Position numbers and translations under genes: made by a program. Below are positions 1-41,186 of a stretch of DNA of 41,186 nt, piece by piece. The DNA lies in IMG/VR virus record IMGVR_UViG_3300024921_000002, positions 1-41,186 of that record; one strand, 5' to 3'. How positions within the stretch are numbered: position 1 is the first letter of the stretch; each line of letters opens with the position of its first letter. Source of the stretch: a virus. The notes under the pieces are model-generated. The model did not search any database, had not been told where the DNA came from, and saw only the letters and a program-made list of their open reading frames with translations.

Positions 1-127
1 CCTGCAATGCAGGTAAATTTACAATTAAGTACATATTCGAGTACATAAACTGAATGAACGATTATTTAAATTCCATACAAGCTAAGGAAACAAAGAGACG
101 CAGGACTTTTGCTATCATCTCCCACCC
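1..127. repeat. Terminal direct repeat, copy A (identical to 41060..41186)
   Basis: cctgcaatgcaggtaaattt...gctatcatctcccaccc is repeated exactly, and the window ends exactly at the repeat boundary. A length of 127 is typical of a k-mer overlap from a circular assembly path. Confidence 0.9.
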
Positions 128-325
128 GAATGATTGCTTAAATATCAACGGGTAACAGGTTATAACAAAATTTCTCTAAAATGCTTTAAGAATGCGGAAT
201 CCCGGCATTATTTGATTTCCTTCCAATATCAAGCTATAACATATAATATCAAGTTGAGACGCGCTTTTTATGTACATAATTGAGTACATAAACTGCGTAT
301 TTTTTATTGCTTAGAAATTATGTAC
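29..325. promoter_or_regulatory. Cluster of GTACATA motifs upstream of int (candidate Int arm-type sites / int regulatory sites; attP region)
   Basis: GTACATA occurs at 29-35, 41-47, 272-278 and 284-290, and inverted (TATGTAC) at 319-325. TTGAGTACAT (280-289) and ATGTACTCAA (320-329) are exact reverse complements. The non-coding stretch 40933..41059 plus 1..339 is the only long gene-free segment next to int. Confidence 0.4.
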
Positions 326-339
326 TCAAGGCTGAAAAA

Positions 340-1554
340 ATGGCGATTACTGACGCATGGCTAAAGGCGATTAGCGGCAAGGGCAGGGACGTCCTTGCGG
401 AAAAAACAGACCGTGACGGCTTAAGCGCCAGGGTATCAAAAAAAGGCAAGATCGTATTCCAGTTGCGCTTTCGGCATGACGGCAGGCAGTCCAGGTTAGA
501 TCTCGGGACTTATCCGTTGATTACGTTAAAACAGGCTAGGGAGGAAGCCCTAAAGCTCAAGGCTGAGCTTGAAAAAGGTCATGATCCACGCATCATCAAA
601 AAGACTGATAAGCTCAAGAATATTGAAGTGTTAAGCTTGGAAGATGTTTTTGAGAAATGGTATGAGGCATACTGCATACACAATAAAAAGATTCATCGTC
701 AGATAAAGCGATCGTTCGAGATATATGTTTTTCCTGAGTTTGGAGGCATCCCTCCGGACAGAATATCAACCGATAACTGGGTAACGCTACTAGAAGGGGT
801 TAAGAAAAAGTACCCGGCAATCGCTGCTCGATTGCTGATAAATGCCAAACAGATGTTGTCGTGGGCAGTTCGTCGCAAGCTTGTTTCAAGTAATGAGATT
901 TTTCAGATCAGTGCAAAGGCGGATCTGAGTATTACAAAAAAGAAGAGCACTCGCTCACTTGATGACGAAGAAATCCGCATGTTGCTTATGGCGCTGGATG
1001 GGTCGAGGATGTCGGCAAAGAATCGCATGTTTGTGCGGTTATGCCTGGTCTATGGATGTCGAAATACCGAGCTAAGAGTGGCCAAGACGCGGTATTTAGA
1101 TTTCTCTAAAATGATTTGGACGACGCCGCCTGAAGATCACAAAACAGGCAAATTATCAGACAAACCCCTGATCAGGCCAATTACGCCATACACTAAACAG
1201 CTGTTTGAAGAGTGTATCTCCCTATCTGGCCCCAGTGAATACTTGTTCACTAATGAAGGCAGCGGCGAGGTCATGGGAGTTGGTGCGCCGCTTTCCCTGC
1301 CTTACAATGTCATGCAGTGGTTACGAAAGAACAAAGGCTATGAAATGGCGCACTGGTCGATTAAGGCGCTGAGAAAAACGGCAAGAACAAATTTTTCGAC
1401 GCTTACCCAACCGCATATAGCTGAAATTATGCTGGGTCATAAGCTACCCGGTGAATGGGAGGTTTATGACCAGCACCACTATTTAGTTGAGCAGGCGGGC
1501 TGCCTTATTAAGTGGGTAGAGCGACTAAATAGTATAGTTCAAGCTGATTCTTGA
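340..1554 (+). CDS. int: Tyrosine integrase, P4-type (DUF4102-like N-terminal arm-binding domain)
   Basis: Track ORF 307..1554 trimmed to the first ATG (AAGG 8 nt upstream). N-terminus: MAITDAWLK...LSARVSKKGKIVFQLRFRHDGRQSRLDLGTYP...LKQAREEALKLKAELEKGHDP. C-terminal core shows GCRNTELR, ALRKTARTNF and LGH...EVYDQHHY. Confidence 0.9.
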   Translation: MAITDAWLKAISGKGRDVLAEKTDRDGLSARVSKKGKIVFQLRFRHDGRQSRLDLGTYPLITLKQAREEALKLKAELEKGHDPRIIKKTDKLKNIEVLSLEDVFEKWYEAYCIHNKKIHRQIKRSFEIYVFPEFGGIPPDRISTDNWVTLLEGVKKKYPAIAARLLINAKQMLSWAVRRKLVSSNEIFQISAKADLSITKKKSTRSLDDEEIRMLLMALDGSRMSAKNRMFVRLCLVYGCRNTELRVAKTRYLDFSKMIWTTPPEDHKTGKLSDKPLIRPITPYTKQLFEECISLSGPSEYLFTNEGSGEVMGVGAPLSLPYNVMQWLRKNKGYEMAHWSIKALRKTARTNFSTLTQPHIAEIMLGHKLPGEWEVYDQHHYLVEQAGCLIKWVERLNSIVQADS

Positions 1555-1596
1555 TCGTGACGTTATACACCTAAATCGGTGCATTTCACTCATTAG

Positions 1597-1632
1597 CGCG
1601 ATATAGCCCCCTAAAAAGGTGTCTATATCGCG
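1597..1632. terminator. 10-bp perfect hairpin between convergent int and the last leftward gene
   Basis: cgcgatatag (1597-1606) pairs with ctatatcgcg (1623-1632) across a 16-nt loop. The right arm overlaps the last codons of ORF 1623..1874. Confidence 0.35.
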
Positions 1633-1874
1633 TTATGCGCTATCCTTTTTGTTGTCGGCGGATGAGGTTTTTTAAACTTAGTCCAATGCGTGACAATCTC
1701 GCCATCTTCAGTTTCCCACCCAACTGATGTTTTGCAATTTAACCGGGCAACAAAAACCTTGCCATCTCCATACACAAAAGTTTCTTCAAATCTATCTACC
1801 CAGTCGCCGCATAATGTCGGCCATTTTTCTACTTTTGGTAGCAGGTCGTTAGGATTTGTCCATGGCTTAAACAT
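1623..1874 (-). CDS. DUF551-like small phage protein
   Basis: 83 aa. The C-terminal ...GEIVTHWTKFKKPHPP resembles the DUF551 signature (..THWMPLPEPP). GGAG lies 8 nt upstream of the ATG. Confidence 0.5.
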   Translation of the reverse strand: MFKPWTNPNDLLPKVEKWPTLCGDWVDRFEETFVYGDGKVFVARLNCKTSVGWETEDGEIVTHWTKFKKPHPPTTKRIAHNAI

Positions 1875-1896
1875 TATTATCTCCGCTCATACACGC

Positions 1897-1980
1897 ATAA
1901 CCCGTAAATCAACGGGAACGCGGCCTCAATCTTTCGTTAAATTTCATTCGCGTCACCGCGTCCCGTTATTATTGCGTTAG
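1897..1980 (-). repeat. Structured intergenic palindrome, copy E8 (variant geometry)
   Basis: In mRNA sense: CTAAC (its TAA is the stop of ORF 1977..2225), spacer, AACGGGACGCGG ... CCGCGTTCCCGTT (one bulged T), spacer, GTTAT, then 22 nt to the ATG of ORF 1623..1874. Confidence 0.6.
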
Positions 1981-2225
1981 GCACTCAATATGTCGCCAAT
2001 CCTGGTTTTTCCGTCACCGCCGTATGGCAAACAGTTTACATCCCAACCATCCCGAAGATTAGATTCTGTTTTTATTTCGCCTCTTATGTCGAATTCAGGA
2101 TCGGGTGCCGCATCTTGAAGCCCTTCGACCCAATTTTCACTAGCCACATCATCGGCTTTATCGGCATCATCAGCACTAACAACAATTGTATATCTCACAG
2201 TTACTTCGACGTTATAAAGTGGCAT
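1977..2225 (-). CDS. Hypothetical acidic protein
   Basis: 82-aa ORF in the co-directional gene string. Its stop codon is embedded in the CTAAC box of E8. Confidence 0.5.
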   Translation of the reverse strand: MPLYNVEVTVRYTIVVSADDADKADDVASENWVEGLQDAAPDPEFDIRGEIKTESNLRDGWDVNCLPYGGDGKTRIGDILSA

Positions 2226-2247
2226 TATTTTTATCCTGTAATCAAGC

Positions 2248-2315
2248 CTAACAAGTCGGTCAAGCGGAAATTCGTTACGCTACGCTTCACTCATTCCGCT
2301 TACCTCGTGCGTTAT
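2248..2315 (-). repeat. Structured intergenic palindrome, copy E7
   Basis: In mRNA sense: ATAAC (its TAA is the stop of ORF 2312..2482) GCACGA GGTAAGCGGAA ... TTTCCGCTTgACC GACTT GTTAG(GC), then 22 nt to the ATG at 2225. The G is bulged. Confidence 0.65.
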
Positions 2316-2482
2316 GCACTCACTCTGCGCTTTTCATCTACGCACCCGGCTAACAGCAGCCGGAAACGCTTAGGGCGTTTTTTGTGCCAGTTCAGCAAGT
2401 TTTGCTCTGATTCCCCGCTGATTCTGACAAACTCGGCGAGGCTATCTAGCCCCGCCTTTTTGCATTGCTCTGATGGTGTCAT
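2312..2482 (-). CDS. Small (56 aa) putative DNA-binding protein, below the ORF-track length cutoff
   Basis: Hand translation: MTPSEQCKKAGLDSLAEFVRISGESEQNLLNWHKKRPKRFRLLLAGCVDEKRRVSA*. It is HTH-like, and its stop TAA lies in the ATAACGC box like its neighbours. The RBS is weak. Confidence 0.4.
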   Translation of the reverse strand: MTPSEQCKKAGLDSLAEFVRISGESEQNLLNWHKKRPKRFRLLLAGCVDEKRRVSA

Positions 2483-2498
2483 TAAATGTTTCTATCTT

Positions 2499-2855
2499 TT
2501 AAAAATTAATTCTTTCGTTGTACATTGTGCTGCAATATATTCTTCCTTTTGAGCCTGGTCGTTGAGTTAATCTATGTCCTGGTTTTACTTCAGTTTCGTT
2601 GTAAAATGTATTTGTTTCAAATCCAGGCATTTTTTTATCAAATAATTTGACCATATCAACTGATTCTAAAAACAAGTTTTCTATCTCTTCATTTCTGTTT
2701 ATCGCGTAACCGTAATACGTGTTTTTTAAATTTTTATCTATCAGAGTAAAGCAGTCGAGATTCATTGTTATTTCATATGCGCCTTGATTCATATTAAATT
2801 TAACAATTTTATCGATTAGTTTTTTTTCATTTTCTGTTAATTCTAATTTAGCCAT
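2499..2855 (-). CDS. Hypothetical protein, visibly A+T-rich orphan
   Basis: 118 aa. GGGAG lies 6 nt upstream of the ATG. Composition is clearly A+T-richer than the flanks. No motif recognised. Confidence 0.55.
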   Translation of the reverse strand: MAKLELTENEKKLIDKIVKFNMNQGAYEITMNLDCFTLIDKNLKNTYYGYAINRNEEIENLFLESVDMVKLFDKKMPGFETNTFYNETEVKPGHRLTQRPGSKGRIYCSTMYNERINF

Positions 2856-2871
2856 TTTCTACTCCCAACTT

Positions 2872-2890
2872 GTTAGGCGGGCTGCCTAAC
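2872..2890. repeat. Perfect hairpin GTTAGGC-gggct-GCCTAAC
   Basis: Read directly. The 7-bp arms match the GTTRRRY / RYYYAAC consensus pair. It lies between a TATAAT box (minus strand, 2905..2900) and the ATG at 2855. Confidence 0.6.
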
Positions 2891-3017
2891 TTGCTTACTA
2901 TTATACACAAATATATTGTGTTATACGCAATTATTTTGTGTAAGCGTAAAATAGGGCATAACACAACGCTCGTGCGGGACGCCAGCGATAAAGCCGCTGT
3001 CGCCCCACAGCTAAGCG

Positions 3018-3224
3018 TTATACCGCCGACTCGTTCATGTGAGATTTACGCGCTTTTGCGTGACCTTTTTGTACACATTTAGGACAGTAATCGAGATCGC
3101 CGTAATTTTTCCAGCCGCTGTCTTTAAGCTCCGCTTTAAGTCGTGCTTTTGTATATCCGGGGATGTCTGTATATTCGGTCATGCCGCACGCATCGCATGT
3201 ATACTGCTGCCAGGTTTCAATCAT
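3018..3224 (-). CDS. Small zinc-ribbon protein
   Basis: Trimmed from the TTG at 3242 to the ATG at 3224 (MIETWQQYTCDACG...CPKC). Two CxxC pairs. The stop is embedded in GTATAACGC. Confidence 0.55.
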   Translation of the reverse strand: MIETWQQYTCDACGMTEYTDIPGYTKARLKAELKDSGWKNYGDLDYCPKCVQKGHAKARKSHMNESAV

Positions 3225-3226
3225 GT

Positions 3227-3309
3227 ATAACTCTATGGTCAAATGGGACGCGCCTAAAGTTCAGCGCGTTGTTCGGTTTCGTCTTGCACGCTTTTTACCA
3301 GGGCGTTAT
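3227..3309 (-). repeat. Structured intergenic palindrome, copy E1
   Basis: Plus strand: ATAAC TCTAT GGTcAAA ... TTTACC AGGGC GTTAT. The TAA of ORF 3306.. lies within the right box, and the left box ends 2 nt from the ATG at 3224. Confidence 0.6.
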
Positions 3310-3482
3310 GCCCGTCTATTCCACCATTTCACCGCCTCATCATCTGTTAAGTGCTTCGGCGTCTCCGCTCCGCATCGGCAGGCAATACCATCACCTGCGT
3401 ACCCCATACAAAACCTCGGCGTTTTATCGGGCTGTTTTCCGCAAAACGGGCATGGTTTAAATTCGGTTTTTGGCTGCTCCAT
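3306..3482 (-). CDS. Lar-family restriction-alleviation-like protein
   Basis: MEQPKTEFKPCPFCG...CRCG...TDDEAVKWWNRRA shows the Lar family pattern (N-terminal CPFCG, C-terminal ..AWNRRA). The start was chosen at the third ATG, with GGAG 9 nt upstream. Confidence 0.65.
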   Translation of the reverse strand: MEQPKTEFKPCPFCGKQPDKTPRFCMGYAGDGIACRCGAETPKHLTDDEAVKWWNRRA

Positions 3483-3498
3483 AGTGTGCATCTCCAGC

Positions 3499-3581
3499 AT
3501 AACAAATCATTCAACGTGAGCCGGTTAGAGCTCACGGTATTGTTCAGCCGCGCGGTGCGGCCACGTTAATTCAAGCGTTAT
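3499..3581 (-). repeat. Structured intergenic palindrome, copy E2
   Basis: Plus strand: ATAAC AAATC ATTcAACGTGaGCC ... GGCCACGTTAAT TCAAGC GTTAT. The stop of ORF 3578.. lies in the right box. Confidence 0.65.
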
Positions 3582-3787
3582 ACGCTTACAGTGCGCGCCA
3601 TTATTCCGTCCCTTACCCATCGTCGCACGTATAGTTCACATCCTGTAGTCAGGCCGACGCCATTCGCCATGCCTAAATGCGTTGCTTTCTTTTTGCATCC
3701 ACAATGGCAACGCCTTCGGCTTCGTGCGTCAACTTTTTTCATATATCTCTGATGCTCGGTTGCTGAGCCGTATTGCCCAAAACTCAT
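3578..3787 (-). CDS. Small Cys-rich hypothetical protein
   Basis: 69 aa (..RRRCHCGCKKKATH..TGC..). The stop lies in GTATAACGC. Confidence 0.5.
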   Translation of the reverse strand: MSFGQYGSATEHQRYMKKVDARSRRRCHCGCKKKATHLGMANGVGLTTGCELYVRRWVRDGIMARTVSV

Positions 3788-3803
3788 AAATTATTCACAG
3801 CCT

Positions 3804-3897
3804 ATAACTCTTAGTTCAAGTGCGACAAGCCGACATTCGCGGCTTGCGTGTTTTACTCATTCTGTCGTGGGCGGCTTGCGCCTTAACACGGCGTTAT
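3804..3897 (-). repeat. Structured intergenic palindrome, copy E3
   Basis: Plus strand: ATAAC TCTTA GTTcAAGtGCGaCAAGCCG ... CGGCTTGCGCCTTAAC ACGGC GTTAT. The stop of ORF 3894.. lies in the right box. The left box is 16 nt from the ATG at 3787. Confidence 0.7.
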
Positions 3898-4634
3898 ATT
3901 GCAAGTTCAAGTTGCTCATTACCAATAGCCCACAAAGCAGAGCTATTATTACATTCAATACGCTCTGCAATTACCGCAGCTCGTTGTGATGATGTTGGCG
4001 GGATATAAGACCCGAACCGGCTTAAACTGCCACTATTTACAGCGGCGTTCGTGCTGTCAGCTGATGCTAATGGGAGTCGCGTAAAAATATCAGGGTCAAG
4101 CATTCTCAAGCCATGTAATTTACATTTTGGCCTTCCATATTGATCACAGCAAACACTTATAACTATCGACATCCTGCGCCACCATTTTGATGTTCCAGGG
4201 CTTTTGTATTCACCAGAACTACCTAGTGCAACCGTCTGAAAGTTGTCAATCAAATATTCAAGCCATTCAAAACTTTCGTGCATGTGCCACACCGGAACGC
4301 CTTTTGCTCTTCCGCCGATCCTGATCCACTTCATTACCCAGTCAACATTGTCGGCTTCAGTTCCATCAATGATGTCGGGAATTAATGCCCAGTCAAACCC
4401 TGGATGCTGATAAATCGAATGTACCCACTTCCAATAGGCATCAAAATCAATTTCCCCTTTTCCAGCTTTCCAGTGGCTAAAAGCGCCGTTGTCCAATACA
4501 AAACTCTGGCAGTATTCGAGAACCGCCCCAACATCATCTTTTCTTCCGAATGGAATTAATGCGTGTCGCCCGACAAGGAATTTTGCCGTATCTTGTCGCG
4601 TACCACCTATCGGCGTGCCGTGATAATGTATCAT
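3894..4634 (-). CDS. DpdA / tRNA-guanine-transglycosylase-like protein (candidate 7-deazaguanine DNA transglycosylase)
   Basis: 246 aa. An ordered motif series resembles TGT/DpdA: FVLDNGAFS (cf. DSGAF/DSGGF), ALIPDIIDG, VPVWHM, VALGSSG, KLHGLRML and SADSTNAA. Recognition is by eye only. Confidence 0.5.
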   Translation of the reverse strand: MIHYHGTPIGGTRQDTAKFLVGRHALIPFGRKDDVGAVLEYCQSFVLDNGAFSHWKAGKGEIDFDAYWKWVHSIYQHPGFDWALIPDIIDGTEADNVDWVMKWIRIGGRAKGVPVWHMHESFEWLEYLIDNFQTVALGSSGEYKSPGTSKWWRRMSIVISVCCDQYGRPKCKLHGLRMLDPDIFTRLPLASADSTNAAVNSGSLSRFGSYIPPTSSQRAAVIAERIECNNSSALWAIGNEQLELAI

Positions 4635-4656
4635 CTAAAATCACCCAATTTGCAAT

Positions 4657-4745
4657 ATAACTCTTAGTTCAAGCGGACAAGCCGCCATTCGATTGTTTCT
4701 GTTTTAAAGGTTCCGTGCGCGGCTTTCCGCTTAACATAGCGTTAT
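4657..4745 (-). repeat. Structured intergenic palindrome, copy E4
   Basis: Plus strand: ATAAC TCTTA GTTcAAGCGGAcAAGCCGC ... GCGGCTTTCCGCTTAAC ATAGC GTTAT. This is a 17-bp stem with two bulged C. The stop of ORF 4742.. lies in the right box. Confidence 0.7.
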
Positions 4746-4930
4746 ACGGTGTCTGTCTGCCGCATCACCCATTCATGATTTATCGGCTGGTATCCACCAT
4801 CTCGCTGTATCGCAATCCGGCTTCCGCAGTCTACGCACTCATGATATGTAGTATGGTTGATGTCTTTTACAAGTTTCCAGCGGCACCAAAACCAGCACCG
4901 GTTGCTTGTTTCGAGTTTGATCTTTTTCAT
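4742..4930 (-). CDS. Small Cys-containing hypothetical protein
   Basis: Trimmed to MKKIKLETSNRCWFWCRW...CVDCGSR (62 aa). The stop lies in GTATAACGC. Confidence 0.5.
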   Translation of the reverse strand: MKKIKLETSNRCWFWCRWKLVKDINHTTYHECVDCGSRIAIQRDGGYQPINHEWVMRQTDTV

Positions 4931-4941
4931 GGTTATACCGT

Positions 4942-5057
4942 ATAACTCTCTGGTCAAGGCGACCCGCCGCCCTAAGCGCGGTTCGCAGGTTGTGTTTTTC
5001 AAAGTTCTTCATGCTCGGGGGCTTCCGCTAGCGGCGGTCGCCTTACCGTGGCGTTAT
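4942..5057 (-). repeat. Structured intergenic palindrome, copy E5
   Basis: Plus strand: ATAAC TCTCT GGTcAAGGCGAcCCGCCGC ... GCGGCGGTCGCCTTACC GTGGC GTTAT. It has two bulged C at the same positions as in E4. Confidence 0.7.
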
Positions 5058-5092
5058 ACCCTGGCTTTTTGGTGACAATTGGCTCGCCAAAA

Positions 5093-5212
5093 TCACGCAT
5101 AAGTTGGCCTTTTACTCTCAGTTTTGCTCAGCGCTTTTATTTCATTCATGAGCACATCTGCCATGTACTCTATCGCGACAATCTGTGCATCTACAATTTC
5201 ATTTTCAGTCAT
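5093..5212 (-). CDS. 39-aa ORF (MTENEIVDAQIVAIEYMADVLMNEIKALSKTESKRPTYA*)
   Basis: Hand translation. The ATG lies 3 nt after element E6. It ends at a TGA, and the same frame continues 12 sense codons to the TAA embedded in the ATAAC box of E5 (5054-5056). Confidence 0.3.
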   Translation of the reverse strand: MTENEIVDAQIVAIEYMADVLMNEIKALSKTESKRPTYA

Positions 5213-5215
5213 GTG

Positions 5216-5300
5216 AACAACTCTTAGTTCAAAGGCGACGCCGTTCAGCGTCGCGGTATTGCTTAAAGTTCAGTGTCGGCTCGCTTTAACACGGCGTTGC
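5216..5300 (-). repeat. Structured intergenic palindrome, copy E6 (degenerate boxes ACAAC / GTTGC)
   Basis: Plus strand: ACAAC TCTTA GTTcAAAG... ...CTTTAAC ACGGC GTTGC. The T-to-C change in the left box is matched by an A-to-G change in the right box. Confidence 0.55.
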
Positions 5301-5314
5301 CAGACATTTTGTGA

Positions 5315-5572
5315 TCATACCGCTCCTTGATTATCTTCCCAGGCGGTAATAGCTTCTATTGCCCACCTGTTTTGACTTCCCTTGCCTTTAAATTTTGGCG
5401 GTGGCAATGGGTTTTCTTCACGGGTCATCCAGCGCCATAGCGTCATTTTCGATACTTTGAAGCGCCGCATCAAATCGTTTGTTGTCCAGTATCCTGATGT
5501 TTTAATTGCTGTTCTGGATCTTGTTAGTTCAAATGGTTCATCAGCGGTTAATATATTAGGTGATGGTTTCAT
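5315..5572 (-). CDS. AlpA/excisionase-family DNA-binding protein
   Basis: ..TTNDLMRRFKVSKMTLWRWMTREENPLPPPKFKGKGSQNRWAIEAITAWE matches the AlpA/Xis HTH_17 pattern. The start was chosen at M10 of the track ORF; 5599 is the alternative. Confidence 0.7.
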   Translation of the reverse strand: MKPSPNILTADEPFELTRSRTAIKTSGYWTTNDLMRRFKVSKMTLWRWMTREENPLPPPKFKGKGSQNRWAIEAITAWEDNQGAV

Positions 5573-5576
5573 ATCT

Positions 5577-5780
5577 TCAAACCTTTGATGGCTGGGCAAT
5601 CAATAATCTCGCTGCATCAGCTTTATCGCAGCAAAATTGGCAGCGCTTTGAGTTGTTGCCAGGAGTTATCTTACCCAGCTGTTCTATTGGTCGGTCATGG
5701 CCGCAAGACCGGCAATGAAAATATTTTTTCAGCGGTTGTTTTATTGAGATTTCGGCGGTTGTCGAATTTGGGTTCATCAC
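5577..5780 (-). CDS. Small zinc-ribbon protein
   Basis: 67 aa with CRSCGH...CQFCC. An ATGA overlap joins it to the stop of the methyltransferase gene. Confidence 0.5.
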   Translation of the reverse strand: MMNPNSTTAEISIKQPLKKYFHCRSCGHDRPIEQLGKITPGNNSKRCQFCCDKADAARLLIAQPSKV

Positions 5781-7435
5781 GCCGCATCCTGTTCAAGGTT
5801 TTCGGATGGTTGCGGGTAGTTGGCCCGACACAAGGCTTCCATTAAATCCGGAGGAACACTATTGCCGCATAGCCTAACTTGGGTGGACTTGGTAAATTTT
5901 CTGCCGTCATGTCCATGTTCTATGCCGTAATCGGCTGGGAATCCCTGTGCCCTGAATAGCTCGGCCGGTTGCAGCATTCGTAATCCAATGTCGACAATGA
6001 CGTGCGGCTGGTTATGGATCATGACGGTAACCAGTGCCATGCGGTCTTTGGTGGTGATGGTGGACATCGGCTCTTTAATATTGCCCAGTTGTCCGCCTTC
6101 GCTGTAATAGCGCATTAGGAAGGCAGCAACCTTTAACGCTCCTTCCTGATGTTCCGGCGTTAATGTGCATTCGATCAAGCCGAGGCGGTTTTCTGTGGTG
6201 ATAGTCGCAACCGGGTCATGCATTGATCTTGATCGGTTTGATTCGTCGGTGTAGTAGCTGGAAATAAAGGCCGATACGACAGCCGTTTTCCCGGCGCCTG
6301 ATGTCATTATTGTTGGTGCCGGTTCAGATACTGGCTGGCCGATGCTGTTGCCAAATTGTCTTGATAAATATGCCATTACGGTGCCGTGATGTTCTCCGCC
6401 GGCGCTGATGGTTCGTAGCGGTTCTTTAATATCTCGCCCATCACAGTGGTTGCGTAGGTGGACAAGATGGGCGGCTTTAACAAGCTTAGGCAGTCCAAGG
6501 GCGAACTCACCACCTTTAGTTGCTGAGGTTATCGTGCGTAAAGGCTCGGCTGTCGAGTGGGCAGTTACCGAGCCATTGAAGTGCGCGATCGGCACGATGA
6601 ATGGGTCGGCGCTTTCCAGTACGTATCGGCTCAGGCCTTTGGCGATCCGGCGCAGGGTGGCATCGGCCAGCGGCTTTTTACGCTCGAAAATGCTGTTGAT
6701 CGGGAACGTGAAATCAATGCACTCGGCTGCGCTGCGCCATTTTTGCTGGCCTTTATCGGGTGCTTTGAAGTGGGTAGGTATCGGCCATTGGATTGGCTGT
6801 CCGTCCCGCCGGGCGATCATGAATAAACGCTCGCGGGTGGTAGGTGCGCCAAAGTCAGCAGCGCATAGGGTTTTATCTTCTACAGTGTAGCCCAGTGCCC
6901 GTAAGGCTGAGCAAAACCGCTGCCATGTTTGCCCGGCACGTTTACGGTCCGGAATAAGGTGTTGCTGCTGCACAGGCACTCGCTCACCTGGCGCTGATAC
7001 GCTGCCGTCGAGCTTGATTACCCGTCCGGTAGTTTTATCGCGCTTGGCGACCAGCGGTCCCCATTTTAGTATTTGGGTGACGTTTTCAAGGCTGATGACA
7101 TCAGGCAAGACTTGCCCGGCCCAGCGATAGCCTACCCAAGCTAATCCACGCAGTTTTTTACTGCGCGGTTGTCCGCCAGCGGCTTGGCTGTGATGGGTAC
7201 AGTCGGGCGACAGGTGTAACCAGCCGACGGGGCGGCCTTGGGTTGCGCCTTTTGGGCAAACTTCATAGACATCGGCGATAAAATGCCGGGTGTGCTTGTG
7301 GTTGGCCCTGTGCATTGATAGCGCATCATCGTTGTGGTTGATGGCGATGTCGGGATGTCGGCCCGTGGCTTGGAAAATCCCGGTGCTGACACCGCCGCCG
7401 CCGGCGAATATATCGACAATGAGTTTATTTTTCAT
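5777..7435 (-). CDS. DNA (cytosine-5) methyltransferase with enlarged, internally repetitive target-recognition region
   Basis: Trimmed to MKNKLIVDIFAGGGG (motif I). SPDCTHHSQA is the motif IV Cys, ISLENV is motif VI, TTRERLFMIA is motif VIII and GNSVPP is motif X. Five (E/D)PxxTI(T/S/M) repeats lie between motifs VIII and IX. Confidence 0.85.
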   Translation of the reverse strand: MKNKLIVDIFAGGGGVSTGIFQATGRHPDIAINHNDDALSMHRANHKHTRHFIADVYEVCPKGATQGRPVGWLHLSPDCTHHSQAAGGQPRSKKLRGLAWVGYRWAGQVLPDVISLENVTQILKWGPLVAKRDKTTGRVIKLDGSVSAPGERVPVQQQHLIPDRKRAGQTWQRFCSALRALGYTVEDKTLCAADFGAPTTRERLFMIARRDGQPIQWPIPTHFKAPDKGQQKWRSAAECIDFTFPINSIFERKKPLADATLRRIAKGLSRYVLESADPFIVPIAHFNGSVTAHSTAEPLRTITSATKGGEFALGLPKLVKAAHLVHLRNHCDGRDIKEPLRTISAGGEHHGTVMAYLSRQFGNSIGQPVSEPAPTIMTSGAGKTAVVSAFISSYYTDESNRSRSMHDPVATITTENRLGLIECTLTPEHQEGALKVAAFLMRYYSEGGQLGNIKEPMSTITTKDRMALVTVMIHNQPHVIVDIGLRMLQPAELFRAQGFPADYGIEHGHDGRKFTKSTQVRLCGNSVPPDLMEALCRANYPQPSENLEQDAA

Positions 7436-7607
7436 TATTGCGGCTCTCTTTCTCAGAACTAATGATGCGGAATCTCCGCTCATCCAGATCTAGCCCCAGT
7501 GGGGATCGGTCGCCAGTGCAATAAATAAAAGTCTTAGGCATCGACGTCACATTTTCTGGGAGCGGTAGTATGTCTTCAATAATTAGCCGTTGTGATTTTC
7601 CGTCCAT
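7425..7607 (-). CDS. Hypothetical 60-aa protein
   Basis: The ORF fills the gap between the muramidase and methyltransferase genes, and its start abuts the muramidase stop. No motif recognised. Confidence 0.3.
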   Translation of the reverse strand: MDGKSQRLIIEDILPLPENVTSMPKTFIYCTGDRSPLGLDLDERRFRIISSEKESRNNEK

Positions 7608-8161
7608 TACACTATAACCTCTCTGAATGATTCTGCGCGAGCAAACCAGCCATTTTTAAAAGCTGCTTGTGTTGGGTCGGTATTAATGATTTCCTGATAG
7701 TAATGCAGGCGACGGTCGACGATGTTGTTTATAAAATGTTTACCAAGCTCTGTAACAGCACGGGTTGTCGCTGTAATGGTTTTTACGCCGATAATTCCAT
7801 CCGGCGAAGATTGGCTATAAGAGGCCGAAACTAATGCAGTTTGTAAGATTTTTACGGAGCCTCTACGTCCATGATTTACGGCCATGTCGAGCATGATGGG
7901 CTGTATCAGCGTAGGTAAACTGATGATATTGGGCCGGACGTAATACAGGGTATAGTAGATTTTTTCAGCCAGAGCGGGGGTTACGGCTTTTATTTCCGCT
8001 ATGGTGACATCCATTGGTATGTTGGATGATGGTCGTCTAAAATACTCGGCGTAACTCTTGGCGGTGATGCCGTATTGTGTCGGACCGCCTTTATCAGCAG
8101 GGTGGTTAACATAGCCGCCTTCTTTCGCGATGATGGCGGCGATGATTTGTTTTATGGTCAT
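7607..8161 (-). CDS. GH108-family muramidase with C-terminal PG_binding_3-like domain (endolysin candidate)
   Basis: N-terminal IIAKEGGYVNHPADKGGPTQYGIT is the GH108 signature with the catalytic EGGY. The C-terminus carries RRLHYYQEI...FKNGWFARAESF. Confidence 0.8.
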   Translation of the reverse strand: MTIKQIIAAIIAKEGGYVNHPADKGGPTQYGITAKSYAEYFRRPSSNIPMDVTIAEIKAVTPALAEKIYYTLYYVRPNIISLPTLIQPIMLDMAVNHGRRGSVKILQTALVSASYSQSSPDGIIGVKTITATTRAVTELGKHFINNIVDRRLHYYQEIINTDPTQAAFKNGWFARAESFREVIV

Positions 8162-8412
8162 AGTTTTACTTCCAAGTTGTCGATAGCTTGTTTAAGTTGT
8201 TTAATCGTTTTTATGGTCCATATAATTTCCTGATCATCATCCCTCGTTACTGCATCACAGGGTGGCACGCCGTTAGTGAGGCATCTGTCATGCTCGAATG
8301 CACAGCCACCGCACCCTGCCCCCATAATCGTGGTATCGTTTGCCGGAGCGGCAACATAATTAATCCCGTTTAGGCTAAATTCATGAACCGATCTTATATT
8401 TGCCGTTTTCAT
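8158..8412 (-). CDS. Hypothetical protein
   Basis: 84 aa, with a 4-nt ATGA-type overlap with the muramidase start. Cys-rich centre (GAGCGGCAFEHDRC..PPC). Confidence 0.5.
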   Translation of the reverse strand: MKTANIRSVHEFSLNGINYVAAPANDTTIMGAGCGGCAFEHDRCLTNGVPPCDAVTRDDDQEIIWTIKTIKQLKQAIDNLEVKL

Positions 8413-8415
8413 GAT

Positions 8416-8760
8416 TTAAGCCGCTTCTTTAATAAAAAACGGCGGCTTGGTGCCTGGCCGTTGCAACGCTACGATCTGGAAATCATGCAACTGCCATTCG
8501 TCATGCAGCGCTTCGCGAGCGGTTTTAATGTCGGCGATAACCTTTTTATGATCTAACACCAATAGTCGTATGCCATGCAGCTGTGCATCGGCCTCTTGGT
8601 ACGCGGCAGATAATCGCGGTCGGCAGAGGTTGTATTTTTTATAGTCCGCATGATCGGAATTTTGCACATCGGTAATGATCTGCTTGAGTTTCCGGGTATT
8701 GCTGTCCAGGATAAATTTGATGGTTTCAGCCACGGAATGGTCGGATATTTTTATGCACAT
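8416..8760 (-). CDS. Hypothetical protein
   Basis: 114-aa ORF, tightly packed in the co-directional operon. Confidence 0.5.
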   Translation of the reverse strand: MCIKISDHSVAETIKFILDSNTRKLKQIITDVQNSDHADYKKYNLCRPRLSAAYQEADAQLHGIRLLVLDHKKVIADIKTAREALHDEWQLHDFQIVALQRPGTKPPFFIKEAA

Positions 8761-8771
8761 GACAGTACCCC

Positions 8772-9080
8772 TTAGTGCAACACACGGACTTTGCGCCGGA
8801 TGATGCTGCTTAGTTTTTGGTTGGCGCTGACTAAGGCAATTATCCTGGCGGTATTGGTCCCGAATTCATACGCCAGATCATCGCTACACCCATGCCGCAG
8901 CTGTTCAAGGGCGATTCGGATAGCTGTTATGGACTGCGGCATATTAAGTCCCAGTTTTTTGCAGTACACATTAACCTGTTCGGCAAGATCCGCGCGTCGC
9001 CGCTGCTCGTCAGTTTGTTTTGCGCGGTAGGCGCTAATCCGGATTAGGTTTGATTGGTATTGTTCTAAAGGTGTTTGCAT
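8772..9080 (-). CDS. Hypothetical protein
   Basis: Trimmed to MQTPLEQYQ, with GAGGG 8 nt upstream. 102 aa. Confidence 0.5.
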   Translation of the reverse strand: MQTPLEQYQSNLIRISAYRAKQTDEQRRRADLAEQVNVYCKKLGLNMPQSITAIRIALEQLRHGCSDDLAYEFGTNTARIIALVSANQKLSSIIRRKVRVLH

Positions 9081-9237
9081 GGTCATAACCCTCGTTATTT
9101 GCCGGTATGGCAAAGGTATAAAATGCGTTGTGCAAAATACTCATCATATTTTTGGTCAAGGTCGAATTGCGCGGTGTCTCGTGCCATTACGGCGGCGCTG
9201 TAGTCCCACCATGCGTTTAAACTCTGCTTATCCATGG

Positions 9238-10167
9238 TTAATTGTCCGGCGTATGGGTTTTGACTTCGCCGCCGAACAGCTCAACCAGGCGAGGCAGGAA
9301 GTTGGCCAGTTCCAGCGACATGATCGAAAAATCGACATCGAACCGGTCGGCTTCGGATTCTGTTTCAGTCTCGGCTACTTGATCCTGTATCAGGTCAAGA
9401 AATTTCAGGCGTTTAATGGCCAGCTCGTCATCGATAACAAATGACAGGCGATCGGCCCAGGTTACGGCCAGCTTAAAAACGTGTTTGCCTGAATCCAGAT
9501 GATTTTTAATTTCCGGAAGGCTCAAGTCGTGGCGTTTGCAGCGGATAATGCCGCCTTCTTCTTCCGGTGCGCGTAGTTCGCATTCGTCATCAAGGGTGAT
9601 GTCATCCGGTGCCGGCGCTTCATCATCCAGCCAGCCGGTCATCACGCTAACAGGACGGTTTAAGGTGATCCGGTTAATCGGCGTGGCCGGTAATGAGCCA
9701 AGGCATTTACGCAAGCTGCTGAGCAAATCTTCGGCTTTATTCGCCGAGGCAGCATCAACAACCAGCCAGCCGCCTTTGGGGTCGATGTAGGCGTAAGTCT
9801 TGGTTTGGAAAGTAAACGCCCTGGGCAATAGCTCAAAGATCAGTTCGTCTTTAATGGCGATTCTTTCTTTTTTGCCTAACTTGCGGCCCTGTTGTTGTTC
9901 GGCTTCAAGAATCTTTTCCTGAGTCATTTCATTAACGACCATTGTGGGCAGGACTCTTTCTTCTTTTTGGCCGCACAGCATTAAAAAGCCGTTTGAACTA
10001 TGCACCAGCTGTTCCGATGATTTGCCTAGCGGTGATGTCCAGCCATAGGTGGACAGTTCGTGACTGCCGCAAGGGCTGAAAGCCATTGGCAACAGTTTTT
10101 GTTCAAGGTCTGGATCGACGGCGAAATCGCTGTTAAGTCGATAGATGTTTATATTTTTAAACCACAT
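9238..10167 (-). CDS. rdgC: RdgC-like recombination-associated protein
   Basis: MWFKNINIYRL...MAFSPCGSHE..YGW..P.., ...ERVLP..VV, LLPRAF and KAEDLLSSLRKCLGSLP are collinear with E. coli RdgC (MLWFKNLMVYRL...MAFTPCGSQD...LLPRAF...KKAEDTLALLRKSLGSLP). Confidence 0.85.
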   Translation of the reverse strand: MWFKNINIYRLNSDFAVDPDLEQKLLPMAFSPCGSHELSTYGWTSPLGKSSEQLVHSSNGFLMLCGQKEERVLPTMVVNEMTQEKILEAEQQQGRKLGKKERIAIKDELIFELLPRAFTFQTKTYAYIDPKGGWLVVDAASANKAEDLLSSLRKCLGSLPATPINRITLNRPVSVMTGWLDDEAPAPDDITLDDECELRAPEEEGGIIRCKRHDLSLPEIKNHLDSGKHVFKLAVTWADRLSFVIDDELAIKRLKFLDLIQDQVAETETESEADRFDVDFSIMSLELANFLPRLVELFGGEVKTHTPDN

Positions 10168-10323
10168 AATAATGCCTTATCGGTTGGTTGCACTGGGAGC
10201 AGGGCGCTCCCAGTGGTTTTAATCAGCATCCGTGCAACTCATTGGCGTTTCCGCGTTTTTGCCCAGCTTGAGACGAGTCGGGCTGGTCGTATTTTTTTTC
10301 AAAGCCACTATTTGTAATGGGTT

Positions 10324-10353
10324 TGAAAAAAATGCCCGCGATACAAGCCGGGC
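10324..10353 (-). terminator. Candidate intrinsic terminator inside the leftward operon
   Basis: In minus sense: GCCCG-N10-CGGGC followed by ATTTTTTTC, about 40 nt downstream of the stop of ORF 10392..10628. The stem is only 5 bp. Confidence 0.4.
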
Positions 10354-10391
10354 GAGATCAGGAGGCGCTGAGTAAATCGGTTTTCGAATCC

Positions 10392-10628
10392 TTATATTTG
10401 TTGCAGGGTTCTTAATGTTGTCGCTAATTCGGTTTCGGTGACATGGAGTCGGTTTGCCAACGCGGCTTTGTTGTCGCTGTCCAGGTTGTTGCACCAGAGC
10501 AGCACGGATAAGCGGTCTTGGCCTGTTAGAGTCTTTTTGGTATCTTCGATATAGGCCGCATTAAGGCCGCGCTCTTCAAATACGGCTATGATTTGCAGTG
10601 CCAGCCAATCAAGTGTTTTTTTAGCCAT
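10392..10628 (-). CDS. Hypothetical early protein (78 aa)
   Basis: Preceded by leader module L1, with AGGAGCG 5 nt from the ATG. Its 5' 93 nt are duplicated at about 11341..11435. Confidence 0.6.
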   Translation of the reverse strand: MAKKTLDWLALQIIAVFEERGLNAAYIEDTKKTLTGQDRLSVLLWCNNLDSDNKAALANRLHVTETELATTLRTLQQI

Positions 10629-10690
10629 GGTTATCGCTCCTGTTTTTTGTTGTTTTTAATGTCGGGTTACGCTGTGCTAACCTGACCTAC
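10629..10690 (-). repeat. REP-like hairpin + A/C-rich leader + SD module, copy L1
   Basis: In minus sense: GTAGGTCAGGTTAGCACAGCGTAACCCGACATTAAAAACAACAAAAAACAGGAGCGATAAC, followed by ATG. Confidence 0.75.
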
Positions 10691-10843
10691 TTGGCTTTTA
10701 GTTCAATCAATAAAGGATTTTTATGTCGCTACTCATTAACCCGGTTCATTGCTACGCTGTTCATCCCTCTGATGCAGGCAGAATTGCTTATATTGATGGG
10801 CTTTGGAACCCAACACATACGCTGCCATATGAGGGCGAGATCA

Positions 10844-11032
10844 TTACTCGTCCGTTTTTGGTTGATCCAAAGACCCGGCAACCAATTCCTGTACGGGTGA
10901 TTGAGATTCAAGAGCATCTCGAAATTCAACCTCATACCCTCGTTGTCGTAGTGACTCGATCAGACCAGTGTCATTAGGCGTGATTTTGTGTGAGCCAATA
11001 ATCACTACTTCTGTTCTTTCGGTTGCTGTCAT
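10844..11032 (-). CDS. Hypothetical early protein (62 aa)
   Basis: Preceded by leader module L2. It overlaps the plus-strand ORF 10723..10977 antisense. The minus-strand choice rests on the shared leader and operon direction. Confidence 0.45.
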   Translation of the reverse strand: MTATERTEVVIIGSHKITPNDTGLIESLRQRGYEVEFRDALESQSPVQELVAGSLDQPKTDE

Positions 11033-11100
11033 TGGGTTGGTTCCGTTTTTGTTGTTTTTAATGTCGGGTAGGGTGAAGATTTACCCCGGCCTGCTTGGCT
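11033..11100 (-). repeat. Leader module, copy L2 (different hairpin, same A/C-rich spacer)
   Basis: Shares ...CGACATTAAAAACAACAAAAAC... with L1, L3 and L4. The hairpin is CGGGGTAAATCTTCACCCTACCCG. Confidence 0.6.
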
Positions 11101-11103
11101 TGG

Positions 11104-11274
11104 CTAATTTGCGTTGATCATGTGTTCGTAGCCGCTTTGGCAGCGGATTTTGCAAACGCCCCACCCCTCGGCTATTTTTTCTTTTGCCATACGGATGGCA
11201 TGCCCCATGTCCCAAGCCTCAATGCTGAGGGATGATTCTTGGCCGCCTTGCAGCATTAAATAATATTGGTTCAT
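11104..11274 (-). CDS. Hypothetical early protein (56 aa), below the ORF-track cutoff
   Basis: Hand translation: MNQYYLMLQGGQESSLSIEAWDMGHAIRMAKEKIAEGWGVCKIRCQSGYEHMINAN*. Preceded by leader module L3. Confidence 0.45.
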   Translation of the reverse strand: MNQYYLMLQGGQESSLSIEAWDMGHAIRMAKEKIAEGWGVCKIRCQSGYEHMINAN

Positions 11275-11337
11275 GTTGGTTGCTCCGTGTTTTGTTGTTT
11301 TTAAATGTCGGGGTACGCTGCGCTAACCCGACCTACT
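11275..11337 (-). repeat. REP-like hairpin + leader module, copy L3
   Basis: In minus sense: GTAGGTCGGGTTAGCGCAGCGTACCCCGACATTTAAAAACAACAAAACACGGAGCAACCAAC, followed by ATG. Confidence 0.75.
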
Positions 11338-11435
11338 TGCTTTTGGGTATCTTCGATGTAGGCCGCATTAAGGCCGCGCTCAGCAAATACGGCTATGATT
11401 TGCAGTGCCAGCCAATCAAGTGTTTTTTTAGCCAT
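11301..11435 (-). pseudogene. Truncated paralogue of ORF 10392..10628 (first about 31 codons), reading on into repeat L3
   Basis: MAKKTLDWLALQIIAVFAERGLNAAYIEDT matches the full-length copy MAKKTLDWLALQIIAVFEERGLNAAYIEDT. The frame then runs into the REP-like element (..QKQVGRVSAAYPDI*). Confidence 0.6.
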
Positions 11436-11437
11436 GG

Positions 11438-11497
11438 TTACGCTCCTGTTTTTTATTGTTTTTAATGTCGGGTTACGTTGTCGTTAACTCGACCTAC
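11438..11497 (-). repeat. REP-like hairpin + leader module, copy L4
   Basis: In minus sense: GTAGGTCGAGTTAACGACAACGTAACCCGACATTAAAAACAATAAAAAACAGGAGCGTAAC, followed by ATG. Confidence 0.75.
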
Positions 11498-11518
11498 GTG
11501 GCTATTTTGCCTCAGTGG

Positions 11519-11566
11519 TTAGCAATTTATTGCTAATATGGTTTCATGTCAAGCAATTTATTGCTT
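11519..11566 (-). promoter_or_regulatory. OL-type operators overlapping a leftward early promoter (PL-like)
   Basis: Palindromes TTAGCAATTTATTGCTAA (11519-11536) and AAGCAATTTATTGCTT (11551-11566). On the minus strand, a -35 TTGACA (11552..11547), a 17-nt spacer and a -10 TAAATT (11529..11524). Confidence 0.6.
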
Positions 11567-11584
11567 AACTAAAATTTTAGGCAA

Positions 11585-11610
11585 TAAAAAACCCGCTCAG
11601 GGCGGGTTTT
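11585..11610. terminator. Bidirectional intrinsic terminator ending the repressor-side transcript
   Basis: aaaaaACCCGCtcaggGCGGGTtttt. In minus sense the stem is followed by TTTTTTATT. It sits 17 nt after the stop of ORF 11627..12547 and before OL/PL. Confidence 0.65.
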
Positions 11611-11626
11611 GTAATGGTGTTGTTGA

Positions 11627-12547
11627 CTATGGATTAAATAGATCGATCTGACGGTTTGCTGAGCGGTGTTCTATCACTTCAAGTATCGAATACTCTGACT
11701 TCATTCCTTTCATGGTGAGCCATTGTAGGAGCTGAACCTTGGCTTTTAAGATGTCGTTTTTGGCAAAAACTTCTTCGCTTGCATTAACGCGAGCTAAAAA
11801 GTCTTCATCCAGTATTTCAGCATAAAATGTTTGAATACCGTCGGTAAAGCGCCATTTATTTCCATCTGCAAATGACGCATTGATGATTTGCAAGCTGACG
11901 ATCGTCGTTTGGTCGTTTATTTTTTCATCGCCAGGATCGGGGGCGACAAAATAAATTGACTCCCTCTTATCTATCATTAAGAGCGGTTTTCCGGGTGCAT
12001 CAGGATCAACGATTGCGAATGACTCAATACCATCACGCAGCAGGGGCTTGGTTATGATGTTTTCAAATGCTTGTCTTATTTTATGGTTTTGCAGAAGGGC
12101 AAGGGCGGTCTTTTCAATATCATAATGATCATCATCAATATAAACTCTAACGATTCCATTGTCAGCAACTTCTGTTTTAGTGATTTTCCTATTCCGAACC
12201 CAACGCAAAAAACCTATTAATGTGCCGCCAGTATAGTTAGCAAGGCCAATAATACCGGCTGCATTTAAAACAGCCGTTGTATTGCCATGATTAAATATGT
12301 CAATAGCGTCTAAGATTAGGCTTTTAGCGGTAGCAACCATTTCGACGCCAAAGCAACCTGTTTTAAATGATCCCTTTACGCTGACGCCTATTTTAAATTT
12401 ATCGCCATATAGCGAGTTTCCAACCTCTTCCATAAGGCTTCCGATAGCCATTAGAGCGGGTGCAAGGTCATGCACATCCATCTCGTGGTTATCGAGAGCA
12501 GGTCCGTCATAGATTACTTGGAATTTAGCTGGCTTCATGTCAATCAT
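11627..12547 (-). CDS. Hypothetical 306-aa protein, no recognisable domain (cassette gene D)
   Basis: Long clean ORF in an A+T-richer segment. AAGG lies 9 nt upstream and a terminator follows immediately downstream. No catalytic motif recognised. Confidence 0.7.
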   Translation of the reverse strand: MIDMKPAKFQVIYDGPALDNHEMDVHDLAPALMAIGSLMEEVGNSLYGDKFKIGVSVKGSFKTGCFGVEMVATAKSLILDAIDIFNHGNTTAVLNAAGIIGLANYTGGTLIGFLRWVRNRKITKTEVADNGIVRVYIDDDHYDIEKTALALLQNHKIRQAFENIITKPLLRDGIESFAIVDPDAPGKPLLMIDKRESIYFVAPDPGDEKINDQTTIVSLQIINASFADGNKWRFTDGIQTFYAEILDEDFLARVNASEEVFAKNDILKAKVQLLQWLTMKGMKSEYSILEVIEHRSANRQIDLFNP

Positions 12548-12735
12548 TTTAACGCCTTATTTATCGTAATGCACGTTACGCTAAACCAGTTCGTAATCAT
12601 GGAAGTCGGGAAAGCTGCTTATGGCCTACACTCACAGGCCTCAACGTGTCGAGCATTGAAAAATTGTTCCCGATCTATGAATTTACAGTGCAGGTCACTG
12701 CGGTTTTTTATTGTTTTTATTAAAGTTTATTTTAA

Positions 12736-13038
12736 TTACTCAGGTACGCCGGCTCGGCTGCAATCGTCTTTTTTAATCTTTTTCCATTGTATAAAGTTAG
12801 GCTCATCTTTTGCGTTAAGATAGCTTGACGTAATTACGGTAGCCTGTACGCAAATATCCATTGGTGTTCCACTGCGCTTGACTATTTCGTATCGTTCAAG
12901 GGAGTCGCTAATGGCTTTGTAATAGGTATCTTGCAAAGCATCCGCTTGGCTATATCCGGAAATTAAATACAAGCAAGAGGCAATCGCACCAATAATGTTG
13001 GCGTTAGATTGTAATGGGCTTTTTTTCTTTATTGTCAT
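12736..13038 (-). CDS. Small exported / membrane-anchored protein, possible lipoprotein (cassette gene C)
   Basis: 100 aa. The N-terminus MTIKKKSPLQSNANIIGAIAS|CLYLISG has a basic n-region, a hydrophobic stretch and an IASC lipobox-like motif. There are further Cys residues in the mature part. Confidence 0.5.
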   Translation of the reverse strand: MTIKKKSPLQSNANIIGAIASCLYLISGYSQADALQDTYYKAISDSLERYEIVKRSGTPMDICVQATVITSSYLNAKDEPNFIQWKKIKKDDCSRAGVPE

Positions 13039-13064
13039 AATTGATCCTATTTTTGATTGAAGTG

Positions 13065-13700
13065 TTAGTTGGTGATGTTGATAAATTTTGCCCAGGATTC
13101 CTCACATAGTATTGTCACGGGGCTGCCTTGCTCTTGGTAAAGTAAGGCTTTTTCTATTTTTCTGCCGTGGCTGGTGGCTATCCAGTCGCGGCTGGCGAGT
13201 GCGCCGATGACTAGATAATCAAGCTTTTTAGTGACGGATTTGGCCGGTATGCCGCCCAGCTCGGTGATGATTTGTTCGCATTTATCACGGGTTCCGGTGA
13301 TAAATGCGCCGGTTAAGCAAAATGTTGAGCCATTAACAATGAGTTCGTCAGGCTCTTGGTTGCCGAAGCTGGTGCTAAAGCCGCCCGCTGCACCGGTCTC
13401 TTGAAAAGTTCCACCTATAAGTTTAGATAAGGTTTGGTAGAAGTCTTCCCGCTCTTCCTGGGTGATGATGTTGTCGGCCAAGATGTCGTCAATACGTTGT
13501 TTAACAACGTTGAGCGGGAATGATCGAGTATAGGCCTCGTTGTCTTTTAGCCATAGATTGAGGAAGTGAATTTCGTTGTCATTGATAACCTGGTCTGCGG
13601 TAATGCCCATAATGAGGCCATACAGGGTATTGATAGCCTTGATCTCGTTGCTTGCGGCGTGGAAGCCGGGCGGTAGTTGGTTGTTATGGTAACGGTTCAT
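13065..13700 (-). CDS. TerB-like N-terminal domain + C-terminal BRCT domain protein (cassette gene B)
   Basis: Start reset to the ATG at 13700, which forms an ATGA overlap with the upstream stop. The C-terminus GSTFCLTGAFITGTRDKCEQIITELGGIPAKSVTKKLDYLVIGALAS...KIEKA is collinear with the LigA BRCT domain. The N-terminus GITADQVINDNEIHFLNLWL...ITQEEREDF is TerB-like. Confidence 0.6.
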   Translation of the reverse strand: MNRYHNNQLPPGFHAASNEIKAINTLYGLIMGITADQVINDNEIHFLNLWLKDNEAYTRSFPLNVVKQRIDDILADNIITQEEREDFYQTLSKLIGGTFQETGAAGGFSTSFGNQEPDELIVNGSTFCLTGAFITGTRDKCEQIITELGGIPAKSVTKKLDYLVIGALASRDWIATSHGRKIEKALLYQEQGSPVTILCEESWAKFINITN

Positions 13701-14401
13701 TCTATTTGCTCGTCTTTGGTGCTGCTGATTGTTAGCCATGTCCCCATGGTTTCAGTCTGGGTCAGTGTGTATTTAATGCCGTTACGAATGGCGGTTCCAC
13801 CAAGCTGTCCTCTTTTAGAACCAAAGCCGAGTGAGTTTATTACACTCCCTCTATCGGCCTTTGATAGCTTGGGATTCGTTGCAATCACAGCGGAAAGTAT
13901 GCCTTCGAGCACGTTAGCTCCCGACTTCAGAGTTCCGTCTCCCGTTCCTATAAATATGATGTCAGTTACATCGCCGGAAATCTTATTTGCCGTAATTATC
14001 AGTGCGAGGTTATTGGATAGTGCTGCATTCGTTATTTGTTCTTCGCCGTTATCGCTATCATTAACCGTTAGGTTATTTGGATTGATGGTTAGGTTCATTT
14101 CCTTAGCGGCATTTTTATAAGCACTTATAAATTCGGTAGTGGTAAAGCCCATGCCGAGATTTTCTTTCTTAATCGGTTTAGCCGTCTCGGATTTTGGTTG
14201 GGTGGGGCTTCCATCGGTGGTTACGGTATTGTTATCTTTAATGATTCCGACAAGGGAACCTACTGCCGCAATTAATATGAAAACGACTAAACAGCCTGTC
14301 CATGCCTTAACTCCTGGATTTGCCGCGCCGCAATTCGGACAGGTTTTTGCACTTCTATCAACTTGGTGTTTGCAGGATTTGCATTCAACCAGACTACTCA
14401 T
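13697..14401 (-). CDS. Zinc-ribbon / single-TM / extracytoplasmic-domain protein (cassette gene A)
   Basis: MSSLVECKSCKHQVDRSAKTCPNCGAANPG is a CxxC..CxxC ribbon, followed by the TM segment WTGCLVVFILIAAVGSLVGII and then a domain of about 170 aa with no recognisable motif. AAGGGAG is the SD. Confidence 0.65.
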   Translation of the reverse strand: MSSLVECKSCKHQVDRSAKTCPNCGAANPGVKAWTGCLVVFILIAAVGSLVGIIKDNNTVTTDGSPTQPKSETAKPIKKENLGMGFTTTEFISAYKNAAKEMNLTINPNNLTVNDSDNGEEQITNAALSNNLALIITANKISGDVTDIIFIGTGDGTLKSGANVLEGILSAVIATNPKLSKADRGSVINSLGFGSKRGQLGGTAIRNGIKYTLTQTETMGTWLTISSTKDEQIE

Positions 14402-14502
14402 ATCTTTATGCTCCCTTTTTTTATGGTTTGTATATAGGCAATTGCTTACGCCGTAGCTGATGCGACAAAAGCAAAGCAGCTACGGTTTATTTATCGTAAT
14501 AG

Positions 14503-14898
14503 TTATGTAGATCCGTTAACGACTTTATTTATATATTCCTCACCTTGATAGTGAGCGCGTGTCTCAGAGACAACCATTGTCGCGTGTTTGCCGCTATTGT
14601 CGCTGTGTAAATAATTTTCTACCAGTTTTTCGATGCGATTGCTGAGCAATTCTTCAATTGGTTGGTTAGGGATCATCAAGTGAAATGCTTGCAAGCCAAA
14701 GTGCTCGGCTAGTTTATCGATGGTATCTGAGCGGATACTTTCCACATTTTCTTCATCAAATAAATAGCTGACGGTGCGTTGTGATAATCCAACCAGTTTT
14801 CCGAACTCAGCTTGGCTCATTTTGCGGCCGGTTTCCCTGGCTCTATGGTCTAGTAAAGTTTTGACGTTCCCTGCAACTATTTTCTTAGTATTAATCAT
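14503..14898 (-). CDS. CI-like repressor (XRE-family HTH, no S24 peptidase domain)
   Basis: Trimmed to MINTKKIVAGNVKTLLDHR...MSQAEFGKLVGLSQRTVSYLF (131 aa). It is divergent from a Cro-like gene across a tripartite operator. Confidence 0.8.
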   Translation of the reverse strand: MINTKKIVAGNVKTLLDHRARETGRKMSQAEFGKLVGLSQRTVSYLFDEENVESIRSDTIDKLAEHFGLQAFHLMIPNQPIEELLSNRIEKLVENYLHSDNSGKHATMVVSETRAHYQGEEYINKVVNGST

Positions 14899-14921
14899 GT
14901 GTTCAATGATAAATCCACGGC

Positions 14922-14983
14922 CTAGCAATGGTTTATTTTTAATTAAGCAATTCTTTGCTTGTTTAACTAGCAATAAATTGCTA
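14922..14983. promoter_or_regulatory. OR-type tripartite operator / divergent promoter region
   Basis: TAGCAATGGTTTATTT (14922-14937, imperfect), AAGCAATTCTTTGCTT (14945-14960) and TAGCAATAAATTGCTA (14968-14983). Start-to-start spacing is 23 bp, and the half-site is the same AGCAAT seen at OL. Confidence 0.7.
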
Positions 14984-14994
14984 AATTGTTGCGT

Positions 14995-15189
14995 ATGAAA
15001 ATTATGAAGCATGTCGAAAGCCTCCAAGAGCAGGTGGCAAAGCACGGGGATTATAGGGGCCTTTCTAGCAAGGCTGGGGTTAGCTTTCATTGGCTTTCCA
15101 AGTTTGCCGCTGGGCATATGCCAAATCCGACGATCAAGAACATCGCTAAGGTGGAGTCGTTTTTTAATCATGAGATTGGCTCGAAGTAG
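14995..15189 (+). CDS. Cro-like HTH regulator
   Basis: MKIMKHVESLQEQVAKHGDYRGLSSKAGVSFHWLSKFAAGHMPNP. Divergent from the repressor. The start is ambiguous (14995 or 15004) and may be near-leaderless. Confidence 0.65.
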   Translation: MKIMKHVESLQEQVAKHGDYRGLSSKAGVSFHWLSKFAAGHMPNPTIKNIAKVESFFNHEIGSK

Positions 15190-15658
15190 TGGGGTATTTT
15201 GGTGTGAAGTCTGATTTGTTTGAGTTGCAGTCCTATAGGTTGGGCATGTTGTTTGAAGAGCAAAGATAATTTTAACCCCCACAGTCCTGTCTAGTAATAG
15301 GGCTGATTACCTAGGTAGGTTTACCTATGATTCCAGATAGTTATCAACCGGCAGATTGGCGTAATACGACGAGCGCGGACGCGGACAACCAGCAAATTGG
15401 TGTCGGCTTTAATTTGTTAGACGGCAGCATTATGAGGCTGGCTTTGTCATTTGATGGTGAAAATGTATGACCGCCTACTAAGTCGTCAAGGGCATGTTGC
15501 GGCATGTGATCTACCAAGGCTGTCGTCTTGATAGATCACATGCCATCGGTTGCCTTTTTGTTTGATAAAGAATGTTCCTGCTTGGGTTTTGTGAAGGTAG
15601 GTCATGGCGGATCTGATGTGGTTGGTTAAATTTTTAAGCATAGCAGTAAAGGGTATTT

Positions 15659-16054
15659 ATGACTATTAAGGCGAAAATGGTTAATCAAGGGCGATTTACG
15701 AAGCGCGAGGCCGAGGTGGCAACGCTGATGGCTGAGGGTCATGCGGATAAGGTTATCGCGCGTTTACTGGCGGTCAGTATTCGCACGGTTAATGCGCATG
15801 TCGGCAATATCTATGAGAAGTTGGCGTTGCATTCTGAATCTATTGGAGTTAGTACGGCGGCCATTAATAGCCGGTGTTATGCGGTGGCGGTGATGATTGC
15901 GCGGGGCATGATCAGTGTGTCGATTAAGTCGATTGTGATGGTGCTGATTTTTAACGCGACGCTGGTTGATGATGACAGTGCGGTGCGGGTGCGTAACGGC
16001 CGGGGTAGGGCGCATGCGCATGTGTCTCGGATGCGCAGGGTTGGCGATGCTTAA
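15659..16054 (+). CDS. LuxR/GerE-family HTH transcriptional regulator
   Basis: FTKREAEVATLMAEGHADKVIARLLAVSIRTVNAHVGNIYEKL is a canonical GerE-type HTH. AAGGG is the SD. Confidence 0.75.
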   Translation: MTIKAKMVNQGRFTKREAEVATLMAEGHADKVIARLLAVSIRTVNAHVGNIYEKLALHSESIGVSTAAINSRCYAVAVMIARGMISVSIKSIVMVLIFNATLVDDDSAVRVRNGRGRAHAHVSRMRRVGDA

Positions 16055-16208
16055 GATTGGCCGAGGTCTGTTTTGGCTTTTGGTTGGGCTGCTGGTTTTG
16101 TTGGCATTTGTTGTTGCTAATGTGTTGATGACGGTTGTTGATGGTTTATGGGCATGGGTTGCGCTCGCGATTTGTCGTAAGTTCGATGCTCAGTTTGGGG
16201 ATTGGTGA
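16047..16208 (+). CDS. Small hydrophobic protein (53 aa)
   Basis: MLKIGRGLFWLLVGLLVLLAFVVANVLMTVVDGLWAWVALAI has two predicted TM segments. Its start overlaps the end of the LuxR-type gene. Confidence 0.35.
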   Translation: MLKIGRGLFWLLVGLLVLLAFVVANVLMTVVDGLWAWVALAICRKFDAQFGDW

Positions 16209-16576
16209 TGGTTGGTTTACACAATGCTCATGTGATTCTTTACAAAGGTCTTTTATGTCCTTGGGCGGAATTGCAAGGACGGCCGTTGGCCCAATTGGTT
16301 TATTACACAGAGTACATGCAGGAGGCTGATCCGGAATGGAAGCCGATGCATTTAAGGAATATAGAAATTATGACGGGTATGGATATGGTCTTAGGTGATT
16401 ATAGGGTCGAGTATTACACGGCCGACAAGCGGCTGATTGTTACTGAGCCTGCAATGTCGTTAGGTGCTGCCAAGCAGATGGCTGATGTTAATCGTAATCA
16501 CCCCGATATTGCCGCAGCTAATTATGCGGTGATGCGTTGCGTTTTGAACTCACTGGATGAGCAGGACGCCCCATGA
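16208..16576 (+). CDS. Hypothetical protein
   Basis: The ATG overlaps the upstream TGA (TGATG). 122 aa, no motif recognised. Confidence 0.45.
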   Translation: MVGLHNAHVILYKGLLCPWAELQGRPLAQLVYYTEYMQEADPEWKPMHLRNIEIMTGMDMVLGDYRVEYYTADKRLIVTEPAMSLGAAKQMADVNRNHPDIAAANYAVMRCVLNSLDEQDAP

Positions 16577-16749
16577 TCTATCCCCGCTCCCCTTTATTAA
16601 TTAAAGCGTTTTTAAATCTAATTTTATTGCTTGTTAAGTTAGCGATTGAATGTCTGATGCCAGATAAAAGGTACTTCCCAGCATCCCCCCTTGCGGGTAC
16701 GAAGGGGCTCGATTTGTTTGTAGGTAGTGGCGTTGTGAGTTACTAAACA

Positions 16750-19161
16750 ATGTCTTCGAATTATGATGATGTAAAATTACAGCTGGTTGGGTTTGGCCTT
16801 CAGGTCGATCGACTGACAACTGGGCGCATGATCCGCTGCCGGGTTGAAGGTGACCGAGAGAAACGCGGCTGGTATATCCTGCATGAAATCACCCTGACCG
16901 GCGGCGACATCGTCTTTGTCGGCTCGTATGGTATCTGGCAGGGCGCGGACAACAATGCGCAAAAAATAGAGATCACCCGAACCGACCTCAGCGCCGAGCA
17001 AAAAGCCGCCATCAAGCAGCGCATTGCCGACGACAAAAAGCGCGTGGACGCGGAGCAAAAACGCAAAGCGGAACAATCAGCTGCCAAAGCCAGTGCCGCC
17101 TGGCGCAACCTTGAAATAGACGGCGATTGCGACTACCTGCACCGCAAAGGCGTCATTGCCCATGGCGTAAGATTTACCGAAAAAGGCGCATTGGCCGTGC
17201 CGATGCTGGACACCCAAGGTCGCATCCACGGACTGCAATTCATCCTGGATAAAGAAAAACAAAAAGACCTGATCAAAAAGCACAACGGCCGCGATAAACA
17301 ATACTGGCCAGCGGGCGCCGTAAAGAAAGCCCATTTCCACCTGATCGACAGTCCAACCACACTCATACTGGTTGCTGAAGGCTATGCCACCGGCGCTACC
17401 GCTTACGAAGCCACCGGCTTTCCGGTAGCAATTGCCTTCGATGCCGGCAACCTTCAATCTGTCGCCCAGGCGCTAAAAAAATACTACCGCGAAGCGCAAA
17501 TCCTAATCTTAGCCGACGATGATGCATTCGCTCGCTGCCAGCATTGCCAGCAACCGGTACAAGTTAACCTATCCGCAACTTGCCCGCACTGCAACGAACC
17601 GCACGGCAAGAAAAACGCGGGAAAAGAATACGCAGAACTGGCCGCGCTGGCCGTCAATGGCCGCGTCGTATCGCCAAAATTTGCCGATCCGGAAGCCCGG
17701 TTCGACCACTACTGCCGCAACCAAGGCAAACTGACCGACTTCAACGACCTGCACCTGATCGATGGCCTACACACGGTAAGGATTCAGATCGAGGAAGCCA
17801 TCAAGCAAGCAGGATTCACCGTCACCGCCAAAGCGCGGGAAGCGCAACCACAGGGGGGTGGGGAAGCTACAAAAGCCGCACTAAAACCCATCGACTGCTA
17901 CGACCACGCCCTGGGTCGATTCAGCCTCGTCTATGCTATGGGTGGTATGCTCTTCGATGCCCAAGAGCACATGCGCATCGCGCTCAACGACTTCAAGCAA
18001 GCCTGCGTCCACTCCGACATCCCCAAGCGCTGGCAAGAAAGCAAACAGCGGCGGATCGTCAGGCCCGACGAAGTCGGATTTGACCCGACCGAAAAAGACA
18101 AGAACATCACCTGCAACGTCTGGGACGGCTTCCCGACCACGCCGATTGAAGGTAACTGCGAGCGCCTGCTAGACCTGCTCATGTACATGTGCGCCGAAGA
18201 AAAAAACAGCGAGGCTGTTTACAACTGGGTACTGCGCTGGCTGGCGTACCCGCTGCAACATCCCGGCGCAAAGATGAAAACCACCATCGTCATCCACGGC
18301 CCGCAAGGCACCGGCAAGAACCTATTCTTCGACGTCATTCTCGGCATCTACGGCAAATATGGCCGCATCATTGACCAGTCGGCTATCGAAGATAAATTCA
18401 ACGATTGCTTCGGCGGTAAACTGTTCATGCTCGCTGATGAAGTCGTGGCACGATCCGACCTTTACCACATCAAGAACAAGCTCAAAGGCCTGATTACCGG
18501 CGACCGAATCCGCATAAACCCGAAAAACATGGCGGCCTATGAAGAGGCCAACCACGTCAACCTCGTTTTCCTGTCGAACGAGCGAATGCCGGTCGTCCTC
18601 GACCAAGATGACCGGCGGCACCAGGTTATATGGACGCCAGCAAAACTAGGACCCGATTTTTATAACGAAATAGCGCTGGAAATCGACAACGGCGGCGCGG
18701 AAGCCCTGCATTATTACCTGGTCAACCTACCGCTGGGCGACTTCAACCCGCATACCAAACCGCTGATGACTACCGCCAAACAAGACCTGCAAGACCTCAG
18801 CAAAGACAGCATCATCCGTTTTTACGACGAGTGGAATACCAATGAAATCAGCGGCGTGCCACCCATTCCGGCGCTGTCGGAAGACATCTACACCCTATAC
18901 ACCCACTGGTGTAGACGGGAAGGCGTCAGAGCCGCACCCAAAAACAAAGCCATTGACGCCATAGCCAAGCGCCCTGGCGTAAAAAAAGAACGAAAGCGCT
19001 ACCTAAACGGAGTGGCCATGGTCGAAAACCCGAAAACCATCATCACCCCCGCCAACGCCGAAGAAATGTCACCCGGTAATTCAGAAGCCGGTTGGCTTGG
19101 TTTTAACATCAATAATTTCAAGGATTCAGTCGATGCGTACAAAGAAGATAGCCGCGCTTAA
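16750..19161 (+). CDS. Bifunctional primase/helicase (TOPRIM primase + P4-alpha/D5-type SF3 NTPase)
   Basis: TOPRIM region: LILVAEGYATGATAYEATGFPVAIAFDAGNL...ILILADDD. Walker A is IVIHGPQGTGKN and Walker B is LFMLADEV. A CxxC-N14-CxxC ribbon lies after the DDD motif. Confidence 0.85.
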   Translation: MSSNYDDVKLQLVGFGLQVDRLTTGRMIRCRVEGDREKRGWYILHEITLTGGDIVFVGSYGIWQGADNNAQKIEITRTDLSAEQKAAIKQRIADDKKRVDAEQKRKAEQSAAKASAAWRNLEIDGDCDYLHRKGVIAHGVRFTEKGALAVPMLDTQGRIHGLQFILDKEKQKDLIKKHNGRDKQYWPAGAVKKAHFHLIDSPTTLILVAEGYATGATAYEATGFPVAIAFDAGNLQSVAQALKKYYREAQILILADDDAFARCQHCQQPVQVNLSATCPHCNEPHGKKNAGKEYAELAALAVNGRVVSPKFADPEARFDHYCRNQGKLTDFNDLHLIDGLHTVRIQIEEAIKQAGFTVTAKAREAQPQGGGEATKAALKPIDCYDHALGRFSLVYAMGGMLFDAQEHMRIALNDFKQACVHSDIPKRWQESKQRRIVRPDEVGFDPTEKDKNITCNVWDGFPTTPIEGNCERLLDLLMYMCAEEKNSEAVYNWVLRWLAYPLQHPGAKMKTTIVIHGPQGTGKNLFFDVILGIYGKYGRIIDQSAIEDKFNDCFGGKLFMLADEVVARSDLYHIKNKLKGLITGDRIRINPKNMAAYEEANHVNLVFLSNERMPVVLDQDDRRHQVIWTPAKLGPDFYNEIALEIDNGGAEALHYYLVNLPLGDFNPHTKPLMTTAKQDLQDLSKDSIIRFYDEWNTNEISGVPPIPALSEDIYTLYTHWCRREGVRAAPKNKAIDAIAKRPGVKKERKRYLNGVAMVENPKTIITPANAEEMSPGNSEAGWLGFNINNFKDSVDAYKEDSRA

Positions 19162-19164
19162 TAT

Positions 19165-19413
19165 TGTGCAGGGTGTGCAGGCAGTTGTGCAGGGTATTGT
19201 GCAGAGTCAAAGCCGCGCCGCGCGTGGCCTGTGCAGGGTGTGCAGTACTTCCCTTTACGTGACGCGCGAGAAACAAACCGCCACCACCGCCAAAAATAAA
19301 ACCGCCCTCGCGTATATGGGTTCCCTGCACACCCTGCACACCCTGCACAGACCACGAACGCAGACGCCTCGCGTTTTTTCGTGCCCTGCACTCGCGCCTG
19401 CACACCCTGCACA
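19165..19413. repeat. Iteron field: 6 direct TGTGCAGGG-type 9-mers facing 6 inverted copies (candidate replication origin; alternative cosB-type terminase site)
   Basis: Forward copies start at 19165, 19174, 19186, 19198, 19230 and 19239. Inverted CCCTGCACA-type copies start at 19323, 19332, 19341, 19384, 19397 and 19405. An A-rich centre (ccaaaaataaaacc) lies between the clusters. Confidence 0.7.
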
Positions 19414-19433
19414 ACCTTTATTTTATTAAAAAA

Positions 19434-19691
19434 ATGAAAAAGATAGTTTGTGGACCAGAGAACGTAAAAGCCTTTAACGGGCAAATGAAAGAGCTGGTGC
19501 CTGAATTTCACGCGCTGGCTAAGCAGCTCCACGCCGCTGGCTTAATTAACGGCCTACGCGGCGCTACGCTCGAATTACCCCCGTTTACTGAACAAACAGC
19601 AACAGAGCAGCCGAAAGAATCACGATATTGCAAAGAATGCGGACACTGGCATATCCCGCTGCAATGCACTAAGCAAGAGGCGACAGCATGA
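19434..19691 (+). CDS. Hypothetical protein
   Basis: 85 aa. Its stop overlaps the terS start (ATGA). C-terminal CKECGHWH..C. Confidence 0.5.
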   Translation: MKKIVCGPENVKAFNGQMKELVPEFHALAKQLHAAGLINGLRGATLELPPFTEQTATEQPKESRYCKECGHWHIPLQCTKQEATA

Positions 19692-20230
19692 CTTTTATGA
19701 GCCAAACCGCCTTTGCCGACCACATCGGCGCTAACCGCAGCTACGTCACCCAGCTTAAAAACGCTGACCGCTTAGTCATGGAAGATGGAAAAGTAAACGT
19801 CGAAGCCTCCATCCAGCGTATAGCCGAAACCAAAGACCCATCCAAAGAAGGTGTGACCAAGCGGCATGAGCAGGAGCGTGAGCGTAAAGAACAGGATGCA
19901 GGAAAAGAGAGTTCTGCGGTTAGTGGCTCAGGCAGTCGCTATCAATCAGCCAAAGCCAGACGAGAAGAAGCTAACGCCGAATTAACTGAAATCGATCTGA
20001 AAACGCGTCGCGGTCAATTGCTGGTAGCCGACGAAGCCAAAGCCTGCGTAGCCGATGGCGACACCATCATCCGCAACCGGCTCGAATCCCTGCCCGACAT
20101 CCTAGCGCCGCAACTGGCCGCAGAAACCGACGAACAGAAAATCCGCTCCATGTTGATGGATCACATTGAATCCCTGCTCGGCGACTTGTCGCGCAGTTTT
20201 TTACACCTTAGCAAAGTAGAGAAAACATGA
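19688..20230 (+). CDS. terS: Terminase small subunit, Nu1-like
   Basis: An N-terminal HTH (SQTAFADHIGANRSYVTQLKN), a charged linker and a C-terminal segment (AELTEIDLKTRRGQLLVADEAK...LESLPDILAPQL) are collinear with lambda Nu1. It lies upstream of a GpA-type TerL. Confidence 0.65.
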   Translation: MTFMSQTAFADHIGANRSYVTQLKNADRLVMEDGKVNVEASIQRIAETKDPSKEGVTKRHEQERERKEQDAGKESSAVSGSGSRYQSAKARREEANAELTEIDLKTRRGQLLVADEAKACVADGDTIIRNRLESLPDILAPQLAAETDEQKIRSMLMDHIESLLGDLSRSFLHLSKVEKT

Positions 20231-21087
20231 ACTTATCTATCTCATTTAGTGGTGGAAAAACGTCGGCATATATGACTAAGTGGCTGCTTGATAATAAATT
20301 AAACGATTTCGACAACGTTGTTATTACATTTGCAAACACAGGGCAGGAACTTGAGGAAACATTAGAGTTTGTAAATCGCTGTGACAAGGAATGGAATTTA
20401 GGAGTGGTCTGGCTAGAGGCTCTTGTCGATCCAGTGAAAGGAAATGGAACCAAGTTTCGACGCGTGACATTTGAAACAGCATCACGCAATGGTGAGCCAT
20501 TTGAGGAGTATATAAAAAAACATGGTATTCCGAATCAAGCATTCCCGAAATGTACGTCTGAGCTGAAGCTTGCTCCCATGCGTTCATATTTACGGTCATT
20601 GGGTTGGAAAAATGGAACCTATAAAACCGCGATTGGAATCAGGATTGATGAAATGGATCGCGTAAGTTCGAACATGGAAAAAGAAAATCTTATCTACCCA
20701 TTGATTGAATATACAAAGGCAACAAAAGAGATGATTAATCTCTGGTGGGGACGTCAGTCATTTAATCTAAATATCATGGAGCACCAAGGGAATTGTGCAT
20801 GGTGCTGGAAGAAAAGTAAGCGGAAGTTGCTAACCCTAGCTGTTGATACGCCTGAAGTATTTGAATTTCCAATGCGGATGGAAGATCAGTATCGATTTGC
20901 TGGGCCTTGGCAAGATCCAAGTGGAGTTGGACGGCTTTTTTTCAGAAAAAATACCAGCACGAAACAATTGCTGGAAGAATCAAAATTGCCCTTTGAAAGA
21001 TGGAAGCCTGCTGCGGTCAATTTCGACTTATTTAATTATGAGCTTGATTCGGCTGGCGGCTGCTCTGAAAGTTGTGAGGTTTATTAA
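20227..21087 (+). CDS. PP-loop ATP-pyrophosphatase / PAPS-reductase-family protein
   Basis: N-terminal SFSGGKTSAYM PP-loop (SGGKDS-like). Cys clusters GNCAWCWKK and GGCSESCE. Visibly A+T-richer than terS and terL. ATGA overlap with terS. Confidence 0.65.
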   Translation: MNLSISFSGGKTSAYMTKWLLDNKLNDFDNVVITFANTGQELEETLEFVNRCDKEWNLGVVWLEALVDPVKGNGTKFRRVTFETASRNGEPFEEYIKKHGIPNQAFPKCTSELKLAPMRSYLRSLGWKNGTYKTAIGIRIDEMDRVSSNMEKENLIYPLIEYTKATKEMINLWWGRQSFNLNIMEHQGNCAWCWKKSKRKLLTLAVDTPEVFEFPMRMEDQYRFAGPWQDPSGVGRLFFRKNTSTKQLLEESKLPFERWKPAAVNFDLFNYELDSAGGCSESCEVY

Positions 21088-21090
21088 GCT

Positions 21091-23034
21091 ATGCAGGCAC
21101 AATCACAATACAGCAACGCTAGGGAGGTTATCAACACCACCCGCGCCCGCGCCTACGCCCCGCGCAAAACTCAGACCGTGTCCGAATGGGCGGATAAAAA
21201 TATCGTCCTGTCGCGCAAAACCAGTCCTGAGCCTGGCCCGTGGCGAACCGACAGAAACCCGATCCTGCGTGAGCCGATGGATTGTCTGTCGGCCCGCTCG
21301 ACGATACACGAAGTCGTTATCAAATTCCCCATCCAGATCGGTAAAAGCGAGATTGGCCGCAACGCCATCGGCTACTGGATGGATGAAGCGCCCGGCCCAA
21401 TCATGGCCTGCTTCCCGGCAGATGTCAGTATGCAAAAATGGATTAACCAAAAGCTTAATCCCATGCTCGATGATTCGCCAGCGGTAAAAAACGTTATGGT
21501 GTCAACCAACAGCCGCAACGCTGCCAATACCAAAGAGTTTAAGGACTTCTTGGGCGGCCAACTCTATGTCGAGCATGCTGGAGCGCCAGCCCGTTTGAAA
21601 TCGACCTCTGTTAAATACCTGGTCGTCGATGAATTGACCGAATTTGCCAATGCGCTGAAAACAGGTGATGACCCGATGGTCATGCTGGAAGACCGCTATT
21701 CGGCCTTTATCTCTACATACAAGCGGCTGGACATCTCATCGCCCGGCACAAAAGGTATTTGCCGGATCGATGAGCGCTACGAGTTATCAGACCAGCGCCA
21801 TTATCACATGCCGTGCCCGCACTGCCTTGCCGAAATCAACTTCGAATGGTCAGGACTGCAATGGATGCAGGGCGGCAAAAACGTCGTATATGCCTGCCCG
21901 GAATGCGCGTGCATTATTGAAGAGCACCAAAAAACCGACATGATTAAGTCAGGGCGCTGGATTCCTAAATTCCCAGGACGGTCGATTCGCGGCTATACCG
22001 TCAATTGCTTGTATTACCAAATAGGCTTAGGCCCACGCTGGGAAAAACTGGTAGAAATGTGGTTAGGCGTTCAAAACGACCCCGCTAAGTTAAAAACCTT
22101 TGTCAACAGCCGCCTGGCCGAAGCCTGGGAAGACCCATCCATGCGCGCGGTAAAACTCAACGTCATCGCCGACCGCGCCGAACCCTACCGCCTGCGCGTT
22201 GCCCCGCTGGGTGTTTGCGCCGTTACCGCCGGTGTGGATACCCAAGACAACCGCTTGGCCGTGCAAATCGTCGGCTGGGGTAAGGGTATGGCTTGCTGGG
22301 TGCTGGATTACATTGAACTGATGGGCGACCCCGCAGACGATGCCGTCTGGATAGCCTTAACCGACCTGATTAACCGGCCTATCGAACACATCAACGGCCA
22401 CGCCCTGCCGATCCAAGCCACTGCGATCGATGCAGGCGGCCACCGAACCGAAGCCGTCAAAGACTTCGTGCGCCGCCGCATGATCCGCCGCCCGATGGTC
22501 ATCTTTGGCGCCGTACCCAACAACGCACCGGTGCTGTCCCGGCCCAAAGCCCAAGACGTCAACTGGAAAGGCCAATACAACAAACGCGGCGTGATGATCC
22601 AGCATGTCGGCACCGTCGCGGTTAAAAATGTCCTATTCGGGCGCATGAGCACTGACGGTGATAAAGACAACGCGGCCCGGCTGCTACATTTTTCCGAAGA
22701 TTTGCCGCGCGAATACTTCACCGGCATCGTCTCCGAAACCTTTAACCCCCGCACCAATCGCTTCGAGACTAAGCGCGGTGCACGTAACGAATCGCTGGAC
22801 ACGCTGGTTTACGCCTACGCCGCTGCCCATCACCATGAATTGCGCCTGCACCTGCATACCGCTGCTAAGTGGGATGAGTTGGGGGCAAAGCTGGCGGTGG
22901 TGTCGAGCGATGAGTATAGGCGCTTGCAAGCAGAGGCCGCCATAGTGGCGCAGCAACCAGCACCGCTGCCGCCACCTAAAAAGCCAGCAAAATCCAATCA
23001 GTTAACTTCAAATGCATGGAGCTCCAGACTATGA
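21091..23034 (+). CDS. terL: Terminase large subunit, GpA (lambda) family
   Basis: 647 aa. VSEWADKNIVLSRKTSPEPGPWRTDRNPILREPMD..., FPIQIGKSE, LVVDELTEF and the zinc-finger-like CPHC...CPECAC are all typical of the GpA family. Confidence 0.85.
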   Translation: MQAQSQYSNAREVINTTRARAYAPRKTQTVSEWADKNIVLSRKTSPEPGPWRTDRNPILREPMDCLSARSTIHEVVIKFPIQIGKSEIGRNAIGYWMDEAPGPIMACFPADVSMQKWINQKLNPMLDDSPAVKNVMVSTNSRNAANTKEFKDFLGGQLYVEHAGAPARLKSTSVKYLVVDELTEFANALKTGDDPMVMLEDRYSAFISTYKRLDISSPGTKGICRIDERYELSDQRHYHMPCPHCLAEINFEWSGLQWMQGGKNVVYACPECACIIEEHQKTDMIKSGRWIPKFPGRSIRGYTVNCLYYQIGLGPRWEKLVEMWLGVQNDPAKLKTFVNSRLAEAWEDPSMRAVKLNVIADRAEPYRLRVAPLGVCAVTAGVDTQDNRLAVQIVGWGKGMACWVLDYIELMGDPADDAVWIALTDLINRPIEHINGHALPIQATAIDAGGHRTEAVKDFVRRRMIRRPMVIFGAVPNNAPVLSRPKAQDVNWKGQYNKRGVMIQHVGTVAVKNVLFGRMSTDGDKDNAARLLHFSEDLPREYFTGIVSETFNPRTNRFETKRGARNESLDTLVYAYAAAHHHELRLHLHTAAKWDELGAKLAVVSSDEYRRLQAEAAIVAQQPAPLPPPKKPAKSNQLTSNAWSSRL

Positions 23035-23312
23035 GTGTATCAGACCATATTGCCGCAGCATTGCGGCGCGATGTTCATGAAGCGCTGCAAAGCTCAATCG
23101 GCTTTAAAGACGACATCGCTGAATCGCTGGCGGCCGCAGTAGTCAAAAAGATTCAACAACGCTGGGGCGGGCGTGAGGTATATATATCAGTTGCCGACGA
23201 TAGCATTGAGCGCAATGTGGCGATAAAGCAGGAATTTAACGGCAGTAATCATGCCGAAATTTGCAGCCGGTACAATATCAGCTTAAGTACGCTGTATCGG
23301 ATTATTAGGTAG
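23031..23312 (+). CDS. mor: Mor/C-family transcriptional activator
   Basis: AVVKKIQQRWGGREVYISVADDSIERNVAIKQEFNGSNHAEICSRYNISLSTLYRIIR is collinear with Mu Mor (..ICKHLGGGQVYIPRG...IRDLRIWNDFNGRNVSELTTRYGVTFNTVYKAIRR). ATGA overlap with the terL stop. Confidence 0.75.
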   Translation: MSVSDHIAAALRRDVHEALQSSIGFKDDIAESLAAAVVKKIQQRWGGREVYISVADDSIERNVAIKQEFNGSNHAEICSRYNISLSTLYRIIR

Positions 23313-23417
23313 CCAGTCGAACTAGCCGATCTCGGTAATCCTACCTATAGACACATCCTAAAAAATATTGTCACGTTTTCCGGTGAAATGACACAAACAA
23401 GCTGATGTAATCTACCC

Positions 23418-23633
23418 ATGACTACATCAGCCGAAATGCTCGCCAAATACACCGCCGCCGAAGCCGCCATTCTGGACGGCCAAATTGTGCAATTTGGTGA
23501 GCGCAAATTAACGCGAGCTAATCTATTAGAAGTCCAGCAGGGCCGCAGGGAATGGCAACAGCGCGTTAATGCAGAGGCCAGAATCAACGCAGGCGGCACC
23601 TCGCCGCGCTTCCAAACACCGGATTTTCGCTAA
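23418..23633 (+). CDS. gpW-like head-tail joining (head completion) protein
   Basis: 71 aa, lying between terL and a lambda-type portal as in lambda. It shows the ..AEAAILDGQIVQFGERKLTRANLLEVQQ.. pattern. No obvious SD. Confidence 0.55.
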   Translation: MTTSAEMLAKYTAAEAAILDGQIVQFGERKLTRANLLEVQQGRREWQQRVNAEARINAGGTSPRFQTPDFR

Positions 23634-25144
23634 TGAATCCGCTGGACTACGTCATCTCCGCTATTTCCCCTGAAAAAGGTTTGCGTCGTATGCAAGCCCG
23701 TCGGGTGATGGCCGCATATGAAGCCGCAAAGCCTACCGTACTGCGCAAGCAAAGCCGGGATTCCGGCAGCGGTGATCGAGTGGTCAGACAAGCCGGGCCA
23801 AACCTGCGCAACCAAGCGCGATACCTGGACGAGAATCACGATTTAGCTGACGGCGTTTTAACGGCGCTGGTCAATAACGTCGTCGGCGCCAACGGCATCG
23901 GCATAGAACCGCAGCCGCGCACTATCGGCGGCGAAATCCACGATGAATTAGCCGATGAATTATTGCGGCTCTGGAAAGACTGGTGTCGCAAGCCCGAATG
24001 CACTTTTTCCACTGACTGGGCAGGCGCTCAACGACTGCTGTGCCGCAGCTGGGTACGTGATGGCGAGGTGATGACAAAATCATTAGTCGGCACCGTACCT
24101 CATCTGGATCACGGCACTGTTGTTAAATTTACCCTGGAAATGCTTGAAGCGGATATGTGCCCGCTTATTTATGATGATCCTTCCAAAAGAATCGTTCAAG
24201 GCATACAAAGAAACGCTTGGGGCGCGGCAATCAATTATTACCTTTACCTAAACCACCCCGGCGACATCAGCGTTTATAACTCGCTTGCGCTTAGCCTAAA
24301 GCCGGTCAGTGCAGATCTAATTAATCATTTGCGTCTGCGTAAGCGCCTTAGCCAATTTCGCGGCGTGACGGTTTTTGCCTCAGTCATGACCCGGCTTGAT
24401 GACATTAAAGATTACGAAGAATCCGAGCGCATCGCTGCCAAGATCGCTGCCTCAATGGCTGCCTATATCAAAAAAGGTCAGCCGGAAATGTACGACCCCG
24501 AAAAGCCGGGCGAGGCAAGATCGTTAAGATTTAGTCCCGGCATGGTATTTGATGACCTGATGATCGGCGAAGAGATCGGCACGATTGATACCAACCGTCC
24601 GAACCCGCAATTGATTGAGTTCCGCAAAGGCCAGCTCCGTGCTGTTGCTGCCGGAACCGGCGCCAACTACTCCACTGTCGCCCGTTGCTACGACGGCACT
24701 TATTCCAGCCAGCGCCAAGAATTGATTGAGGGCTGGGCAAATTACCAAGTACTGACCTCTGAGTTTATCGCGGGCATGGTGCAGCCAACCTGGGAAACCT
24801 TTGTAAAAATGGCGGTGCTGGATGGCTTGGTTAAAGTCCCGGTCGACATAGACCCGCTGACTCTGGATGACGCGCTGTTTATCGGCCCCTCTATGCCCTG
24901 GATTGATCCATTGAAAGAGGTCAAAGGCAACGTTGAAGCAGAACGGGCAGGGTACATCTCCGGCCCCGAAGTGATTCGCAAGCGTGGCGGCAACCCACGC
25001 GACGTACGCGAGCAGTCAGCCCGCTGGCGCAGACAATTAAAATCAAACGGCTTGATCAGCTCCGCCGATCCAGCCAATGACAAACAACCCGGAGCAGCCA
25101 ATACCGCCTCCAGCGATAACCAACAAGGAGTCTCTAATGGCTAA
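23633..25144 (+). CDS. Portal protein, lambda family
   Basis: 503 aa, in the position after gpW. The N-terminal RRM.AR....YEAA....LR..........D and a basic, charged C-terminus are typical of lambda-B-type portals. Confidence 0.8.
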   Translation: MNPLDYVISAISPEKGLRRMQARRVMAAYEAAKPTVLRKQSRDSGSGDRVVRQAGPNLRNQARYLDENHDLADGVLTALVNNVVGANGIGIEPQPRTIGGEIHDELADELLRLWKDWCRKPECTFSTDWAGAQRLLCRSWVRDGEVMTKSLVGTVPHLDHGTVVKFTLEMLEADMCPLIYDDPSKRIVQGIQRNAWGAAINYYLYLNHPGDISVYNSLALSLKPVSADLINHLRLRKRLSQFRGVTVFASVMTRLDDIKDYEESERIAAKIAASMAAYIKKGQPEMYDPEKPGEARSLRFSPGMVFDDLMIGEEIGTIDTNRPNPQLIEFRKGQLRAVAAGTGANYSTVARCYDGTYSSQRQELIEGWANYQVLTSEFIAGMVQPTWETFVKMAVLDGLVKVPVDIDPLTLDDALFIGPSMPWIDPLKEVKGNVEAERAGYISGPEVIRKRGGNPRDVREQSARWRRQLKSNGLISSADPANDKQPGAANTASSDNQQGVSNG

Positions 25145-27194
25145 ATGGTACGAAATCAAAGCCAAAGGCAATAAAGCCGCTGAAATCAATATCTATGGCG
25201 ACATCGGCGAAAGCTGGTGGGGCGAATCCATTACCGCTAAGAGTTTTGTAACCGATTTGGCGGCACTGGATGTAGAAACCCTAACCGTCCGCATTAACAG
25301 CTATGGCGGCTCTGTATCTGATGGTATCGCTATTTATAACGCAATCAAGCGCCACAAAGCCAGCACTACCGTAGCTATTGATGGCGTAGCGGTCAGTATA
25401 GCGTCATTGATTGCAATGGCAGGCGACACTGTGGAAATGGCCGACAACGCACTGATGATGATCCATGCCCCGTGGGCATCGACATCGGGCAACGCAGCAG
25501 ACCTGCGTGAAGCTGCTGACGTGTTGGATAAATACGCTACGGCGATGAGCAGCAGTTATGTCGATAAGACCGGTAAGACTGTCGAAGCAGTGATGGGTTG
25601 GTTAACCGATGGCATCGACCACTGGTTTACCGCGTCAGAGGCCAAGGCAGAAGGTCTGGTTAGTACCGTCACCGCTGCTTTGCCGGTGTCTGCACAATTT
25701 AATTTAAACCGCTTTAAAACCATTCCGGCAGCCGCTGGGATTTTTATAAAACCGTTAAACCAGGAAAGCACCATGACTCCAGAAGAAATAGCAGCGGCAG
25801 CAAAAGCAAAAGCCGATGCCGACGCAAGGGCGGCAGGAACAGTTAATCAGCCTGCAGATCCACAGTCCAGCGAGGCTGAGATTAAAGCGCGAGTATTGGC
25901 AGCAGAAAACCTGCGCCGTACCGACATCAGCGCAAAATTTCAGCCTTTTGCAAAAATGGCGGGGGTATCCGATCTGATGACTCAATGCAGCAATGACAGC
26001 AATATCGATGTCCATGCAGCGGTTGAAAAACTGCACTTGCTACTGGGTAAAGACTTGTCGCCCACTGCGGCAAATTTTAACCATCGCATAGAAACCGGCG
26101 AATCCGATAACGAAAAATTCGCCAAAGGCGTAGGGCAGGCCATCATGGCTCGATGCGGCGTTGAAAAGCACGATCCGCAGAATGAATACCGTCGACATAG
26201 GCTTGAGGACATTGCCGCCGCGAGTCTTGAGCGTTCAGGTCGTAGCGTAAAAGGCATGGACAGAATAAGCATGGTTAAGGCTGCTTTATCCATGCGTCCA
26301 GTCGCATACGGGCAGACTACCAGTGACTTACCTGTATTGCTTGAAAACGTCATGCACCGCATGTTATTGGCGGCTTACGGCATTACGCCTGACACCTGGA
26401 CACGGTTTTGCAAACAAGGCACCGTCTCAGACTTTAGGGATTGGCTACGCTTACGTACCGGCTCAATCGGTGACATTCAAGATGTTAACGAGGCAGGGGA
26501 ATACCAACATCTTTCTTTGCCGGATGCGAAAAAAGAAAGCATCAGCGCTACCCGCAAAGGCGCAATTATCAGCATTACGCCTGAAGTCATTATCAACGAT
26601 GACATTGGCTTTATTTCCGACATGACATCCATGCTGGGCCGTGCAGCTAAACGCACCATCGAAAACCGCGTTTATGCGTTACTGGTATCCAATCCGGTGT
26701 TGAATGACGGCGTACAATTGTTTCATGCTACTCATAAAAACCTTGCAGGAACTGCCGCTGCTCCATCGGTCGCCTCATTATCAACCGGAAAAACCGCGAT
26801 GATGAAGCAAAAAGACATCAGCGGTAAGGACTTTCTGGATATTCGCCCCGGCATTTGGGTCGGCGGCATATCAAACGCCGAAGAGGTGCGCGTACTCATT
26901 GACGCTAAATACGATCCCGATACCACAGGCAATCTGGAGCGTCCGAACAAGATCAGAGGTATGGTCAGCGATGTTGTCGATACGCCGCGTATCGATGGCG
27001 ATGAGTGGTATTTGTTCGCCAATCCCGCTATCGCCCCAGTGATTGAGGTTGTCTTTCTTGACGGCCAATCTGAGCCGATTCTGGCAATGGAAGAGAATTT
27101 CACCACTGCTGGACTGAGTTACCGTGTCGAACATCCCTCCGGCGTCGGTGCAATCGGTTTTGAGGGCGCTTACAAAAACGCCGGCACTCATTAA
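25137..27194 (+). CDS. Prohead (ClpP/S14-like) protease - scaffold linker - major capsid protein fusion
   Basis: Start reset to the ATG at 25137, with AAGGAG 6 nt upstream. The protease part shows INSYGGSV, AVSIASLIAMAGD and MMIHAPW. An Ala/Lys-rich linker follows. The C-terminal part of about 400 aa is capsid-like and ends ..EWYLFANPAIAPVIEVVFLDG...GFEGAYKNAG. Confidence 0.75.
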   Translation: MAKWYEIKAKGNKAAEINIYGDIGESWWGESITAKSFVTDLAALDVETLTVRINSYGGSVSDGIAIYNAIKRHKASTTVAIDGVAVSIASLIAMAGDTVEMADNALMMIHAPWASTSGNAADLREAADVLDKYATAMSSSYVDKTGKTVEAVMGWLTDGIDHWFTASEAKAEGLVSTVTAALPVSAQFNLNRFKTIPAAAGIFIKPLNQESTMTPEEIAAAAKAKADADARAAGTVNQPADPQSSEAEIKARVLAAENLRRTDISAKFQPFAKMAGVSDLMTQCSNDSNIDVHAAVEKLHLLLGKDLSPTAANFNHRIETGESDNEKFAKGVGQAIMARCGVEKHDPQNEYRRHRLEDIAAASLERSGRSVKGMDRISMVKAALSMRPVAYGQTTSDLPVLLENVMHRMLLAAYGITPDTWTRFCKQGTVSDFRDWLRLRTGSIGDIQDVNEAGEYQHLSLPDAKKESISATRKGAIISITPEVIINDDIGFISDMTSMLGRAAKRTIENRVYALLVSNPVLNDGVQLFHATHKNLAGTAAAPSVASLSTGKTAMMKQKDISGKDFLDIRPGIWVGGISNAEEVRVLIDAKYDPDTTGNLERPNKIRGMVSDVVDTPRIDGDEWYLFANPAIAPVIEVVFLDGQSEPILAMEENFTTAGLSYRVEHPSGVGAIGFEGAYKNAGTH

Positions 27195-27254
27195 TTCAGA
27201 ATGGCGGCTCTATAACGGGTCGCCCTTATCAACCTACAGAATATAGGCGCTAAC

Positions 27255-27926
27255 ATGGCTAGGAATTATGTAAAACCCGGTGACGTCACCGACTACACCA
27301 ATAACACTGCCGCTGTTATTTTAAGCGGTGATCCTGTTGCTATCGGCAATCAACAAATAGGCATTGCCCTGGTTGATATTGCCATCGGTGCAACCGGATC
27401 AGTTGCAAAAGAAGGTATTTTCTTACTGGCAAAAAACATCGGCGAAGCTGTCACTCAAGGCCAGAAACTCTGGTGGGACCCAACGGCAAAAGAAGTCATC
27501 AACGCCCCTGCGCTTAATGCCTACTTTATCGGCTATGCAGACAAAGCTGAACTGGCAGCGACTGCAACCGTGCATGTTGATCTTGAAGAATTCATCGAAG
27601 AAGGCCCTCGCACCTTAACCCTGGCAGCAACAGGCGCAAAAACGCTGAATGTCGGTGACTTTGCCAGCGGCGACTTAACAGTGCTGGCCCCAAACACAGC
27701 TGCACAGACTGTCAGCCTTGCCAGCGTAGCAACCATCCCGCCTGGCGCTAAATTGACCGTTAAAAAAACCTCGGCCGACGCCTTTGCGGTAACGCTTGAC
27801 CCTGCTGGAGCAGAAACAATTGCAGGCGGAGCAACTTTCGCAACGATTGATGCGGCAAATGATTTAGGCCAGTTCGTGTCGACCGGGGCGGCGTGGGTAT
27901 TGATTCACTCGGTTATTGCGGCTTAA
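27255..27926 (+). CDS. DUF2190-type head decoration / capsid cement protein with C-terminal extension
   Basis: MARNYVKPGDVTDYTN...SGDPVAIGNQQIGIALVDIAIGATGSVAKEGIF..LAK...GQKLWWD is the DUF2190 pattern. It sits immediately after the capsid gene. Confidence 0.6.
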   Translation: MARNYVKPGDVTDYTNNTAAVILSGDPVAIGNQQIGIALVDIAIGATGSVAKEGIFLLAKNIGEAVTQGQKLWWDPTAKEVINAPALNAYFIGYADKAELAATATVHVDLEEFIEEGPRTLTLAATGAKTLNVGDFASGDLTVLAPNTAAQTVSLASVATIPPGAKLTVKKTSADAFAVTLDPAGAETIAGGATFATIDAANDLGQFVSTGAAWVLIHSVIAA

Positions 27927-27928
27927 TC

Positions 27929-28108
27929 ATGTTTAGCAAAATCGGCATAGACTGGACTCAGCGCACAACAAGGCTTGGCGCAGTGACCTTAATCGTCGCT
28001 GCCTTTGCTCTGGTGTTTATCTGTCTGGGTCAGCTTGAAAAAGCAGTTGCCGTTATAAGTTTAGCCAGCACCGTTGCTTGGGCGATTGGTTTCGCGGTGA
28101 AAGACTGA
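27929..28108 (+). CDS. Small two-TM membrane protein (holin/antiholin candidate)
   Basis: 59 aa with TM segments LGAVTLIVAAFALVFICLG and AVAVISLASTVAWAIGFAV. It lies directly upstream of the spanin pair. Confidence 0.45.
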   Translation: MFSKIGIDWTQRTTRLGAVTLIVAAFALVFICLGQLEKAVAVISLASTVAWAIGFAVKD

Positions 28109-28602
28109 TGCCGCCTATTCTGGTTTTCATAGTAGCGGCGTTTATTTCCGGACTAGGGATCGGTGGTTTTTCTGCGCATAAGATAGATAGCGCCAAAATA
28201 GACCGCATAGAGCTTGCGCTTCAAGTACAAAAAACCGAAGCGCAAGCACTTCTGTCCAGCGCACAGTCCCGCATTGCCGAGTCCGAAAAAAACGCTATTT
28301 TTGTCAACCAACAACTGGATAAATCCCATGAAACAGCGATTAACAGTATCAACACTTTGCATGACTCTTTTGCTGCTGTCAGGTTGCGCGACCCCGGACG
28401 TCGGCAAGGTAGTCATTGCCCCGTGCCAGCAGGTACAGGTGCCGGAAAGTCTAAAGACGAAGCCGATAGCGCCGAACTTTCAACAGAGCTTACAGGATTT
28501 CTTGTCGATCAAGCCTACCACGCCGACACCATAGCCGCCTATGCAGCGGCCTGTTACCAATTTGTAGAAACTAACTGCGGAATATCAGTTCCTCAGCAAT
28601 GA
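28108..28602 (+). CDS. i-spanin (Rz-like)
   Basis: An N-terminal TM segment (MPPILVFIVAAFISGLGIGGF) is followed by a coiled-coil-like periplasmic part. It contains an embedded lipoprotein ORF in the +1 frame. Confidence 0.7.
   Translation: MPPILVFIVAAFISGLGIGGFSAHKIDSAKIDRIELALQVQKTEAQALLSSAQSRIAESEKNAIFVNQQLDKSHETAINSINTLHDSFAAVRLRDPGRRQGSHCPVPAGTGAGKSKDEADSAELSTELTGFLVDQAYHADTIAAYAAACYQFVETNCGISVPQQ
28328..28534 (+). CDS. o-spanin (Rz1-like lipoprotein), fully embedded in the i-spanin gene
   Basis: MKQRLTVSTLCMTLLLLSG|CATPD has a lipobox (LSGC). The mature part is short and Pro-rich and carries an extra Cys. The ATG is at 28328. Confidence 0.7.
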   Translation: MKQRLTVSTLCMTLLLLSGCATPDVGKVVIAPCQQVQVPESLKTKPIAPNFQQSLQDFLSIKPTTPTP

Positions 28603-28618
28603 AAACGCATAGTCACCT

Positions 28619-28960
28619 ATGGAAAAGATGATGCCCGAAAAAGATCCGCTTTCATACTCGCTAATCACCTATGCCTGGGTGTTCGGAATATCGCTATTCG
28701 GTGGTCTTGCCGGATATTTTCGTAAAGTAAAAAGCGGATTGATCAGTCGGTTTTCGTTGATTGAATTGGTTGGTGAAATGTTTATAAGCGCCTTTGTTGG
28801 CGTAATGACCTTTTATTTGTGCGAGTGGGCCGATATACCGGGTCCATTGGCCGCCGCTTTAATCGGCATCGCTTCTCACATGGGCAGCCGGGCAATCTTT
28901 ATATTTGAAACCGCGGCTGATAAGGCATTTCAGCGGTTTGTTAATGTTGGAAAGCTATGA
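28619..28960 (+). CDS. LydA-like holin (holin superfamily III)
   Basis: MPEKDPLS...GLAGYFRKVKSG...VGEMFISAFVGVMTFYL...AALIGIASHMGSRAIF is collinear with P1 LydA (MPEKHDLL...YLRGRYNGG...). The start could be 28619, 28628 or 28631. Confidence 0.55.
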   Translation: MEKMMPEKDPLSYSLITYAWVFGISLFGGLAGYFRKVKSGLISRFSLIELVGEMFISAFVGVMTFYLCEWADIPGPLAAALIGIASHMGSRAIFIFETAADKAFQRFVNVGKL

Positions 28961-29160
28961 CAGGCATCATCGACCAAGCCAACGACTACGCTGAAAAGGA
29001 GCGCCAAATCGCCATAGCCAACCGCATCCCGTTTACGCTGGATGCCGGCAAGCCCGGCGCCTGCGACTTTTGCGGGGAATGGTTTGGTCGATTGGTAGAC
29101 GGCGCATGCGTGCCGTGCCGTCATAAGCATGAAAAAAGGGGCAGTCGTGGACGGATTTAG
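28957..29160 (+). CDS. TraR/DksA-family C4 zinc-finger protein
   Basis: 67 aa with CDFCGEWF...GACVPCRHKHE. Confidence 0.6.
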   Translation: MTGIIDQANDYAEKERQIAIANRIPFTLDAGKPGACDFCGEWFGRLVDGACVPCRHKHEKRGSRGRI

Positions 29161-29515
29161 TCAGATGTTTAGTGCTATTGACAACGTCATTATGCAGGCC
29201 GTAGGTGATGACATCACGCTGACGCCGCCAACAGGTTTAGCGATTACGCCTAAATGCGTTTTAGATGCGCCTGGCGGGAAAAAAGGTGTGGGCAGAATTG
29301 AATGGATCGACAACATCATTGCCAAGGTAGACATCAGTAGTGTGATTGTGAATCTGCTTGAAAGTGATGTGCCTGGCCTCGGTAAAGGATGGTCGGCGGT
29401 GTATTTTGGTAAAGCCTATGACGTTTCAGAAGTATTGCCCAAAGGCGATGGCGTATTAGTTGTAATTTTAAATCAGCCCGGCAATACCACGGCTGTTGCA
29501 AACGGGTGGAGATAG
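29147..29515 (+). CDS. FII-like head-tail joining protein
   Basis: With a GTG start (AAGGGG 5 nt upstream), MDGFSQMFSAIDNVIMQAVG..ITLTP aligns by eye with lambda FII (MADFDNLFDAAIARADE..). The alternative start is the ATG at 29165. Confidence 0.5.
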   Translation: MDGFSQMFSAIDNVIMQAVGDDITLTPPTGLAITPKCVLDAPGGKKGVGRIEWIDNIIAKVDISSVIVNLLESDVPGLGKGWSAVYFGKAYDVSEVLPKGDGVLVVILNQPGNTTAVANGWR

Positions 29516-29519
29516 TTAC

Positions 29520-30083
29520 ATGGCAATAACCGGCGGCGTTGATACTGGGTTCTTGAGCCTAACGGTTGAGCAGGATGATATTGAGCGTCTTGTCCAGACC
29601 GTTTTGTCTCCGGCTGCGATAAAGCGCGTTCAGTCTCGGGGAATCAATGAGACAGCGGCGTGGATTAAGAGCCGCTTGCTTAGAGAGTTGCCCTCTGCGA
29701 CAGGCATCCCCAGAAAAGTATTGGCTCGCAGAATTAAGCAACGCAAGGCGCAAGCCAGCTTGGCCGATATTATCAGCGGCAAGGTTTGGCTGGGCATAAA
29801 CCCCATTGATGCCATGGCGTTAAACGATGGCGGTGCGGTTAATAGCGGTTATATGGCGGGTGATTTTTATTTTGAAGGCGGTTTTAAAGCCAAGATGAGA
29901 TCAGGCGCAACGGCAATTTTTGCGCGGACATCCCGCGCGCGGCTGCCCATCAAACGGCAAAATATCAAGATTGATAGCCCGTTTAATGAAGTCGTGCGTC
30001 GCTTAATTCCGCAAGCCGAGCGTGAGCTAGCCAGAAAAATGCAACGCTTAGTAAGTTACGAATTAGAAAGGGCGACACGATGA
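29520..30083 (+). CDS. gpZ-like tail completion protein
   Basis: INETAAWIKSRLLRELPSATGIPRKVLARRIKQRKA and RLPIKRQNIKIDSPFNEVVRRLIPQAERELARKMQ are collinear with lambda Z. GGTGGAG is the SD. Confidence 0.55.
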   Translation: MAITGGVDTGFLSLTVEQDDIERLVQTVLSPAAIKRVQSRGINETAAWIKSRLLRELPSATGIPRKVLARRIKQRKAQASLADIISGKVWLGINPIDAMALNDGGAVNSGYMAGDFYFEGGFKAKMRSGATAIFARTSRARLPIKRQNIKIDSPFNEVVRRLIPQAERELARKMQRLVSYELERATR

Positions 30084-30619
30084 CTACGTTATCCGAATTT
30101 CACGCCGCTATTCAAGCCAAAATAGCCGCGCATTTCGGTGTCAACATTAATACCGTTGCATGGTACGAGCAAGGCGAAACTGAATCAGGGCAGCCTACGC
30201 CTATTAAAACCCCGGCAATTATTTTAGAGCTGGAATCGGCTGATGAAGGCGACGATGTTGGCGACGATAGAACACCATTCGCTGCCCACATAACAGTCTA
30301 TTGCATACTGGGCCGCAAGACGCCCGATTTACAGATTCAGGTGCGGAGCTTTGCTGCACAGCTTTTCGCGCTGGTTAGAAAGAATAAATGGGGATTAGCT
30401 CATAGCGTCAGCTTTCCCAGCGCTCTGACTTCAGGAGAAGGCAAATTCGACCCTGAAAAGAACGGCTACGAATCATGGTATGTGTCCTGGAATCAAACTG
30501 TCTACTTAGGCGATGACGTATGGGATGGAACCGGCATACCCCCAACCGAAGTCTGGCTGGGCCTGTCGCCTGAGATCGGCATACCTTATGTCGATAAATA
30601 TATAAAGGAAGCGCCATGA
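30080..30619 (+). CDS. Tail terminator-like protein (gpU / DUF1834-like)
   Basis: Sits after the Z-like gene. SEFHAAIQAKI...TPAIILELESADEG...FAAHITVYCIL is loosely collinear with lambda U. Confidence 0.4.
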   Translation: MTTLSEFHAAIQAKIAAHFGVNINTVAWYEQGETESGQPTPIKTPAIILELESADEGDDVGDDRTPFAAHITVYCILGRKTPDLQIQVRSFAAQLFALVRKNKWGLAHSVSFPSALTSGEGKFDPEKNGYESWYVSWNQTVYLGDDVWDGTGIPPTEVWLGLSPEIGIPYVDKYIKEAP

Positions 30620-31194
30620 GCTTTGCTTTGACTGAACTTGACCGCCGCTTAAGCAACCTGATCCGCTTCGGAACTATAGCTCAGGCCGACTATGCGTCTG
30701 CGAAGGTGCGCGTTAAAGTTGCAGGCCCTCTGGATACACCTGTTTTAACGGATTGGCTACCCTGGATGACGCAACGGGCTGGCGGCGACATCAGCTGGCA
30801 TGCGCCCGAGGTTGGCGAGCAGGTGGTTATTTTGTCTCCGTCCGGCGAACTGAATCAAGGCGTGGTGCTGACTGGATTATTTCAGACGGCGCACCCTCAA
30901 CCGGTTAACACACCGGAAAAACAGCACACCTTATATAAAGATGGTGCAGTGATCGAATACGACCGGCAGGCGCATCATTTAAAAGCCGTATTGCCTACGG
31001 GCGCAACCGTTGAATTAATATCAACAGGAGGCGTGGCTATTACGGGTGATGTCACTGTTACCGGCAATATCAACGCCTCCGGCGAAATCACCGACCACAC
31101 CCGCAGCATGCAAGGTGACCGGAATATTTACAACGGACATACGCATAGCGATCCGCAAAGCGGCAGTGTTGCGGCGACAGGACAGACTCAATGA
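30616..31194 (+). CDS. Baseplate assembly protein V (spike/hub)
   Basis: LIRFGTIAQADYASAKVRVKV...TDWLPWMTQRAGGDISWHAPEVGEQVVILSPSGELNQGVVLTGLF is the P2 gpV pattern. Confidence 0.8.
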   Translation: MSFALTELDRRLSNLIRFGTIAQADYASAKVRVKVAGPLDTPVLTDWLPWMTQRAGGDISWHAPEVGEQVVILSPSGELNQGVVLTGLFQTAHPQPVNTPEKQHTLYKDGAVIEYDRQAHHLKAVLPTGATVELISTGGVAITGDVTVTGNINASGEITDHTRSMQGDRNIYNGHTHSDPQSGSVAATGQTQ

Positions 31195-31529
31195 TCGGCG
31201 TTGACAACCAAAGCGGCAAGGCGCTGGCAGGTCTCGACCACCTGAAACAGTCCATCCGCGACATTCTGACCACGCCTATCGGCACACGGGTGATGCGCCG
31301 CGATTACGGCTCCCGCTTATTCGAGTTGATTGATGCCCCGATGAACGGCACAACGATTATTGACATTGTCGCGGCCACAGCCGAGGCGCTGGATAAGTGG
31401 GAACCTCGCATCATCGTTGACCGCGTGGCGCTGGACAATGGCGCAGAAAACGGGCGCATTGCGCTGACCCTGTTCGGCAAATACCGGCCGGATGGCTCGG
31501 CAATCAAACTTGACGGCATTATCTTATGA
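31191..31529 (+). CDS. Baseplate protein W (GPW/gp25 family)
   Basis: IRDILTTPIGTRVMRRDYGSRLFELIDAP. Confidence 0.8.
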   Translation: MIGVDNQSGKALAGLDHLKQSIRDILTTPIGTRVMRRDYGSRLFELIDAPMNGTTIIDIVAATAEALDKWEPRIIVDRVALDNGAENGRIALTLFGKYRPDGSAIKLDGIIL

Positions 31530-32482
31530 ATTTTACGCCAATCGACTTATCGCAGATCGCCGCTCCGGACATCGTTGAGACGCTGAGCTTTGAAACGATA
31601 TTCGCCGAGATGCTTGCCGATTTGCAGGCCCGTGACACCAGTTTCACTGCATTGCTGGAATCAGATCCTGCATACAAGATACTTGAAGTGGCCGCCTACC
31701 GCGAACTGATCATCCGCCAGCGCGTTAATGATGCCGCGCGCGGCGTGATGCTGTCCACAGCGACGGGTACAGACCTGGACCAGCTGGCGGCCAACTTCAA
31801 CGTCAGCCGGTTATTGATCACCCCAGCCGATCCCTTAGCCATTCCGCCGGTTGAAGCCGTTTATGAAAGCAACAGCGCATTAAGGGCTCGCGCTCAGCTG
31901 GCTTTCGAGGGCTTAAGCACCGCAGGCCCCGTCAACAGTTATATTTTCCACGCCATGACGGCATCGGGGCTCGTAAAGGATGCCGATGTCGATGCGGTGA
32001 CATTCCATTTGGACGGCAGCAGTGCCGTAGTCATCGATTATGCCGCTAATCTGGCAACGCCCGAGCCCGGCAATGTCGCAGTCACTGTGCTGTCAACCGC
32101 CGGCGACGGTACGGCTGACGCAGGGCTTTTAGCGGCCGTTACCGCGGCCGTTAATAGTGAAACCGTGCGCCCATTGACCGACCGGGTTGTGGTGCGCTCG
32201 GCGGAAATTGTCAATTATGCCGTGACCGCCACCCTGTATTTTTATGGCGGCCCCAGCAGCGCGACCGTGTTGGCCGCCGCGACTGCCGCGCTTAACGCCT
32301 ACATCGCCAGCCAGCGCAAGATCGGTTACGACGTGACCCGCTCCGGCCTGTTCGCTGCCTTACATCAGCCCGGCGTGCAGAATGTCACGCTGACCAGTCC
32401 CGCCACCGATGTTGTTATCGGCAACCATCAGTCCGCGTATTGCACCGCTGTAACGCTGACCAATGGAGGTGTCGGTGTCTAG
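31526..32482 (+). CDS. Baseplate protein J
   Basis: 318 aa, positioned between W and I. N-terminal ..FETIFAEMLADLQAR...DPAYKILEVAAYRELIIRQRVNDAAR. Confidence 0.8.
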   Translation: MNFTPIDLSQIAAPDIVETLSFETIFAEMLADLQARDTSFTALLESDPAYKILEVAAYRELIIRQRVNDAARGVMLSTATGTDLDQLAANFNVSRLLITPADPLAIPPVEAVYESNSALRARAQLAFEGLSTAGPVNSYIFHAMTASGLVKDADVDAVTFHLDGSSAVVIDYAANLATPEPGNVAVTVLSTAGDGTADAGLLAAVTAAVNSETVRPLTDRVVVRSAEIVNYAVTATLYFYGGPSSATVLAAATAALNAYIASQRKIGYDVTRSGLFAALHQPGVQNVTLTSPATDVVIGNHQSAYCTAVTLTNGGVGV

Positions 32483-33038
32483 TTTGCTGCCACCTAACGC
32501 CAATACGCACGAGCATGCGCTGGATGATGCAGCTGCGCGCTTGGGCGCGGTCCCCGTTGACATTGTTAAATTGTGGAATCCGCAAACCTGTCCCGTGGCA
32601 TTTCTTCCCTGGCTGGCTTGGGCGCTTTCGGTCGATGAATGGGATGAAACCTGGACCGAAGCGCAAAAACGCAATACGTGTGCTGCCAGCTATGACGTGC
32701 ATAGTCATAAGGGTACGCCTCATGCAATCCGCGCGGCATTGTCGGCGCTGGGTTATGACAATATTACTATCAAGGAAGGTACGGTTAATTACTATAACGG
32801 CGCGCACACCTATGACGGCAGTTGGACTTATGGTGCTGACAGTGCATGGCCGATGTTCGATGTGATCTTGAATATTGGTCTGTCGCCCGATGCCGCCATG
32901 ATCCAGAAAATACGCGACCGCATCCACCGTTATAAAAACGCCAGATCGATGCTGCGCAACTTGATTTTTATGAACCTCCTTTATGACAATACGGTGATTT
33001 ATGATGGAACCTATCAATACAATGGCGGGGTGCTGTAA
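32475..33038 (+). CDS. Tail protein I (baseplate wedge)
   Basis: GTG start with GGAGG 5 nt upstream; the alternative is the ATG at 32463. SSLLPPNANTHEHALDDAAARL...VAFLPWLAWALSVDEWD is the P2 gpI pattern. Confidence 0.8.
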   Translation: MSSLLPPNANTHEHALDDAAARLGAVPVDIVKLWNPQTCPVAFLPWLAWALSVDEWDETWTEAQKRNTCAASYDVHSHKGTPHAIRAALSALGYDNITIKEGTVNYYNGAHTYDGSWTYGADSAWPMFDVILNIGLSPDAAMIQKIRDRIHRYKNARSMLRNLIFMNLLYDNTVIYDGTYQYNGGVL

Positions 33039-33892
33039 TGGCTGATCTACCCGAGTCGGCAACATTTGACGCCGGTGTTTACCAAATTGAAACTACGGAT
33101 GCAGTAGTCGGCGGCGCAGACGGAAAAGCGAATGCCTCAGCAAGAAACCTGGCTAACCGGACGATCTATTTAAAACAGCAGGTAGATGCGCTTGGGACTG
33201 TCGTTTCTCAAGCCGAGGCTGAGGCCGGAGCAGCTACAACAGTAAGGGGCTGGACTGCGCTACGGGTCAGGCAGGCAATTAATGTGGCGGTAGCCGCCGT
33301 CGTTAACTCAGCGCCTTCAGTGCTTGACACACTATCCGAATTAGCCGCCGCGCTCGGTAACGATGCTAATTTTGCTACGACAATCACTACTGCATTAGCA
33401 GCCAAAGCGCCTCTTGCGTCACCCGCGCTGACCGGAAATCCAACTGCGCCAACGGCAGCCGTTGGCGACAATGATTCATCAATAGCCAATACCGAGTTTG
33501 TGCAGTCGGAACTAATTAATTATGCCAAATTAGCTGGGCTTTCTACACAACCGTTCAGCGCCGCTAATGCATCAGGCATTAATAACGTCATAGCGTTAGG
33601 GCAAATCCTCGGTAATTTCAGCCCATCAGGTTTTTTAAATTTTCCATTTTGGGACGGCAGTCAATTACGTACGGGTATTTTTCAGTGGACACAAGTAGTT
33701 TGTGCAACCGGTGGCGTAGTTCAGGGCATCACGTTGCCAATCGCATTCCCCAATGCAATTAGCCAGGTTTATGGATGCGCTACTGGAACTAATCAATACG
33801 CGTTTGCAACCGCTTGGACTACTCTCGCGGCAGTACAAGGCTCGAATAATCAAACTGGCGGCGGTATTGCTGTTTTTGCGATAGGTTATTAA
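33038..33892 (+). CDS. Tail fibre protein
   Basis: The N-terminus ..FDAGVYQIETTDAVVGGADGKANASARNLANRTIYLK matches the conserved P2 gpH-type fibre N-terminus. The centre is Ala-rich and repetitive. Confidence 0.75.
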   Translation: MADLPESATFDAGVYQIETTDAVVGGADGKANASARNLANRTIYLKQQVDALGTVVSQAEAEAGAATTVRGWTALRVRQAINVAVAAVVNSAPSVLDTLSELAAALGNDANFATTITTALAAKAPLASPALTGNPTAPTAAVGDNDSSIANTEFVQSELINYAKLAGLSTQPFSAANASGINNVIALGQILGNFSPSGFLNFPFWDGSQLRTGIFQWTQVVCATGGVVQGITLPIAFPNAISQVYGCATGTNQYAFATAWTTLAAVQGSNNQTGGGIAVFAIGY

Positions 33893-33893
33893 T

Positions 33894-34442
33894 ATGAAGT
33901 ATGCACAATTCGACCCCTCAGCCGCATCCCCTCAGCCTGTTATCGGTTGGTATGACACGGACGAATTCGATTACCAAAACTTACCTGACGACTCTGATCT
34001 ATTAACGCTAACACAGGCGCAATGGGATAGCCGTTTCAATACGCCGTTTGTTAACGGCGGTACATTGGTTGCGGCTCCTATTTTGCCCGCCGCACAAAAA
34101 AAACAGATAGCATTGCTCACTCAGTCCTATCTAACCGCAATTTCTCAGCCTGTCAGCTATACATCAGCCGGTGGAATTACCAAGTTATTTCAAGCGGATC
34201 CGTCCAGTATTAGCAACTTACAAAATGTGACGATTGGGCTAGCGAAAGCTGGCGATACCCCCCCCGGTTTTTATTGGATGGCGGCTGACAATACACAAGT
34301 CCCATTTACGTATGCTGATTTACAAGGGTTGGCGGAGGCTATATTGATTCAAGGATGGACAGCGTTTCAGCATTTGCAATCGCAAAAGGCGGCAGTCGGT
34401 GTCGCAACTACGCTAACCGATGTGGAAAGCGTAGTTTGGTAA
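33894..34442 (+). CDS. Putative tail fibre assembly/chaperone protein (DUF4376-like)
   Basis: Sits immediately after the fibre gene. 182 aa. No strong motif. Confidence 0.4.
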   Translation: MKYAQFDPSAASPQPVIGWYDTDEFDYQNLPDDSDLLTLTQAQWDSRFNTPFVNGGTLVAAPILPAAQKKQIALLTQSYLTAISQPVSYTSAGGITKLFQADPSSISNLQNVTIGLAKAGDTPPGFYWMAADNTQVPFTYADLQGLAEAILIQGWTAFQHLQSQKAAVGVATTLTDVESVVW

Positions 34443-34481
34443 TAATATCCGCACTCAATTTAATCACCTGGAGCTAAAACC

Positions 34482-35981
34482 ATGCCCGAGCAATTTTTAC
34501 ACGGCGTCGAAATCGTTGAAATAGACGATGGCGCACGCCCCATCAGCACCGTTAAATCATCCGTTATCGGGTTGATCGGCACCGCACCGAACAGCGCCCC
34601 GGCAACGACCGCAAGTCTGTTAACCGGCGTAGTCACCAGTAATAACGCTATCACTTATACCGCCGTAACACCGGGTAAGCCGGGCAACGACATTACCGTG
34701 CATCATAAAGACCCTAAGGCCAATAGCCAGGCGCTCAGCGTATCTGTCAGCGGCACGGCGATTACCGTTAACCTTGCTACCGGCGTTACCGGAACAATTA
34801 CATCAACCGCTGCGCAAGTCATAACGGCCATTACCGCCAGCGCCGCCGCGGCTTTATTGATTGCGGCTGCCAACACTGGCGTATCAACCGGCGCTGTTGC
34901 CGTGGGAGCCTCGGTAAAAGCGCAAGCCCTGTCGGGCGGCGCTGATGAGGCCTTTCCGCTTAATATCCCGGTGTTGGTAACGGGTAGCCGTAACGCCGCC
35001 GCAGGTCTGGATACAGTGGGCGATAAACTGGGTACGCTGCCGGATGCCATGGATGATATTTTCGACCAGTGCGGCGCTATGGTTGTGGTTCTCAGGGTTG
35101 CCGAAGGTATCGATGCTGCCGCCACTAAAACCAACATCATTGGCGGCATCAATGCGGGTGTGCAGGTATTTTTAAACGCCGAGTCGGTTGTTAAAGTAAA
35201 GCCGCGCATTCTGATTGCTCCAGGGTTTTCGCACGAAGTCGCGGTAGTATCCGAGCTGCTGGGCATTGCCGATCGGTTGAAGGCGGTTATTTTGGCTGAC
35301 GGGCCAAATACCGACGATGCCGCAGCAATCAGTTTCCGTGAAAACTTCGGCAGTAAGCGCGTTTATGTCATCGATCCGCAGGTTAAGGTCTGGGATACCG
35401 TCAGCAATTCCGAAGTCAACCGTCCTGCCTCGGCACGGGTGGCTGGCATAATCGCCAAGTCAGACAACGAGCGTGGTTTCTGGTGGAGTCCATCTAACCG
35501 GGATATTTACGGCATTACCGGAACCAGCCGACAAATCGACTTTGCGCTGGGCGATGTCAACGCACGTGCTAACTATCTGAATGAAAACGAAGTGGCCACT
35601 ATCATTCAGAAGGACGGTTATCGCTTGTGGGGAAACCGCACTTGCTCCGCTGATCAAAAGTGGGCGTTTTTGTCGGTAGTCAGAACGGCGGACATGATTC
35701 ACGAGTCGCTTCTGGCTGCTCACATGTGGGCCGTAGACCGCAACATTACCAAAACCTACCTTGAAGATGTTGTAGAGGGTGTGAATAGCTACTTGCGTCA
35801 CCTGGTAGCTGTCGGGGCAGTTCTGGGCGGCCACTGCTGGGCCGATCCTGACCTGAACACGCCTGATCAGGTCAGTCAGGGCAAGGTCTATTTCGATTTC
35901 GACTTCACCCCGCCATATCCGGCTGAGCACATTACGTTCCGCAGCCATTTGGTCAACGATTACATTAAGGAATTATTCTAA
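34482..35981 (+). CDS. Contractile tail sheath protein
   Basis: 499 aa. The N-terminus FLHGVEIVEIDDGARPISTVKSSVIGLIGTAP and the C-terminal ..WGNRT....W.FLSV.R is the FI/sheath pattern. Confidence 0.85.
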   Translation: MPEQFLHGVEIVEIDDGARPISTVKSSVIGLIGTAPNSAPATTASLLTGVVTSNNAITYTAVTPGKPGNDITVHHKDPKANSQALSVSVSGTAITVNLATGVTGTITSTAAQVITAITASAAAALLIAAANTGVSTGAVAVGASVKAQALSGGADEAFPLNIPVLVTGSRNAAAGLDTVGDKLGTLPDAMDDIFDQCGAMVVVLRVAEGIDAAATKTNIIGGINAGVQVFLNAESVVKVKPRILIAPGFSHEVAVVSELLGIADRLKAVILADGPNTDDAAAISFRENFGSKRVYVIDPQVKVWDTVSNSEVNRPASARVAGIIAKSDNERGFWWSPSNRDIYGITGTSRQIDFALGDVNARANYLNENEVATIIQKDGYRLWGNRTCSADQKWAFLSVVRTADMIHESLLAAHMWAVDRNITKTYLEDVVEGVNSYLRHLVAVGAVLGGHCWADPDLNTPDQVSQGKVYFDFDFTPPYPAEHITFRSHLVNDYIKELF

Positions 35982-36484
35982 TGTTGAACGATATTTTAAA
36001 GAATTTAAACCTGTTCGCTGACGGTCGCGGCTATGCCGGTAACGTCGAGGAACTGAACCCGCCCAAGCTGACCATGAAGACCGAAGAGTTCCGCAACGGC
36101 GGCATGGATGCGCCGGTGGAAGTTGAAATGGGCATGGATAAATTGGAGGCTTCATTCTCTTTGACCAAATACGATGCCGATGTATTGAAGATTTTCGGCC
36201 TTGCGCCCGGCAACACCAAGCCGCTGACCTTTCGCGGCTCACTCAGCGGCGAGGATGGCGTCGAAAAACCGGTCATCATCCAAATGACCGGCATGCTGAA
36301 AGAAATGGACCCCGGCAGCTGGAAGCCGGGCGACAAAGCCAACCTTAAGGTTACGGTCGCGGTGCGCTATTACAAGCACACGATTAACGGCGAAGTCGTG
36401 CATGAAATTGATGTGCCGAACATGATTCGCATCGTTAATGGCGTGGATCAGCTGGCAGTTACCCGCAAGAACCTGGGGATGTAA
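35981..36484 (+). CDS. Tail tube protein
   Basis: MLNDILKNLNLFADGRGYAGNVEELNPPKLTMKTEEFRNGGMD is the P2 FII / Mu tube pattern. Confidence 0.85.
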   Translation: MLNDILKNLNLFADGRGYAGNVEELNPPKLTMKTEEFRNGGMDAPVEVEMGMDKLEASFSLTKYDADVLKIFGLAPGNTKPLTFRGSLSGEDGVEKPVIIQMTGMLKEMDPGSWKPGDKANLKVTVAVRYYKHTINGEVVHEIDVPNMIRIVNGVDQLAVTRKNLGM

Positions 36485-36631
36485 ATGAGTGACTATAGCG
36501 TCGAGAAAGCGTTTGAAGGGCATGCCGTGGGTGATGTCATCCCGCTAAACAGCAGACAGGCAAAATACTTGCTGTTGTCTGGGCATATTAAATTGAAACT
36601 GGCTGAAAAGCCCAAAACTGAGGATAAATAA
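36485..36631 (+). CDS. 48-aa ORF between the tube and chaperone genes
   Basis: Hand translation: MSDYSVEKAFEGHAVGDVIPLNSRQAKYLLLSGHIKLKLAEKPKTEDK*. GGGGA is the SD. It fills the gap exactly. Confidence 0.35.
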   Translation: MSDYSVEKAFEGHAVGDVIPLNSRQAKYLLLSGHIKLKLAEKPKTEDK

Positions 36632-36871
36632 ATGAGTGAAGCTACCAGCCTGCAACTGCAATATCCGCTTGAAAACGGCATCACCAATATCACCATGCGC
36701 CGCCCTAAAGTGCGCGACATGCTGGCGTCCGATAAAGCCAAAGGCAGCGATGCGGAAAAGGAAATCGCTTTGTTCACCAACCTGTGCGAAGTGGCGCCGG
36801 TCGATATTGAATCACTGGATATGGTCGATTACCAGGCACTGCAAAAGGCGTATCAGGGTTTTTTGTCTTAA
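36632..36871 (+). CDS. Tail assembly chaperone E
   Basis: LQYPLENGITNITMRRPKVRDML...DAEKEIALFTNLCEV.P..IE.LDM.DY..LQ is the P2 gpE pattern. Confidence 0.8.
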   Translation: MSEATSLQLQYPLENGITNITMRRPKVRDMLASDKAKGSDAEKEIALFTNLCEVAPVDIESLDMVDYQALQKAYQGFLS

Positions 36872-37014
36872 CGGCTAAGGACGCTCGTGTGGGCTGCGTA
36901 GTATTGGCCTCCCACACCGGCTGGCCGCTCAATGAGCTGTTGGAGCTGACTGGCGAAGAGCTGATCGAATGGCTTGAGGCAGTGAAAACAGTGCAGCCAA
37001 AACCGCGACGCTGA
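36632..37014 (+). CDS. Tail assembly chaperone E+E' (programmed -1 frameshift product)
   Basis: After a slip on T_TTT_TTG (36859-36865), the -1 frame reads VLTAKDARVGCVVLASHTGWPLNELLELTGEELIEWLEAVKTVQPKPRR* up to the TGA at 37012-37014. The frame is open, and its length and position match gpE'. Confidence 0.7.
36859..36865 (+). promoter_or_regulatory. -1 ribosomal frameshift heptamer T_TTT_TTG
   Basis: Zero-frame codons are GGT TTT TTG, 2 codons before the E stop. This is the canonical X_XXY_YYZ form. Confidence 0.7.
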
Positions 37015-37198
37015 CAAAATACGGCAGGAACAGTAACAGGGCGGCAATGGGTGCGACAACAGCCGATGCAATCAGTGCCGCCCATAATGGGCCATTGCCC
37101 TGGATCATAGCAGCAACGCAACCAATAAAGGCGATGGCGATAATTGTTTGCGGGTGATACGTCCAGCCCACAACGCGATCAAAAATAGATTTAGGCAT
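36929..37198 (-). CDS. Antisense small membrane protein (moron) between the chaperone and tape-measure genes
   Basis: The strong SD AAGGAGG lies 4 nt upstream of the ATG at 37198. 89 aa with 2-3 hydrophobic helices (TIIAIAFIGCVAAMI, LWAALIASAVVAPIAALLLFLPYFVSVAVLAALF). Its 3' end overlaps E' antisense. Confidence 0.6.
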   Translation of the reverse strand: MPKSIFDRVVGWTYHPQTIIAIAFIGCVAAMIQGNGPLWAALIASAVVAPIAALLLFLPYFVSVAVLAALFSLPQAIRSALRQSAPTAH

Positions 37199-37250
37199 AA
37201 ATCCTCCTTCTGGAATGAGTTAAGTATAGTCAATCAGGTTAAGTTTTGTC

Positions 37251-39368
37251 ATGGCAAATAATATCGCACTAGGCATCGTTATCGGCGCATCGCTATCCAG
37301 TACCGTGGGACGCGCGTTCCAATCACTGGATGCGAGAGCGACCGGGTTGGGACGGAGTCTACAAAACGTACACATGGGGCGCAACGCTGCCGATGACGTC
37401 ATCCGCTACCGGACCAGGCTGGATAACCTCATAGCGACTCAGCATCAATTCGGGGCCAGCAATACCAACTTATGGGGGCAGATTGCGCGTACCGAGGCAT
37501 CGCTCCGCACTGCCTCGCAAAGAGCCGAGAGATACGGGCTTAATATCGGCGACATCGTCAATGAAAACCGTAGACTGCTACAGTCAGAGCAGTCGGTGTC
37601 CCGACAGCTCGAACGCACCAATAGATTACGAGCCAACCGTGACCGCCGCAGTGAGTTGGGCGGCCAAATGATCGGCACGGTGGGCATGGCCTACGCTGCC
37701 GCAGCGCCCATTAAAGACGCGATTGAATTTGAATCGGTTATGGCTGACGTGCGTAAAGTCGTTGATGTGTCTGACGCAGAATTTAAGGGCTTGGGCAAAT
37801 CCATACTTGATATGTCGGCCACCATGCCGATGGCCGCCAGCGGCATTGGCGCTATCGTTTCCGCTGCCGGGCAATCTGGCGTAGCCAAAGAAGAATTGTT
37901 GGGCTTTACAACCGCCGCCGTTAAGATGGGCGTAGCTTTTGATATGACCGGCGAGGAAGCTGGGCAGACTATGGCGAGCTGGCGGGCTGGCATGGCAATT
38001 AACCAGAAGCAGGCGGAATCACTAGCGGATGCCGTTAACTACCTGGATGCTAATATGAACGCCTCGGCAAAGAATATTTCCGAGGTTGTTACCCGGCAAG
38101 GCGCTGTTGCAAAAGCCGCCGGGCTAACTGAGATTCAAATCGCCGCCTTAAGTGCGTCACTGCTTAATTCCGGCGCCGCTCCCGAGATTGCCGCTACCGC
38201 ATTAAAGAACCTGACCAATGCACTTACTCAAGGTGAATCTGCTAGTAAGGCCCAGATTGGCGTTTTTGAACAACTGGGCATGACCTCGGAAGAGGTGACG
38301 GCATCCATGCAAAAGGACGCTGAGGGTACTATTAAAAAGGTATTCGCTGCATTGGCTGCGGCTCCTGCTGAAAATCGCGGATCTATGGTTGGTGACCTGT
38401 TCGGTGAAGAAGCCAAAGGCGCAATTATGCCGCTACTGGTCAACATAAAAGCGCTGGATCAGGCATTTAATTCAGTCGCCGATGCCAGTAGTTACGCCGG
38501 GTCAATGCAAAAAGAATATGACATCCGGTCGCAAACAACAGCTAATAACCTGACACTGCTGGGCAATAAGGCCACGCGTCTGGGGGTTAATCTCGGTACT
38601 GTGCTTTTGCCTACACTAAACACCGTCTTCGGTGCCATGGGTGATGGCATTAATGTAGTAACTGGGTTGGCGGAAAAATTTCCAGTTGTCACGAATGTTG
38701 TTGTCGGTGCGACAGTTGGACTGGTTGGATTGAAAGTGGCGGCCTTGGCTGGCGGATATGCCGCAACTATCCTTTCAGATGGCTGGATAATTGCCACGGG
38801 CATTATGGATTTCTTCCGGCTATCGACATTGAGATCCAATGCCGCATTAGCATGGCAATCAACCGTTGCACTTGGCGCCTCAATACAGCAAAAGGCGCTG
38901 GCGGTATGGACGGGTACGGTTACCGCAGCCCAATGGCTATGGAACGCGGCAATGACCGCTAACCCTATCGGCTTGGTGGTTGCCGGCGTGGTCGCTTTTG
39001 GAGCGCTGGCGATCACGGTTTATAAAAACTGGGAACCTATCATGAACTGGTTTAAAGAGAAGTTCGCCTGGTTGGGGCAGTCGGTTGATTGGGTTAAAGG
39101 TCTTGGCGGTATTTTTGGGGGGAAGGATCAGGCTGGGATAGGTTCGGCAATGGCCGCGACGATTGCCGCTCCTGCGCTGGCTACGCCGTTGCCCGCAATG
39201 CCGCCTGCTGCGGGTTCAGCAGGACAAGGGACAGTAACACAAACTACCCATGCGCCTATTACCATAGTTCAACAGCCAGGCGAGGATTCAAATGCCCTAG
39301 CCGAACGGGTAGCAAAGCATTTGAAGAAGCAGCAGGCCGCAGATGCCAGAGGCGCTTTGCATGACTAA
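37251..39368 (+). CDS. Tail tape measure protein
   Basis: 705 aa. Ala/Gly-rich helical protein with a hydrophobic C-terminal third, positioned after E/E'. Confidence 0.85.
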   Translation: MANNIALGIVIGASLSSTVGRAFQSLDARATGLGRSLQNVHMGRNAADDVIRYRTRLDNLIATQHQFGASNTNLWGQIARTEASLRTASQRAERYGLNIGDIVNENRRLLQSEQSVSRQLERTNRLRANRDRRSELGGQMIGTVGMAYAAAAPIKDAIEFESVMADVRKVVDVSDAEFKGLGKSILDMSATMPMAASGIGAIVSAAGQSGVAKEELLGFTTAAVKMGVAFDMTGEEAGQTMASWRAGMAINQKQAESLADAVNYLDANMNASAKNISEVVTRQGAVAKAAGLTEIQIAALSASLLNSGAAPEIAATALKNLTNALTQGESASKAQIGVFEQLGMTSEEVTASMQKDAEGTIKKVFAALAAAPAENRGSMVGDLFGEEAKGAIMPLLVNIKALDQAFNSVADASSYAGSMQKEYDIRSQTTANNLTLLGNKATRLGVNLGTVLLPTLNTVFGAMGDGINVVTGLAEKFPVVTNVVVGATVGLVGLKVAALAGGYAATILSDGWIIATGIMDFFRLSTLRSNAALAWQSTVALGASIQQKALAVWTGTVTAAQWLWNAAMTANPIGLVVAGVVAFGALAITVYKNWEPIMNWFKEKFAWLGQSVDWVKGLGGIFGGKDQAGIGSAMAATIAAPALATPLPAMPPAAGSAGQGTVTQTTHAPITIVQQPGEDSNALAERVAKHLKKQQAADARGALHD

Positions 39369-39372
39369 TATT

Positions 39373-39753
39373 ATGATGCGCCTGGGGGCGTTTAATTTCT
39401 CTATCAACACTGCTGCGTATCAGGCGTTCAGCCGGTCAACCGCTTATCGATGGCAGGCAGTGGAGCGCTATGGAAAATTACCTGCGCAACAATATACCGG
39501 CCCCGGCGAAGATTCAATCACGCTATCGGGCGACATCTACCCCGATTATGCAGGCGGCCTGCACCAGATCGACGACATGCGCGCAGAAGCGGGAAAGGGG
39601 CAGCCGTTAATATTGGTTGATGGCAACGGTTATGTCTGGAAAAAATGGTGCATTCAGTCAATTGAAGAGAATAAGGACACCTTTTTGTCCAACGGCGTGG
39701 CCCGCAAAATGTCCTTTACCCTGAAAATAACCCAATACGGTGACGATACATGA
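39373..39753 (+). CDS. Tail protein U
   Basis: MMRLGAFNFSINTAAYQAFSRSTAYRWQAVERYGKLPAQQYTGPGEDSITLSGDIYP is the P2 gpU pattern. The alternative start is 39361. Confidence 0.8.
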   Translation: MMRLGAFNFSINTAAYQAFSRSTAYRWQAVERYGKLPAQQYTGPGEDSITLSGDIYPDYAGGLHQIDDMRAEAGKGQPLILVDGNGYVWKKWCIQSIEENKDTFLSNGVARKMSFTLKITQYGDDT

Positions 39754-39956
39754 CCCAATACCGCACCAAAACCGGCGATATGATCGATGCGATTTGCCAC
39801 CGATATTACGGCAGTCAGTCTGGCGCCGTTGAGCGGGTCTACGAGGCTAATCGAAGCTTGGCCGACTATGGGCCTGTGTTGCCGTCAGGCTTGGTGATTG
39901 AACTGCCGGAAATGCCTATAGCAGAAACGGTGAAAACAGTTAGGTTATGGGATTGA
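39750..39956 (+). CDS. Tail protein X
   Basis: 68 aa. TKTGDMIDAICHRYYG...VERVYEANRSLADYGPVLPSGLVIELPE is the P2 gpX pattern. Confidence 0.8.
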   Translation: MTQYRTKTGDMIDAICHRYYGSQSGAVERVYEANRSLADYGPVLPSGLVIELPEMPIAETVKTVRLWD

Positions 39957-39957
39957 A

Positions 39958-40932
39958 ATGAAGCCTATCTTTAAAGTATTAGCTGATGGTGCAGATATTA
40001 CCGCGCGTATTAATCAGCGCCTGATCAGCATAAAAACCACTGACGAGGCCGGTTTTAAGTCCGACACCTGCACTATTGATTTAGACGACCGGGATGGGTT
40101 GATTGCCTTGCCGCGCAAAGGCGCAAAATTAGACATTTACCTGGGCTATGAAAAAACCGGAATCAGTAAGGTAGGCGTTTACACGGTCGATGAGATTTCT
40201 TTAACGGGATTCCCTGAAACGCTGAGTATCAGTGGCAAGGCCGCCGATATGTCCGTAGGCGAACTTAAATCGCAGAAAACCCGGCACTTCGATAACATCA
40301 CTCTAGGTGATCTGGTTAAAACAATCGCCGGCAGCAACGGCCTTGTCGGCAAAACCTCTGCTGATCTGGCTGCTATTCAGCTGGGGCATGTGGATCAAAC
40401 GCAAGAATCAGACCTGCATTTGCTCACTCGCCTAGCGAAACAATACGGCGGCGTCGCTAAAGTCACCAATGACCATTTAATCCTGGCCAAGGCAGGCGAA
40501 TCGAAAAGTGTCGGCGGTGCCAGCTTGTTGCCGATTTATATTGATAAAACGCAAGTATCGGGCTACCAGTGCAGCATTACCGACCGTGGCAAATACGCCT
40601 CCGTAACCGCGACTTATCACGATAAGGCGACTGGCCAGAATATTGCAGTCAGCACCAGCGCCGAAAAACCGGCTCATACCTTGCGGCACACCTATGATAA
40701 CCAGCAGCAAGCGATCGAGGCGGCGCAGGCAAAAAAATCAGCGCTGGATCAAGGAACGGCTACCGTAGACGTTAGTTTATCGGTTGGTAATGCTGATCTG
40801 TTCGCTGAGTCGCCGTTGATATTAACGGGATTTAGATCGGGCATCACTGGGCCGAGCTGGACAACAACGCGGGTCGAGCATTCGTTTAGTAAGGCGGCGT
40901 TTACGACTCAGGTTAATGGGGAGATAAAGTGA
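39958..40932 (+). CDS. Tail protein D (late control D family)
   Basis: 324 aa. KPIFKVLADGADITARINQRLISIKTTDEAGFKSDTCTIDLDD is the P2 gpD pattern. It is the last gene before the attP/int region. Confidence 0.85.
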   Translation: MKPIFKVLADGADITARINQRLISIKTTDEAGFKSDTCTIDLDDRDGLIALPRKGAKLDIYLGYEKTGISKVGVYTVDEISLTGFPETLSISGKAADMSVGELKSQKTRHFDNITLGDLVKTIAGSNGLVGKTSADLAAIQLGHVDQTQESDLHLLTRLAKQYGGVAKVTNDHLILAKAGESKSVGGASLLPIYIDKTQVSGYQCSITDRGKYASVTATYHDKATGQNIAVSTSAEKPAHTLRHTYDNQQQAIEAAQAKKSALDQGTATVDVSLSVGNADLFAESPLILTGFRSGITGPSWTTTRVEHSFSKAAFTTQVNGEIK

Positions 40933-41059
40933 ATGGGTGAAAAATAATTATTTTAAAAGCAAGCGCGCAAGGCCATCGGCTTAATGACATCAACCGATAC
41001 ACCAATGATCTTGTAGGTCAGTCATTCTCTAAAATGCGTATAATTATGGATTGGTTATT

Positions 41060-41186
41060 CCTGCAATGCAGGTAAATTTACAATTAAGTACATATTCGAG
41101 TACATAAACTGAATGAACGATTATTTAAATTCCATACAAGCTAAGGAAACAAAGAGACGCAGGACTTTTGCTATCATCTCCCACCC
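41060..41186. repeat. Terminal direct repeat, copy B (identical to 1..127)
   Basis: Read directly from the sequence. Confidence 0.9.

Follow-up and report, generated by a model that had tools for sequence, protein, structure and literature searches.

Organization of the locus

The window, i.e., the whole 41,186-nt stretch analyzed here (positions 1 to 41,186 of IMG/VR virus record IMGVR_UViG_3300024921_000002), contained nine attC-type elements at 1895-5302. The array closes the early-left operon and alternates with small ORFs on the minus strand. It was delineated by scanning the whole 41 kb for the geometry AAC-N5/6-[3 bp]-bulge-stem...stem-[3 bp]-N5/6-GTT. The scan returned nine sites whose C bulge is on the 5' arm of the + strand, all within 1899-5298 and none outside the array, the rest of the 41 kb yielding just loose minimal matches with other spacers and bulges. 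Scores below refer to covariance model R1, which was trained solely on 42 attC sites from bacterial chromosomal integron arrays.

307-1554, + strand: phage integrase, P4 / Arm-DNA-bind_3 type (PF13356, PF22022, PF00589)
1623-1874, - strand: cassette ORF, 83 aa, no family match
1632-1638, + strand: junction box GTTATGC, R'-type, opening the first cassette (from sequence)
1895-1982, + strand: attC a1 (R1 34.4 bits, E 1e-5; scan geometry)
1977-2225, - strand: cassette ORF, 82 aa, stop TAA in box
2246-2317, + strand: attC a2 (R1 40.7 bits, E 4e-7; junction test)
2312-2855, - strand: a2-a3 unit with two ORFs, 56 aa (2312-2482) and 118 aa (2499-2855)
2956-3023, + strand: attC a3, 60-nt copy (R1 39.0 bits, E 1e-6)
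3018-3224, - strand: cassette ORF, 68 aa, CxxC motifs
3225-3311, + strand: attC a4 (R1 30.6 bits, E 7e-5)
3306-3500, - strand: Lar-like restriction-alleviation cassette ORF (PF14354 3.8e-7; phrog_599 4e-10)
3497-3583, + strand: attC a5 (R1 39.7 bits, E 7e-7)
3578-3787, - strand: cassette ORF, 69 aa, phage family (phrog_28528 2e-23)
3802-3899, + strand: attC a6 (R1 36.8 bits, E 3e-6)
3894-4634, - strand: cassette ORF, 246 aa, DpdA-like (phrog_887 2e-65, annotated queuine tRNA-ribosyltransferase)
4655-4747, + strand: attC a7, "type A" (R1 38.9 bits on + versus 20.8 on -)
4742-4930, - strand: cassette ORF, 62 aa, zinc-ribbon-like
4940-5059, + strand: attC a8, long 112-nt type (R1 33.2 bits, E 2e-5)
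5093-5212, - strand: cassette ORF, 39 aa, overlapped by a 33-aa ORF (4999-5100) running into a8
5215-5302, + strand: attC a9, last site, boxes CAAC/GTTG (R1 22.2 bits, E 5e-3)
5315-5572, - strand: alpA/xis-like HTH gene (weak HTH_17 match), adjoining a9; in mRNA sense, the nearest upstream gene outside the cassettes

A sequence-only reading of the same DNA had listed at least eight copies, and the eight were present where it had placed them; 2956-3023 was unlisted and brings the count to nine. The stop codon of that copy (3018) had nevertheless been used in that reading. The change of the box pair to ACAAC/GTTG, also reported there, was found in the copy at 5219-5298 (a9), while a possible ninth copy proposed at 1562-1638 gave no R1 match even at E<10. 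The junction box at 1632-1638, an exact complement of the a1 R'' box, lies inside this candidate, behind a perfect hairpin (1594-1635) that had no R1 match and is not an attC; the box may belong to a decayed attC or to an attI-like end. An attC-like remnant, GTTCAAGC...CGTGAC GTTATAC (1535-1568), overlaps the stop codon of int.

Judged from family annotation, the cargo is phage-type and in part putatively anti-restriction. The 246-aa DpdA-like protein had a truncated counterpart with 93% identity in a related phage contig (L006), and a PDB sequence search with it gave no match. Homologues of the 56-aa ORF (64-66% identical) occurred in L006, L030 and L061, and the adjacent 118-aa ORF had a low GC content. 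Orphan DNA methylases were annotated among the cargo of related arrays. A search of about 120 bacterial integron loci gave no homologue of the cargo, and GenBank contained no similar phage.

Site anatomy and resemblance to bacterial attC sites

All nine elements shared a common plan of AAC, 5 nt, 3 bp, an extrahelical C, stem, 3 bp, 5-6 nt and GTT. The scan and constrained folds reproduced in 9/9 elements the 5 x 5(6) nt internal loop described previously, and every element also had, on the mRNA-sense 3' arm, one bulged G beyond the first 3 bp. Another bulge 6-7 bp deeper, said to be usual, was present in about 4/9 only (a1, a6, a7, a8); in the constrained fold of a1, the extrahelical bases were a G and, 7 bp deeper, a T. 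Tips were branched in a4, a5 and a9. As had been noted, the stop TAA lay inside the box for the ORFs ending at 1977, 2312, 3018, 3306, 3578, 3894 and 4742, the box reading as last codon, TAA, then C (GCCTAAC, GCATAAC, GTATAAC, ATATAAC). R' boxes such as GTTATGC and GTTATAC were one base off GTTRRRY, which counts against the attC assignment.

The stem covariation proposed from the window was borne out across 60 phage-borne copies, in which 96% of cells were paired against 18-44% in slid controls. Cells changed on both sides numbered 103, versus 29 +/- 3.8 in shuffles (0/500 shuffles reached 103), a test that was tilted toward structure because the alignment had been fitted to the model.

Run on the 41 kb with filters off, R1 gave exactly nine matches, all on the + strand (22-41 bits, E 4e-7 to 5e-3), the next-best match reaching 14 bits. 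The suggested attC covariance-model check, in this surrogate form, thus found all nine elements and nothing else, although the result is partly circular because the training sites were picked with the same geometric scan. The arrays hosting the training sites are themselves genuine integrons, and TIGR02249 integron integrases (398-529 bits, cut-off 265) lay divergently upstream of three of them. The generic signature TAAC-N5-GTTCAAG...CTTAAC-N5-GTTA occurred at more than 120 loci in GTDB genomes, most of them in what we take to be classical integron hosts (Pseudomonas, Stutzerimonas, Vibrio, Colwellia, Lysobacterales, Treponema putidum).

Junction boxes and proposed cassette exchange

The 7-nt boxes on either side of an ORF complemented each other, not the partner box of their own hairpin. 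In 6/8 window cassettes, R''(n) complemented R'(n-1) perfectly over all 7 nt; for instance, R'' of a2 (GCCTAAC, with R' GTTATGC) is the exact complement of R' of a1 (GTTAGGC, with R'' GCATAAC). Six window cassettes favored the previous site and none their own box, compared to 15 versus 6 in related phage arrays and 120 versus 27 in bacterial integrons.

The phage contig L006 was the only close relative in which a cassette-level indel was documented. There, the a4 body was fused to post-a6 sequence with a switch inside GCGTTAT (G|TT), and the window therefore has two extra whole cassettes at this point; the copy of a4 in L006 precedes a different downstream cassette. The comparison of related phages that the sequence-only reading had proposed showed gain and loss by whole cassettes exactly at G|TT, and the integron gene-cassette organization that it had suggested was supported by this indel together with the R1 matches. 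A site 80% identical to a9 headed the L006 array, whereas a9 itself closes that of the window.

Elsewhere, likeness to other phage contigs was confined to attC bodies, with different cargo, and the same attC types were found on unrelated phage backbones carrying different cargo. The a7 type was the most widespread, its 5' 20-mer occurring in 39 metagenome contigs and many IMG/VR contigs. The a1 site was 95% identical to an attC of L012 with different flanks, the a3 type recurred in L006 at 2181-2248, and copies of a8 in L021 and L034 were 86-88% identical. Several further viral contigs had loci in which R1 detected 3-7 sites each. Surroundings of the arrays in L006 and other loci included an Ogr-like gene, primase and terminase, with no integrase nearby.

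Junction boxes, the L006 indel and shared attC types speak for recombination at the DNA level and not for an RNA structure. Hairpins acting mainly in the polycistronic mRNA, with a convergent likeness to attC, could serve for RNase III-type processing or for stop/start coupling, the hairpin bringing the stop of one ORF beside the ribosome-binding site of the next. The elements are indeed co-transcribed with the ORFs, with a stop codon within the 5' box, and the mRNA-sense 3' spacer is purine-rich (GAG/AGG/GGA core in 47% of 60 phage copies versus 10% of 42 bacterial attC) and lies 6-8 nt ahead of an ATG at a4 and a9. However, an RNA hairpin would be expected to match its own two boxes, and pairing across the ORF is predicted by recombination junctions but not by a selected RNA stem; the 6 versus 0 outcome contradicts the earlier statement that RNA-level alternatives fit equally well. 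A model built from integron DNA recombination sites also found all nine elements, the L006 indel fell at G|TT, and an Rfam search gave no match. A main role in RNA is thus considered very unlikely, though a secondary one, through a Shine-Dalgarno sequence in the spacer, may exist and is compatible with recombination at attC sites.

A probable cassette array without an integron integrase

The region is very probably a set of nine attC sites without an integron integrase (CALIN), delimiting about ten cassettes in a circular temperate phage. It is classed as a CALIN because the phage integrase is P4-type and no IntI was present in the window; nor did a search of the viral and metagenome loci carrying these sites (1.08 Mb) yield one. 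The identification of the neighboring integrase as P4-type and not IntI, made previously, was upheld (no TIGR02249 match; BLASTP against real IntI, E 0.63).

The array directly adjoins the 3' end of int, whose stop codon overlaps the attC-like remnant. With no IntI on any searched contig, true attC-like sites might instead be recombined by a phage enzyme, either this integrase or an unrecognized one. This is a slim prospect: the integrase begins with an Arm-DNA-bind_3 domain and does not resemble IntI, L006 and other arrays sit elsewhere, and the extrahelical bases and spacer geometry read by IntI were kept in 9/9 sites.

Least probable is a fossil, i.e., a bacterial integron block captured once and vertically inherited, with sites no longer recombining. 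The missing integrase, two decayed-looking array ends (1535-1638, and a9 with its CAAC/GTTG boxes and only 22 bits) and strand energetics without bottom-strand bias agree with it. Yet cargo of phage type (Lar, DpdA-like, PHROG families), all of it running with the phage operon and against canonical polarity, makes a captured bacterial block look unlikely. Order and content differed from L006 by whole cassettes, the same attC types occurred on unrelated backbones, and full geometry was kept in 8/9 sites.

Inverted polarity of the cassettes

The unusual trait of this CALIN is its polarity: all of its cargo is encoded antisense to the attC top strand. In a1, as throughout the array, the top strand is + and the recombinogenic bottom strand is -; because the mRNA has the sense of the attC bottom strand, every ORF runs against the canonical cassette orientation. 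The sequence-only reading made no mention of this inversion. Using the definition of strands by extrahelical bases taken from PMC5027507, the scan and constrained folds placed the extrahelical base across the stem from the bottom-strand AAC, and the higher R1 score of a7 on the + strand agrees with this polarity. Under the same definition, bacterial arrays comprised 146 sense and 18 antisense cassettes, while related phage arrays comprised 25 antisense, 0 sense and 11 unclear.

Codon log-odds of the minus-strand ORF exceeded those of + candidates in nearly every window cassette. They were near zero on both strands in three short cassettes (Lar-like, 3578-3787 and 4742-4930), and the sole positive candidate on the + strand lay inside the 246-aa gene. 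Matches to Lar and PHROG families fell on minus-strand ORFs.

Summed minimum free energies (-242 on +, -241 on -) gave no preference for the bottom strand, and in a6 and a8 the + strand had more G:T pairs where the mRNA-sense strand has C.A mismatches, which also speaks against a main role in RNA. Published attC sites show the opposite bias (PMC5027507).

Proposed mechanism

When single-stranded, the minus strand (attC bottom) would fold into the canonical hairpin, with an R box (AAC/GTT), an unpaired central spacer of 5 x 5-6 nt, an L box with extrahelical G and a variable tip. A host integron integrase acting in trans would cut 5'-AAC-3' between A and C, equivalent to G|TT on the + strand, and attC x attC recombination would then excise, insert and exchange whole cassettes between phages. 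In mRNA sense, each cassette is ordered attC, ribosome-binding site, ORF and TAA, the stop codon making up its last three bases. Instead of using a Pc promoter, the array would be expressed through read-through of the phage early-left transcript. Recombination is presumably performed by host IntI; we infer the identity of this recombinase, as well as the time of its action and the mode of cassette expression. If so, this array of about ten gene cassettes would be swappable, with some of its cargo anti-restriction.

Comparison with known systems

CALINs in bacteriophage genomes have already been published (Qi et al. 2023, Front Microbiol, PMC9892861), with 17 CALINs of at least 2 sites each in 10,705 genomes and recombination by IntI1 of 5/6 phage attC sites tested. 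As in the window, those attC arrays lie in phage genomes without IntI and their cassettes are small ORFs, including in their case DNA methyltransferases. GTTRRRY inverted motifs occur at their boundaries, to which the hairpin at 2872-2890 of the window may be compared. The arrays drawn there hold about 2-3 sites whereas the window holds nine, in one of a family of related arrays across many uncultured phages. TJE1 and PH101 were called "typical" in orientation, unlike the window cargo, all antisense to attC.

Sedentary chromosomal and mobile integrons (attCaadA7, VCR; Nivina et al. 2016, PMC5027507) share with the window the R''/R' AAC/GTT boxes, the L box GTTcAAG/CTTAAC, a central spacer of 5-6 nt, a variable tip and an extrahelical G 3 bp from the spacer, some sites having another extrahelical base 6-9 bp inward. 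In both, R''(n) matches R'(n-1) because the crossover is at G|TT. As in mobile integrons, attC types were heterogeneous within one array. In contrast to these integrons, the window has no intI, recognizable attI or Pc promoter, its R' box is often GTTATRC, and its mRNA carries the bottom-strand sequence because the ORFs run against the top strand, an orientation in the minority in the bacterial arrays counted above.

Two preprints describe integron cassettes as banks of anti-phage defense genes (bioRxiv 10.1101/2024.07.02.601686, 10.1101/2024.07.02.601719). One recombination platform would serve genes of phage-bacterium conflict in both settings, but here it stands on the phage side, with the identifiable cargo assigned to counter-defense by family annotation only: Lar-like and DpdA-like proteins and, in related arrays, orphan DNA methylases.

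Phage genome and setting of the attC array

The window is the complete genome, circular and about 41,059 bp long, of a temperate phage. Its ends shared a direct overlap of 127 nt (1-127 and 41060-41186). The genome is considered circular because a JGI metagenome contig (L078, from 3300024971), 100% identical to the window, bridged the end (tail gene D) to the start (int) through this overlap, and attP should lie between these two genes. A run from a second sample contained an identical 4.1-kb piece (L079). No tRNA was found by tRNA search of the window. Megablast against GenBank phages returned no match, and the C5 methylase gene was the sole match by blastn. The nearest cultured phage by large terminase, Stenotrophomonas phage S1 (58% amino-acid identity), displayed no attC. 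The main features were as follows.

307-1554, + strand: integrase gene (int)
about 15.3 kb down to 1.6 kb, - strand: early-left operon
after the early-left operon, + strand: structural genes
5315-5572: alpA/xis-like gene, bounding the array on the side away from int
just outside the array: C5 DNA methylase gene

The attC array formed the extreme end of the early-left operon, with the alpA/xis-like gene on one side and int on the other. Distant from the late genes, this operon also encoded a GH108 lysozyme (7607-8161, - strand) that carries a peptidoglycan-binding domain, and a full-length homologue of RdgC (9238-10167, - strand; 1.7e-117).

Anatomy of the nine sites

Both strands were scanned for the geometry AAC-N(4-7)-[3 bp]-1-nt bulge-[at least 3 bp]...[3 bp]-N(4-7)-GTT. 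A single geometry (5-nt spacer, C bulge on the 5' arm of the + strand, 5- or 6-nt spacer) was common to nine sites, all located between 1899 and 5298; the remaining matches across the 41 kb were scattered and minimal, with other spacers and bulged bases. All eight copies described in the sequence-only reading were among these nine, and the ninth, at 2956-3023, had been missed there as a copy. The possible ninth copy it placed at 1562-1638 was not an attC: this segment gave no match to R1, a covariance model of bacterial integron attC sites, and ended in the junction box GTTATGC.

The AAC and GTT triplets of the R''/R' boxes were present in all nine sites, in the box pairs GCCTAAC/GTTAGGC, GCATAAC/GTTATGC and GTATAAC/GTTATAC. 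GTTATGC and GTTATAC were one position off RRRY in the attC box consensus, RYYYAAC/GTTRRRY (PMC5027507). Seven ORFs ended with their TAA stop inside the box, as claimed earlier, the 7-nt box in coding sense being the last codon, TAA and C. Constrained minus-strand folds recovered the proposed R stem, 5 x 5/6 internal loop and G bulge in 9/9 sites; a second bulge, said to be usual, was seen in four (a1, a6, a7, a8), and branched tips occurred in three. The central spacer was unpaired in every site and measured 5 nt on the '' side and 5-6 nt on the ' side, likewise in 42 bacterial sites. The extrahelical G was found 3 bp into the stem on the minus-strand 3' arm (9/9). One + strand example reads TATAAC TCTTA GTTcAAGCGG...CCGCTTAAC ATAGC GTTATAC, which is the arrangement of integron attC sites like attCaadA1/7 on their top strand.

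Match to integron sites and covariation

One genome per GTDB species was searched with TAAC-N5-GTTCAAG-N33-63-CTTAAC-N5-GTTA, and this generic attC signature was detected at at least 120 GTDB loci. Most of the matches listed came from taxa that are classical hosts of integrons (Pseudomonas, Stutzerimonas, Aquipseudomonas, Vibrio, Colwellia, Lysobacterales, Treponema putidum). Several of these loci harbored a divergent tyrosine recombinase of ~320-335 aa upstream of the first site, three of which scored 398-529 bits on the TIGR02249 'integron integrase' model (cut-off 265).

R1 was built by aligning 42 dissimilar sites from bacterial arrays, with the R box, L box and first stem pairs annotated and without phage sequence. 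The attC covariance-model check proposed earlier was run with R1 as a surrogate (filters off) and gave exactly nine matches in the window, all on the + strand (22-41 bits, E 4e-7 to 5e-3), the training sites having been chosen with the same geometric scan. The next best R1 score in the window was 14 bits. Covariation, noted in the sequence-only reading, was strong across 60 phage-borne copies, with 96% of cells paired and 103 two-sided changes versus 29 +/- 3.8 in shuffles; L-box triplets in these copies alternated between GTT/AAC, GGT/ACC, ATT/AAT and GCT/AGC.

The generic signature was rare in IMG/VR (36 contigs among 2.9 million), and part of these contigs look like bacterial integron fragments. 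Two IMG/VR contigs, L205 and L223, had attC sites of Pseudomonas and Colwellia type, their cargo in sense orientation, and look like pieces of bacterial chromosomal integrons classed as viral. The exact 20-mer of type A (site a7, 4655-4747) had no match in GTDB genomes. The sole close genomic copy was a 2.2-kb contig (L192; JAUXTO010000032.1, 1-2215) in a 'Candidatus Gottesmanbacteria' MAG. Six attC sites of phage type, together with small ORFs in antisense orientation, made up nearly all of this contig, and it is probably a misbinned phage fragment.

In the usage of PMC9892861, a CALIN (cluster of attC sites lacking an integron integrase) comprises at least two co-oriented attC sites, close together, with one or few ORFs between them and no intI nearby. 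The window array is a CALIN by this definition, with nine co-oriented sites in 3.4 kb, one or two ORFs between neighbours and no TIGR02249 protein.

Recombination or RNA structure

Integron crossover takes place between G and TT of R', so that the bases after GTT belong to the next cassette. The R'' box of a site is thus expected to match R' of the previous site rather than the R' of the same site. In 6/8 window cases, R'' was a perfect 7-nt complement of the previous R', and the previous site was better than the own R' in six and worse in none. The same signature (previous site versus own) was obtained in related phage arrays (15 versus 6) and in bacterial integron loci (120 versus 27).

The sequence-only reading had held that RNA-level explanations, namely processing sites or stop/start coupling, fitted the palindromes equally well. 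Selection on an RNA hairpin alone would give the opposite box pattern. RNA structure is disfavoured as the primary explanation, and an RNA role is possible as a secondary layer. Rfam searches of the window gave no match at gathering score, and within 1400-5500, at E up to 10, no relevant family but two chance-level matches (E 3.5 and 6.9).

Direct comparative evidence of cassette gain or loss came from L006, a related prophage of an isolate genome in IMG/VR. L006 and the window shared the 56-aa ORF, a3, a4, an a9-like site and the 246-aa gene, whose products were 93% identical in amino acids, in a different arrangement. In a three-way alignment, L006 tracked window a4 (3225-3311) up to GCGTTAT, then the sequence downstream of window a6 (3802-3899). 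The window thus has two additional cassettes, Lar and the 69-aa ORF, and their insertion point coincides exactly with the canonical crossover. The related-genome comparison suggested for cassette shuffling thus revealed a difference by whole cassettes at G/TT. In about 25 other viral contigs, similarity to the window was limited to attC bodies of 60-115 nt with unrelated flanking cargo, and R1 detected 3-7 sites per locus.

Box matching across the ORF, the cassette-wise difference and the site-confined similarity all point to DNA recombination. The junction signature and the window/L006 switch in GCGTTAT are indirect evidence that an integron integrase may act at AA/C of the folded bottom strand. 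The integron-cassette reading of the array is supported by the match to an integron-trained model, the cross-ORF boxes and the cassette indel at G/TT. A MITE- or REP-like selfish palindrome was rejected, as the boxes hold stop codons and pair across ORFs and the sites match the integron-trained model.

Candidate recombinase

As stated in the sequence-only reading, the neighbouring integrase was not of the IntI type, showing only an Arm-DNA-bind_3 N-terminus and a P4-type integrase domain. It had no match to integron-integrase models and no similarity to real IntI by BLASTP (E 0.63). Tblastn with three IntI proteins found no IntI in the window or across the viral and metagenome loci with these sites (1.08 Mb), where only distant Xer-like matches in unrelated loci were obtained. 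Arrays of other phages had other surroundings, beside an Ogr-like gene, a primase or a terminase, and lacked a nearby integrase. Recombination in trans by a host integron integrase would be the most economical interpretation.

Cargo polarity

The recombined bottom strand is recognised by AAC of R' at its 5' side, with extrahelical bases carried by the other arm, close to L'' (PMC5027507). By this rule the minus strand is the bottom strand here, in agreement with the R1 scores of a7 (38.9 bits on + versus 20.8 bits on -). Under the identical rule, bacterial arrays contained 146 sense versus 18 antisense cassettes.

Coding strand was assessed with codon log-odds trained on the phage's own long genes. 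The minus-strand ORF beat the + candidates in almost all cassettes; three short ones (Lar, the 69-aa ORF at 3578-3787 and the ORF at 4742-4930) were near zero on both strands, and the one positive + strand candidate was located inside the 246-aa gene. Pfam and PHROG matches fell on minus-strand ORFs, and JGI gene calls concurred. As the coding strand is the minus strand, which is the attC bottom strand, every cargo ORF of the window is antisense to canonical attC polarity. Related phage arrays comprised 25 antisense, 0 sense and 11 unclear cases, and some other high-GC viral arrays also leaned antisense, with a weaker call.

The 56-aa ORF had an a3-type site mRNA-upstream in both the window and L006 and a different downstream site, and the sites downstream of the 246-aa gene differed between the two; these arrangements fit inverted polarity. 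Strand energetics and skew were equivocal on polarity, with no bottom-strand preference (summed MFE -242 on + versus -241 on -), and in a6 and a8 G:T pairs were more numerous on the + strand, contrary to inverted polarity, but better bottom-strand folding (G:T pairs, purine skew) is a statistical tendency of attC sites and not a requirement (PMC5027507). A literature search, of incomplete coverage, found no paper describing antisense cargo polarity.

In mRNA sense, each cassette would run attC, short leader, ORF and TAA, with the cut directly after the stop codon. The spacer before GTTAT was purine-rich, TAAGA being commonest, and its core GAG/AGG/GGA was found in 47% of phage copies versus 10% of bacterial ones, the copies not being independent. 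As this spacer lies 6-8 nt ahead of ATG at a4 and a9 (5215-5302), it may act there as a Shine-Dalgarno sequence supplied by the cassette itself. The recombinogenic strand would be the non-template strand of the early operon, since inverted polarity puts the bottom strand there, and one may speculate that transcription favours its folding and promotes recombination.

Array ends and odd junctions

On the int side, the region 1555-1640 ended in GTTATGC, with another GTTATAC 70 nt upstream. Within 1535-1638 (+ strand), TAGTTCAAGC...CGTGAC GTTATAC overlapped the int stop codon and resembled a decayed attC, and a perfect hairpin with 19-bp arms (1594-1635) continued directly into GTTATGC. This end of the array may be what is left of a site, or it may be attI-like. 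A promoter and terminator scan of 1400-8400 gave counts at or slightly over shuffled expectation, with nothing specific to the array.

At 2872-2890 (+ strand), GTTAGGC-GGGCT-GCCTAAC brings an R'-type box, 5 nt and a complementary R''-type box together, just upstream (mRNA sense) of a 118-aa ORF. This mini hairpin resembles an empty junction, or else a pair of half-sites that have decayed, and is similar to the inverted GTTRRRY pairs at CALIN boundaries (Qi et al.). The 118-aa ORF had no family match; it lies in a low-GC cassette segment (2499-2960, GC ~0.39), with an AT-rich palindromic stretch ahead of it (2891-2955, repeats I5 and I6). The segment may be a self-promoted moron within the array, the promoter scan there being not above chance. 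A 33-aa ORF called by JGI (4999-5100, - strand) overlapped the stop codon of the 39-aa cassette ORF (ATGCGTGA) and spanned most of a8 (4940-5059); it may be spurious, or an ORF reaching into the attC.

Cargo

Window cassettes encoded a Lar-like restriction-alleviation protein (PF14354, phrog_599) and a 246-aa member of phrog_887, a family annotated as queuine tRNA-ribosyltransferase (DpdA-like), which is a family label and a predicted function. A PDB sequence search with the 246-aa protein gave no match. Further cargo consisted of one phrog_28528 protein and several small proteins without family. Larger cassettes of related arrays coded for an RNA ligase and, in four arrays, for N6/N4 DNA methylases. 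Tblastn of 40 phage cassette proteins against the ~120 bacterial integron loci detected no homologue. In the phage locus L012, an IS605 OrfB/TnpB-type gene (5773-6906; PF01385, PF07282) was located ~3 kb from the attC array.

Significance and comparison with known systems

Integrons are viewed as a bacterial device. The cargo was of anti-restriction type and uniformly inverted, and the array type recurred with other cargo on unrelated backbones, which suggests that phages swap counter-defence genes with the integron platform, the enzyme probably being the host's. A broader proposal, tentative and rather less than even in our estimation, is that an uncultured phage family keeps its own pool of 'inverted' integron cassettes (attC, ribosome-binding site, ORF, TAA) with counter-defence genes (Lar-like, DpdA-like, orphan DNA methylases), which would be shuffled among unrelated backbones by hijacking the host integron integrase in infection or lysogeny. 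Integrons were recently shown to hold anti-phage defence genes, according to two preprints (bioRxiv 10.1101/2024.07.02.601686 and 10.1101/2024.07.02.601719). If the proposal is true, the cassette pool would mirror, on the phage side, the role of bacterial integrons as defence-gene banks. If confirmed, the arrays would provide a concrete set of phage attC sites open to testing, a source of small candidate anti-defence genes, most window cassettes being without known function, and a natural case of cassette expression against canonical polarity, bearing on the control of orientation and attC folding.

A phage-borne attC array is an already known kind of element. Among 10,705 phage genomes, Qi et al. 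2023 (PMC9892861) reported 3 complete integrons, one In0 element and 17 CALINs, recorded methylase cargo with a suggested anti-defence benefit, and found that IntI1 recombined 5/6 phage attC sites. The window differs from a complete integron by having no adjacent intI (TIGR02249). Compared with the CALINs of Qi et al. 2023, it adds a long array of nine sites in an uncultured phage whose genome is complete, membership in a recurrent family with attC types common across backbones, direct evidence of cassette gain or loss at G/TT from the comparison with L006, and a uniformly inverted cargo polarity.

Follow-up and report, generated by a model that had tools for sequence, protein, structure and literature searches.

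The locus described here raises the question of whether a small phage gene set between palindromes encodes a DpdA, an enzyme that puts a 7-deazaguanine base in the place of guanine in DNA, and from where a phage without preQ0 genes would then obtain that base. The original prediction, made from the sequence alone, was that the gene encodes a DpdA/TGT-like transglycosylase, that the base is scavenged from the host or is a different one, and that the gene is an exchangeable accessory gene. The window, that is, the whole stretch of DNA analysed (41,186 nt), is the genome of a temperate myovirus. Its terminal 127 nt are identical at both ends, which shows that it is a complete circular genome of about 41.06 kb; thus, genome-wide statements of absence are fair. 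The host is probably Methylobacter-like, as suggested by one related prophage of Methylobacter tundripaludum. Near-identity DNA searches of phage and E. coli collections gave no match. The features discussed below are listed in Table 1.

Table 1. Positions in the window of the dpdA-like gene, its neighbours, the hairpin repeats (E1 to E7) and the phage integrase.
Feature	Position	Strand	Match or basis
Tyrosine integrase of the phage, Arm-DNA-bind_3 type, not an integron integrase	307..1554	+	Pfam
Repeat E7, short, divergent, last of the array	2950..3025	-	
68-aa CxxC...CxxC protein, cassette	3018..3224	-	no family match
Repeat E6	3224..3311	-	
64-aa zinc-ribbon protein, Lar-like restriction alleviation, cassette	3306..3500	-	phrog_599, 4e-10
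Repeat E5, divergent 3' box	3503..3586	-	
69-aa Cys-rich protein, cassette	3578..3787	-	phrog_28528
Repeat E4, directly downstream of dpdA (gene sense)	3801..3900	-	
dpdA-like gene, 246 aa, ATG start, singleton phage DpdA	3894..4634	-	homology, motifs, fold
Repeat E3, directly upstream of dpdA (gene sense), one long imperfect hairpin	4654..4749	-	z = -3.4
62-aa Cys-rich protein, cassette	4742..4930	-	no family match
Repeat E2, long variant, 124 nt	4938..5061	-	
Repeat E1, first copy in the array, next to xis on its downstream side, degenerate boxes GGCAAC / GTTGTT	5216..5302	-	
Excisionase (xis), AlpA/Xis-like, upstream array boundary, same leftward transcription	5315..5599	-	
C5-cytosine DNA methyltransferase, 568 aa, second DNA-modification gene	5777..7483	-	

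A phage DpdA family member without preQ0 genes

All six motifs named in the original prediction were found in the claimed order in the 246-aa protein: LDNGAFS (residues 47-53), IPDIIDG (85-91), VPVWH (113-117), ALGSSG (136-141), LHGLRM (173-178) and SADST (191-195). We aligned 57 diverse homologues with identities down to 25%, including DpdA1 and the DpdAs of phages 7-11 and MED16. D48, H174, D193 and S194 were invariant, and A51, D87, G91, H117, G138, L176 and others were at least 90% conserved. Thus, the six motifs are not chance strings. The candidate active site consists of D48 (general acid/base), F52, D87, H117, L176 and D193 (nucleophile). The gene is under purifying selection, with pN of 0.16-0.27 against pS of 0.78-0.93 in comparisons with four relatives; these values are given instead of dN/dS because synonymous sites are saturated.

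Our profile search showed that the protein matches PHROG 887 ('queuine tRNA-ribosyltransferase') at 2e-65 over residues 1-227. Homologues were found in 153 phage records, among them Pantoea phage MED16 (37.6% identity, 3e-32, tblastn) and Salmonella phage 7-11 (33%, 3e-22, tblastn). The DpdA of Seuratvirus SeppeHuegi, which lies within a FolE-QueD-YhhQ-QueC-QueE cluster, matched the window ORF at 7e-13. More widely, DpdAs inside preQ0 gene clusters matched it at pairwise E values of 7e-13 to 1e-8; the phages concerned were Seuratvirus, a Vibrio phage of the Queuovirinae and a Stenotrophomonas phage. Together with the structural matches to phage proteins of like annotation given below, these results support the call that the 246-aa protein belongs to the DpdA family of phages.

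No preQ0 genes accompany it. Pfam searches of all 69 window ORFs found no GTP_cyclohydroI, PTPS, QueC, radical-SAM QueE or QueF, and a six-frame tblastn of the window with phage FolE, QueD, QueE, QueC and YhhQ gave a best E of 0.28. As a control, the DpdA from the query phage recovered the window ORF at 7e-13. The claim that FolE, QueD, QueE and QueC are absent genome-wide therefore held in both searches.

Hutinet (2019) has described 76 phages with a singleton DpdA, and these proteins cluster apart from the pathway-linked DpdAs (PMC6884629). Pathway genes were absent from the neighbourhoods of 85 of the 88 relatives that we inspected. Full-length homologues of about 47% identity adjoin FolE+QueD+QueE (locus L068), QueC+QueE (L076) or a YhhQ-like transporter (L060), and the Pam5 homologue (36%) lies two genes away from a VUT/YhhQ-family transporter. 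The clade comprises 1,091 clusters at 50% identity and 5,995 at 90%, covers several phyla and is overwhelmingly prophage-borne. Singleton DpdA phages are already known, and the present gene is an ordinary member that is unusual by its array context.

Predicted fold and relation to known enzymes

The AF2 model of the protein (pLDDT 88.4, pTM 0.87) shows alternating beta and alpha elements and predicts a (beta/alpha)8 TIM-barrel core. Foldseek matches in the PDB were all TIM barrels, for example TrpA and DHDPS (E about 1e-2), and neither TGT nor the bacterial DpdA 7UI4 was among the best 50. In BFVD, the matches were DpdA-like proteins of phages (TM 0.6-0.85), and the best of them were phage 'queuine tRNA-ribosyltransferases' (E 1e-9 to 1e-6, TM 0.6-0.7).

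The Pfam TGT profile (PF01702), which had been named as a search that could refute the call, gave no match at E <= 10, and NCBIfam and PADLOC searches gave no DpdA match. However, PF01702 also misses the DpdAs of Seuratvirus SeppeHuegi (CAjan-genus), 7-11 and MED16, so its silence here is uninformative. Hmmsearch of three family profiles of rising diversity against PDB sequences returned chance matches only, with no TGT or DpdA; the DpdAs of SeppeHuegi, 7-11 and MED16 are likewise invisible to PDB sequence searches, which therefore lack sensitivity. Hhalign against a single E. coli Tgt sequence, which has no alignment depth, gave E values of 0.024-0.36 and probabilities of at most 2%, and the best-scoring run had the wrong register. 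The MED16 DpdA has been matched by HHpred to T. maritima TGT 2ASH with 99.18% probability (PMC8306585). Because our direct profile and structure searches did not reach TGT, the superfamily link rests on transitive homology and this published match.

Common ancestry and chemistry with TGT are presumed. The TDSGGFQ of Tgt aligns with LDNGAFS in a non-significant hhalign alignment. The window protein is about 130 aa shorter than TGT, and its substrate would be DNA rather than tRNA. It lacks the zinc-binding Cys cluster: only 53 residues follow D193, the CxCxxC...H subdomain is absent, and none of the five Cys (42, 162, 163, 171 and 228) is conserved across the family.

Three groups of DpdA can be compared with it. 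MED16 gp38 and 7-11 AEK81947 belong to the same PHROG and length class (234-261 aa); their tblastn alignments cover 83-89% of the query with 33-38% identity. They share the invariant residues, and their phages also lack preQ0 genes, for which a host-dependent precursor has been proposed. However, both phages are virulent, with dADG measured in their DNA and no repeat-flanked cassette array at the locus, whereas the window phage is temperate and carries dpdA within such an array. DpdA1 (CAjan, SeppeHuegi and 9g-type phages; Seuratvirus/Queuovirinae) is more distant (E = 7e-13, 28% identity) and about 60 aa longer at the C-terminus, although both carry the LDxGAFS, LDG, PxxH, GxxG and ADS/CDS motifs. 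Its gene is accompanied by FolE/QueD/QueE/QueC (with or without YhhQ and Gat-QueC), and it exchanges about 25-30% of G for dPreQ0 or dG+, whereas the window gene stands alone.

The bacterial DpdA of Salmonella Montevideo (7UI4), a DNA-guanine transglycosylase with a TIM barrel that serves in the Dpd restriction-modification system, has the active-site residues D95/F99, D130, H181, L236 and D256 (PMC10164549). D48-x3-F52, D87, H117, L176 and D193 of the window protein correspond to them by motif order and spacing, not by superposition. The bacterial enzyme is 436 aa long, and an insertion of 128 residues follows its nucleophile, whereas the window protein has neither a large C-terminal insertion nor a zinc site. 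The bacterial enzyme also requires the DpdB ATPase in vitro and works with DpdC-K; in the window, a scan of ten proteins from the early region and of PP-loop type found neither DpdB nor DpdC, and the Pfam scan of the whole window found no ParB-like domain.

Base supply and expected modification

For the 76 phages with a singleton DpdA, host scavenging or an alternative base has been proposed in the literature, and a complete set of queuosine genes was found in their hosts, with Clostridium and Mycobacterium as exceptions (PMC6884629). The same explanation had been offered for the window phage. LC-MS/MS has detected dADG at 0.13% of G in MED16 (PMC8306585) and at 0.02% of G in 7-11 (PMC6884629), both of which encode DpdA alone, and essentially no dPreQ0 in either (PMC6884629, PMC8306585). 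Because these two tested relatives carry dADG, a different base is a reasonable reading. In Seuratvirus CAjan, deletion of dpdA abolished all dPreQ0 (PMC6884629).

We consider it probable that the gene encodes a compact TIM-barrel singleton phage DpdA that follows the double-displacement scheme of TGT and DpdA with a host-derived base and forms one unit of a cassette array. Guanine would be expelled when D193 attacks the C1' atom of a target deoxyguanosine in the double-stranded DNA of the phage, with D48 as general acid/base. D87, H117, F52 and L176 would hold the base. A free 7-deazaguanine would then attack the covalent intermediate and be installed in the DNA. Since the phage has no FolE, QueD, QueE, QueC or transporter, the base to be installed, either preQ0 or ADG (the amide of preQ0), would have to be drawn from the host queuosine pathway. 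If the phage resembles the two tested relatives, only a minor share of G would be replaced, most likely as dADG and probably at a specific motif.

The C5-methyltransferase gene shares the strand of dpdA and lies about 1.1 kb upstream of it, and a scan of the array found no sense-strand terminators and no good promoters. The dpdA gene is apparently co-transcribed with a leftward early operon of the methyltransferase, xis and the cassettes, so that its product would work on phage DNA during replication, once the phage is induced or has infected a cell.

Protection against restriction had been proposed as the benefit, but it is not established for this subgroup: MED16 dADG blocked none of the restriction enzymes tested (PMC8306585), and 0.02-0.13% of G is too little for general restriction protection. 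Such low levels would suit another explanation, in which the fold and catalysis are the same and the activity has diverged. The enzyme might directly insert a base other than preQ0, such as ADG (a QueC intermediate) or CDG, or set a sparse, motif-specific mark unrelated to restriction evasion, which may counter another defence, mark DNA for packaging or serve in regulation. Several observations are in line with this explanation. MED16 and 7-11 hold dADG without a DpdC-like amidohydrolase (PMC6884629, PMC8306585), DpdC and DpdB homologues were not found in our scan of the window phage either, and the identity to DpdA1 of about 28% goes with the separate clustering of singletons (PMC6884629). 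However, some clade members adjoin QueC+QueE or FolE+QueD+QueE, which points to the usual precursors of preQ0 type; D87 and H117, which recognise the base, are kept as in preQ0-inserting enzymes; and the array context, with its Lar-like gene and methyltransferases, is anti-restriction. A diverged activity is therefore possible, though we regard it as rather unlikely.

The gene could also be intact and silent here, either because the host offers no usable precursor or because it is not expressed, and be carried as cargo of fast-turnover cassettes. Mycobacterium phage Orion has a singleton DpdA and no 7-deazaguanine in its DNA (PMC6884629). In addition, a closely related prophage (L113) has a 5'-truncated dpdA remnant without the D48 motif, which indicates that dpdA is dispensable and decays. 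However, purifying selection is strong, the catalytic residues are intact in the window copy and in thousands of relatives, and the hosts of singleton phages, apart from the two genera named above, have the full queuosine set. A silent gene is thus an improbable explanation.

An unrelated small TIM barrel with a superficial DpdA likeness (glycosidase- or aldolase-like, or a DNA glycosylase for superinfection exclusion) would account for the lack of Pfam, NCBIfam and PADLOC families, the generic PDB barrels and the failure of profiles to reach TGT or 7UI4, but it is hardly credible given that pathway-linked DpdAs show the same blind spots, that the protein is similar to DpdAs in preQ0 clusters of unrelated phages, that clade members adjoin QueC/QueE/FolE/QueD or YhhQ, and that the MED16 homologue matches T. 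maritima TGT. The idea of a prophage defence glycosylase in particular was unsupported, as the antiviral glycosylases described so far, in a 2025 preprint, have other folds (bioRxiv 10.1101/2025.10.29.685425).

The hairpin repeat array and cassette exchange

The palindrome array of the original prediction was confirmed as seven imperfect-hairpin copies of 73-125 nt between small minus-strand genes, at about 2.95-5.3 kb. The dpdA stop codon TAA falls within the ATATAAC terminal box of the downstream repeat. We searched for the repeat in relatives by nhmmer profile and by a pattern of two boxes, as a single-box pattern gave mostly chance matches; 53 loci besides the window carry the repeat. Among 57 aligned copies (73-128 nt), AAC and GTT were invariant and the geometry was 7-5-6/7...7-5-7. 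This agrees with attC sites, which are 57-141 nt long and have inverted terminal boxes of 7 nt with conserved AAC / GTT, spacers of 5 nt, inner L boxes and a variable centre. Most copies deviate at one position from RYYYAAC/GTTRRRY; GCCTAAC or GTTAGGC occurs in some, and none of those listed has both canonical boxes.

Our covariation analysis showed that 93% of cells were paired, against 30-40% with a shifted register. Compensatory changes were found in 14 of 22 pairs, a score reached by 0 of 500 shuffles. The L-box helix was 98% paired, with an invariant unpaired G at alignment column 116. The repeat is therefore conserved in structure rather than in sequence, and it has an extrahelical base on one arm, as attC sites do. 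An Rfam search over positions 2400-6000 gave no match.

Related phages have this repeat on either side of other genes, mostly DNA methyltransferases, and one relative lacks two neighbouring cassettes, with the gap ending exactly on repeat boundaries. These observations bear out the view of dpdA as an exchangeable cassette. It would be one unit among small accessory genes with an anti-restriction theme that are gained and lost at the hairpin repeats.

Integrase-less attC arrays (CALINs) have been reported in phages (PMC9892861). In these arrays, short ORFs share one orientation, and behind each ORF comes an imperfect palindrome that has AAC...GTT at its ends, as here; in both, DNA-modification cargo is frequent and the phage has no integron integrase. 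Near the arrays of the window and of short related loci, the recombinases were ordinary phage integrases. Most copies of the present repeat have GTATAAC/GTTATAC, whereas attC has RYYYAAC/GTTRRRY. By the unpaired-base rule, the coding strand of the window genes is the opposite of that found in integron cassettes of the usual orientation. No DpdA cassette has been reported in CALIN/attC arrays of phages.

It is conceivable, although we consider it doubtful, that the repeats are functional attC-type recombination sites. In that case, this temperate phage, with its methanotroph-like hosts, would carry an integrase-less array whose anti-restriction genes (DpdA, Lar-like protein and DNA methyltransferases) are shuffled between phages, and possibly exchanged with integrons of the host chromosome, by a host integron integrase. 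No DNA-hypermodification enzyme would have been seen as a cassette of the integron type before this DpdA, and the mobility of single-gene cassettes would directly account for its being a singleton.

Among the 7-deazaguanine enzymes of phages, no group is larger or less understood than the singleton DpdAs, and the present example alone adds little on base, motif or benefit. Its clade is shown to be very large and mostly prophage-borne, and is occasionally still tied to QueC/QueE/FolE/QueD or YhhQ. The more useful lead is the context, in which a covarying hairpin repeat bounds single-gene anti-restriction units in related phages. Such repeat-bounded units offer a concrete mechanism for swapping accessory genes, DpdA included.

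Genome context and missing precursor genes

The window ends in an exact 127-nt duplication (positions 1-127 and 41060-41186), and an independent metagenome contig (L001) is continuous from integrase to gpD across the end junction. Thus, the window is the whole genome of a phage in a circularly closed assembly, with a unique length of about 41,059 bp (~41.06 kb). Pfam analysis of all called ORFs indicated a temperate myovirus with a P4-type integrase, a long leftward early operon (xis, C5-methyltransferase, GH108 protein, RdgC and CI-like repressor), a rightward primase/helicase, a DUF1441 small terminase, lambda-type large terminase and portal, a ClpP-capsid fusion and a P2-type contractile tail. 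No close DNA match was found in phage or E. coli collections. Because the tail module shares 75-80% identity with a Methylobacter tundripaludum prophage, the host is likely of Methylococcales type.

The dpdA-like gene starts with ATG and encodes 246 aa with the six motifs of the original prediction in order (residues 47-53, 85-91, 113-117, 136-141, 173-178 and 191-195). What that prediction observed, the ORF with its motifs and the lack of preQ0 genes, was confirmed in full. None of the 69 window ORFs matched the FolE, QueD, QueC, QueE or QueF families in Pfam, and six-frame tblastn with the FolE, QueD, QueE, QueC and YhhQ proteins of Escherichia phage SeppeHuegi gave nothing better than E = 0.28. 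In the same search, SeppeHuegi DpdA matched the window ORF at 7e-13.

Other features are listed in the table. The gene for a PP-loop 'PAPS reductase'-like protein lies between those for the small and large terminase. This protein may serve a further role in DNA modification; Pfam and tblastn ruled it out as QueC. Similar proteins lie near DNA methyltransferases in two other loci (L004, L113). A 306-aa protein of the early region is likely a prophage-encoded defence gene product, because it matches a PADLOC candidate defence family. The muramidase-like gene lies in the early operon, distant from the holin gene, which is unusual for a lysis enzyme. An inverted repeat near the leftward/rightward operon switch is a candidate operator.

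Coordinates of features in the window and in related loci (L-numbers)
Feature	Location	Strand	Remarks
P4-type integrase	307-1554		Pfam
Gene bordering the array	2499-2855		
Hairpin repeat array E1-E7	2950-5302		seven copies, 73-125 nt
Lar-like restriction-alleviation protein	3306-3500		
Two cassettes missing from L113	3306-3787		
dpdA-like gene	3894-4634	-	246 aa
xis	5315-5599		
C5-cytosine methyltransferase	5777-7483	-	568 aa
GH108 / PG_binding_3 muramidase-like gene	7607-8161	-	
Second repeat family	10533-11504		3-4 copies of ~70-nt unit
Duplicate, 101 nt	10533-10633 / 11340-11440		96% identity
306-aa protein	11627-12547	-	PDC-S42, 2.9e-90
Inverted repeat, 18 nt	15501-15544		94% complementary, 8-nt loop
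PP-loop protein	20227-21087	+	PHROG 424, 4e-52; PADLOC SspD-like, 1e-14
Holin	28619-28960		
PP-loop protein, L004	12750-13538		
PP-loop protein, L113	7413-8255		
dpdA remnant, L113	2896-3426		IMGVR_UViG_648276688_000003
FolE, QueD, QueE, L068	13824-15474		~3 kb downstream of dpdA homologue
QueC, QueE, L076	6830-8175		adjacent to dpdA homologue
YhhQ-like transporter, L060	9376-9801		adjacent to dpdA homologue
Precursor-supply neighbour, L250	2435-2968		listed among DpdA-clade loci with FolE+QueD+QueE, QueC+QueE or YhhQ/VUT-family transporter

Family membership and candidate active site

The protein matched PHROG 887 ('queuine tRNA-ribosyltransferase') at 2e-65 over residues 1-227, and tblastn found homologues in 153 phage records. 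Identity was 62% for Pseudomonas phage Epa33, ~46% for lambdoid Salmonella and Stx phages, 37.6% for Pantoea phage MED16, 36% for Pseudanabaena phage Pam5, 35% for HK106, 33% for Salmonella phage 7-11 and ~28% for the Seuratvirus/Queuovirinae DpdAs annotated as '7-deazaguanosine inserting enzyme'; the weaker matches are DpdAs of unrelated phages that have FolE and QueD as neighbours. This is a very large family: it comprises 5,995 clusters at 90% identity and, with E<=1e-3, 1,091 at 50% identity.

D48, H174, D193 and S194 do not vary among 57 sequences with identities as low as 25%, and H5, A51, P86, D87, I89, G91, N96, P114, V115, H117, E120, G138, R154, G167, G175, L176, P188, S191 and E227 show conservation of 90% or more. 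For Salmonella Montevideo DpdA, which has been crystallised, the general acid/base and the nucleophile are D95 and D256, respectively (PMC10164549). The window residues D48-x3-F52, D87, H117, L176 and D193 follow its D95/F99, D130, H181, L236 and D256 in the same order and with nearly the same spacing, from which, rather than from superposition, we infer their equivalence. The gene is under purifying selection (0.16-0.27 non-synonymous against 0.78-0.93 synonymous differences per site, the latter saturated). A confident AlphaFold2 model (pLDDT 88.4, pTM 0.87) has beta/alpha repeat topology; Foldseek matched it to TIM barrels in the PDB and, among viral models, to phage proteins labelled queuine tRNA-ribosyltransferase (E 1e-9 to 1e-6). 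The PHROG match, the SeppeHuegi match and the conserved residues thus support the predicted TGT/DpdA-type identity.

The PF01702 profile proposed as a check gave no match, nor did NCBIfam or PADLOC. A TGT link was recovered neither when three family profiles were run against PDB sequences in HMM searches, nor by hhalign of the family with E. coli Tgt, nor among the Foldseek PDB top 50. We do not count these failures against the DpdA assignment, because the Seuratvirus, MED16 and 7-11 DpdAs also lack Pfam matches; Seuratvirus DpdA has no match in the PDB, and E. coli Tgt matches the solved bacterial DpdA (7UI4) at only 1.7e-4. Published HHpred analysis gave 99.18% for MED16 DpdA with T. maritima TGT (PMC8306585). 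The protein is not a TGT proper, being ~130 aa shorter, with only 53 residues past the nucleophile and no conserved cysteine cluster; nor is it a bacterial Dpd-system DpdA, for neither DpdB nor DpdC was found among the ten early-region and PP-loop proteins scanned.

Relatives encoding DpdA without preQ0 genes

Hutinet et al. have described phages with such singleton DpdAs, including a gamma-proteobacterial cluster, and proposed host preQ0 or uptake as the source (PMC6884629). They reported dADG at ~0.02% of G in Salmonella phage 7-11, and no 7-deazaguanine in Mycobacterium phage Orion, whose host lacks the pathway (PMC6884629). Pantoea phage MED16 has dADG at ~0.13% of G with trace dPreQ0, and was not protected from the restriction enzymes tested (PMC8306585). 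We found no newer literature on prophage or singleton DpdAs resolving their function.

We identified 80 homologue loci in sequenced genomes. The nearest (67%) are from marine Gammaproteobacteria; other hosts include many Pseudomonas, Cupriavidus and Paraburkholderia and some Acidobacteriota, Planctomycetota and Bacteroidota. In all loci with gene calls inspected (L003-L008), the homologue lies in a temperate phage early/accessory region near exo/DUF3799, ssb, xis and int. No pathway genes were found within 10 kb of the homologue in 85 of 88 loci. The pathway or transporter genes of L068, L076 and L060, and a VUT/YhhQ-family transporter two genes from the Pam5 homologue, tie the clade to 7-deazaguanine metabolism and precursor salvage. 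Because a few members adjoin such genes, this suggests that precursor supply was gained or lost repeatedly within one otherwise 'singleton' clade.

The hairpin repeat array

The repeats separate small minus-strand genes between xis and the bordering gene. In gene orientation, each has (G)TATAAC, a 5-nt spacer, a GTTAAG-type box, a GC-rich variable core, a CTTGAAC-type box, a 5-nt spacer and GTTATA(C). The gene upstream of a copy ends at the TAA of the first box, which serves as its stop codon. The conserved 3' box is present 5 times, where 0.14 occurrences would be expected. Several copies fold into a single long imperfect hairpin. We found 79 further copies (family range 73-128 nt) in 53 other viral/metagenomic loci (L113, L118, L154, L179, L223, L243 and ~45 others), in arrays of up to 4. 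Among 57 distinct copies, the proposed R-box, L-box and stem helices had 93% of cells paired, against 30-40% with the register shifted; 14 of 22 pairs showed compensatory double changes, one G of the 3' inner box was always unpaired, and the covariation score was reached by 0 of 500 shuffles.

This geometry is attC-like: the 7-5-7...7-5-7 arrangement, conserved AAC/GTT, extrahelical base and variable centre match integron attC sites, and a few copies carry the archetypal GCCTAAC or GTTAGGC. However, no integron integrase was found near the arrays, most copies differ from RYYYAAC/GTTRRRY at one position, and the unpaired-base rule places the genes on the unusual strand. Of 10,705 phage genomes, 17 are reported to contain CALINs, whose cargo frequently includes methyltransferases (PMC9892861). 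Alternatively, the hairpins might act at the RNA level. An unrelated second family has the unit TTTTTGTTGTTTTTAATGTCGGGTTACGCTG...TAACCTGACCTAC with a hairpin inside, interspersed with very small ORFs.

In other loci, the genes flanked by the repeats include DPPY/SPPY methyltransferases. Only one of the 53 loci has a DpdA homologue, the closely related prophage L113, and no other DpdA-homologue locus carries the repeat. At the DNA level the L113 copy shows 91.5% identity, yet it is a 5'-truncated, 176-aa ORF without the catalytic D48 motif; it abuts a repeat equivalent to copy E6 of the window (3224-3311), so that the two cassettes next after dpdA in the window are missing. The switch point lies inside the shared ...GCGTTAT terminal box, as would be expected from recombination there; homologous recombination within the repeat would give the same picture. 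The different cargo elsewhere and the cassettes missing from L113 support the suggestion that dpdA is exchangeable.

With a Lar-like protein and a C5-methyltransferase among its neighbours, the array has an anti-restriction flavour. This methyltransferase is unusually long, its Pfam domain in three stretches, and may contain a sizeable insertion or a target-recognition region with several specificities. Within the array we found neither a terminator on the sense strand nor a convincing promoter, so the simplest view is that its genes are co-transcribed with the leftward early operon.

The window gene adds a new member to the singleton-DpdA class already described, and its chemistry, donor base and benefit are no better established than those of the class as a whole. 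The attC-like structured repeats, which would make dpdA a swappable cassette, are more original than the gene itself.

What the first reader, a model, noticed from the sequence alone, without database searches (positions are those of the whole stretch)
11627..14401. Four-gene A+T-richer cassette in the rexAB-equivalent slot (between the repressor gene and OL/PL): candidate lysogen-expressed defence or exclusion system
**Gene order.** Reading the minus strand, the order is:
1. CI-like repressor (14898->14503).
2. Gene A: zinc-ribbon/TM/periplasmic protein.
3. Gene B: TerB-like + BRCT protein.
4. Gene C: small exported protein or lipoprotein.
5. Gene D: 306-aa orphan.
6. A strong terminator (11610->11585).
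7. OL/PL (11566->11519).

**Why it matters.** This is the topology of lambda PRM-cI-rexA-rexB-terminator followed by OL/PL-N. It is the classic place for prophage genes that are expressed in the lysogen and exclude other phages. The segment is visibly A+T-richer than the rest of the genome. None of the four proteins matches a defence system I can name. Shango also uses a TerB-type module, but with ATPase and helicase partners that are absent here.
Basis: partly seen in the sequence, partly recalled or inferred. Interest (0 to 1): 0.85.

Follow-up and report, generated by a model that had tools for sequence, protein, structure and literature searches.

The report
Prophage immunity-operon array of accessory genes
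Four extra genes sit behind the repressor gene of a Methylobacter prophage, but they are separately mobile add-on genes rather than one defence machine; two belong to families already suspected of blocking other phages, and no family's mechanism is known.

Summary
On the minus strand the order is OR, cI, A, B, C, D, a strong terminator, then OL/PL. This lies in a lambda-organised prophage of Methylobacter tundripaludum SV96.

The reading as one four-gene system is not supported. In about 240 loci fetched around relatives of B or D, the full set occurs only in this prophage. Close relatives carry cI-B-D, A-B, cI-A'-B-C' or cI-B-X, with DNA homology breaking at gene borders.

- **B** is the constant element. 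It is 42% identical to Orf2 of Vibrio phage K139, a gene credited with superinfection immunity. It has one helical module plus a BRCT domain of the RFC1/LigA type. Its relatives usually follow a repressor gene, and the gene after them is enriched for exported or membrane proteins.
- **D** is not an orphan. It matches PADLOC candidate PDC-S42, which is untested, and NCBIfam LAPAL_fam over its full length. It recurs alone directly after cI in Pseudomonas prophages, in Mu-like prophages, in Gram-positive lysogeny modules and beside a type III restriction-modification system.
- **A** is a zinc-ribbon membrane protein.
- **C** is a small exported protein with two conserved cysteines, from a large unnamed family.

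Anti-phage function is inferred, not shown.

The parts
14946..14982 (.). OR region. One perfect operator palindrome AGCAATAAATTGCT (14969-14982) and one degenerate copy (14946-14959), lying between cI and the divergent cro-like gene.
   Evidence: Pattern search; sequence read.
14503..14898 (-). cI-like repressor, 131 aa. It has an HTH only and no S24 peptidase domain.
   Evidence: Pfam HTH_3 scores 25.5 bits against a cutoff of 23. PHROG transcription-regulator families also match.
14452..14485 (-). Hairpin with a 9-bp stem in the cI-A spacer, with no U-tract. It is partly conserved in the related phage L262.
   Evidence: Fold (z = -1.29, not significant on its own). 86% DNA identity over 14435-14484 in L262.
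13697..14401 (-). Gene A, a bitopic membrane protein. N-terminal CxxC...CxxC zinc ribbon (cytoplasmic side inferred from the basic residues), one transmembrane helix at about residues 36-54, and a roughly 180-aa extracytoplasmic domain.
   Evidence: Zn_ribbon_3 scores 24.4 bits, below the cutoff of 27. Kyte-Doolittle 19-residue hydropathy (KD19) is 2.79. phrog_14275 matches the N-terminal half and phrog_26814 the C-terminal half. There are only 5 homologues. In L262 the N-terminal module is joined to a different outer domain.
13065..13700 (-). Gene B, short form of the K139 Orf2 family. One four-helix module (residues 15-94), a disordered linker, then a BRCT domain (126-209). Its start overlaps the stop of A as ATGA.
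   Evidence: 42% identity to K139 Orf2, E = 4e-49. phrog_3989 E = 6e-63. BRCT 25.7 bits against a cutoff of 21.3. Structure model pLDDT 81.6. Foldseek best matches are the RFC1 and LigA BRCT domains. ATGA overlap read.
12736..13038 (-). Gene C, a small exported protein. N-terminal signal or anchor sequence, then a roughly 65-aa helical domain with invariant C62, W84 and C92.
   Evidence: 793 representatives at E <= 1e-3. Alignment A7. No Pfam, PHROG, PADLOC or NCBIfam family. No similarity to K139 Glo.
12557..12570 (-). 14-nt direct repeat ATTACGATAAATAA just upstream of the D start. A second copy lies at 14487-14500, just after the cI stop. It may be a scar of a module junction.
   Evidence: Homology with L083 resumes at 12560.
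11627..12547 (-). Gene D, 306 aa, family PDC-S42 / LAPAL. An N-terminal alpha/beta part carrying the LAPAL motif, a conserved glycine-rich hydrophobic segment at about residues 85-116, and a C-terminal OB-like beta-barrel.
   Evidence: PADLOC PDC-S42 E = 2.9e-90, profile positions 1-298 of 302. NCBIfam NF053583 scores 267 bits against a cutoff of 60. phrog_3243. Model pLDDT 81.9. Weak OB-fold matches at E >= 2e-3. Hydropathy.
11585..11610 (-). Intrinsic terminator that closes the cassette.
   Evidence: dG = -13.6 kcal/mol, z = -3.95, 0 of 200 shuffles as stable.
11519..11566 (-). OL/PL. Promoter TTGACA, 17 nt, TAAATT, with two operator palindromes AGCAATTTATTGCT (plus-strand reading) at 11521-11534 and 11552-11565.

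Best explanation
The segment is a mosaic array of independently acquired accessory genes ('morons') appended to the repressor gene. It is probably transcribed from the cI promoter in the lysogen and closed by one terminator. It is not a single multi-protein system.

- **B is the conserved anchor.** It belongs to the Orf2 family of Vibrio phage K139, whose members follow repressor genes in P2-like, D3-like and these Methylococcales phages. K139 Orf2 has been credited with superinfection immunity. My inference is that B acts in the cytoplasm on incoming DNA through a BRCT domain of the 5'-phosphate/DNA-end-binding RFC1/LigA type. One possibility is that it competes with ligase at cohesive ends or nicks.
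- **A and C are envelope proteins.** They occupy a position that, across the B family, is strongly enriched for non-homologous exported or membrane proteins, as Glo is in K139. I infer that they are superinfection-exclusion-type factors acting at DNA entry.
- **D is a self-contained single-gene defence candidate** (PADLOC PDC-S42). It moves on its own between prophage lysogeny modules and defence islands. I infer an abortive-infection-like sensor-effector, with an OB-like barrel as the sensor and a conserved glycine-rich hydrophobic segment as a possible membrane effector.

Shown here: gene anatomy, family membership, genomic independence and the recurrence of the slot. Inferred: expression in the lysogen, anti-phage activity and all mechanisms.
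For: **Independence of the genes**
- None of 79 other D loci has A, B or C within +/-10 kb.
- Of 80 IMG/VR B loci, 79 have no C or D, and the exception is this prophage's own copy. None of 80 metagenome B loci has C or D. A is absent from all of these except the same copy and two weak N-terminal matches (L119, L220).
- Close relatives, found by separate look-ups, show these orders: cI-B-D (L083), A'-B then the early-left genes (L171), cI-B-200aa (L173), cI-A-like-B-C' (L262), and C then unrelated genes (L263).
- DNA homology breaks at gene borders.

**B**
- 42% identity to K139 Orf2, which lies in the order cI-orf2-glo-int on the mapped lysogenic transcript.
- A review attributes superinfection immunity to Orf2, citing Nesper 1999 (PMC7997343).
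- Upstream neighbours of B relatives are often repressors. Of 48 unique neighbours, 12 match Phage_CI_repr, 6 HTH_3, 6 Peptidase_S24 and 2 Arc. Phage phi1 shows repressor then BRCT protein.
- The BRCT domain matches RFC1, LigA and Rad4, with the TG...R motif aligned.

**Envelope enrichment after B**
- 26 of 65 unique downstream proteins have an N-terminal hydrophobic segment, against 140 of 1793 background ORFs (odds ratio 7.9, p = 4e-12).
- By family the figures are 14 of 40 against 100 of 1051 (p = 2e-5).
- Downstream neighbours also include Abi_alpha, PDC-S47 and PDC-S48.

**D**
- Full-length PDC-S42 match.
- Directly after cI in two different Pseudomonas savastanoi prophages.
- In the Listeria phage vB_LmoS_188 lysogeny module and next to int in Lactobacillus phage A2.
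- Beside a type III restriction-modification system and a Schlafen-like ATPase.

**Operon architecture**
- The spacers lack hairpin-plus-U-tract terminators. There is one strong terminator after D.
Against: - No expression data exist for this lysogen, and no functional test exists for any of the four genes.
- PDC-S42 is one of 145 explicitly untested candidates. NCBIfam names the same family a 'putative phage structural protein'.
- The primary K139 paper could not be read here. The Orf2 phenotype is cited second-hand and from memory.
- A and B are translationally coupled (ATGA). The same 4-nt overlap occurs in L262. Together with the envelope enrichment next to B, this could mean B works with its neighbours rather than alone.
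- The structure-based hints for D are weak: OB-fold matches at E >= 2e-3, and hydropathy borderline for a transmembrane segment.
- The 188-nt C-D spacer could hide a promoter that the simple scan missed.
Confidence: 0.6

Rival explanations
1. B works together with the adjacent envelope protein or proteins as a two- or three-part exclusion system of the Orf2-Glo type. A and/or C act at the membrane and B acts on the DNA just inside. D is a separate single-gene module.
For: - The ATGA overlap between A and B, and the same 4-nt overlap in L262.
- A-like, B and C occur together in two phages: this window and L262.
- K139 has orf2 immediately followed by the periplasmic exclusion gene glo.
- Exported or membrane proteins are enriched five- to eight-fold directly after B-family genes.
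Against: - The envelope partners are not homologous to each other, which is unusual for an obligate partner.
- Many B genes are followed directly by an integrase or by soluble proteins.
- L083 and L173 carry B without A or C.
- From my recollection of Nesper 1999, not checked here, Glo and Orf2 were assigned separable effects.
Confidence: 0.2
2. All four genes form one new lysogen-expressed defence system.
For: The genes are contiguous, on the same strand and tightly spaced, and they share one terminator in the rexAB-like slot.
Against: - The four-gene combination was found only in this prophage, among about 240 loci fetched around relatives of B or D.
- Close relatives keep subsets of the genes, with junctions at gene borders.
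- D occurs alone in many unrelated contexts.
Confidence: 0.05
3. The genes are not anti-phage. B would be a lysogeny or induction accessory of the repressor, for example coupling DNA-end or nick sensing to the genetic switch. A and C would be lysogenic-conversion envelope proteins serving host physiology. D would be a phage structural or morphogenesis protein, as its NCBIfam name suggests.
For: - B is linked to repressor genes across different phage lineages.
- The BRCT domain is of the DNA-damage and DNA-end type.
- NCBIfam gives the name LAPAL 'putative phage structural protein'.
- In some Mu-like prophages D lies between the virion-morphogenesis gene and the head protease gene. Phage_tail_S is the upstream neighbour in 4 of 71 cases.
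Against: - K139 Orf2 is credited with superinfection immunity.
- Here D is on the opposite strand from the structural genes, inside the repressor operon. It also occurs in a non-phage defence island and directly after cI.
- B occurs with both S24-cleavable repressors and HTH-only repressors, so it shows no clear link to the mode of induction.
Confidence: 0.15

Closest known systems
K139 cI-orf2-glo-int lysogenic operon of Vibrio cholerae phage K139 (Nesper et al. 1999, J Bacteriol 181:2902)
   Same: - B is a true homologue of Orf2: 42% identity over 202 aa, with the same helical module plus BRCT architecture.
- Both lie downstream of the repressor on the lysogenic strand.
- Both are followed immediately by a small exported protein: Glo in K139, C here.
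   Different: - Orf2 has two helical modules and B has one.
- C and Glo share no detectable sequence similarity.
- Here gene A lies between cI and B.
- The operon ends in a terminator in front of OL/PL, not in int.
- The phage is lambda-organised, not P2-like.
PADLOC phage defence candidate PDC-S42, which is the same family as NCBIfam NF053583 LAPAL_fam and phrog_3243
   Same: - D matches all three models end to end.
- It behaves as a single gene, as the 'S' label implies.
   Different: - The PDC set was defined from genes embedded in BREX, DISARM or type I restriction-modification systems, and it is untested.
- Here D is prophage-borne in the immunity operon. I also found this context in Pseudomonas, Listeria and Lactobacillus phages.
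Lambda rexA-rexB (PRM-cI-rexA-rexB-terminator, next to OL/PL)
   Same: The topology matches: accessory genes between the repressor gene and a terminator abutting OL/PL, presumably co-transcribed with cI.
   Different: - No RexA or RexB hit appeared in the PADLOC scan.
- There are four unrelated genes, not a sensor plus ion-channel pair.
- The components are independently mobile.
Shango (TerB-domain protein plus ATPase plus helicase)
   Different: - No ATPase or helicase partner, and no Shango model hit.
- TerB itself is not detected above threshold.
BRCT domains of RFC1 (p140) and NAD-dependent ligase LigA
   Same: - These are the best sequence-profile and fold matches for residues 120-210 of B.
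- The invariant T130-G131...R138 aligns with 'ITGVLESIER' of RFC1.
- From memory, these residues form the 5'-phosphate pocket of RFC1.
   Different: - B has no ligase or clamp-loader catalytic domain.
- It carries a family-specific invariant insert, SRDWxxxSHGRKIEKA.

Membership tests
PADLOC PDC-S42 (single-gene phage defence candidate) | Full-length match to the PDC-S42 HMM | tested here: met
   E = 2.9e-90, 300.8 bits, residues 4-303 against profile positions 1-298 of 302. The L083 orthologue also matches at 2.2e-92.
PADLOC PDC-S42 (single-gene phage defence candidate) | Acts as a stand-alone gene with no conserved partner | tested here: met
   No A, B or C homologue within 10 kb in 79 other loci. 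Upstream neighbours are heterogeneous.
PADLOC PDC-S42 (single-gene phage defence candidate) | Demonstrated anti-phage activity | not testable with these tools
   The source paper lists the 145 PDCs as untested.
NCBIfam NF053583 LAPAL_fam | Score above the curated cutoff, and the LAPAL motif present | tested here: met
   267.4 bits against a cutoff of 60. L27, P29 and A30 are invariant and A28 and L31 nearly invariant in alignment A1. The sequence reads DLAPALMAIG.
K139 Orf2 family (phrog_3989) | Sequence homology to K139 Orf2 across the helical module and the BRCT domain | tested here: met
   BLASTP E = 4e-49, 42% identity. phrog_3989 E = 5.8e-63.
K139 Orf2 family (phrog_3989) | Two tandem helical modules before the BRCT domain, as in Orf2 itself | tested here: not met
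   B aligns to PHROG profile positions 84-292 of 296 and lacks the first module. About 211-aa and about 296-aa size classes coexist in the family. B is a short-form variant.
K139 Orf2 family (phrog_3989) | Position immediately downstream of the repressor on the lysogenic strand | tested here: inconclusive
   Same operon and strand, but gene A intervenes here. B follows the repressor directly in L083, L173, K139 and phi1.
K139 Orf2 family (phrog_3989) | Prevents superinfection | not testable with these tools
   Known only from K139, through a second-hand citation (PMC7997343).
BRCT domain (PF00533) | Pfam score above the gathering threshold, and a BRCT fold | tested here: met
   25.7 bits against 21.3. 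Foldseek matches RFC1, LigA and Rad4 BRCT domains with probability 1.00.
TerB (PF05099) | Match to the TerB model or to TerB structures | tested here: inconclusive
   No hit for the N-terminal module of B. K139 Orf2 gives E = 0.075 and 13.8 bits against a cutoff of 24.4. A profile of the module finds no TerB chain in the PDB. A domain-level fold search could not be run.
Shango | TerB protein together with ATPase and helicase partners | tested here: not met
   No such domains or PADLOC hits in the cassette.
Lambda RexAB | Homology to RexA and RexB | tested here: not met
   The PADLOC scan of A-D and cI returned no Rex hit. I assumed, but did not check, that the library holds RexAB models. Only the slot is analogous.
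K139 Glo | Sequence similarity of C to Glo | tested here: not met
   No local alignment at E <= 100. The two are alike only in being small exported proteins that follow an Orf2-type gene.

The most novel reading that the evidence does not exclude
Orf2-type proteins would be a widespread, overlooked second immunity factor of temperate phages. They combine one or two metal-binding-like helical modules with a 5'-phosphate/DNA-end-binding BRCT domain, and their genes are coupled to the repressor gene. They would recognise the ends or nicks of incoming phage DNA, acting as a LigA/RFC1-BRCT mimic. They would cooperate with a rapidly exchanged envelope partner encoded next to them (Glo, C, or A-like zinc-ribbon membrane proteins) to stop superinfecting genomes at or just after entry.
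Probability: 0.15. Interest if true: 0.75.

Novelty: new member of a known kind. Interest (0 to 1): 0.5.

Why it matters
- The finding links a methanotroph prophage to the 25-year-old, mechanistically unsolved K139 Orf2/Glo immunity region.
- It shows that the Orf2 family is large. I found 253 protein clusters, 189 IMG/VR relatives and 278 metagenome relatives. The family is tied to repressor genes in several phage lineages and is flanked by a hot spot for envelope proteins and defence candidates.
- It gives the untested PADLOC candidate PDC-S42 an independent line of support: it recurs in the post-cI slot and in the lysogeny modules of unrelated prophages.
- Both families are compact, single-gene targets for cloning.
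- A BRCT domain acting in phage-phage conflict would be a new use of that fold in bacteria.

Tried and rejected
- **Near-identical DNA in GenBank phages:** none.
- **Literature searches** for PDC-S42, PDC-S48, 'LAPAL motif', and 'BRCT domain' with superinfection: nothing relevant.
- **Nesper 1999** could not be fetched by PubMed id or PMC id.
- **Single-protein scans of IMG/VR** with A, B and C returned only this prophage itself. An alignment of C relatives was too variable for a locus scan.
- **D against solved structures by sequence profile:** no hit. The fold searches gave only weak OB-fold matches and uncharacterised viral proteins, so no enzymatic activity can be proposed.
- **A weak JetB/MukE-like PADLOC hit of D** (E = 0.0077) was disregarded as noise.
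- **TerB assignment for B** was tested with Pfam on isolated modules and with a module profile against the PDB, without success.
- **The weak PDC-S48 hit of B** (E = 4e-5, residues 79-178) covers only part of the helical module, the linker and the first half of the BRCT domain, and does not establish membership.
- **C as a Glo homologue:** rejected.
- **A as the missing N-terminal module of Orf2:** rejected.
- **Internal intrinsic terminators in the cI-A and C-D spacers:** not found.


Full report
**Where the window comes from.** Gene D is identical to a protein of Methylobacter tundripaludum, and the locus maps to scaffold 1 of strain SV96 at about 0.98-1.00 Mb. The same region is listed as a 36.7-kb prophage in IMG/VR. 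The Pfam map of the window fits a lambda-organised temperate phage:
- integrase at 307-1554
- a minus-strand left arm with a C5 methylase, a GH108 lysozyme, RdgC and several small genes
- the region under study
- a divergent cro-like gene and a GerE-type regulator
- a primase-helicase
- a lambda-type large terminase, a portal and a ClpP-capsid fusion

**Checking the observation.**
- The repressor at 14503-14898 has an HTH_3 domain above threshold.
- Downstream of D there is a clean intrinsic terminator (AAAACCCGC-CCUGA-GCGGGUUUUUU, -13.6 kcal/mol, z = -3.95).
- Next comes a near-consensus promoter (TTGACA, 17 nt, TAAATT) whose two hexamers are each overlapped by the palindrome AGCAATnnATTGCT.
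- That palindrome occurs perfectly only three times in 41 kb: twice at PL and once between cI and cro, where a degenerate fourth copy sits beside it. These are therefore the operators, and they bracket the cassette.
- Neither the 101-nt cI-A spacer nor the 188-nt C-D spacer contains a hairpin followed by a U-tract.
- A and B overlap as ATGA, and C starts 26 nt after B behind an AGGA. Co-transcription with cI is therefore plausible but unproven.
- The base composition claim is only partly right. The cassette is 43.2% G+C against 49.5% for the window (6th percentile). The low-G+C zone spans about 10.1-15 kb, and B itself is 48%.

**Gene B.**
- *Sequence and fold.* Pfam finds a BRCT domain above threshold, and phrog_3989 matches at 6e-63. 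A search of GenBank phages showed that B is 42% identical (E = 4e-49) to Orf2 of Vibrio cholerae phage K139.
- *The K139 locus.* The K139 records annotate the order PL, cI, orf2, glo, int, with a mapped lysogenic transcription start. They annotate Glo as a periplasmic exclusion protein. A review cites Nesper et al. 1999 for superinfection immunity by Orf2 (PMC7997343). Another paper cites the same work for Glo as a soluble periplasmic exclusion protein (PMC3952083). I could not obtain the primary paper. My recollection of its abstract, that Orf2 'is involved in preventing superinfection', agrees with these citations.
- *Size classes.* Orf2 has two copies of a roughly 90-residue helical module before the BRCT domain. 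B has one. The family holds both classes, about 211 aa and about 296 aa.
- *Structure model.* The AlphaFold model (pLDDT 81.6) shows four helices, a disordered linker and a BRCT fold. The best structural and profile matches are the BRCT domains of RFC1, LigA and Rad4/TopBP1.
- *Conserved pocket.* The family-invariant T130-G131...R138 aligns with 'ITGVLESIER' of RFC1. From memory, those residues form the 5'-phosphate-binding pocket of RFC1.
- *The 'TerB-like' label.* It could not be substantiated. The only hit is sub-threshold, for Orf2 itself (E = 0.075), and a profile of the module finds no TerB structure.

**Gene D.**
- *Family.* It is not an orphan. It matches PADLOC PDC-S42 end to end (E = 2.9e-90), NCBIfam NF053583 'LAPAL motif-containing putative phage structural protein' (267 bits against a cutoff of 60) and phrog_3243. 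It has 309 relatives across GTDB species, from Proteobacteria to Desulfobacterota, Melainabacteria and CPR bacteria.
- *Status of PDC-S42.* The PDC set comprises 145 explicitly untested candidates. They were chosen because a family member lies embedded in a BREX, DISARM or type I restriction-modification system (bioRxiv 10.1101/2024.01.29.577857).
- *Contexts I sampled:*
  - directly after an S24-type cI and opposite cro, in two different Pseudomonas savastanoi prophages
  - in the repressor-to-integrase lysogeny module of Listeria phage vB_LmoS_188
  - between the endolysin gene and int in Lactobacillus phage A2
  - near the integrase of a Vibrio tectivirus-like element
  - in Mu-like prophages at two different positions
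  - beside a type III restriction-modification system and a Schlafen-like ATPase
- *The 'structural' name.* It probably comes from the Mu-like cases. It does not fit the other contexts, or this window, where D lies on the opposite strand from the structural genes inside the repressor operon.
- *Structure model.* The model (pLDDT 81.9) has an N-terminal alpha/beta part, a conserved glycine-rich hydrophobic stretch at about residues 85-116 (Kyte-Doolittle 19-residue hydropathy, KD19, of 1.3-2.0 across the family) and a C-terminal barrel. The barrel's best, weak matches are OB folds of single-strand-binding proteins. No catalytic domain was detected.

**Genes A and C.**
- *A* has a CxxC...CxxC zinc ribbon (just under the Pfam cutoff), one strong transmembrane helix (KD19 2.79) and a roughly 180-residue outer domain. 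It has very few relatives. In phage L262 the same N-terminal ribbon-plus-helix (52% identity) carries a different outer domain.
- *C* has a signal-like N-terminus. It belongs to a large unnamed family, with 793 representatives at E <= 1e-3. The family is built on a roughly 65-residue domain with invariant C62, W84 and C92, and different members carry cleavable, lipobox-like or transmembrane-anchor N-termini. C has no similarity to Glo and no match in GenBank phages.

**Do the four genes belong together?** They do not.
- In 79 other D loci, no A, B or C homologue lies within 10 kb.
- In 80 IMG/VR and 80 metagenome loci with B relatives, C and D are absent apart from this prophage's own IMG/VR copy. 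Apart from that copy, A appears only as two weak N-terminal matches.
- Closely related Methylococcales phages, found by separate look-ups, carry different subsets:
  - cI-B-D (L083)
  - A'-B followed directly by early-left genes (L171)
  - cI-B-200aa (L173)
  - cI-A-like-B-C' (L262)
  - C followed by unrelated genes (L263)
- DNA homology starts and stops at gene borders.
- A 14-nt repeat, ATTACGATAAATAA, lies just after the cI stop and again just before the D start. This is consistent with a module junction.

So B is the constant anchor, and A, C and D are exchangeable additions.

**A generalisation about the B family.**
- Its upstream same-strand neighbour is often a repressor. Of 48 unique neighbours, 12 match Phage_CI_repr, 6 HTH_3, 6 Peptidase_S24 and 2 Arc. 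Examples are K139, Pseudomonas phage phi1 and L173.
- Its downstream neighbour is highly variable and includes integrases, Abi_alpha/PDC-S47, PDC-S48, PDC-S42 and a DEDDh exonuclease.
- That downstream neighbour is strongly enriched for proteins with an N-terminal hydrophobic segment: 26 of 65 unique proteins against 140 of 1793 background ORFs from the same loci (odds ratio 7.9, p = 4e-12). By sequence family the figures are 14 of 40 against 100 of 1051 (p = 2e-5).
- Glo and C both score below the threshold used, so the count is conservative. The ORF calling was crude and relatedness among loci was only partly removed, so I treat the result as suggestive.
- It can mean one of two things. The position after B may be a landing site for exclusion-type envelope genes. 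Alternatively, B may cooperate with whatever envelope protein sits beside it.

**Mechanism and verdict.**
- *Best supported:* this is an immunity-operon array of separate accessory genes. It combines a K139-Orf2-type cytoplasmic factor (B), two envelope proteins of exclusion type (A, C) and the single-gene candidate PDC-S42 (D).
- *Shown here:* the anatomy, the family memberships, the lack of co-occurrence and the recurrence of the slot.
- *Inferred:* expression in the lysogen, anti-phage activity, DNA-end binding by B, and a sensor-effector role for D.
- *Main rival (about 0.2):* B forms a functional pair or trio with its envelope neighbours.
- *One four-part system:* about 0.05.
- *Non-defence reading:* about 0.15.
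- *Classification:* a new member (for B, a short-form variant) of known but mechanistically unsolved kinds, of moderate interest.

Noticed in passing
window 10645-10667, 11047-11069, 11451-11473 (minus strand), plus a diverged copy near 11300-11335: A repeated element precedes each of four small early-left genes just downstream of PL. It is a G+C-rich hairpin (for example GGTCGGGTTAGCGCAGCGTAACCCGAC) followed by ATTAAAAACAACAAAA and then the ribosome-binding site. The 23-nt core occurs 3 times, against 0 expected by chance. It could be a nut-like antitermination site, an RNA-processing site or a translation-initiation cassette.
   Followed up: partly
window 11301-11435 (-) versus 10392-10628 (-): The 44-aa ORF right after PL repeats the first 30 or so codons of the 78-aa gene (phrog_4060) about 800 nt further on, and then diverges. 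It looks like a partial duplication left by insertion of two small genes between the copies.
   Followed up: no
window 12557-12570 and 14487-14500 (minus strand): An exact 14-nt direct repeat, ATTACGATAAATAA, lies immediately after the cI stop and immediately before the D start. It may be a scar of an ancestral cI-D junction, the arrangement seen in Pseudomonas savastanoi prophages, into which A-B-C was inserted.
   Followed up: partly
L083 about 8940-8971 and 9822-9912 (related prophage, JGI 3300078825): In this relative the terminator matches the window twice, and the second copy carries the OL/PL block. The two copies flank an inserted 160-aa gene and a YoeB-type toxin gene. This suggests another accessory gene was inserted by duplication of the boundary.
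   Followed up: no
window 7607-8161 (-): A GH108 lysozyme with a peptidoglycan-binding domain lies in the minus-strand left arm, far from the plus-strand structural genes. The relative L083 has the same gene in the same arm.
   Followed up: no
window 15659-16054 (+); also L083 5606-5998 and L173 5795-6160: A GerE/LuxR-type regulator is conserved just beyond cro in this phage group. It is a possible CII-like or late-gene activator.
   Followed up: no
L083 2321-4813: The DEAD/ResIII helicase of the related prophage carries intein or homing-endonuclease domains (Hom_end_hint, LAGLIDADG).
   Followed up: no
window 12736-13038 (-), gene C family (alignment A7): The roughly 65-aa domain with two conserved cysteines defines a large family that no Pfam, NCBIfam or PHROG model covers (793 representatives at 50% clustering). 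It occurs as small exported proteins and as a C-terminal or tandem domain of longer proteins. I could not survey its general genomic context.
   Followed up: partly

What the first reader, a model, noticed from the sequence alone, without database searches (positions are those of the whole stretch)
13065..14401. Translationally coupled pair: membrane zinc-ribbon sensor-like protein + cytoplasmic TerB-like/BRCT protein
Gene A ends and gene B starts in an ATGA overlap (13697-13700), implying stoichiometric co-expression.
- Gene A has a cytoplasmic CxxC..CxxC ribbon, one TM segment and an extracytoplasmic domain of about 170 aa with no recognisable motif.
- Gene B joins a TerB-like helical module to a BRCT domain. 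BRCT is a phospho-protein / nicked-DNA / PAR-binding fold that in bacteria is best known from LigA.

A membrane-anchored partner plus a BRCT reader is an unusual two-component architecture for a prophage immunity region. The pair could sense envelope or DNA-entry events.
Basis: inference. Interest (0 to 1): 0.7.

Follow-up and report, generated by a model that had tools for sequence, protein, structure and literature searches.

The report
Prophage BRCT protein with membrane partner
Next to the repressor of a Methylobacter prophage lie two overlapping genes, a zinc-ribbon membrane protein and a BRCT protein of a widespread phage family whose function has not been tested; the two probably work together, but the pairing is optional and the biology is inferred.

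Summary
Two minus-strand genes overlap in ATGA at 13697-13700.

- **Gene A** (14401..13697) has a four-cysteine zinc ribbon, one membrane helix and an ectodomain of about 150 aa.
- **Gene B** (13700..13065) has a four-helix N-module, a linker and a BRCT domain. Pfam scores the BRCT above its threshold, and the fold is closest to the RFC1 and LigA BRCT domains.
- **TerB-like** is only weakly supported.

B is not an orphan. It belongs to the Vibrio phage K139 Orf2 family (phrog_3989) and is distantly related to the PADLOC candidate PDC-S48. The family is typically found next to cI-type repressors.

The A-B pairing is not general:
- The closest B relatives (79%, 60% and 55% identity) follow the repressor directly, without A.
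- A's ectodomain family (272 cluster representatives) mostly occurs on other membrane anchors, and the one checked genomic context had no B.

Even so, zinc-ribbon-plus-membrane-helix genes lie next to B in 6 of 71 B lineages, against 0 of 1333 other ORFs. Two of these pairs share the ATGA overlap, and one protein (P0081) fuses a zinc ribbon directly to B.

Best reading: a lysogeny-side accessory pair in which A tethers a protein that binds DNA ends or nicks to the inner membrane, for exclusion of incoming DNA or for sensing DNA damage. Function is inferred, not shown. This is a new member of a known but uncharacterised kind, of moderate interest.

The parts
13697..14401 (-). Gene A: 234-aa bitopic membrane protein with a cytoplasmic zinc ribbon, one membrane helix, a linker and an extracytoplasmic alpha/beta domain
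   Evidence: ORF. Identical to public protein P0121, named 'zinc ribbon domain-containing protein' of Methylobacter tundripaludum. AF2 model.
14324..14392 (-). Zinc ribbon of A (residues 4-26, CxxC-x10-CxxC)
   Evidence: Pfam Zn_ribbon_3 E=1.9e-5, 24.4 bits against a cut-off of 27. The four Cys are invariant in alignment A7. The N-terminal 60 aa match the zinc-ribbon membrane neighbour of a divergent B in L114 (phmmer E=4.6e-6).
14234..14302 (-). Single membrane helix of A (about residues 34-56)
   Evidence: Hydropathy scan. AF2 helix 38-51. The N-in orientation is inferred from the basic residues before the helix.
13718..14152 (-). Extracytoplasmic domain of A (about residues 84-228)
   Evidence: AF2 pLDDT about 70-85, alpha/beta. 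No significant PDB fold match; the best is DUF4309 YjgB at E=3e-3. phrog_26814 E=4.9e-7. 272 cluster representatives at E<=1e-3, where it is always C-terminal to variable anchors.
14411..14415 (-). Shine-Dalgarno-like GGGAG, 9 nt before the ATG of A
   Evidence: Read directly from the sequence.
13697..13700 (-). ATGA overlap of the stop codon of A and the start codon of B
   Evidence: Sequence. The same overlap occurs in the divergent pair of L251. It is absent in L003 (5-nt gap) and L007 (23-nt gap).
13065..13700 (-). Gene B: 211-aa cytoplasmic protein of the K139 Orf2 / phrog_3989 family
   Evidence: P0001 matches at 100% identity and 407 relatives were found. tblastn to K139 Orf2 gives 41.6% identity and E=6e-40. 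phrog_3989 E=1.8e-62. PADLOC PDC-S48 is hit weakly.
13407..13667 (-). N-module of B (residues 12-98): four helices forming two helix-loop-helix repeats, each with an invariant Asp-x6-Glu pair (D36/E43 and D76/E83)
   Evidence: AF2 helices 15-33, 41-53, 63-73 and 81-94. Invariant columns. The module is duplicated in the long forms of about 297 aa. Only weak hits to TerB, SHOCT, GA_3 and EF-hand.
13347..13406 (-). Conserved but disordered linker of B (residues 99-118, ETGxAGGxST motif)
   Evidence: pLDDT below 50 for residues 99-110. G96, G103 and G107 are invariant in A1.
13080..13346 (-). BRCT domain of B (residues 119-207) of the RFC1/LigA type
   Evidence: Pfam BRCT at 25.9 bits against a cut-off of 21.3; 64 of 69 relatives also hit it. 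Foldseek finds RFC1 BRCT at E=7e-5. The family profile finds RFC1 at 2.3e-6 and Thermus LigA at 2.4e-5 in the PDB, with T130-G131 and R138 aligned to the RFC1 TG and R positions.
14503..15282 (-). Upstream cI-like HTH repressor gene. This is the maximal ORF. The real start is probably the ATG at 14898, giving about 131 aa. There is no S24 peptidase domain.
   Evidence: Pfam HTH_3 E=7.2e-5 at residues 147-197 of the long ORF. phrog_8 and phrog_3 are transcription regulators. Sequence.
12736..13038 (-). Downstream 100-aa ORF with a signal-anchor or lipobox-like N-terminus (..IIGAIASC..), 26 nt after B
   Evidence: ORF. No family hit. The lipobox reading is from the sequence only.
11627..12547 (-). 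Next gene on the same strand: LAPAL-motif protein / PADLOC candidate PDC-S42
   Evidence: PDC-S42 E=2.9e-90. NCBIfam LAPAL_fam E=1.6e-79. phrog_3243 E=5.3e-69.

Best explanation
The window is a prophage of Methylobacter tundripaludum SV96. A and B are the first two genes after the cI-like repressor, on the lysogeny-side strand.

**What is shown.**
- B is a member of the K139 Orf2 / phrog_3989 family. It has a four-helix repeat module, a conserved flexible linker and a BRCT domain.
- The closest structural and sequence relatives of that BRCT domain are the BRCT domains of RFC1 and of the NAD-dependent ligase LigA.
- The positions that align with the RFC1 Thr-Gly and Arg residues are invariant in the family.

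**What is inferred.**
- B binds 5'-phosphorylated DNA ends or nicks. It has no catalytic domain, so it would act as a binder or sensor and not as a ligase.
- A is an optional partner. Its cytoplasmic zinc ribbon contacts B and holds it at the inner membrane. A's periplasmic domain is one of several interchangeable ectodomains.
- The pair is expressed in the lysogen with the repressor and acts on DNA that enters at the membrane, giving superinfection exclusion or defence.
- In the many phages that carry B alone, B does the same job untethered.
For: **Identity and context.**
- B is identical to a M. tundripaludum protein, and the locus is on NZ_JH109152.
- The window carries an integrase, an endolysin, a primase and an HTH repressor.

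**Family.**
- B is 41.6% identical to K139 Orf2. In K139, orf2 lies in the PL lysogenic operon cI-orf2-glo-int (annotation). Its stop overlaps the start of the exclusion gene glo as TGATG.
- B hits phrog_3989 at E=1.8e-62.
- 60 of 69 relatives hit the PADLOC candidate PDC-S48, with a best E of 6e-14.

**Position next to repressors.**
- An S24/HTH repressor lies directly upstream of B in L169 (79% identity), L171, L090 and L186, and in Pseudomonas phage phi1.
- 18 of 34 viral lineages have a cI-like gene within two genes of B.

**BRCT type.** Searches agree. T130, G131, R138 and K181 are invariant.

**A-B link.**
- 6 of 71 B lineages have an adjacent zinc-ribbon membrane ORF, against 0 of 1333 non-adjacent ORFs.
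- The partner's zinc-ribbon and membrane part is conserved while the ectodomain is swapped (L007; L251).
- The same partner type pairs with B proteins that are only 29% identical to each other.
- An ATGA overlap recurs in L251.
- P0081 is a direct fusion of a zinc ribbon to B.
Against: - No experiment on any family member was found. DNA binding, the A-B contact, co-transcription with the repressor and exclusion are all inferred.
- The alignment of the fourth pocket residue is ambiguous: it could be K181 or R171.
- Most B genes have no zinc-ribbon neighbour. These include the closest relatives at 79% and 73% identity.
- 77 of 80 viral loci with A-like N-termini lack B.
- The long form of B is conserved in what looks like ordinary chromosomal context in Pseudohongiella-like marine bacteria. 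It sits next to an ABA4-like membrane protein, and only 4 of 46 genome lineages are near a repressor. That fits a housekeeping DNA function better than defence.
- The neighbour statistics rest on crude six-frame ORF calls and on a motif-plus-hydropathy rule.
- A 101-nt gap with a 9-bp hairpin separates the repressor from A, and the promoter and terminator scans were uninformative.
Confidence: 0.35

Rival explanations
1. B is part of the lysis-lysogeny circuit and not a defence gene. It would be a BRCT-based sensor of DNA damage (nicks, gaps or ends) that modulates the repressor's stability or activity, with A as an accessory input or an unrelated gene.
For: - B neighbours cI-type repressors in three different arrangements: co-directional downstream, convergent with a 9-nt overlap, and with A in between.
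- The window's repressor has no S24 self-cleavage domain, so induction needs some other input.
- The zinc-ribbon-B fusion P0081 lies divergent from a phage early-gene block, where a repressor would normally be.
- Conserved chromosomal copies suggest a non-toxic function in DNA metabolism.
- A 2026 preprint lists cI and BRCT genes together as alternative regulatory modules of Roseobacter prophages, by annotation only (PMC13345283).
Against: - B has no recognisable sequence-specific DNA-binding or repressor-binding domain.
- Many B genes sit beside S24 repressors that already sense RecA.
- Its relative PDC-S48 is listed in PADLOC as a candidate defence gene.
- In K139 the gene is coupled to the exclusion gene glo.
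- No experiment exists.
Confidence: 0.3
2. A and B are independent accessory genes that both favour the slot next to the repressor. A would be a stand-alone membrane protein of the superinfection-exclusion type, and B a stand-alone BRCT protein. The overlap would reflect compact operon packing only.
For: - The closest B relatives lack A.
- A's ectodomain family has 272 representatives, mostly on other anchors, and in one checked case lies in a SusC/SusD context without B.
- Only 3 of 80 loci with A-like N-termini carry B.
- The overlap is lost in L003 and L007.
- Any-membrane-helix neighbours of B are not significantly enriched (23 of 73 against 174 of 761, p=0.07).
Against: - The specific combination of zinc ribbon and membrane helix is enriched next to B: 6 of 71 lineages against 0 of 1333 ORFs from the same loci.
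- It recurs with B proteins only 29% identical, in both gene orders, and twice with an ATGA overlap.
- P0081 is a zinc-ribbon-B fusion.
Confidence: 0.25
3. B is a DNA ligase or ligase subunit, as many database entries name it ('NAD-dependent DNA ligase').
For: JGI and GenBank names. The BRCT domain is similar to that of LigA.
Against: - Only the BRCT part matches. TIGR00575 covers positions 545-634 of 652 at 33.8 bits, against a cut-off of 444.
- There is no adenylation, OB-fold or HhH domain in Pfam.
- The protein is only 211 aa long.
Confidence: 0.03

Closest known systems
Vibrio phage K139 Orf2 (NP_536630, 'BRCT domain-containing protein'), family phrog_3989
   Same: - Same family: 41.6% identity over 89% of B, E=6e-40, and phrog_3989 at E=1.8e-62.
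- Same place, directly after the repressor on the lysogenic strand.
- Also translationally overlapped with a gene for an envelope protein (glo, TGATG).
   Different: - K139 Orf2 is the long form, with two N-modules and 301 aa.
- Its envelope partner is downstream and periplasmic (Glo), with no zinc ribbon.
- No function for Orf2 was found in the papers I could read.
BRCT domains of RFC1 (p140) and bacterial LigA
   Same: - Best fold and profile matches.
- The family's invariant T-G and R align with the RFC1 TG and R positions. From my own knowledge, these are T415, G416 and R423 of the 5'-phosphate pocket described by Kobayashi and colleagues.
   Different: - B has no clamp-loader or ligase domains.
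- It has an insertion of about 9 residues (ASRDWxxTS) before helix 2.
- The equivalent of RFC1 K458 is ambiguous (K181 or R171).
- DNA binding is untested.
PADLOC candidate PDC-S48 (untested single-gene defence candidate)
   Same: 60 of 69 family members match it, with a best E of 6e-14.
   Different: The match covers only profile positions of about 275-375 out of 411, meaning the second helical hairpin, the linker and the start of the BRCT domain. B lacks the N-terminal 270 positions, so it is a relative and not a member.
Lambda cI-rexA-rexB (own knowledge): a membrane protein plus a cytoplasmic sensor co-transcribed with the repressor
   Same: - Same position after cI.
- Same split into one membrane and one cytoplasmic component.
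- Presumed expression in the lysogen.
   Different: - No hit to any Rex model at E<=1 in the PADLOC scan (that PADLOC-DB contains Rex models is my own knowledge).
- A has one membrane helix and an ectodomain, not a polytopic channel.
- B works without A in most phages.
TerB (PF05099) / DjlA N-domain, and SHOCT (PF09851)
   Same: Helix-loop-helix units carry an A-D-G-x-(I/L)-x3-E motif. hhalign aligns B 'RIDDILADNIITQEER' with DjlA 'QIQAAFADGSLHPNER'. A few relatives give weak Pfam hits (TerB 6, SHOCT 6, DUF533 3 of 69).
   Different: No significant score anywhere: there is no Pfam hit for the window protein, hhalign gives a probability of 2.6%, and no TerB structure appears in the PDB profile search.

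Membership tests
BRCT (Pfam PF00533) | Profile score at or above the curated gathering threshold | tested here: met
   25.7-25.9 bits against 21.3. 64 of 69 relatives also hit it.
BRCT (Pfam PF00533) | Beta-alpha-beta-beta-alpha-beta-alpha fold | tested here: met
   AF2 elements E126-130, H138-147, E151-153, E162-165, H177-190, E196-199 and H200-207. The top Foldseek hits in the PDB are BRCT domains with probability 1.0.
DNA-binding BRCT subclass (RFC1 / LigA type) | Conserved Thr-Gly, Arg and Lys of the 5'-phosphate pocket | tested here: inconclusive
   T130-G131 and R138 align with the RFC1 TG and R positions and are invariant. The Lys equivalent is either K181 (by secondary-structure register) or R171 (by HMMER alignment). 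That these residues form the pocket comes from my own knowledge.
DNA-binding BRCT subclass (RFC1 / LigA type) | Binding of 5'-phosphorylated or nicked DNA | not testable with these tools
   Needs gel-shift or fluorescence-anisotropy assays with purified protein.
TerB (Pfam PF05099) | Significant profile match | tested here: not met
   No hit for the window protein at E<=10. 6 of 69 relatives hit it, with a best E of 0.0016. hhalign against E. coli DjlA gives a probability of 2.6%. No TerB chain appears in the PDB profile searches.
TerB (Pfam PF05099) | Helical bundle with repeated acidic (Asp...Glu) motif | tested here: inconclusive
   The four-helix module has invariant D36/E43 and D76/E83. 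SHOCT and EF-hand/dockerin loops share the same motif type.
K139 Orf2 / phrog_3989 family | Similarity over N-module, linker and BRCT | tested here: met
   tblastn covers 89% of B at E=6e-40. phrog_3989 gives E=1.8e-62 over profile positions 97-292 of 296.
K139 Orf2 / phrog_3989 family | Location in or beside the prophage immunity module | tested here: met
   The window order is HTH repressor, A, B. K139, phi1, L169, L171 and L090 have B directly after the repressor. 18 of 34 viral lineages have a repressor within two genes.
PADLOC PDC-S48 | Full-length match to the 411-position profile | tested here: not met
   Only profile positions 274-375 are matched, at E=4e-5 for the window protein.
NAD-dependent DNA ligase (LigA, TIGR00575) | Adenylation, OB-fold and HhH domains, and a score above the cut-off | tested here: not met
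   33.8 bits against 444.45, and only model positions 545-634 (the BRCT part) are matched.
RexAB-type two-gene exclusion | Homology to RexA/RexB; polytopic channel partner | tested here: not met
   Neither protein hits a Rex model in the PADLOC scan. A has a single membrane helix.
Zinc ribbon (Pfam PF13248 / PF13240) | Four-Cys knuckle pair and a profile score above threshold | tested here: inconclusive
   24.4 bits against 27. The CxxC-x10-CxxC motif is invariant in the four N-terminal sequences aligned, and the 72% homologue carries precomputed PF12773/PF13248. Metal binding is not testable here.
Obligate A-B two-component system | Conserved adjacency of the two families | tested here: not met
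   Adjacency occurs in 6 of 71 B lineages and in 3 of 80 viral loci with A-like N-termini. It is enriched but facultative.

The most novel reading that the evidence does not exclude
Zinc-ribbon membrane anchors with interchangeable periplasmic domains, together with K139-Orf2-type BRCT proteins, form a previously undescribed modular two-part prophage system. The BRCT protein is held at the cytoplasmic face of the inner membrane. There it captures the 5'-phosphate end or the cohesive-end nick of incoming phage DNA, which blocks circularisation or triggers a response. The untethered single-gene form does the same job in K139-like and D3-like phages.
Probability: 0.15. Interest if true: 0.7.

Novelty: new member of a known kind. 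Interest (0 to 1): 0.4.

Why it matters
The B family is large. The word-indexed search found 407 relatives, and the family occurs in Vibrio, Pseudomonas, enterobacterial, methanotroph and marine prophages. It occupies the slot beside the repressor, where rexAB, sieB, BstA and glo-type exclusion genes are found (own knowledge). Yet I found no functional study of it.

A BRCT domain of the type known to bind DNA ends, expressed from the lysogeny side, gives a concrete and testable lead in either direction:
- a way of excluding incoming DNA, or
- a damage sensor feeding the lysis-lysogeny switch.

K139 and the P. aeruginosa phages are tractable models. The recurrent zinc-ribbon partner and the fusion protein P0081 give a specific interaction to test.

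Tried and rejected
- **DNA similarity.** A megablast of the 5-kb region against the phage collection found nothing.
- **TerB.** Tested with Pfam on 69 relatives, PDB profile searches with the whole protein and with the N-module alone, and hhalign against E. coli DjlA. None was significant. I had no TerB multiple alignment for a proper profile-profile test.
- **N-module fusions.** The third homologue search, using the N-module profile, returned only short stand-alone or truncated N-module proteins. No new fusion partner and no TerB-annotated hit appeared.
- **Fold of A.** Foldseek of A against the PDB gave nothing significant. Foldseek of B against BFVD found only other BRCT proteins and ligases.
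- **Literature.** Searches for K139 orf2, BRCT with prophage, TerB with BRCT, and PDC-S48/S42 found no functional work. The 1999 K139 control-region paper is not held.
- **Other scans.** The promoter and terminator scan was at background level. Rfam found nothing near the genes. The hairpin between the repressor and A is no better than shuffled sequence.
- **Ideas dropped.**
  - Ligase function, because only the BRCT part matches.
  - RexAB membership.
  - General enrichment of any membrane-protein neighbour next to B (p=0.07).
Full report
**1. Observation**

The two genes are on the minus strand. Gene A runs 14401..13697 (234 aa). Gene B has a longest ORF of 13739..13065. The plus strand reads tcat at 13697-13700, so the minus strand reads ATGA, with the start codon of B overlapping the stop codon of A.

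The start at 13700 is the right one. It gives the 211-aa protein found in public databases as 'BRCT domain-containing protein [Methylobacter tundripaludum]' (P0001, 100% identity and coverage). It also matches the N-termini of 24 relatives. The window lies on M. tundripaludum SV96 scaffold NZ_JH109152.

An ATGA overlap alone is weak evidence, because such overlaps are common (own knowledge). It is also not conserved here. The 72%-identical homologue of A is followed by its B gene after a 5-nt gap (L003), and L007 has a 23-nt gap.

**2. Anatomy of A**

- **Zinc ribbon.** Residues 4-26 carry CxxC-x10-CxxC. Pfam Zn_ribbon_3 gives E=1.9e-5 and 24.4 bits, just below its cut-off of 27. The four cysteines are invariant in the four N-terminal sequences aligned.
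- **Membrane helix.** One hydrophobic helix follows at about residues 34-56.
- **Linker and ectodomain.** A low-confidence Pro/Thr/Lys-rich linker leads to an alpha/beta domain at about residues 84-228, with pLDDT about 70-85.
- **Fold.** The domain has no Pfam family and no significant PDB fold match. The best hit is DUF4309 YjgB at E=3e-3.
- **Distribution.** The first, word-indexed search made the domain look like an orphan, with 5 hits. The exhaustive search found 272 cluster representatives at E<=1e-3, of which 56 are at E<=1e-10.
- **Architecture of relatives.** In those relatives the domain is always C-terminal to some anchor. Of the 149 relatives inspected, 14 combine a zinc ribbon with membrane helices, about 16 carry a lipobox, and most of the rest have membrane helices alone.
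- **PHROGs.** The two halves fall in separate families, phrog_14275 for the N-terminus and phrog_26814 for the ectodomain.

A is therefore a modular envelope protein. A promiscuous cytoplasmic zinc-ribbon and membrane-helix anchor carries one of many possible periplasmic domains. The N-in, C-out topology is inferred from the basic residues before the helix.

**3. Anatomy of B**

- **Model.** AF2 with 25 sequences gives pLDDT 83. It shows four helices (15-33, 41-53, 63-73, 81-94), a disordered stretch at 99-110 and a BRCT fold at 126-207.
- **BRCT support.** Pfam BRCT passes its threshold at 25.7-25.9 bits against 21.3. The best PDB fold hits are the RFC1 BRCT domain (2ebu and 2k7f, E=7e-5 and 6e-4) and a LigA-containing entry (9a6z, E=7e-5). 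The family profile finds RFC1 at 2.3e-6 and Thermus LigA at 2.4e-5.
- **Pocket residues.** In the HMMER alignment, the invariant FCLTG and R138 align with RFC1 FVITG and ER. From my own knowledge of the RFC1 work by Kobayashi and colleagues, these are T415, G416 and R423 of the 5'-phosphate pocket. The fourth residue, K458, corresponds either to K181 (by helix register) or to R171 (by HMMER alignment). Both are invariant or nearly so.
- **N-module.** It is two helix-loop-helix repeats, each with an invariant Asp-x6-Glu pair: D36/E43 and D76/E83. The long forms of about 297 aa, including K139 Orf2, have two such modules.
- **Linker.** The linker is predicted to be disordered yet keeps invariant glycines (ETGxAGGxST). 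I cannot explain this.

**4. Is the N-module TerB-like?**

Only weakly.
- The window protein has no TerB hit at E<=10.
- Among 69 relatives, 6 hit TerB (best E 0.0016), 3 hit DUF533, 6 hit SHOCT, 13 hit GA_3 and 5 hit EF-hand_5.
- The N-module profile finds no TerB structure in the PDB. Its top hit, at E=0.079, is a dockerin-type calcium loop.
- hhalign against E. coli DjlA, whose N-domain I recall being placed in the TerB family, gives a probability of 2.6%. It does align the shared A-D-G-x-(I/L)-x3-E-R motif.

The resemblance is at motif level and is shared with SHOCT and EF-hand-like loops. Membership of TerB is not met.

**5. What family is B, and where does it live?**

- **Named relatives.** tblastn against phage genomes finds Vibrio phage K139 Orf2 and its relatives (41.6% identity, E=6e-40), Sulfurimonas phage SNW-1 and a group of Pseudomonas phages.
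- **K139.** The annotated lysogenic operon from PL is cI-orf2-glo-int. The orf2 stop overlaps the start of glo as TGATG. The record annotates Glo as a periplasmic exclusion protein.
- **Pseudomonas phage phi1.** The BRCT gene directly follows the repressor.
- **Database families.** B is phrog_3989, of unknown function. 60 of 69 relatives match part of the PADLOC candidate PDC-S48.
- **Closest metagenomic relatives.** These follow an S24/HTH repressor directly, with no A: L169 at 79% identity, L171 at 60% and L090 at 55%.
- **Repressor census.** A cI-like gene lies within two genes of B in 18 of 34 viral lineages. In 5 it is co-directional and upstream, and in 10 it is convergent and downstream. 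The figure is only 4 of 46 for genome-derived lineages.
- **Chromosomal copies.** Many of the genome-derived lineages are long-form genes in Pseudohongiella-like marine bacteria. They have a recurring neighbourhood that includes an ABA4-like membrane protein. This looks vertically inherited and not phage-borne.

**6. Is A-B a pair?**

Against an obligate pair:
- The closest B relatives lack A.
- The one checked ectodomain relative with long flanks lies in a SusC/SusD context without B.
- Only 3 of 80 viral loci with A-like N-termini have B within 2.5 kb.

For a real, facultative link:
- **L007/L008.** This related prophage has an S24 repressor, then a zinc-ribbon membrane protein with a different ectodomain (P0123), then B at 78% identity.
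- **L251.** A second prophage of the same M. tundripaludum genome has a P0123-like zinc-ribbon membrane protein (65% identity). It overlaps in ATGA with a B protein only 29% identical to the window's.
- **L114 and L338.** These have B followed by a zinc-ribbon membrane protein. A's first 60 residues match the L114 protein at E=4.6e-6.
- **L085.** A membrane protein with two zinc ribbons and four membrane helices precedes B by 23 nt.
- **L101.** B is followed after 3 nt by a protein with a zinc ribbon, two membrane helices and an exonuclease-like motif.
- **P0081.** This protein fuses a zinc ribbon, with no membrane helix, directly to the N-terminus of a B protein.

Over 325 B loci grouped into 71 lineages at 70% identity, 6 lineages have an adjacent co-directional zinc-ribbon membrane ORF. 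None of 1333 non-adjacent ORFs of at least 80 aa in the same loci has that architecture (Fisher p=7e-7, or 7e-6 without the window's lineage).

Caveats on this test:
- The ORFs are raw six-frame calls.
- The detector is a Cys motif plus a hydropathy threshold.
- Part of the sample was drawn from a sub-clade chosen after the association had been seen.

What is conserved among the partners is the cytoplasmic zinc ribbon and the membrane helix, not the ectodomain. That points to the zinc ribbon as the part that matters to B.

**7. Context in the window**

- An integrase lies at 307-1554 on the plus strand.
- A left arm of minus-strand genes holds a C5 methylase, a GH108 endolysin and RdgC.
- The LAPAL / PDC-S42 gene is at 11627-12547.
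- A 100-aa lipobox-like ORF is at 12736-13038.
- Next come B, A and the HTH repressor.
- A divergent GerE/LuxR-type HTH gene is at 15659-16054 (phrog hits).
- A primase-helicase is at 16750-19161.
- The repressor has no S24 domain.

A has a good Shine-Dalgarno sequence, GGGAG, 9 nt upstream of its ATG. The 101-nt spacer after the repressor holds a 9-bp hairpin with no U-tract that is no better than shuffled sequence. Co-transcription with the repressor is therefore plausible but not shown.

**8. Mechanism**

*Shown:* family identity, domain architecture, the BRCT subclass by similarity, the position beside repressors, and the facultative but enriched pairing with zinc-ribbon membrane anchors.

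*Inferred:* B binds 5'-phosphorylated ends or nicks. A's zinc ribbon recruits B to the membrane. The pair is expressed in the lysogen and acts on entering DNA, giving exclusion or defence.

The main rival, which I weight almost equally, is that B senses DNA damage for the lysis-lysogeny switch. The conserved chromosomal copies, the S24-less repressor here and the repressor-like position of P0081 all favour it. A 2026 preprint groups cI and BRCT genes as regulatory modules, by annotation only.

A third reading is that A and B are independent accessory genes. A ligase function is excluded by domain content.

**9. Novelty and verdict**

The gene pair is real. B is a new member of an already catalogued but uncharacterised phage family. 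I found no description of the zinc-ribbon-anchor partnership or of the fusion in the searchable literature, but it occurs in a minority of lineages.

Interest is moderate. This is a good, testable candidate in a well-known genomic niche, and not a surprise to a specialist.

Noticed in passing
window 11627-12547 (-): This 306-aa gene matches the PADLOC candidate PDC-S42 (E=2.9e-90), NCBIfam 'LAPAL motif-containing putative phage structural protein' (E=1.6e-79) and phrog_3243. One family is thus labelled both as a defence candidate and as a structural protein. Here it sits among the lysogeny-side accessory genes, not in the structural module.
   Followed up: partly
window 12736-13038 (-): A 100-aa ORF lies 26 nt downstream of B. 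Its N-terminus (..NIIGAIASC..) looks like a signal anchor or lipobox, and it has no hit in any family library. It would be a third envelope-directed product in the same gene string.
   Followed up: no
window 14503-15282 (-) and 15659-16054 (+): The repressor-like HTH gene has no S24 peptidase domain. Its real start is probably the ATG at 14898, giving about 131 aa. The divergent first gene is a GerE/LuxR-type HTH protein and not a Cro-like one. A near-perfect 18-nt inverted repeat (15501-15518 / 15527-15544, 94% complementary) lies between them and may be an operator.
   Followed up: partly
L251 2465-3873 (IMGVR_UViG_648276688_000003, a second prophage of the same M. tundripaludum genome): This is a second pair of a zinc-ribbon membrane gene and a BRCT gene with an ATGA overlap. 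It lies near an integrase and a Bro-N-like gene. Its B protein has 309 aa, including a C-terminal extension of about 100 aa, and is only 29% identical to the window's B.
   Followed up: partly
L330 5001-5738 (protein P0081): A zinc ribbon is fused directly to a B-family protein with no membrane helix between them. The gene is divergent from a block of small phage early genes, a beta-clamp gene and a DNMK gene, which is where a repressor would normally sit.
   Followed up: partly
L101 4613-5413: Directly after B (3-nt gap) lies a 266-aa protein. It has an N-terminal zinc ribbon, two membrane helices, a Ser/Thr-rich linker and a C-terminal DEDD-type exonuclease-like motif (LILDTETTGL..EVIEIG). 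NCBIfam also matched B's BRCT domain to the BRCT end of a PolIII-epsilon-like family (PRK06195).
   Followed up: no
L020, L021, L029, L046, L065-L070 and others (Pseudohongiella and related marine Gammaproteobacteria): The long form of B (about 297 aa, two N-modules) is conserved in apparently non-prophage chromosomal context. It sits next to a membrane protein of about 149 aa (ABA4-like, 8 lineages) and a divergent protein of about 113 aa with three membrane helices. This suggests a host function for the family.
   Followed up: partly
window 13347-13406 (-), B residues 99-118: The linker between the N-module and the BRCT domain is predicted to be disordered (pLDDT below 50). Even so, it keeps invariant glycines in an ETGxAGGxST motif across the family. 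I have no explanation for this.
   Followed up: no
window 9238-10167 (-): A full-length RdgC homologue (Pfam E=1.7e-117) lies in the prophage left arm. An RdgC gene was also the upstream neighbour of B in one other lineage.
   Followed up: no
L105, L117, L138 and about 10 viral lineages: In many prophages from isolate genomes, B is convergent with an HTH_3 plus S24 repressor gene of about 228 aa. The two 3' ends overlap by 9 nt. This is a different but equally tight association with the repressor.
   Followed up: partly
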